Shown: piece by piece, positions 1 to 28,502 of the stretch
Layout: every line of letters begins with the position of its first letter
Position numbering within the stretch: the stretch's first letter is position 1
Source: Octopus sinensis
Taxonomy: Eukaryota
NCBI RefSeq assembly: GCF_006345805.1
Contig: NW_021833497.1
Coordinates: 1-28,502, forward strand
Direction of reading: 5' to 3'
DNA length: 28,502 nt
The notes under the pieces: generated by a model
What the model was told of the DNA's origin: nothing
Database searches by the model: none
What the model saw: only the letters and a program-made list of their open reading frames with translations
Made by a program: the position numbers and the translations under genes

Positions 1-232
1 GGCAAACCACAGACCCAGGCCCTCGTCAATTTTTCCTACAATAAATGGAAACAAAATTTCATTACCTCTAGGGTGCCAAACAGCAACCACACCGTTACAT
101 GTTTGACTCCCCTAGAAATATACTTAATGGTAGGCAGATATTCTGCCAACTCTTTCTCAATCATCTGCTTGGAGAAAACGGTAATTGTGTCGAGAACCTT
201 CGAATACGTTCTCAACACCACCGCCCTCTCCT
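1..232 (-). mobile_element. Possible fragment of a LINE (L1/Tx1-like) ORF1 N-terminus
   Basis: Minus frame reads EERAVVLRTYSKVLDTITVFSKQMIEKELAEYLPTIKYISRGVKHVTVWLLF and is non-repetitive. It only loosely recalls retroelement ORF1 N-termini and has no diagnostic motif. Confidence 0.25.
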
Positions 233-312
233 CTTACTGTCTACAGGAACTTCGTAGTGGTGGTTGGAGTAGCAGTATTAATAATCTCCTTTTTTATTAA
301 TACTGTTATACA

Positions 313-354
<42 letters not shown>

Positions 355-585
355 GTACATTACGTTTTACCTTTTACTTGATTCAGTCATTATACTGTGG
401 TCATGCTGGGGCGCCGCATTGAAGAATCTTTAGACGAACGAATCGACCCCAGTACCTTTTTAAATTTGGTATTTATTCTATCAGTCTCGTGGACGTAAAG
501 GATCCAACATCGGTTGTCAAGCAGTGGCAGGACAACTACACACAAAGACGCATACACATACACACACACATACACACACGCACAC

Positions 586-621
<36 letters not shown>

Positions 622-647
622 CACACACATATATATATATATATTCA

Positions 648-845
648 AAATGTGACCGCGTGTGTACCGTTGGCGAGTTTTTTCCTCCGTCTTCCCTTCT
701 TTGGATCTTTCCTTTTCCTATGTTTCTGACGAAGTGCTCCGCTAGAAACGTTAAGCCCTCCTTCTTTCCTTCTTCCTGAGCGTCCAATAATACTATATTT
801 GTTCCACGTCCTCGCGTGTTGTTGTTTTTCTCTTTGTGTTTCAGT
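648..845 (+). mobile_element. HHR-bearing non-autonomous repeat, family C
   Basis: Homologous to ~15362-15520 on the opposite strand, abuts (TA)n, and contains a hammerhead core. Confidence 0.6.
722..756 (+). ncRNA. Minimal type I hammerhead motif, stem II eroded
   Basis: GTTT-CTGACGA-A-GTGC tcc GCTA-GAAAC-GT-T-AAGC. Stem I GTTT/AAGC pairs with one G-U; stem II has two mismatches. Confidence 0.55.
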
Positions 846-1045
846 TTGGATTAACTTAAACTAAATAATATAAAAAAGAAAATGAAAGAAATGCTGACAA
901 ATAATTGAAGTAATTTAAGTAATTTAATTAGGTGAAAGTTCTTTTACCGGTTGCGCATTGTATGCTTATCAAAATATAAAAAGAGATTAGAGTCTGTCTC
1001 TTATATGTGAAAGTTCTAAACGAACCTACTCATCTAGTCAAGCGG

Positions 1046-1118
<73 letters not shown>

Positions 1119-1900
1119 GGCAGGCTTCTTCTTCCAGTTTCCATCTACCAAATCCACTCACAAGATTTTGGTCGACCCGAGGCTATAGTAGAAAACACTT
1201 GCTCAAGGTGCCACGCAATGGGGCTGAACTCGGAACCATGTGGTTGGTAAGCAAACTTCTTACCATACAGCTACACTTGTGCCTACAAATGTATACTTTT
1301 AACGAAATGGTCTTCGGCGTGCATATAAAGCTATAAATAATTCTATATTAATATTGGACTGAAAAACCTTATGGAATAGGAAATTCGAAGGCGTCTTTTT
1401 CTTGTCCAAAGGGGATTTTTTTAACCTAGTATTTACAGGCTGTTTTTATTAGCGTTATATGTCCTCCGAGAAGCAAGTCCAAAAATGAATTATCCCATCC
1501 TCTTTCGAATGTTCATAGATCGTTATCATGTCAGCAATGTGTATGTGTGTGCGTGCGCGCGCGTATGTCTGTGTGTGTGTATGTTTCTAGAAACAAAACT
1601 CTAGGTCCCTATGTCACTCCTGTTGCAATCTCACCTGGAACTTGTATATATGTATATATATGATCGGCTTTTCATATTTCATTCTGTTTCTCACGTTTCT
1701 GAAAGCCAGACGTATTAATAAGGTATAAACACACACACACACACACACCAAAATCTTGTGTGGGTGTGTTTTACAAGTGTTAGACAGTGTCTCTGTTTCC
1801 CTCGAAGTCAAATTTGTAACTCAGGAATCGAAGCGAAAGTTTGATCTAATGAGCGCCAGAGCGAAGCACAAACTGGAATCAATATGAATGGCTAGAAGAA

Positions 1901-2125
1901 GATGGGAGACCAGCAGGATCGTTATAATGCCGAGGAAAATGCTTAGCGACATTTTGTCCGTCTATACGTTTTGAGTTCAAAATCTGCCGAGATCAACTTT
2001 GCCTTTCATCCTTTCGGAGTCGATAAAATAAACACCAGTTGAGCACTGGAATCGATGTGATAAACTTAGCCCCCACCCTTACCCCGAAATTGCTGGCCTT
2101 GTGCCAAAATTTGAAGCCAATATGA
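1901..2125 (+). mobile_element. SINE family B-related, diverged
   Basis: B-box-like GAGTTCAAAATC, then GATCAACTTTGCCTTTCATCCTTTCGGAGTCGATAAA, which is shared with family B copies. The 3' tail differs. Confidence 0.75.
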
Positions 2126-3899
2126 TTGGCTAAAGGTTTAACGATCGCAATCTGTAAAATTATAAAACAGTAAAGTTAGTTTGTTCAGAGATGTGATGCC
2201 ATACGATAATAAGCCCCTCTTTTTATTTCTTTTGCTGTGGCTTATCTTTGTCCATGAATAAAAAGGATTTGAGCAACGGATTAGTAACCTCTTCTCATAC
2301 AAAAGTGATACTCTACTGAAACCGTAAGATCGCAGCCATCTATGCAGGACAGTACAAAACAGACATAAAGACAGAATCAGTTGAGAGAACGAGACGATAT
2401 GTATAACCTTTATATGCTTTGTGTCATGCTGTTTGTGTTCGGCGTAACATTAGTGGGTTAAAACGTGAGAAGGAGGAATAAGTTCAGTGTATGGGTCGAA
2501 GGGTTGAACAAAGTGGCTAGTGCAGAATTTGAGCGGATAGACACTTTAAGTGTGAAACGTAGTGGGAGTGAAAGAAACCTGTGTATGTCGCGGACATATC
2601 TTATGGAAATGTTCTTCAACTGGGTAGTTCAGATGAGCAGAAATTGTTCTTGTTCAAGTTGAAAAGATAGAAATACAAGTGAGTGTGCCAGAGTGTGTAG
2701 TATGCTTCCGAGTAAATCCTTCACGATGAATGATGGCTTTTCTTTTCGATGAGTTCTGAAATGTTTGTTCTCTTTATCAACAAGTCTTAAACGAAGAGAA
2801 TCTGTATGTGTATGTGTGTCAGTGTGTGTGTGTGTGTGTGTGTTTGTGTATATGTATGTGTGTGTCTATGTGTGTTTCTGTATCTGTGTCTGTGTGCGCG
2901 TGTAAGTGCGTGCGTGTAATACTTGGGTGACAGGGAAAAATTCAAATAAAGACGAAAAGGCTAATGTTCTCTTTGAACAGGGCCAAATGCTTGCTAATTA
3001 TTATTTGTACGCAAATCAAAGAGAGTAAAAGAAGCAGAGCAATCGTGTATTTGTGTATGTATGAGAGTGTGAAAGAGAGAGGGTGTGTGTGTGTGTGTGC
3101 GTGTGTGACATGGAGAATGAGATGGAGAAGAAGAGACAGAAATATATTAAGTTGATTAAGTTAACCCAAAAGCCAATAGATTTACTTTTCTGTTAATTAT
3201 TTTCTGGTTTCAATCATTAGGCTGTGGACATTCTAGGGTACTATCTTATGGAATATAATCGATTATATCGATCCAAGCACTTATTCGAACAGTTAATACA
3301 AGTTTATTAGTAAAAAAAAATGAAAAGCCATGGAAACATGGAAAAGTTTTGAACTCAAACTATAAAGGGGGTGCGGTATCAAATTGCCAAAAACTGTCCA
3401 ACCGGAAGAAAATGATAGATAAATTATATAGAGTTAGGGAGCGAATATTGTAATAATGGAATTAAAAGAACAAACAGGAAGCCGAAATGACAATTGTTCG
3501 AAGTAACAGTTGATCGAGCTAACAATTTTTCGAATTATATTGAACAGAAAAGAATTCATTTCCAAAACGTCAAATTGTCAGATTTTATTTCTATAAGTTT
3601 GTATTCAAACATAAAAACTGGTTATGTTTCTATGGTTATGTCACGTGTATGTTTACAGTAAAAAAGAAAATGTGTTTTTAGATTGTACGATAGACTTATA
3701 TTACTTGCGGTGGCCCATTACGAGATTTAAAAACTTTTATGTAATTTTGTTGAACTGCTAATTTAATACTAATGAACGATTCACGTAATTTTGTTGAACA
3801 GTGCAATTTTCAAATGTCGATTCTGTTATCATAGATTGTGAACCAGCAATCTGAAAGGTCAGAAAGGGTTATTAACATAAATTACACTACTTTACTTAC

Positions 3900-4095
3900 A
3901 TTATTTATAATTGACGGATATTTGTCCAACATCAAAAACTACCTTAGGAATGAGAACCCAGGTTCGAAATTTCCCCAAGACACCTGAGGAAGGCTGGAGG
4001 GTATATCAGCAGAAACGTTGTGTTAACAACAAACAAGATGAGGACAGCTATCCGTCAATTGTAAATAATCTACATAATTCCTCATCTCTTAAATA
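3900..4095 (+). mobile_element. Short HHR-bearing element with inverted copy of its 3' end (Penelope-type)
   Basis: 3900-3927 is the reverse complement of 4042-4069 (28 bp, 3 mismatches); a hammerhead motif lies between them. Confidence 0.65.
3979..4024 (+). ncRNA. Type I hammerhead ribozyme motif
   Basis: GACAC-CTGAGGA-A-GGCTG gagggtatat CAGCA-GAAAC-GT-T-GTGTT. Stem I has 5 bp and stem II 4/5 bp; predicted cut after 4019. Confidence 0.7.
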
Positions 4096-5094
4096 TAGAA
4101 CTATAAATTACACTAGTTTTCAGATTGCAAACATAGGCATATCACAAGTAAACACGCATACAACATAATATTTTAATGAAAAGGAAATTACCTTCCTTCA
4201 ACCTATTTTCTGTATTTTGAATATTCGCTATAGTTTTATTAATTCTTGATTTGATCAAGTATTACTTCGAAAATTTTTTATTCGAGCAATTGTATTTCGA
4301 ATAACTGTTTTCGATAAAATGATTGTCACTTTATGGTCAGAACAGAGCAAGTTTAAATAAGTGATGTAAAATGTTTAAGCATTTTTTTTCATAACGAGAC
4401 AGCCTTAGTTACTAGATTTGTTAGAAATAGCAAACAAATCTCCCCACAACTAACATTCTAGCGTCCTGAAAACAGTAAGGCACATCACTCTATGGTGATC
4501 TTATATACTCCTAAAAATATGGATTGTCACGGTTGGAAATTGTCACAAATCATTTCAATCAGGTCAGATCTGGACTAAACAGCAGCTTCCGAACTTAACG
4601 ACTTTACTTGATTCGAGAAACCTGATCGTTACATATTCAATGGTTTCATTCTGCATCACGTTCTTGTCTTCGGTTTTTGACAGCTACTAAAGTTTATTTA
4701 AACATTTACGAATTTCGGTTTTTGTTTCATTATATTGAATTTAGTAAAAGATATAATCGAATTACAAACACAAAATCTAGTTTATAGAATCAAAAAAAAA
4801 ATTCTTATTGAATTAATTTAATCACCAGCTTAACTGCTATCTCATTGAAAATTCTGAAAAATGCTAATCCTTTCCAGAATGTTGTCTCGTTAAATGTGTT
4901 AAGACATGTATCACACTAATATGCTTAACTCACAACTATATATCAAAATCCCTGATTACATCTGCTCGATAAAATCGAGACAAAATGCCATATTTAGTAT
5001 TAAAAGTTAAGTAACCATGTAGTATTATGTTTAACAGAATAATTAACGTAAATAAAGTTCTCGCTGAAATGCTATATACAAAATATTTTAACGT

Positions 5095-5308
5095 AGACTT
5101 GCTTTAGTCCTTCTACTGCATTCATGCTGGGGAACCGCCTTGAAGAATTTTGGTCGAATGAATCGACCCCTGTACTTATTTTTTATTTTACGCCTGGCAC
5201 TTATTTTATTGATAACTTTTGCCGAGCCGCTTGTTACAAGAACGTAAACACACCAACGCCGGTTGTCAAACGATGGAAGGAGATAAACACAGATACAAAA
5301 CTACACAT

Positions 5309-5342
<34 letters not shown>

Positions 5343-5512
5343 CAACACACACACACACATACGTACATATGTATGTATACGACGGGCTTCATTTAGTTTT
5401 CATCTCCCAAATACATTCACAAGGTTTTGGTCAGCCCGTGTCTAAAGAAGACACTTGCTCAAGGTGCCGAGCAGTGGGAAGGAACCCAAAACCATGTGGT
5501 GTGGGAAGTAGT
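5095..5512 (-). mobile_element. SINE family A, diverged, with internal (CA)n
   Basis: Matches 16461-16860 in reverse along its length (GACACTTGCTCAAGGTGCC core and GAATCGACCCC tail). Confidence 0.8.
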
Positions 5513-5596
5513 AAATGTCATAGTTCACACCCATACATATATCAGACATTTAAACACACCACACACAAACACACATACATAGACATACACAAACAC

Positions 5597-5651
<55 letters not shown>

Positions 5652-5715
5652 TATGTGTGTGTGTGTGTGTGTGTGGTGTGTGTGTGTGTGTGTGTGCGTA
5701 GTATATGAATATGTG

Positions 5716-6035
5716 TATATCACCGTGATTACCATGACCGACCAGGCTATCAGATGTTGCTACACATCGCTGGTCACAATGCGCTTCGCAATGTTTTAGC
5801 CTTCAAATGACGCCACCCCGCTGGCTAAGTGAGCAGGCCAACAGAAGAAAGAGTAAGAGAAAGTTGTGGCGAAAGAAAGAGTACAGCAGGGATCGCCACC
5901 ACCCCCTGCCGGAGTCTCGTAGAGCTTTAGATGTTTTTTGCTCAATAAACATTCACAGCGCCCGGTCTGGGAATCGAAACCACGATCTTACGACCGCGAG
6001 TCCGCTTCCCTAACCACTGAGTCATTGCGCCTCCA
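5716..6035 (-). mobile_element. tRNA-derived SINE (family D/E)
   Basis: Minus-strand head GGAGGCGCAATGACTCAGTGGTTAGG...GGTTTCGATTCCC has A- and B-box-like motifs, followed by a non-tRNA body. Confidence 0.75.
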
Positions 6036-6622
6036 CATATGTGTATATGATCTCCGGGCAAACTTTTCGTCTACTTCCTGCTGAGGGCTGTTGGGATAGT
6101 AAAGCCGAGAAACTTATAGAAAGGAAGGCATGAGATAATATCAATAATTCTGTATTAACATGAATAAAATTTATCATGCAAAAATTTGTCAGATCAAAAC
6201 CTCACTCAATTTTCTGGAAATTTCGTATCGCTGATCTTTAGGGATTTGTTCAATTTAAAAATTCACTCGATCATGTCGAGTCAGAACTTCAATCTTTTCT
6301 ACCTTTTTGCTGAAACCTACTGTTCTGTCATTTTTCCTTTCTTTTTTTTTTTTTTTTTTTCCTTGGCAATATATCATTTCCACTCAATTCCGATCTTGTG
6401 TTAGCTTTTTTTATACCCTTGTGTGCAACTTTTCTATATTCATTTCAATGAAATAAATATAATCTTTACCATTCTGTATATCTTAATTAACGTGGATACA
6501 GCAGGAAGCTAGAAAACTGTGATATTCGCCTTGGGAAAGCATATTGTATAGACGTATATTGTACTGAAAAGCTGAAAAGTATACCAGTTGCAAATGAAAA
6601 GCATCTAGTAGCGGCGATTCAA

Positions 6623-6667
6623 TTGATATATCCGGATTTCTGCTTCTTTGAGCATCATCAGTAGCAA
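6623..6667 (-). ncRNA. Type I hammerhead ribozyme motif
   Basis: Minus strand: TTGCTA-CTGATGA-TGCT caaaga AGCA-GAAAT-CCGG-AT-A-TATCAA. Core intact, stem II 4/4, stem I 5/6, palindromic ATCCGGAT in stem III. Confidence 0.7.
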
Positions 6668-6905
6668 GTATCCACTAACAGCCTTACGCTCACACAAATT
6701 TTGCCTCTACTGATATAGAAAAAATAGTGATTGACTGGTGTCGCAAATAGCAGGCAGGCTACGTAAAAATTCGTTATTAGTGATGGAAACGTATTCGCTC
6801 AAAATAGCATTCTGTATATTTAACTTAACGTGGATATACTGTCAGAAAACCACAACACTGCTAGTTCGGCTCGATTTGTTTAAGCATCCGGTTGCTGTTG
6901 GATAC

Positions 6906-6950
6906 TTGCAATTGATGACTCTCAAAGAAGCTGAAATCCAAACTTAGCAA
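6906..6950 (+). ncRNA. Degenerate hammerhead, paralogue of 6623-6667
   Basis: TTGCAA-TTGATGA-CTCT caaaga AGCT-GAAAT-CCAA-ACT-TAGCAA; the core and stems II and III are mutated. Confidence 0.5.
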
Positions 6951-7167
6951 TTCTGTTGCTGCAAGACGCTTTTCCTCTAAGCCTTTTACTATACGTCCAT
7001 ACAAGATGCTTTCTCAGGGCGCAAACTGCGCTTTTCTCGCTTCTACAGCATATCTACGTTAAGTATGATATACAGAATGCTATTTTGACCAAATATTGAT
7101 TCTGTCGCTGATGACGAATATGCTTTACTGTTCGTCAGTTCTAACTCGTCTTTTAAAAAGGATGTTT

Positions 7168-7418
7168 GACTTTTATCTTATACTTGTTTCAGTCATTAGA
7201 CTGCGACCATACTGAAGAATTTTTAGTTGAACGAATCGATCCCAGTCCTTTTTGTACAAGACTGGCATTTATTCTATCGATGTTATTTGCCGAACCACTA
7301 AGTTACGGGACGTAAACAAACTACCACTGGTTATTAAGCAGTGGTGGGGGACAAACACTAACAAAGACAAACACACACGCACACATAATATATATATATA
7401 TGTAGATATTTAGTTATA

Positions 7419-7479
<61 letters not shown>

Positions 7480-7928
7480 TGTGTGTAAGTATTTGTACTA
7501 TATATGTATGTATGCATGTATGTATGTACACATATGAGCGTTCAGCTTTTGCCCGAATGACCTGCACAAATTATTTGTTTACAGTGATCAAATGTTCCTG
7601 CCGCACATTAGCTTACTCTCTCCATCAGATCGACGCTACCTGAACGGCAGCACTATGTACCACGTGTCAGGTGTCGAAGTGATGGCAGAGCAACGTAAGA
7701 TGAAGTGTTTTGCTCAAGAACACAACGCACCACCCGGTCTAGGAACTGAAACCATGATCGCCAGATCGTGAGTGCAGCACCCTAACCACTTTCAGTTTCC
7801 GTCTCTACTCATAAGGCTTTGATTATCCCGAGTCTATAGTAGAAAACACTTGTCCTAGGTGCCACACAGTAAGACTGAACCTGTAACCATGTTATTGAGA
7901 AGCAAACTTCTTACCACATAGCCAAGCA
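7168..7928 (-). mobile_element. SINE family A with nested microsatellite and nested SINE
   Basis: Tail ~7168-7360 and head ~7791-7928 match family A; the middle holds TA/TG repeats and the 7535-7790 element. Confidence 0.7.
7535..7790 (-). mobile_element. tRNA-derived SINE (family D-like)
   Basis: Minus head AGTGGTTAGGGTGCTGCACTCACGATC...GGTTTCAGTTCC, then TTGTGTTCTTGAGCAAAACAC, similar to 8058-8290. Confidence 0.7.
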
Positions 7929-8057
7929 TATTAAATTGTCTCATGAAAAAAATACTTTTTCTTCTCTTTGAGTGAGCTCGATATGAATCTATTTTACATT
8001 AGATATATGTTTACATACGTACATAATCTCCTATTTACATATGTATTTGTGGGCTCA

Positions 8058-8290
8058 TGGAAGCGCGTGGCTTAATGGTCAGAAATGTTACACTCATGAC
8101 CATAAGATTGGGGTTTCGATTCCTGGAACTGATAATGCGTTGTGTTTTTTCCAGTAAAACTCTATTCCAATTTACTCCAGTCTACTCAACTGGAAACGGA
8201 CCAGTGTCCCATTCAGGGGTGACCATATACTTCACAGAATCCGGGAACCAGCCTCAAGAACGTATGGCACGGGAAAGACCTTTGACTTTT
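8058..8290 (+). mobile_element. tRNA-derived SINE (family D-like), diverged
   Basis: GGAAGCGCGTGGCTTAATGGTCAG (A-box-like) and GGTTTCGATTCC (B-box-like), followed by a SINE body. Confidence 0.7.
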
Positions 8291-8306
8291 TGATTTTCTT
8301 ATACAT

Positions 8307-8937
8307 AGGCGCAGGCGTGGCAGTGTGGTAAGAAGCTTGCTTCCCAACCACATGGTTCCGGGTTCAGCCCCCAGGAAAGTATCTTCTACTATAACCTCGG
8401 ACCGACCAAAGTTTTATTAGTGAATTTGGTTGACGGAAACTGAAATAATTCCTATTTCTTTACTACCCACAAGGGGCTAAACACAGAGGGGACAAACAAG
8501 GACAGACATAGGTATTAAGTCGATCACATCGACCCCAGTGCGTAACTGGTGCATAATTTATCGACCCCGAAAGGATGAAAGGCAAAGTCGACCTCGGCGG
8601 AATTTGAACCCAGAACGTAACTGCAGACGAAATACCGCTCGGCAGTTCACCCGGCCTGCTAACGATTGTGCCAGTTCGCCGCCCTCTGAAATAATTCCGT
8701 TGTGTGTGTGTATGTGCGTGCGTGCGTGCGTGCGTGTTAGTGGCGGGGGGGGACAACCGGTGTTGGTTTGTTTCACGTCTGTAATTTAGAGGTTCAGCAA
8801 AAACGACCGACAGAATGAGTACCAGGCTTTAAAAAATAATAAGTACTGGGGCTGATTTGTTCGACTAAAAATTCTTCAAGGTGGTGCCCCAGCATGGGCG
8901 CAGTCTGATGACTAAAATAATTAAAACGATAAAAGGA
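8307..8937 (+). mobile_element. SINE family A interrupted by a family B insertion
   Basis: Head 8307-8452 and remainder 8686-8937 match 16461-16860. Confidence 0.8.
8453..8685 (-). mobile_element. SINE family B, full length, 13-bp TSD
   Basis: CTGAAATAATTCC at 8440-8452 and 8686-8698; internal GTCGACTTTGCCTTTCATCCTTTCGGGGTCGATAAA resembles the Nin/Deu-type SINE domain. Confidence 0.85.
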
Positions 8938-9014
8938 TATATACGTAGATCCTCAGTTATATTTGCATGTGCGTATCTTGTATGTGTGCATGTCAATATA
9001 TATTTTTCGCCAAT

Positions 9015-9683
9015 GTATTTCTTTACTACCCACAAGGGGCTACGCACAGAGGGGACAAACAAGGACAGACAAACGGATTAAGTCGATTATATCGACCCCA
9101 GTGCGTAACTGGTACTTAATTTATCGACTCCGAAAGGATGAAAGGCAAAGTGGACCGCGGCGGAATTTGAACTCAGAACGTAGCGGCAGACGAAATACCT
9201 ATTTCTTTACTACCCACAAGGGGCTAAGCATATAGAGGACAAACAAGGACAGACAAACGGATTAAGTCGATTATATCGACCCCAGTGTGTAACTGGTACT
9301 TATTTAATCAACCCCGAAAGGATGAAAGGCAAAGTCGATCATGGCGGAATTTGAACTCGGAACATAACGGCAGACGAAATACCACTGAGCATTTCGCCCG
9401 GCGTGCTAACGCTTCTGCCAGCTCGCCGCCTTATCGAAGGATATAAATACCTATTTCTTTACTACCCACAAGGGGCTACACACAGAGGGGACAAACAAGG
9501 ACAGACAAACGGATTAAGTCGAATATATCGACCCTAGTGCGTAACTGGTACTTAATTTATCGACCCCGAAAGGATGAAAGGCAAAGTCGACCTCTGCGGA
9601 ATTTGAACTCAGAACGTAGCGGCAGACGAAATACCGCTAAGCATTTCGCCCGGCGTGCTAACGTTTCTGCCAGCTCGCCGCCC
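9015..9683 (-). mobile_element. Tandem trimer of SINE family B
   Basis: Copies at 9015-9199 (headless), 9200-9430 and 9451-9683; direct repeat TATCGAAGGATATAAATAC at 9432-9450 and 9684-9702. Confidence 0.9.
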
Positions 9684-10724
9684 TATCGAAGGATATAAAT
9701 ACCGGTAAAGAAAACCGCTACTTTTCAAACTTGCAAGTGATGGGTTTTGTTTTTGTTTTATTGTCTGTAGCGATTCGTCCGTTTCGGCAAATCACTTGTA
9801 ACCAACAAAGTTATTTCTCATCGATTGCGTTATAAAAAGCATAAACAAATATATAAATAAGTGAACCAGTAAACTAAGTGAATTAGTGTTAAATGTCGAT
9901 GACAACATCAGCAAAACTGCGCAAACGATGAAATACGAAGCAGTCATTCATTGGTTAGTAAACAGGCTTACTATCGATTCACACAAGGACACTCCCTCAG
10001 ATTTTTACTGATCATGCGATACCCCAGTCATCTTTCCCTCCTATCCTCGTATGTTTCAAACCAGCGTGAAATATTAAATCATGGATAATAAGCAAATGAC
10101 GCCATAGGTTAAAGAGACAGAGACAGAGATGGGGGTAGAAAGAGACAGACTTAGAGCGGGAAGGGAAGACAGTCAGAGGCAGAGGTGGAAGGAGGAGGAC
10201 GTGCTTTTATTTGCTTTGGTTTATTTATTGACTAACTGATTACTATGAAACTCATAGATGAATTGATTAAAATTTATTCTTCCGTTCTTTGATGTACGTA
10301 TATTTGTTGCACCAATCCACCCGTATTTACAATATGCATTCATGAGAGGAAACCATCTGCGATAAAATAAGGATAACATTAATTTTACGTTGGATTTCTC
10401 TTAATCATTTTGCATATTCTTTAGCTTTAATATTCGTCCTCTTCCGTCTCTGAGGCTTACCGAATAAACAATCTTTAATGTTGTTCTCGTTAAAAGTTTA
10501 GCTCATTTCAAATTCAATGTTTTGTTGAATAATACATGAAGCTAAAATCAACGCTTTTTATAATATCTGCTATATGTGATTTGTATTATTCCTGTTGAAA
10601 ATAGACTTCGTGTCTTGGTCGCTTCAAACGAGAAATCCATGGAAATTTCTTGTAATATTATCCCATGAGATATACATAACTCGCGTTATGATGTTCTTTG
10701 ATACTTCATTTACTTGTGTACGTG

Positions 10725-10872
10725 CGCACACACACACACACACACACACGCAAGCACGCAAGCACACTCACATACATACATACATACATACATACATACA
10801 TACATACATACATACATACATACATACATACATACATACATACATACGTACGTACGTACGTACGTACGTACA
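10725..10872. repeat. Compound microsatellite (CA)n-(CATA)n-(CGTA)n
   Basis: Read directly from the sequence. Confidence 0.95.
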
Positions 10873-11837
10873 TATGATATTCATACAGCTTTTATTGCGG
10901 GGACACAATTGGCTAATTTTAGCCTCTGTCGTTTACTATTTCCCTGAAATTAAATTATTCCTGAGAGGACATAAACATGGAACTAGAGAAATTAAAATCT
11001 TGTTGAATCCAATTATAATAATAGAAATTATAGTTATTCCGTTCCAATGGCTTCGAAACTTCCCCTCGGGGTGTGTTTGAGGGAAATATGAAATAGATTC
11101 AGGCATTCTGAGAGACGTTGCTCGAAATAAAACAGATAACTGATTTACAAATTATTAGACAGAAGTACAATTTAAACTAAAATATTTAAGAGATTAATGA
11201 TAATAATATAGTTCATACAAAATATTCATAAGGTACACCATAAACCATTAAAATTGAAAGCGGAGCTATTTCGTGGATTCAGTCGAGTTAACAGATTGAG
11301 TTAGGAAAATAAGTATTTCATATCTAACAAACGTTGCTTGTTGACGTACCGAAACTGAAATCTTCAGCATTCGGTTCTTCCTTTCTCTTCACAGTAAACA
11401 ATTGTATTTTTATATTTCTAATAATTCTATGTAAGATTGTGAATGAATATTTAAAATCTTCGGAGCTTCTGTCTCATTTTCCTATAAAACTCCATCTAAA
11501 GTCATAAACAAACACATTCTTGTGGCTAGGAATTCCGATTCCCCATTTTGTTTCAAATCTACTTATAGCCTTGCTGGTGAACCTGGGTTGAAACTGTATG
11601 GAGGCCAATCGGATGAACTGTAGATATTTTGAAGTGACAGGCCTAATTATTAGCCTCCTCTAACACCACCACCTGATCCACTACAGTTTGATAATGTTTT
11701 GTATATTGGTCGTTTTGAGCTACTTGATATTATAGTGGTTGCATACCGCTTCATTACATGGTTTCAAATACCAGTAAGAATATGAATTTACGTGCAAATG
11801 AATATAGCTCAGAGAAAGGTGATATTTATGCCTACAT

Positions 11838-12071
11838 GAAGGCGGCGAGCTGGCAGAATCGTTAGCACGCCGGGCGAAATGCGTAGCCGTATTTCGTCTG
11901 CCGCTACGTTCTGAGTTCAAATTCCGCCGAGGTCGACTTTGCCTTTCGTCCTTTCGGGGTCGATTAAATGAGTACCGGTTATGCACTGGGGTCGATATTA
12001 TTGACTTAATCCGTTTGTCTGTCCTTGTTTGTCCGCTCTATGTTTAGCCCCTGGTGGGTAATAAAAAAAAC
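11838..12071 (+). mobile_element. SINE family B, full length, 16-bp TSD
   Basis: ATATT(T/C)ATGCCTACAT at 11822-11837 and 12072-12087. Confidence 0.9.
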
Positions 12072-12169
12072 ATATTCATGCCTACATTCAAGAACCCATA
12101 TTGAAGGGAAAGGGAATGAAGTATGATAGGAAGCGAGACAAAGACTTCAACACTGTCGCAACCTTTGAA

Positions 12170-13105
12170 GCTAAGAAAGAATGATAGCAACAGCTGAGAA
12201 TGATGCTTCTTGGAAAGCTGTTGCAGCAGCTAACTTTATCATCTTTTCTACTGCCTGTGAGGGAATAATTTGTGCTGTTGAGCGTGTTGGTTTTCGTGAG
12301 ACAAAAGTTCGCCAAGACCACCTTGACACGATAAAACAATATCTGTTGGAAACCCTAATTATCACACTGAAGGAGATTGCTGCCAAGTTTGCTAATGTGG
12401 TTGGCTTCACTGAGAGCATGAACCCAGTTCACAGACATCTCGACGGTCAGTTATACACAATGAAAAGAGTAGTCTCACAACCCGTCTCAGTGACTTTCAA
12501 AACAAATAAAGAAAAGGAAGGAACATTTGGAGAAATTAATGCAAAGGATTCAACGTGGGAAAATTATAGTAGTCTATACTGACGAAACAAATTTGAATTT
12601 TTTCCTACGACAATCTCAGGCTGGGTTAGATGCATGAGGAAAAGTTCTACAACTAAAGGACAAAAAACAATTATATACATGTTGGAGTTTCACAGCCTTG
12701 TATCGTTTATTGGGAACGCTGAAGGGGAAGCTAGAAGAAGGAAGATTATCAGGAATGGCAACGACGAATTGTCCGATGCTCCACACAATTACTGACTTTC
12801 TTGGCTACATTGTAGTTGTTTGTGATAATGTACCCTTTTATACTGACCTTGAAAGCATTGTTGCGAAGAAAAAATTCTACGGGTTCGATATATTGCATGG
12901 AAGCACATGTAGTTGTCCACTAAACCCCATTGAAGTGTATTGGAGCATCGTGAAAGCTGCTGTGAAGAGCTTTCTGGAAGATAATTTTGCTAATGTGATA
13001 AATACTCCAGCAGTTGGTATGACAGAGAGTGAGTATCGAATACAGTACCTAGAATGCTCAACTGCTAATGCCATTTCAACCATCATACCAGCTTTGCATC
13101 TCTGA
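12170..13105 (+). pseudogene. IS630/Tc1/mariner-superfamily DDE transposase, frameshifted
   Basis: N-terminal ASWKAVAAAN helix; IVVYTDETN in a shifted frame (D at 12581); VVVCDNVP (D at 12824); PLNPIEVYWSIVK (E at 12932). There are 35 residues between the second D and E, plus stops and frameshifts. Confidence 0.8.
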
Positions 13106-13274
13106 ACTTGCATCCACATCCAAAAGCATATAGTTGGTGTGATGCGGCTAGGTGATAACTGAATTATTTTTTCATGTAATTTTATGTACAAGCAAAAGAA
13201 ATGTCCATCATTCTTTGCTTTTTTCGTAATAACATGCGAGAAATATTCATTCTTTTCATGTAAATATTGTTTTC

Positions 13275-13696
13275 GGATCTTTTCAGTTTGAACGGCAGTT
13301 TTTAACATAATTTCTAGGTAACTAAAAAATTTTAAACTTCGTATACTGGTAGAATGTGTTTATAAAACATCTTTTTCTCATGACTTTATTGAGAAAATTC
13401 TATAGTTTGTAAGATATTTGTTGTGTTTTTTTTCAATTTCTGCAATTTCAACCAATCACTGACGTCTATTGAAGTAAAAAAAACATTCTGTGCCGTATGA
13501 ATATTCCCTCGTTTAAGAAACAGATTGGGTTTATTTACATTTGTGAAGAAAAAAAATATACCCTTCCCCCACTCCTAACCCTAACCCTAACACTAAAACA
13601 GATTGAAATACAATAGATCGATACTAGGGTCATAATTATGGGTGACAATTTCATATGACACCTCTAGAAAAAACTGCGTTCAAACCGAAAAGATCC
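13275..13696. mobile_element. MITE with ~29-bp TIRs and 8-bp TSD
   Basis: GGATCTTTTCAGTTTGAACGGCAGTTTTT (13275-13303) pairs with AAAAACTGCGTTCAAACCGAAAAGATCC (ends 13696). TTGTTTTC lies at 13267-13274 and 13697-13704. Confidence 0.85.
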
Positions 13697-14556
13697 TTGT
13701 TTTCTTCGGTATAACAATGTGTATGGAAATACAAGCTGTACATTACTTCATTATCCTTTATTCTTCTATTTATACCATAATATGTATTACGGTACATGAA
13801 ATGACGTGCAATATTTTTTTCCTCTTGTAGGAAATCTTGACTGTATCTGTAAATATCATGACTTTAAACAAAATCTTTAAAAACTTCTCTGTATCGTTCC
13901 AATTCAAGTATAAGTATTGCTGAAGCAATACAAAATGGGATTCAAATCAAATAGTAATTTTTTATAATTTCGCGCTAGTTATTTTAATAACAATTTCATA
14001 TATTATAAATTGGTATTCATTTATTTCAAATAAAAGTTCATCTGATTTGAATTAAGTTCATATAATTTAAATCATAGTTCAGTTGTTTTAATTCGAGATT
14101 CATTTATTGTAATATCAAATTCGTTTATTTTAATTTGATATTCAGTTGTTTTAATTTGGAATGAAAAAATGTATTGGTCACACACTACCTAGTGTGACCA
14201 AATGCAAATAACATTTGTTTCGTGGTGTTATTAACTCCTTTATAGTCATTCCACGAATCATTCCTATGTACTGTGGTGCAGATTATCTCGATCGAAAACA
14301 AACGGGTAGCGATTTAGTGTATCATTAGATTCGTATATGTTAAATGTGAAACAGTAAAAGCAAGGGGAGGGAATGTGTGAGTGCTCGTATGGGTGCAGGT
14401 GTGTATGTGTGGGCATGCGTGTATATCGGTGTGCGTGTGCGGTGCACCCTGTTTAGCCTCTAAGTGAATCACCAGATTCGAAAAAAGAAATATGCTGTGC
14501 AAAATATACACTTTAATATATATAGACACAGCGACAAAGAAACAGCACAGACGAAT

Positions 14557-14615
<59 letters not shown>

Positions 14616-14772
14616 ATATGTATATGTATATACGAAAGAAGGTTTGAAAATGCAATTTTAAAAGATGTTTATTTACTTTACCGGTTTCACTCTTTGGAAA
14701 AAGATTGTCAAAAGTAACATGTAGAAGTTTGGTTGAGTTAATTATTGGTTGTTACAAAATGCAACATTACAT

Positions 14773-15160
14773 ATATACAGTCTTTGGTAACAAGGACATG
14801 TAAAGGACATAAAAATGTTTAACAAGTTCCTTAAAATATTGGGCACAAAAGATTACAGCATAAATAATCATTCTCAAGAACATGTTAAAGATAGTTTCCA
14901 GAAGGAATTATTAAAAAGTTCAGTGGGATATTGGTATTGTATCTGTATATTAAAATACGCACAGAATATTGGTTGATACAGAGTACTACAATACACATAT
15001 ATACATTCTTTGGTGACATGAGCATGTTAAGAACATAAAAAAGTTGAACAAGTTCATTGAAATATTGGGCACAAAAGATTACAACAGATATATTATACAT
15101 TCTCAAGGTAATTTCCAGAAGGAATTATTAAAAAGTTCAGTGGAATATTGGTATATAGGC
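14773..15160. repeat. Diverged tandem duplication, period ~226 bp
   Basis: ATATACA.TCTTTGGT.ACA starts at 14773 and 14999; AAATATTGGGCACAAAAGATTACA and TTTCCAGAAGGAATTATTAAAAAGTTCAGTGG each occur twice. Confidence 0.85.
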
Positions 15161-15204
15161 ACAGAATATTATGAGTTCAAAAAGGTTTACATTATAATAC
15201 TAGG

Positions 15205-15274
15205 AAAGCTAAAACTGACCTGTCCACCATGTTAAAAGAATATTAAACATGGTGGACAGGTCAGTTTTAGCTTT
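15205..15274. repeat. Perfect 29-bp inverted repeat with 12-nt spacer
   Basis: AAAGCTAAAACTGACCTGTCCACCATGTT (15205-15233) and its exact reverse complement (15246-15274). Confidence 0.95.
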
Positions 15275-15278
15275 TAGC

Positions 15279-15331
<53 letters not shown>

Positions 15332-15431
15332 CATTTAATAAAAAAAAACGAAGAACAAATACAAAAAAAACAACGCGAAGACGTGGTACATGTAAATTTT
15401 TTGTAGACGCTCAGGGAAAGTAAGAAAGATG

Positions 15432-15466
15432 GTTTAACGTTTCGAGAAAGGTTCTTCTTCAGAAAC
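15432..15466 (-). ncRNA. Minimal type I hammerhead motif, family C
   Basis: Minus: GTTT-CTGAAGA-A-GAACCTTTCTC-GAAAC-GT-T-AAAC. Core intact, stem I 4/4, stem II weak. The surrounding ~15362-15520 is homologous to 648-845. Confidence 0.6.
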
Positions 15467-15845
15467 AGAGGAAAGTCCAATAGAAAAGGAATCGCCAACG
15501 ATTCACAGTATCAGAAAGATATGCACTTGTATATTTTTCATTACTGGTATCTCTAATCGAATTGTAACCTAACACTCCGACGACCCTTAATGACCCCTAG
15601 TGCGAAACCGACCTGTAAAATTGGCCATAATTGATATATAATATTATACACTTCGATTTATATATATATATATATATATATATAATGGTTGTATACTGTC
15701 AATCTAACGTGAACGTGACGGTAGGGGGTTACACACCGTTGTTTAGCCCTAGGAAGCATCGACGCTTTCTGATGGCTTCGACACATTTTTCCTGTGTCCT
15801 TATATACATTTACGAAGGGGAGACAAACACCCCCAGCAGCCAGGC

Positions 15846-15904
15846 CTGCATCTGGAGACACGCATGTTTCAGGATCATTGTCCATCATCGGTCTAGAGTA
15901 GCAG
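15846..15904 (-). ncRNA. Hammerhead motif with core substitution (CCGATGA)
   Basis: Paralogue of 16156-16214 with U4 changed to C, so probably impaired. Confidence 0.55.
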
Positions 15905-16155
15905 ACGCCCGATTCGCAAATGTATATATCTAATTTTCAGTGAAGTTTATCCACTGATTACCAAAATCAGAAATGTTAAATTTCTAAATCTCTCATAGAG
16001 ATATGTACGGTGGTGGGGCGATAGAATGGTTGTATACTGCCAATCTAACTTGAACGTGACAGTAGGGGTTTACACCACCGCTGTTTAGCCCTAGGAAGCA
16101 TCGACGCTTTCTGATGTCTTCGACATCGGGATAGATATTCTCGGCTGACGGGCGT

Positions 16156-16214
16156 CTGCTACTCTAGACTGATGATGGACAATGATCCTGAAACATGTGT
16201 GTCTCCAGATGCAG
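16156..16214 (+). ncRNA. Type I hammerhead ribozyme motif
   Basis: CTGC-tac-TCTAGA-CTGATGA-T-GGA caatga TCC-T-GAAACA-tgtg-TGT-C-TCCAGA-t-GCAG. Core intact with a GUC site (cut after 16203) and an extended, bulged stem I. Confidence 0.72.
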
Positions 16215-16460
16215 GCCTGGCTGCTGGGGGTGTTTGTCTCCCCTTCGTAAATGTATATAAGGACACAGGAAAAATGTGTCGAAGCCATCAAAAAGCGTCG
16301 ATACTTCCTAGGGCTAAACAGCGGTGGTGTAACCCCCTACTGGCACGGTCACGTTAGATTGACAGTATACAACCATTCTATCGCCCCACCACCGTACATA
16401 TCTCTATGAGATATTTAGAAATTTAATATTTCTGATTTTATATATATATATATATATATA

Positions 16461-16860
16461 GGCGCAGGAATGGCTGTGTGGTAAGTAGCTTGCTAACCAA
16501 CCACATGGTTCCGGGTTCAGTCCCACTGCGTGGCATCTTGGGCAAGTGTCTTCTGCTATAGCCCCGGGCCGACCAATGCCTTGTGAGTGAATTTGGTAGA
16601 CGGAAACTGAAAGAAGCCTGTCGTATATATGTATTTATTTATATATATATGTGTATGTGTGTGTGTCTGTGTTTGTCCCCCTAGCATTGCTTGACAACCG
16701 ATGCTGGTGTGTTTACGTCCCCGTCAATTAGCGGTTCGGCAAAAAGAGACCGATAGAATAAGTACTGGGCTTACAAAGAATAAGTCCCGGGGTCGATTTG
16801 CTCGACTAAAGGCGGTACTCCAGCATGGCCGCAGTCAAATGACTGAAACAAGTAAAAGAT
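16461..16860 (+). mobile_element. SINE family A, full length, well preserved
   Basis: A-box-like TGGCTGTGTGGTAAG, B-box GGTTCAGTCCC, CORE-like CTTGGGCAAGTGTCTTC, an internal microsatellite, and an A-rich GAAACAAGTAAAAGA tail. Confidence 0.9.
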
Positions 16861-16878
16861 AAAAAAGATAAAAGAAGA

Positions 16879-16914
<36 letters not shown>

Positions 16915-16980
16915 TATATGTATGTATGTATGTATATGTATGTATGTATGTATATGTATATGTATATAAGTATGTGTGTA

Positions 16981-17110
16981 TCATCATCATCATCATCATC
17001 ATATGACGTCCGCTCGCCATGCTGGCATGGGTTGGACGGTTTGACACGGAGCTGGCTAGCAGGGAGCTGTCCAGACTGCTGTCTGTTGTGACACGGTTTC
17101 TGTTGCTGTC
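16981..17110 (-). mobile_element. RTE-type 3' end fragment with (GAT)n tail
   Basis: (CAT)n followed by GCATGGGTTGGACGGTTTGAC, matching the LINE 3' end at ~24700-24755. Confidence 0.65.
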
Positions 17111-17150
17111 TGCCCTTCCGTGAATGTGTGTTTGCATGCGTGCGTGCGTG

Positions 17151-17151
<1 letters not shown>

Positions 17152-17208
<57 letters not shown>
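17152..17208. repeat. (GT)n microsatellite
   Basis: Read directly from the sequence. Confidence 0.95.
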
Positions 17209-17210
<2 letters not shown>

Positions 17211-18598
17211 TTAACAAGGAGAGCGAAGTGAGCAAGTTGTCTTATTGCATAGATCTATAATTATTTCACTGGCATTCCAACTCAACAATACTGCTATATT
17301 TTAATATAATAAATGCAAGTATAGTCTTAAGCCCTATCATTATATTCATACGCTTGAATGTCGACTCATCAGAATCGTGTATATTTTTCCTTCCTTTTTT
17401 TTTCTTGTGATATGTCAACGTATTCATAGGAACACATATATTTGCTGTGGATATAATATCGTAAAAATTCACGTTCTCTATAACATATAATTTAATACAC
17501 GATTCTCATGAGAAGACTTTCGAGTATATCAATATAATGATACAGCTTGAGTCTATAGTTGCATATATTAGAAAATAATATAGCAATAATCTTGGGTTCG
17601 AATGCCAATGAAACAATTGTAAATTTATGTAATAAAACGACTTGATCTTTCCACCCTTCTTATTAATAATGATATAAATTCTACGGATGTTTATGGGTTT
17701 GGGGAAATATGATCCACAAAATATCGACCTCCGATTAAAACTCATACCTTATAAGCTGTTCACGTTGACGAGCTTAAAAGTTTAAACACCGGGGTTAATA
17801 AAATTCTTATTCACTTTTGACCATAGGCTGAAACAGCTGTAAGAAGTAATTTCTGGATTTCAATAATTTATAATATGACTTTTAAAATCTGTATTTGTAT
17901 TATTATCTTATCTATTGATTTATATAATATTTTGTTTGCTTTTGATGTTCTCATTTGTAAAATGAATAATCCGTAAGTTGATGAACAAACTAAATTCAGG
18001 ACGTGGCGAGCCAATAAGCGGGCCCCTCATTATAATTATGTATATAATTACTGACTACTGCAAATTTTGGGTGAATACTTGATAAGTGTAAGCACCTGTA
18101 TACGCCAGATAGGTGAAAGAGAATATATCAAATATCTGGCGTATGCTCTGCCACCTTTGTGTTCTGTTTTTGATTTTATTTGTTATATATATATATATAT
18201 AATAAAACGGAAAATGTGTGTATGTGTACAGGTATTTTTCTTGATCCCCCTTAAAATCAGTATTTTTCATCCGATTTCATTCACGCTGGGAACATACATC
18301 CCTTATAATCCCGAGATGGTCATAGACTCTTCCAATTTGCCGCATAAAGAGTAATTTCGCCTCTAAGGGACAAAAACACCTTCTCATAGGTAGATAACAA
18401 ATACCAACGATCGTTGCTTCAAAGGACATTATTCTTTCACTTCGTCTATTTTCACTTCGCCTTCACTGCAAACCGCCGATATTTGTATATTAGCACTTTC
18501 TTGAAGTAGCCATACAATTTAAACCAACTTTAAATTATATTTTTAAAATCTTCAGAAATTAATGCATATTATATATATTCTCTGCTTTTACTCATACA

Positions 18599-18828
18599 TA
18601 TTTCTTTACTACCCACAAGGGGTTTAAACACAGGGGGGACAAGCAAGGACAGACAAACGAATTAAGTCGATTACATCGACCCCAATGCGTAACTGGTACT
18701 TAATTTATCGACCCCGAAAAGATGAAAGGCAAAGTCGACCTCGACGGAATTTGAACTCACAACGTAACGGCAGCCGAAATACCGCAAAGCATTTCGCCTG
18801 ACGTGAAACGATTCTGCCAGCTCGCCGC
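18599..18828 (-). mobile_element. SINE family B, full length
   Basis: Matches the other family B copies; ACTCATAC at 18590-18597 and 18829-18836 is a likely TSD. Confidence 0.85.
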
Positions 18829-19184
18829 ACTCATACCAACTTGTGACAATTATACAGTTTTTACAATGCCGATATTTTACACTGCAAACTGCCGATATCT
18901 GCTTGTTAGAATTTCCTTGAACAATCGTTGCTTCAGGGGACATTACTACTTGCATGTTAGCACTTCCTTGATGTAGCCTGGCAATTTAAATAAACTTTTC
19001 AATATGTTTTAAATGCCTTAAGACAATGTTTAACCAGAAAGCCCAAAGGCTCAAACGTCTCAACCATTCTTAATACCATTGTGACAATTTTCTGAACTTA
19101 CTCGCGTGTGTGTATGTGTGTATGTGTGTATGTATGTATGTATATATATACCAATATCGATTAGATGATTTGATGTTGTTATAC

Positions 19185-19410
19185 ACCGCTAGACACAATG
19201 CGCTTCGCTTTGTGCTCTTTTTAGCTTACCAGCCTTGTACCACCACGCTAGGTTGACAGGCAGACCGGTATTCCCCTTGAATGAAAACTAGGCCATCGGA
19301 GGGCTGCTCATTTACAGCTGAGTGCATTGTAACAACGTGAAATTTAGTGTCTTACTCAAGAACACAATGTGTCACTCGGTCTGAGAATCGGAACCATCAT
19401 CTTGCAACAT
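19185..19410 (-). mobile_element. Diverged SINE (family D/E-like)
   Basis: CACAATGCGCTTCGC is shared with ~5775; TGTCTTACTCAAGAACACAA and GAGAATCGGAACC resemble the family D head region. Confidence 0.55.
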
Positions 19411-19521
19411 TGTCTGGGACTTTACACATGCAGGTATAAAGTCATATACACACATACAGTCACAAACACACACACACGCACACACATTCATACATAAATA
19501 CATATATACAAGCATATATAG

Positions 19522-19571
<50 letters not shown>

Positions 19572-19589
19572 GATATATATATATATATG

Positions 19590-20068
19590 CTTTGAAAGGT
19601 TTTAGTCAAAACAATCGACCCAGTACTTATTCTATCGGTGTCGCATGCCGAACCGCTAGGTTACGAAGAATTAACGCCGGTTGTCAAGTGGTGGGGAGAA
19701 ACACAAACACAATCACACAATCACACTCACACACAATCACATATCACATATATATATAATAACAAAGGGTAAAATTAATTAATTAAGAGGTAATCAATAA
19801 ATTGTAGAATTCGGTATGAAAACAGGACCGTTAACACGGTAAAGTTTAGTAATTTAGTAATTTTAGCAAAATTCTTTTGCTGAACCCTTTTTATTAGTAT
19901 ATATATATATATACGACGGACTTCTTTCAGTTTCCGTCTGCCAATTCTACTCACAAGTCTTTGCGCGCCCGAAGCTATAGTAGAAGACACTTGCCCAAGC
20001 GACACCTAGTGAGACTGAACCCTAAACCATATGTGATTGGGAAGCAAGCTTCTTACCACACAGCCACA
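19590..20068 (-). mobile_element. SINE family A with internal insertion
   Basis: Tail ~19590-19710 and head ~19912-20068 match family A; an unrelated AT-rich segment lies at ~19760-19895. Confidence 0.7.
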
Positions 20069-20094
20069 AAAGTATGTGTTGACAGCCAGACAGC

Positions 20095-20138
<44 letters not shown>

Positions 20139-20215
20139 TGATAGATTGATAGATAGATAGATTGATAGATAGATTGATTGATAGATAGATTGATTGATAG
20201 ATAGATTGATTGATT

Positions 20216-20273
<58 letters not shown>

Positions 20274-20274
20274 C

Positions 20275-20322
<48 letters not shown>
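20095..20322. repeat. (GATA)n/(GATT)n grading into (GACA)n
   Basis: Read directly from the sequence. Confidence 0.95.
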
Positions 20323-20325
<3 letters not shown>

Positions 20326-20547
20326 TGAAGATTTATTTAAGATATATATATAACCTCGATGTTAGCAAAACAAATGTTTACTGACAACCAATGCAGACAG
20401 TTATATTTGTAGACACACGTAAGCACGATATGCACTTTTATGCCAAATCTGCCTCGGCTAACTTGATTTGCGTTCATCTTTGTGCTCTTAGATTCTATCT
20501 ATCCATTTACATAGATAATAATGTTACTCTAACTTCCCTCTTCAGAC

Positions 20548-20557
20548 AGTTGTACAC

Positions 20558-20595
<38 letters not shown>

Positions 20596-20775
20596 TAGAT
20601 AGATATTTAGATATACGCCCACCCACATATATATGCATACATGGATATATATGTGCGTATGCATATCTATACACACATGTAAATGTTTATGTAAAAGTAT
20701 AGTTTTACATATATATAAATAAATATATATATATATTAATATATATCTATATATATATATTATATTGTATATATG

Positions 20776-20816
<41 letters not shown>

Positions 20817-20930
20817 CCTATATGTGCCTATGATTTCACATACATATATATACGTATATGCAGAAGTGTGAATATATATATAATATATATGTATATATAT
20901 ACATATATTTACATATATATACATATATTA

Positions 20931-20967
<37 letters not shown>

Positions 20968-20970
20968 GCA
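20548..20970. repeat. Degenerate (TA)n-rich tract
   Basis: Read directly from the sequence. Confidence 0.9.
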
Positions 20971-21304
20971 TGTTTCTGTGAGTATGTATGTCTGTATCCA
21001 TATGTGTGTGTGGTGCGCATTTATATATGTGCGCTTGAGGGATGTCTACTTGAGTGTGTGTAGGGGTGGTATCTGCTTGTGCGTGCGACGTGCGTGCCTG
21101 TGCATGCGTCTGACAATTTGTGCTTGTTGTTATATATGTATTATTCGCATTTTTTTTTTTTTTTTTGTCTTTTCCTGAAAACTTATGTTACTTCTCACAG
21201 TAGTTTTTACTCGAAAAATACTTTTTGACATTTATTTCTGAATTTTTATCCCACGGCAAAATATTCTTTCCCCCTCTATTTTTTTTTCCAATTTTTTTCT
21301 CTCA

Positions 21305-21626
<322 letters not shown>

Positions 21627-23958
21627 TCAGTAGTTTTATTTTTATAGCGTGCTTTCACTTTACTACCGAGCACAGCTCTGTGTGCCTTGGGTATGTGCTG
21701 TGATTTGTTGTGATGCTCTGATGGTTATTGTATGGAAAGTGTTCTGCGTAGGATGTGTGCAGTGCCTAGTATTGCAATGTTCTGTATGTTATATGTGTTT
21801 GTAAGTCCTGGTGTTTTTGTTATGTATTTGTCTGAATATTTTTTTATCATGCCTAATGCACCTACTATGATAGGAATTGTTTCTGTTTTCAGATTCCACA
21901 TTCTAGTTACCTCTATTTCCAGGTCTTTGTATTTTGAGAGTTTCTCCATTTCTTTTAGAGACACGTTGTCATCAGCCGTATTGATACATCAATTAGAAAG
22001 CTTTTTTTCTTCATGATCTCTGACAACTATATCTGGTCTGTTGGCCTTAATTTCTCTATCTGTGTGTATCGGCATATCCCAGAGTATGGTTCTTTTTCTC
22101 GTTTTCTGTGACCTTTTCTGGTGTGTGCCTATACCATCTTTTCTGTTGTTATTCCATAATGTTGGCATAGCTTCCAATGTATGTAGGTTCCAACTCTGTC
22201 ATGTCTGTGAATATATTCCTTCTTAGCCAGGACTGGGCAGCTAGAGATAATATGATTTATTGTTTCTTGTCCATCTCCACATATTCTGCAGTTACTTGTA
22301 TATTTCTTTCATTTCATCATTTTTTGGTAATTTCTGGTGGGGAGGCTTTGGTCTTGTGCTGCAATTAAAAATCCCTCTGTTTCTGCTTTGAGTCTGAGCT
22401 TCTCAACCATTGCTGGGATTTTTCTTTGTCTATTTCTTTTGCGTTTAGTTTAGTCCAGTATTTACCATGAAGGGGCTTTTCTTGCCATCGTTTTATCATG
22501 GTTCGTTGCTGTTCTATTTTTAGTTTGGATTTCATTGTTTTTATAGCTTTTGTTGTTTCTTCTTCATTTCTTCTTCTTCTTTCTGTTTATTAGGTGGTAT
22601 GATTTCTTGTTTGTATTTGTCAGCTTCCTTAAATACTGAGAACAGTTTTTTTGTTTTGCTCGTGTTTTGCCGCTATCTGGATCAGTTTTCCTTCCTTCTG
22701 AGTAGATATTTTTGCAGTCCTATGGTGGTTATTTTATAGTATTTCCAGCTGTATAAGGCCTCTACCACCTTCTATACGTTGTATATATAGTCTTCTATGT
22801 CAGATTTTGGGTGATGCATCCTAGATCCTGTCATTATTTTTCTCGTTTTCCTATCTATTTTGGTCAGTTCATTTCGTGTCCAGTTAAGGATATTGTAGCT
22901 GTAACTTATAACTGGGACAGCTAAAGTGTTGATACCTATTATCTTGTTTTAGCATTGAGCTCTGTGTTTAGTATTGATCTAACTCGTCTTAATATTCTTT
23001 TTTTATTTTCTCTTTCATTTGTGTGTGTTGTGTCTTATCTAGTTCATGGATTCCTAAGTATTTGTAAGTTTGGCTTTGGTCTAATTCTTTTATTTCATTG
23101 GTTTTATCTAGTGTGATGTGTTACTCTTAACTAGTTTTCCTCTTTTCAGGGTTACTTGGCGCATTTTTCTAATCCAAATTTCATATCTATTTCTTTGGTA
23201 AACCCATGAACTGTCTTTAATAGTGTTTCCAGCTGTTTGTCATTTGCAGCTTATAGTTTTAGGTCATCCATATATAAAAGGTGGCTGATCGTTTTGCCGT
23301 AACATTTATATCCGCATCCAGTTCTATTTAGCATATCAGATAGAGGTGACAGTGCCAAGCAGAAAAGGAGTGGAGAGAGCGGTCTCCCTGAAATATTCCT
23401 CTTCTAATGGGGATGTCTTTGGTTTTCATGAGGTCCCTCTTTTTTTGGAGGTGTAGGACTGTTTGCCATTTATTCATAGAGTGCTCTATGAACTTTATGA
23501 TTGTTGGTGCTGTACTTTGTTAATGGCTGTGTTTCGAGGATCTGTGTGGGGGATGCTATCAAACGCCTTTTTGTAGTCAATCCAGGCCATACTGAGGCCT
23601 TTCTTCTTTCTGTGGCTGTCTTCAGTTATGGCTTTATTAATCATTAGTTGATCTTTACAGCCATATGAACCCTTGCGGCATCCTTTCTGCTCTTCTGGGA
23701 ACAGTTTGTTTTCGTCCAGGTGCTTGTTCAGCCTTTGTGATATCACTGCAGTAAATGCCTTGAACATAGTAGGGAGGCAGGTTATTGGTCTGTAGTTTTC
23801 TGGTTTTTCTGTTTCATTTAATTTGGGAATTAAGATGGTTTTCCCCTTCGTGAGCCATTCAGGCATTGTCTCTGGCTCTGCTAGTACGTTGTTAAAGTTT
23901 TTAGCCAGCTTTTTGTGCATTCCTAAAGTTTTCAGCCAGCTTTTGGTGCATTCCTTAG
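21627..23958 (-). mobile_element. 5'-truncated R4/Dong-clade non-LTR retrotransposon (RT, CCHC knuckle, restriction-like endonuclease), decayed
   Basis: ENYRPITCLPT, QKG, WIDYKKAFDSIPH, GIFQGD, YMDD (23263-23274), CRICG..H..SSC (22237-22290), RPDIVV and KYKDLEIEVTRMW; stops and frameshifts present. Confidence 0.9.
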
Positions 23959-23980
23959 ATTATTATTATTATGATTATTA

Positions 23981-24013
<33 letters not shown>

Positions 24014-24069
24014 CTACTATTATTATATTATTATTATTATTTATTATTATTATTATATTATTATTATTA

Positions 24070-24114
<45 letters not shown>

Positions 24115-24340
24115 TATTATCATTATTATATTATTATCATTATTATTATATTATTATTTATTATTATTATTATTATCATTACTATTATATTATTATTAAT
24201 ATTATTATTTTTATTATATTATTATATTATTTTATATTATCATTATTATTATTACTATTATTATTTTATCATTATTATTATTATTATATTATTATATATT
24301 ATATTTATTATTATTAATAATAATAATATTATTATTATTC
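23959..24340. repeat. Degenerate (ATT)n microsatellite at the LINE 5' junction
   Basis: Read directly from the sequence. Confidence 0.95.
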
Positions 24341-24670
24341 ATGTTAGTGTTCCTGCTTTGTTCGTTTTTGTTCTTAGTTCTATTCCCTTTGCTCTTAGTG
24401 TGTTGTTATTGTTGGTGCGTGTGCTGTTGCTGCTGCTACGGCTGCTGCTGCTTTTGCTAGCCTTTTTAAAATTGTTACTGTTGCCTTTATTGTTATTGTT
24501 GACAAAGCATTTTTCTTACCAAGTATTGCAAAAGAGTCGCATATATAACGGAGATTTGGAAAAATTCGATCAACTGTAACTAACCACACAAATACGAAAG
24601 ACAAATTACCCCCACAGTATATTTAGTATCAAAAGAAGAAAAAATTTAAGAAAATGACCAGTTGAATTAA

Positions 24671-26160
24671 ATACAAATATATCATCATCATCACCATCAT
24701 CCTCATCATCGTTTAACCTCAGCTTTCCATTCTAGCATGGGTTGGACCGTTTGACTGAGGACTGGCAAGCCAGAAGGTTGCACCAGGCTCCAATCTGATC
24801 TGGCAAGGTTTCTACAACTACAAGCTTTTCCTAACGCCAGCAACTCAGAGAGTATAGTGGGGGTATGGGGGGAAGTCAGGCGGCCCTGGCATCGACCACG
24901 CTCGAATGGTACCTTTCACGTGCCACCAGCACGGGAGCCAGTCAGGCGGCACTGGCATCGACCACGTTTGAATGGTGCCTTTTACGTGCCACCGGTACGG
25001 GAACCAGTCAGGCGGCACTGGCATCGACCATGTTCGAATGATGCTCTTTACGTGCCACCGGCACGGGTGCCAGTCAGGCCGAACTGGAATCGGCCACGAC
25101 TACGATTTCACTTGACACAACAGGTCTTCTCAAGCACAGCATATTGCTCGACGATCGAAGGGCACTTTTAAAAGGGCTGGTTATGCGATACTGGCATTGG
25201 CCACGGCTACGATCTCACTTGGCTTGCCGGCTCTTCCCAAACATAGCATATCTCCAAAATTTACGGTCGCTTACCATTGCCTCAGTGAGGCCCAAGGTTC
25301 GGAGGTTGTGCTTCACCACCTTATCCCAGGTCTTCCTGTGTTTACCTCTTCCACAGGTTCCCTTCACTGTTAAGGTATGATACTTGTTCACACAGCTCCT
25401 CATCCATAAGCACCACATAGCCACGCCAGCGCAGTCGTCTCTCTTGCACACCACATTTGATGCTTCTTATGTCCAACTTTTCTCTCGGAGTGCTTACACT
25501 CTTTGGTGTATGCACACTGACATTACTCATCCAGCAGAGCATACTAGCTTCATTTCTTTCAAGTCTACGCCTGTCATCAGCAGTCACAGCCCATGTTTCA
25601 CTGCCGTGTAGCATGGCAATTCGTACACATGCATCATACAATCTACCTTTCAATCTGAGCGAGAGGCCCTTTGTCACCAGCAGAGTAGGAGCTCTCTGAA
25701 CATTGCCCAGGCTATTCTTATTCTAGCAGCTACGCTCTCGAGCCATCCACTCCACTCCTGCTACTGACTTGGTCACCTAGGTAACGGAAGCTATCAACTA
25801 CTTCTAGTTTTTCCCCTGGCATGTGATGGAATCTGTTTTCTGTACATCTTCGGTGTTTGTTGCCCCTGTGCATCTTCCACACACAAAAACTATTTTCTCA
25901 GTTCCTTTGATAATGCTGCACCTCTTATGTGTCCATAGCTTACACCAGGTCCACGCTATGTAGTTTCTACCTACGCCTTCTCTACAAATAGAGCAAGACC
26001 ATGAACCTGAAGGGATCTGTGATTTGTCCGCCTTCCTATTTACTATGGCTTTGGTTTTTGCCAGATTAACTCTAAAACCCTTCGATTCTAGACTTTGCTT
26101 CCACATGTTTACATGACTTGTAGGGATTTTAACAGACATTGCATTGAAAATGGTCATTCG
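24671..26160 (-). mobile_element. 5'-truncated RTE-clade LINE (RT C-terminus, 3' UTR, (GAT)n tail), decayed
   Basis: WKQSLESKGFRVNLAKTK, FRYLG, KGRLYDACVRIAMLHGSETWA, RRLRW and GRGKHRKTW across shifted frames; (CAT)n at ~24681-24710. Confidence 0.85.
24874..25100. repeat. 66-bp minisatellite, ~3.4 copies, in the RTE 3' UTR
   Basis: AGTCAGGC starts at 24874, 24940, 25006 and 25072. Confidence 0.9.
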
Positions 26161-26367
26161 GAATGAAAGTCCAATAGTTCATGTATTACTTACTCAAATA
26201 GGAATGCTGGTGCGATTTCATACCAGCGTGAGATATACATACGTTTTTGCGTAAATAACATTTAAAGAAGGAACGAGTAACTCTCGTGAAGCTATCTTAT
26301 ATATATAATATATATGTGTGTTTTGTGTGTGGTTGCATGTGTATATACATACATACATATATATATA

Positions 26368-26409
<42 letters not shown>

Positions 26410-26970
26410 ACCTTCGAAACAAGCTGGAGTTGAACTAGGGACGGCTGATGAAGGGGATTTTCCTTGTGTAGTGTCTTGTACCCGTTGTTTTTTCGTTGTT
26501 AAAGGAATGGTCCGTTCCATGCTGTTTTTGCATGCTGTTTCTGTGGTGTCCTCTACAACGTATATATATTATATATGCTTGTATATATACATGTAGATGT
26601 AGGTACGTACATATATGTTTGTATGTATGCATATATTTATTTATACACATTGTATGACTGAGCGCCTTCGGTCGATCGATTCGATTCGTTTGGTTTCGTT
26701 TCTTCTTCTCTAAGCTGGTTTTATATATATATATATATATAATTAATCAATATAGGGTGCCAAAAAAAATTTTGTAGAATTTTTTTGCCACCAGCGGCCT
26801 AGTGGGAAAAAATTAAATAGTCATAGACCATTTTTAAGTCCAACATCAACAATCAAGGAACGGCCATAATAGGCCATTCACCCACTAGAAATAACAGCCA
26901 AAGCTTCAACCGCAAATTAAAATCAATTCCGTTAAACCAGGTGAAAATTTAAAAAACATCTTACCCTATA

Positions 26971-27077
26971 ATTTCTTATACGATGCACCGTTTCATCTGC
27001 TGTTTAATGGTAAACTAACCTGATTAAATTAAATCAAGCCAATCTTCCATAGGCCCTCAGATTCTTCAGTAAGAAAT
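26971..27077 (-). ncRNA. Type I hammerhead ribozyme with extended stem II
   Basis: ATTTCTTA-CTGAAGA-ATCTG-[58 nt]-CAGAT-GAAACGG-tgca-TCGT-A-TAAGAAAT. Stem I 8/8, stem II 5/5, stem III 4 bp, GUA site. Confidence 0.85.
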
Positions 27078-27459
27078 AGCCAAGTCGGAACAGATATTTT
27101 CACGAGGCATTTCCGACCCGGCCAAGGCATATCTGACCTAAAATTTTCAAATCATCGCACTCGCGCCAAAATTATCGGCGGCAGTAAATAAATATAAGCC
27201 GTCGATTCCATTACGGATTAACCATAAAATTCATAATTAATCAATATAGGTGCCAAAAAAAATTTTGTAGAATTTTTTGCCACCAGCGGCCTAGTGGGAA
27301 AAAATTAAATAGTCATAGACCATTTTTAGTTCAAACATCAACAATCAAGGAACGGCCATAATAGGCCATTCACCCACTAGAAATAACAGCCAAGCTTCAA
27401 CCGCAAATAAAAATCAATTCCGTAAACCAGGAGAAAATTTAAAAAACATTTACCCTGTA

Positions 27460-27564
27460 ATTTCTTATACGATGCACCGTTTCATCTGCGTTTAATGGTA
27501 AACTAACCTGATTAAATTAAATCAAGCCAATCTCCATAGGCCTTCAGATTCTTCAGTAAGAAAT
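27460..27564 (-). ncRNA. Type I hammerhead ribozyme with extended stem II (second monomer)
   Basis: Core and stems I-III are identical to 26971-27077; the differences lie in the stem II insert. Confidence 0.85.
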
Positions 27565-28086
27565 AGCCAAGCCGGAAAGATATTTTCACGAGGCATTTCC
27601 GACCCTGCCAAGGCAATATCTGACCTAAAATTTTCAAATCATCGCACTCGCGCCAAATTTATCGGCATTAAACAGCAGATGAAACGGTGCGTGCATCGAT
27701 AAGAAATTACAGGGTAAATGTTTTTTAAATTTTCTCCTGGTTTACGGAATTGATTTTTATTTGCGGTTGAAGCTTTGGCTGTTATTTCTAGTGGGTGAAT
27801 GGCCTATTATGGCCGTTCTTGATTGTTGATGTTGAACTTAAAAATGGTCTATGACTATTTAATTTTTTCCCACTAGGCCGCTGGTGGCAAAAAAATTCTA
27901 CAAAATTTTTTTTTGGCACCCTATATGATAATTATGGATTTTCTGGTTAATTCCGTAATGGAATCGACGGCTTATATTATTGCAGCCGATAATTTGGCGC
28001 GAGTGCGATGATTTGAAAATTTTAGGTCAGATATTGCCTTGGCAGGGTCGGAAATGCCTCGTGAAAATATCTGTTCCGACTTGGCT

Positions 28087-28190
28087 ATTTCTTACTGAAG
28101 AATCTGGGCCTATGGAAGATTGGCTTGATTTAATTTAATCAGGTTAGTTTACCATTAAACAGCAGATGAAACGGTGCATGTATAAGAAAT
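28087..28190 (+). ncRNA. Type I hammerhead ribozyme with extended stem II (inverted monomer)
   Basis: ATTTCTTA-CTGAAGA-ATCTG...CAGAT-GAAAC-ggtgcat-GT-A-TAAGAAAT; one C is missing in stem III relative to the other copies. Confidence 0.8.
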
Positions 28191-28502
28191 ACAGGGTAAA
28201 TGTTTTTTAAATTTTCTCCTGGTTTACGGAATTGATTTTATTGTGCGTTGAAGCTTGGCTGTTATTTCTAGTGGGTGAATGGCCTATTATGGCCGTTCCT
28301 TGATTGTTGATGTTGAACTTAAAAATGGTCTATGACTATTTAATTTTTCCACTAGGCCGCTGGTGGCAAAAAAATTCTACAAAATTTTTTTGCCACCCTT
28401 ATTGATTAATTATGAATTTTATGGTTAATTCCGTAATGGAATCGACGGCTTATATTTATTTGCAGCCGATAAATTTGGCGCGAGTGCGATGATTTGAAAT
28501 TT

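What the first reader, a model, noticed from the sequence alone, without database searches (positions are those of the whole stretch)
26739..28502. ~490-nt tandem repeat with one hammerhead ribozyme per monomer: candidate retrozyme-like circular-RNA element
Seen: each monomer carries a complete type I HHR (26971-27077 minus, 27460-27564 minus, 28087-28190 plus). Each has an intact CUGAAGA/GAAA core, a perfect 8-bp stem I, a 5-bp stem II and a GUA site. The predicted cuts at 27468 and 26979 are 489 nt apart, and no coding signature is evident. Known: animal retrozymes are non-coding tandem repeats with type I HHRs whose transcripts self-cleave to monomers and circularise. Inferred: this is such an element, longer than the monomers I recall (up to about 400 nt). 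I do not know of a description in cephalopods but cannot check novelty.
Basis: partly seen in the sequence, partly recalled or inferred. Interest (0 to 1): 0.93.

Follow-up and report, generated by a model that had tools for sequence, protein, structure and literature searches.

The report
Hammerhead-ribozyme repeat, retrozyme-like, inserted head-to-head
A non-coding ~490-base repeat at the end of the window carries one complete but atypical hammerhead self-cleaving motif per unit and looks like an animal "retrozyme", a known kind of parasitic element that spreads through small circular RNAs, so it is probably a new example and not a new kind of thing.

Summary
Three complete type I hammerhead (HHR) motifs sit at the stated coordinates, with a CUGAAGA/GAAA core, an 8-9 bp helix I, a 5 bp helix II and a GUA site. 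Cut sites are 489 nt apart and nothing is coding. None of 40,000 shuffled monomers gave a motif as good.

The array is not one tandem run. It is two opposed blocks (26739-27666 minus-sense, 27667-28502 plus-sense). Their 5'-truncated ends meet head-to-head at 27666/27667, and the left 3' end abuts a (TA)10 microsatellite. This is the layout expected of target-primed reverse transcription and described for Penelope-like elements.

Helix III ends in a palindromic UGCA loop, so two copies can form a 12-bp duplex (a double hammerhead, as in newt and Penelope HHRs). The HHR strand folds much better than its complement.

The HHR is atypical: A10.1-U11.1 replaces the conserved G-C, helix II carries a ~56-nt extra hairpin, and no Rfam hammerhead model matches.

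No other copies could be retrieved, so covariation, activity, circles and host lineage are untested. A length of 490 nt is not exceptional, given pDo500 (~500 bp) and retrozyme families of 51-972 bp.

Verdict: probable new member of the non-LTR retrozyme / HHR-satellite kind; moderate interest.

The parts
26721..26738 (.). (TA)n microsatellite that the left end of the element abuts; presumed target. The edge is ambiguous by about 3 nt (ATA overlap).
26739..27666 (-). Block 1: 1.9 repeat units with the HHR sense on the minus strand. The RNA-sense 3' end lies at the (TA)n flank. The 5' end is truncated at monomer column ~296, at the junction.
27667..28502 (+). Block 2: 1.7 repeat units with the HHR sense on the plus strand. 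The 5' end is truncated inside HHR helix II at the junction. The block runs off the window end.
27666..27667 (.). Head-to-head inversion junction with 1-nt (C) microhomology. It is asymmetric, so it is not a simple fold-back palindrome.
26979..27467 (-). Full monomer between two predicted cut sites (489 nt); the predicted circular RNA unit.
27700..28182 (+). Full monomer in the plus block (483 nt), 95% identical to the minus monomer.
26971..27077 (-). HHR copy 1: helix I 8 bp, CUGAAGA, helix II 5 bp plus arm, GAAA, helix III ACGG-UGCA-UCGU, GUA (H17 = 26979).
27460..27564 (-). HHR copy 2, same architecture (H17 = 27468).
28086..28191 (+). HHR copy 3: helix I 9 bp; helix III weakened to 3 bp by loss of C16.3 (H17 = 28182).
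27667..27707 (+). Truncated and damaged half-HHR at the junction. It lacks helix I 5' strand, the CUGAAGA box and most of helix II. It carries a GTGC duplication and has lost U16.1.
27000..27057 (-). Helix II extension arm of copy 1: internal loop, 4 bp, then a 14-bp hairpin with loop AAUUUA. Equivalent arms lie at 27489-27544(-) and 28107-28162(+).

Best explanation
This is a non-autonomous, non-coding retroelement of the animal non-LTR retrozyme / HHR-satellite kind.

Shown from sequence:
- Each ~483-489-nt unit encodes, on one strand only, a complete type I hammerhead.
- That strand is U/G-rich and folds far better than its complement.
- The copy in this window consists of two opposed, 5'-truncated multimeric blocks. 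Their RNA-sense 5' ends meet in the middle, and the left block's 3' end sits in a (TA)n microsatellite.

Inferred mechanism, following the published retrozyme model:
1. A multimeric transcript of the HHR-sense strand self-cleaves after GUA. The cleavage probably works best as a double hammerhead, in which two neighbouring helix III / UGCA-loop segments form a 12-bp intermolecular helix.
2. [quoted passage not shown]
3. The circle, or a multimer, is copied by the reverse transcriptase of an autonomous element. That element is most likely Penelope-like, possibly a LINE. Priming occurs at a nicked TA-rich target.
4. Going round the circle gives more-than-unit-length cDNA.
5. Priming from both nicked strands (twin priming) gives the head-to-head inverted blocks.
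For: - Complete core and three helices in 3 of 3 full copies.
- 0 of 40,000 shuffled monomers give an equal motif.
- The HHR fold lies within 1.5 kcal/mol of the unconstrained optimum for two copies, and 3.3 kcal/mol for the third.
- Loop 3 is the palindrome UGCA. Two copies form a 12-bp duplex at -19.5 kcal/mol, against -1.2 for the hairpin. This matches the short helix III with palindromic loop described for metazoan type I and Penelope HHRs and their dimeric action.
- Sense against antisense folding of the unit: -145.9 against -97.5 kcal/mol as a linear RNA (z -5.5 against -3.1). As a circle, -139.8 against -93.1 kcal/mol, with 65% against 47% of bases paired.
- GC is 36% and there are no ORFs.
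- The block orientation, 5' truncations, 1-nt junction microhomology and (TA)10 flank match published Penelope-like insertion structures. Those are partial tandems with an inverted 5'-truncated copy and TA-type microsatellite targets.
- The link from retrozymes to Penelope-like elements comes.
Against: - No Rfam hammerhead model matches, even at E<=10 on the isolated motif.
- The 10.1-11.1 pair is A-U, whereas G-C is the most conserved helix pair after 15.1-16.1.
- Helix II carries a ~56-nt arm, and there are no recognisable loop 1/loop 2 contacts. Altering helix lengths can cut activity strongly.
- Only three near-identical copies are available, so there is no covariation. HHR columns vary no less than the rest: 9 of 107 against 45 of 390 variable columns, p = 0.48.
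- No Penelope-type RT or GIY-YIG ORF was seen in the window. The only reverse transcriptase is a LINE-type fragment.
- The right end and any target-site duplication lie outside the window.
- No expression data are available.
Confidence: 0.6

Rival explanations
1. This is an ordinary tandem or satellite repeat in which a hammerhead-like motif arose by chance or is a long-dead relic. The RNA does not self-cleave, and the array grew by DNA-level processes such as unequal exchange or replication slippage.
For: - No Rfam hammerhead match.
- A10.1-U11.1, the long helix II arm and the missing tertiary-contact loops.
- The HHR is not more conserved than the rest of the unit.
- One strict and four relaxed chance motifs appeared in 300 shuffles of the whole window, so a genome-wide scan will meet some false positives.
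Against: - 0 of 40,000 shuffled monomers give an equal motif.
- Several features not required by the descriptor fit real metazoan HHRs: the palindromic loop 3, type I topology, one strand only, and the HHR lying on the better-folding strand.
- Opposed 5'-truncated blocks abutting (TA)n are a retrotransposition signature, not an unequal-exchange signature.
Confidence: 0.15
2. The repeats are not an independent retrozyme. They are the terminal (pseudo-LTR) region of an autonomous Penelope-like or other element whose coding body lies beyond the window end, or a SINE-like HHR retroposon of the Schistosoma Sm-alpha type.
For: - Penelope-like elements carry type I HHRs in their terminal repeats. They insert as partial tandems with an inverted 5'-truncated copy, and some clades prefer (TA)n.
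- Retrozymes are reported to be related to these terminal repeats.
- The plus block runs off the window.
Against: - The repeated unit is only ~490 nt and repeats directly without any ORF between units, in both blocks. In a Penelope partial tandem the unit would be the whole ~3-kb element.
- Penelope HHRs are mostly minimal variants with little or no helix III, unlike this motif.
- No GIY-YIG or Penelope-type RT was found in the window.
Confidence: 0.15
3. The head-to-head arrangement is an assembly artefact at a contig end (a chimeric or fold-back long read, or a collapsed repeat). The real locus is a simple one-orientation tandem array. This rival concerns the architecture only, not the HHR.
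For: - The array lies at the very end of the window.
- About half of the variable columns between copies are 1-nt indels, many of them in A/T homopolymer runs, as in error-prone long-read assemblies.
Against: - The junction is asymmetric. The minus block stops at monomer column ~296 and the plus block starts at column ~467, so it is not the exact palindrome that a missed-adapter or fold-back read produces.
- The two blocks are not mirror copies of each other; their variants differ in a mosaic way.
Confidence: 0.1

Closest known systems
Metazoan non-LTR retrozymes (Cervera and De la Pena 2020, PMC7229834), e.g. Mytilus galloprovincialis 350-390 nt, Acropora 220-240 nt, axolotl 330/350 nt
   Same: Short non-coding repeats of low GC, with one type I HHR per unit on one strand and a well-paired predicted RNA. 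There is no LTR, PBS or PPT. Mussel HHRs likewise lack most of the canonical loop 1/loop 2 contact nucleotides.
   Different: - The unit is longer than the 170-400 nt reported in 2020, although it lies within the 51-972 bp of a 2026 preprint.
- Helix II has a ~56-nt arm, and 10.1-11.1 is A-U.
- Helix III is 3-4 bp, against 1-2 bp.
- Only short opposed blocks are seen here.
- Cleavage and circles are untested.
pDo500 satellite of Dolichopoda cave crickets (PMC2837043)
   Same: A ~500-bp repeat with an embedded type I HHR. Single and double hammerhead modes have been proposed for it, and natural variation at 10.1-11.1 has been reported.
   Different: pDo500 is an abundant satellite (about 5% of the genome) with a compact 49-nt HHR, whose cleavage has been shown in vitro. 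Here the HHR domain is ~105 nt, and its copy number is unknown.
Newt satellite 2 / axolotl HHR_Amex1-2
   Same: A type I HHR in repeats, with a weak helix III capped by a palindromic tetraloop, acting as a dimer.
   Different: The amphibian motifs keep G10.1-C11.1, a 4-bp helix II with loop 2, and the loop 1/loop 2 contacts. Their units are 330-350 nt.
Penelope-like element terminal-repeat HHRs and Penelope insertion architecture (PMC4209133, PMC8557442)
   Same: Type I HHRs that act as dimers, palindromic helix III / loop 3, a larger-than-usual helix II, partial tandems with an inverted 5'-truncated copy, and microsatellite targets.
   Different: Penelope HHRs are mostly minimal and sit in a ~3-kb element that encodes RT plus GIY-YIG. 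No such ORF is present here.
Plant LTR retrozymes (PMC4918200)
   Same: Non-autonomous HHR elements that make circular RNA intermediates.
   Different: The plant elements have type III HHRs inside LTRs, plus PBS and PPT, 4-bp target duplications and 600-1000 nt circles. None of these features applies here.

Membership tests
Hammerhead ribozyme | Conserved core C3-U4-G5-A6-N7-G8-A9 and G12-A13-A14 | tested here: met
   CUGAAGA and GAA are intact in all three full copies.
Hammerhead ribozyme | A15.1-U16.1 pair and H17 (not G) at the cleavage site | tested here: met
   A-U pair followed by A17 (a GUA triplet) in three copies. The junction half-copy has lost U16.1. GUA is a known natural triplet (abstract of PMC1636495).
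Hammerhead ribozyme | Three helices around the core; type I means helix I is open | tested here: met
   Helix I is 8-9 bp and open. Helix II is 5 bp, closed by an arm. Helix III is 3-4 bp, closed by UGCA.
Hammerhead ribozyme | G10.1-C11.1 pair (the most conserved helix pair after 15.1-16.1) | tested here: not met
   The pair is A10.1-U11.1 in all copies. Its conservation is stated. Natural exceptions exist: U-U and compensatory changes in pDo500.
Hammerhead ribozyme | Score at or above the Rfam covariance-model threshold (Hammerhead_1/3/II/HH9/HH10) | tested here: not met
   No hammerhead match at gathering score, nor at E<=10 on 2.1 kb or on the 126-nt motif alone. I infer, without testing it, that the ~56-nt helix II insertion is the likely reason.
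Hammerhead ribozyme | Loop 1/loop 2 tertiary contacts of extended natural HHRs | tested here: inconclusive
   Helix I is a perfect 8-9 bp with no internal loop. Helix II has an internal loop 5 bp from the core that could stand in for loop 2. No canonical contact nucleotides are recognisable. Mussel retrozyme HHRs lack them too.
Hammerhead ribozyme | Site-specific Mg2+-dependent self-cleavage | not testable with these tools
   Needs in vitro transcription.
Animal non-LTR retrozyme | Short tandem DNA repeats, each with one type I HHR | tested here: met
   Units of 483-492 nt, one HHR each. They form two opposed blocks of 1.9 and 1.7 units.
Animal non-LTR retrozyme | Unit size in the reported range | tested here: inconclusive
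   Outside 150-450 bp and 170-400 nt. Inside 51-972 bp.
Animal non-LTR retrozyme | Non-coding, GC below 50%, no LTR/PBS/PPT | tested here: met
   GC is 36%. The longest open frame is 66 codons and is not conserved. There are no terminal repeats other than the unit itself. PBS and PPT were not searched for explicitly.
Animal non-LTR retrozyme | Stable, highly self-paired RNA of the HHR polarity | tested here: met
   Circular fold of -139.8 and -135.8 kcal/mol, z about -5, 61-65% paired. The antisense gives z about -3 and 47-48% paired.
Animal non-LTR retrozyme | Expressed as monomer-length linear and circular RNA | not testable with these tools
   No transcriptome of the host is available.
Animal non-LTR retrozyme | Co-occurrence with autonomous Penelope-like elements in the same genome | not testable with these tools
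   Only 28.5 kb is available. The window holds LINE-type RVT_1 fragments and a weak DDE_3 match, and no GIY-YIG. The host genome is not represented in the protein database; the best RT hit is 62% identical.
Plant LTR retrozyme | Type III HHRs within LTRs, plus PBS and PPT | tested here: not met
   The HHR is type I, and the whole unit is the repeat.

The most novel reading that the evidence does not exclude
The motif is an active hammerhead of an undescribed architecture. It combines an A10.1-U11.1 pair with a conserved ~56-nt helix II arm whose internal loop replaces loop 2. It acts as a double hammerhead and defines a lineage-specific (possibly cephalopod) retrozyme family that makes abundant ~489-nt circular RNAs. 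Its head-to-head, microsatellite-targeted insertions would be direct genomic evidence for twin-primed, rolling-circle reverse transcription of retrozyme circles.
Probability: 0.25. Interest if true: 0.55.

Novelty: new member of a known kind. Interest (0 to 1): 0.4.

Why it matters
If active, this element would extend HHR retrozymes to another animal lineage. No paper in the searched library links retrozymes or genomic hammerheads to cephalopods, apart from a passing mention in a Penelope-element paper.

It would also add a hammerhead that current covariance models miss because of its long helix II arm. That is a reminder that Rfam-based censuses undercount such ribozymes.

The insertion architecture gives a concrete, checkable footprint of how retrozyme RNA is copied back into DNA, a step that is still only a model. 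The relevant features are the two opposed 5'-truncated multimers, the microhomology at the junction and the (TA)n target.

It is not a new principle. The element class, dimeric HHR action and ~500-bp HHR repeats are all already described.

Tried and rejected
- **Rfam.** Three searches (whole window at gathering score; 2.1 kb at E<=10; the 126-nt motif at E<=10) gave no ribozyme family. The only hits were low-complexity miRNA-like matches in the TA-rich flank.
- **Pattern scans.** I scanned the metagenome and viral collections with CTGAAGAATCTG-N40-70-CAGATGAAAC. The 31 + 2 loci share nothing with the monomer beyond the pattern (longest blastn match 21 nt), so they are chance matches.
- **Peptide trick.** I tried to fetch other genomic or transcript copies through short ORF peptides translated from the monomer. 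No protein-database hit resulted.
- **Host identification.** I searched with the neighbouring LINE RT ORF. The best hit is 62% identical and unnamed, so the host genome is not represented and the cephalopod attribution stays unverified. The window's dispersed ~250-nt repeats resemble, from my memory only, octopus SINE-like sequences. That is a lead, not a test.
- **Conservation test.** HHR against non-HHR columns among the in-window copies gives p = 0.48. This is uninformative with 3-5 near-identical copies and many 1-nt indels.
- **Six-frame Pfam scan by DNA reference.** I scanned selected stop-free segments instead.
- **tRNA scan.** None found in the window.
- **Second ribozyme on the opposite strand (viroid-like, both polarities).** None was found by the descriptor or by Rfam. 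I rejected this reading.
- **Fold-back assembly artefact.** I consider it unlikely, because the junction is asymmetric.
Full report
**1. What is there**

The last 1.76 kb of the window (26739-28502) is built from a ~483-492-nt unit. A full unit taken between predicted cut sites (26979-27467, minus strand, 489 nt) matches a second full unit at 27700-28179 on the other strand at 95%. It also matches three partial units at 94-96%, and nothing else in the window.

The alignment of all pieces shows that the array is two blocks of opposite polarity, not one tandem run:
- Block 1 (26739-27666) reads in the hammerhead sense on the minus strand (1.9 units).
- Block 2 (27667-28502) reads in that sense on the plus strand (1.7 units) and is cut by the window end.

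The region is 36% G+C. It has no open frame longer than 66 codons, and single-base indels break the frames differently in each copy.

**2. The hammerhead motif**

- 5'-AUUUCUUA (helix I)
- CUGAAGA (C3-A9)
- AUCUG (helix II)
- a ~56-nt arm
- CAGAU (helix II)
- GAA (G12-A14)
- ACGG-UGCA-UCGU (helix III, starting with A15.1 and ending with U16.1)
- A17, then the cut site
- UAAGAAAU-3' (helix I)

My own descriptor for type I hammerheads finds these three motifs and no others on either strand of the 28.5-kb window. H17 falls at 26979(-), 27468(-) and 28182(+). Helices I/II/III are 8/5/4, 8/5/4 and 9/5/3 bp.

With the hammerhead pairing enforced, the ~105-107-nt domain folds within 1.5 kcal/mol of its unconstrained optimum in the two minus copies. 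In the plus copy, which has lost C16.3, the gap is 3.3 kcal/mol.

A fourth motif at the start of block 2 is only a 3' half. It also carries a GTGC duplication and has lost U16.1.

**3. Is it chance?**

Among 40,000 dinucleotide-preserving shuffles of the monomer, scanned as a circle on both strands:
- none had a motif with helices of at least 8/5/3 bp and A15.1-U16.1;
- 2 reached 6/4/2 bp;
- 22 reached 4/3/2 bp.

Shuffles of the entire microsatellite-rich window gave 4 relaxed hits and 1 strict hit in 300. A whole-genome scan will therefore meet some false positives, but the chance that a given repeat family carries one is below about 3 in 100,000.

Three features that the descriptor did not ask for also fit real animal hammerheads:
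- **Topology.** The motif is type I, the form found in metazoan repeats.
- **Loop 3.** It is the palindrome UGCA on a short helix III. Two copies can therefore replace two weak hairpins (-1.2 kcal/mol each) with a 12-bp intermolecular helix (-19.5 kcal/mol). This is the double-hammerhead arrangement known for newt, viroid, mosquito and Penelope hammerheads.
- **Strand asymmetry.** The hammerhead lies on the strand that folds much better. As a linear RNA the unit gives -145.9 kcal/mol (z = -5.5), against -97.5 (z = -3.1) for the complement. As a circle it gives -139.8 against -93.1 kcal/mol, with 65% against 47% of bases paired. The second monomer behaves the same way. The sense strand is U- and G-rich (37% U, 22% G), which allows G-U pairs on that strand only.

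**4. What is atypical**

- No Rfam hammerhead family matches. This holds at gathering score, at E<=10 in 2.1 kb, and at E<=10 on the 126-nt motif alone.
- The 10.1-11.1 pair is A-U in all copies. G-C is described as highly conserved and as the most conserved helix pair after 15.1-16.1. Natural exceptions are known, however.
- Helix II is unusual. After 5 bp comes an internal loop, then 4 bp, then a 14-bp hairpin. This ~56-nt arm is kept in all copies and persists in the whole-unit folds. Canonical metazoan motifs have a 4-bp helix II with a small loop 2 that touches loop 1.
- Helix I is a perfect 8-9 bp with no internal loop, so the usual tertiary contacts cannot be recognised. Mussel retrozyme hammerheads also lack them and cleave more slowly.

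I infer that the long insertion is why the covariance models fail. I could not test this.

**5. Insertion architecture**

Each block has its RNA-sense 5' end in the middle, and the left block has its 3' end at the outside.
- Block 1 begins (in RNA sense) at alignment column ~296.
- Block 2 begins at column ~467, inside helix II.
- They meet at 27666/27667 with a single shared C.

The junction is therefore asymmetric, unlike the exact palindrome that a fold-back sequencing artefact would give. On the left, the 3' end of block 1 (...GAUUAAUUAU) abuts a (TA)10 run with about 3 nt of overlap.

Two opposed, 5'-truncated copies with their 3' ends outwards is what priming of reverse transcription from both nicked target strands produces. 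Penelope-like elements are described as inserting in this way: partial tandems with an adjacent inverted 5'-truncated copy, often into microsatellites such as (TA)n.

More-than-unit-length blocks are expected if the template is a circle or a multimer. This reading is an inference from one locus. The right-hand end and any target duplication lie outside the window.

**6. Surroundings**

The window is repeat-rich animal-type DNA:
- many microsatellites;
- a dispersed ~250-nt repeat family, partly in tandem at 9009-9696;
- a LINE-type reverse-transcriptase fragment at 23498-23959(-), matching RVT_1 at E = 6e-13;
- further ORF fragments at 25218-26178(-) that resemble LINE 3' regions by eye but gave no Pfam match above threshold, and a weak DDE_3 match at 12638-13102(+).

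No GIY-YIG or Penelope-type ORF was seen, and there are no tRNA genes.

**7. Related sequences elsewhere**

None could be obtained.
- Pattern scans of the metagenome and viral collections returned only chance matches.
- Peptides translated from the unit found nothing in the protein collection.
- The neighbouring RT fragment has no relative closer than 62%, so the host genome is not represented.

Covariation could therefore not be tested. Within the window, hammerhead columns vary as much as the rest: 9 of 107 against 45 of 390 variable columns, p = 0.48. With so few copies this says nothing either way.

**8. Comparison with what is known**

The element fits the published definition of animal non-LTR retrozymes on every sequence-level criterion except size as given in 2020 (150-450 bp). 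That definition covers short, low-GC, non-coding repeats, each with a type I hammerhead and a well-paired RNA, lacking LTR, PBS and PPT.

The size is not exceptional. The hammerhead satellite pDo500 of cave crickets is about 500 bp, and a 2026 preprint reports retrozyme consensus lengths of 51-972 bp and ties retrozymes to Penelope terminal repeats.

No paper in the searched library describes genomic hammerheads or retrozymes in cephalopods. That is absence from one library, not proof of novelty.

**9. Verdict**

I put 0.6 on a retrozyme-type element with a working or recently working hammerhead. I put 0.15 on a dead or fortuitous motif in an ordinary repeat, and 0.15 on part of a larger Penelope-like or SINE-like element. 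The remaining 0.1 is left for readings not listed. Separately, I give about 0.1 that the inversion is an assembly artefact.

It is a probable new member of a known kind. Interest is moderate (0.4). It would rise if the long-armed A10.1-U11.1 hammerhead proves active and the twin-primed insertion pattern recurs across the genome.

Noticed in passing
window 8446-8697, 9009-9696, 18593-18844 (+); 11838-12069 and 1913-2068 (inverted): A dispersed ~250-nt repeat family with at least 7 copies in the window at 70-91% identity. It includes a tandem run of about 3.7 units at 9009-9696 (periods 184 and 252). It looks SINE-like. ARAGORN calls no tRNA, and my descriptor finds no hammerhead in it.
   Followed up: partly
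window 23498-23959 (-), 21728-21988 (-), 25218-26178 (-): A LINE-type reverse-transcriptase fragment (RVT_1, E = 6e-13), plus further minus-strand ORF fragments that resemble LINE C-terminal regions and a zinc-finger/PHD-like segment but gave no Pfam match above threshold. They are not collinear, so at least two decayed non-LTR elements lie just upstream of the hammerhead array. The closest database relative of the RT is only 62% identical.
   Followed up: partly
window 12175-13102 (+): Two adjacent open segments with a weak DDE_3 (Tc1/mariner-like transposase) match (E = 0.015). This is probably a decayed DNA transposon.
   Followed up: partly
window 15734-15911 / 16149-16326 and 15963-16125 / 16277-16439: Two interleaved inverted-repeat pairs (97% and 94% complementary). 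They form a complex palindromic structure of about 700 nt, whose nature is unknown.
   Followed up: no
window 24874-25098: A 66-nt G+C-rich tandem repeat (3.4 copies, 86% matches) between the two LINE fragments.
   Followed up: no
window 28362-28397 (+), with equivalents in each unit, e.g. 26762-26800 and 27884-27921: Each monomer contains a near-perfect hairpin, GGUGGCAAAAAAAUUCUACAAAAUUUUUUUGCCACC. Rfam flags it weakly as miRNA-like (mir-5728, E = 0.035, far below threshold). It is probably just part of the unit's paired structure.
   Followed up: partly
window 26739-28502: About half of the variable columns between repeat copies are single-base indels (28 indel against 26 substitution columns), many of them in A/T homopolymer runs. 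This suggests long-read assembly errors, so small differences between copies should not be over-read.
   Followed up: partly
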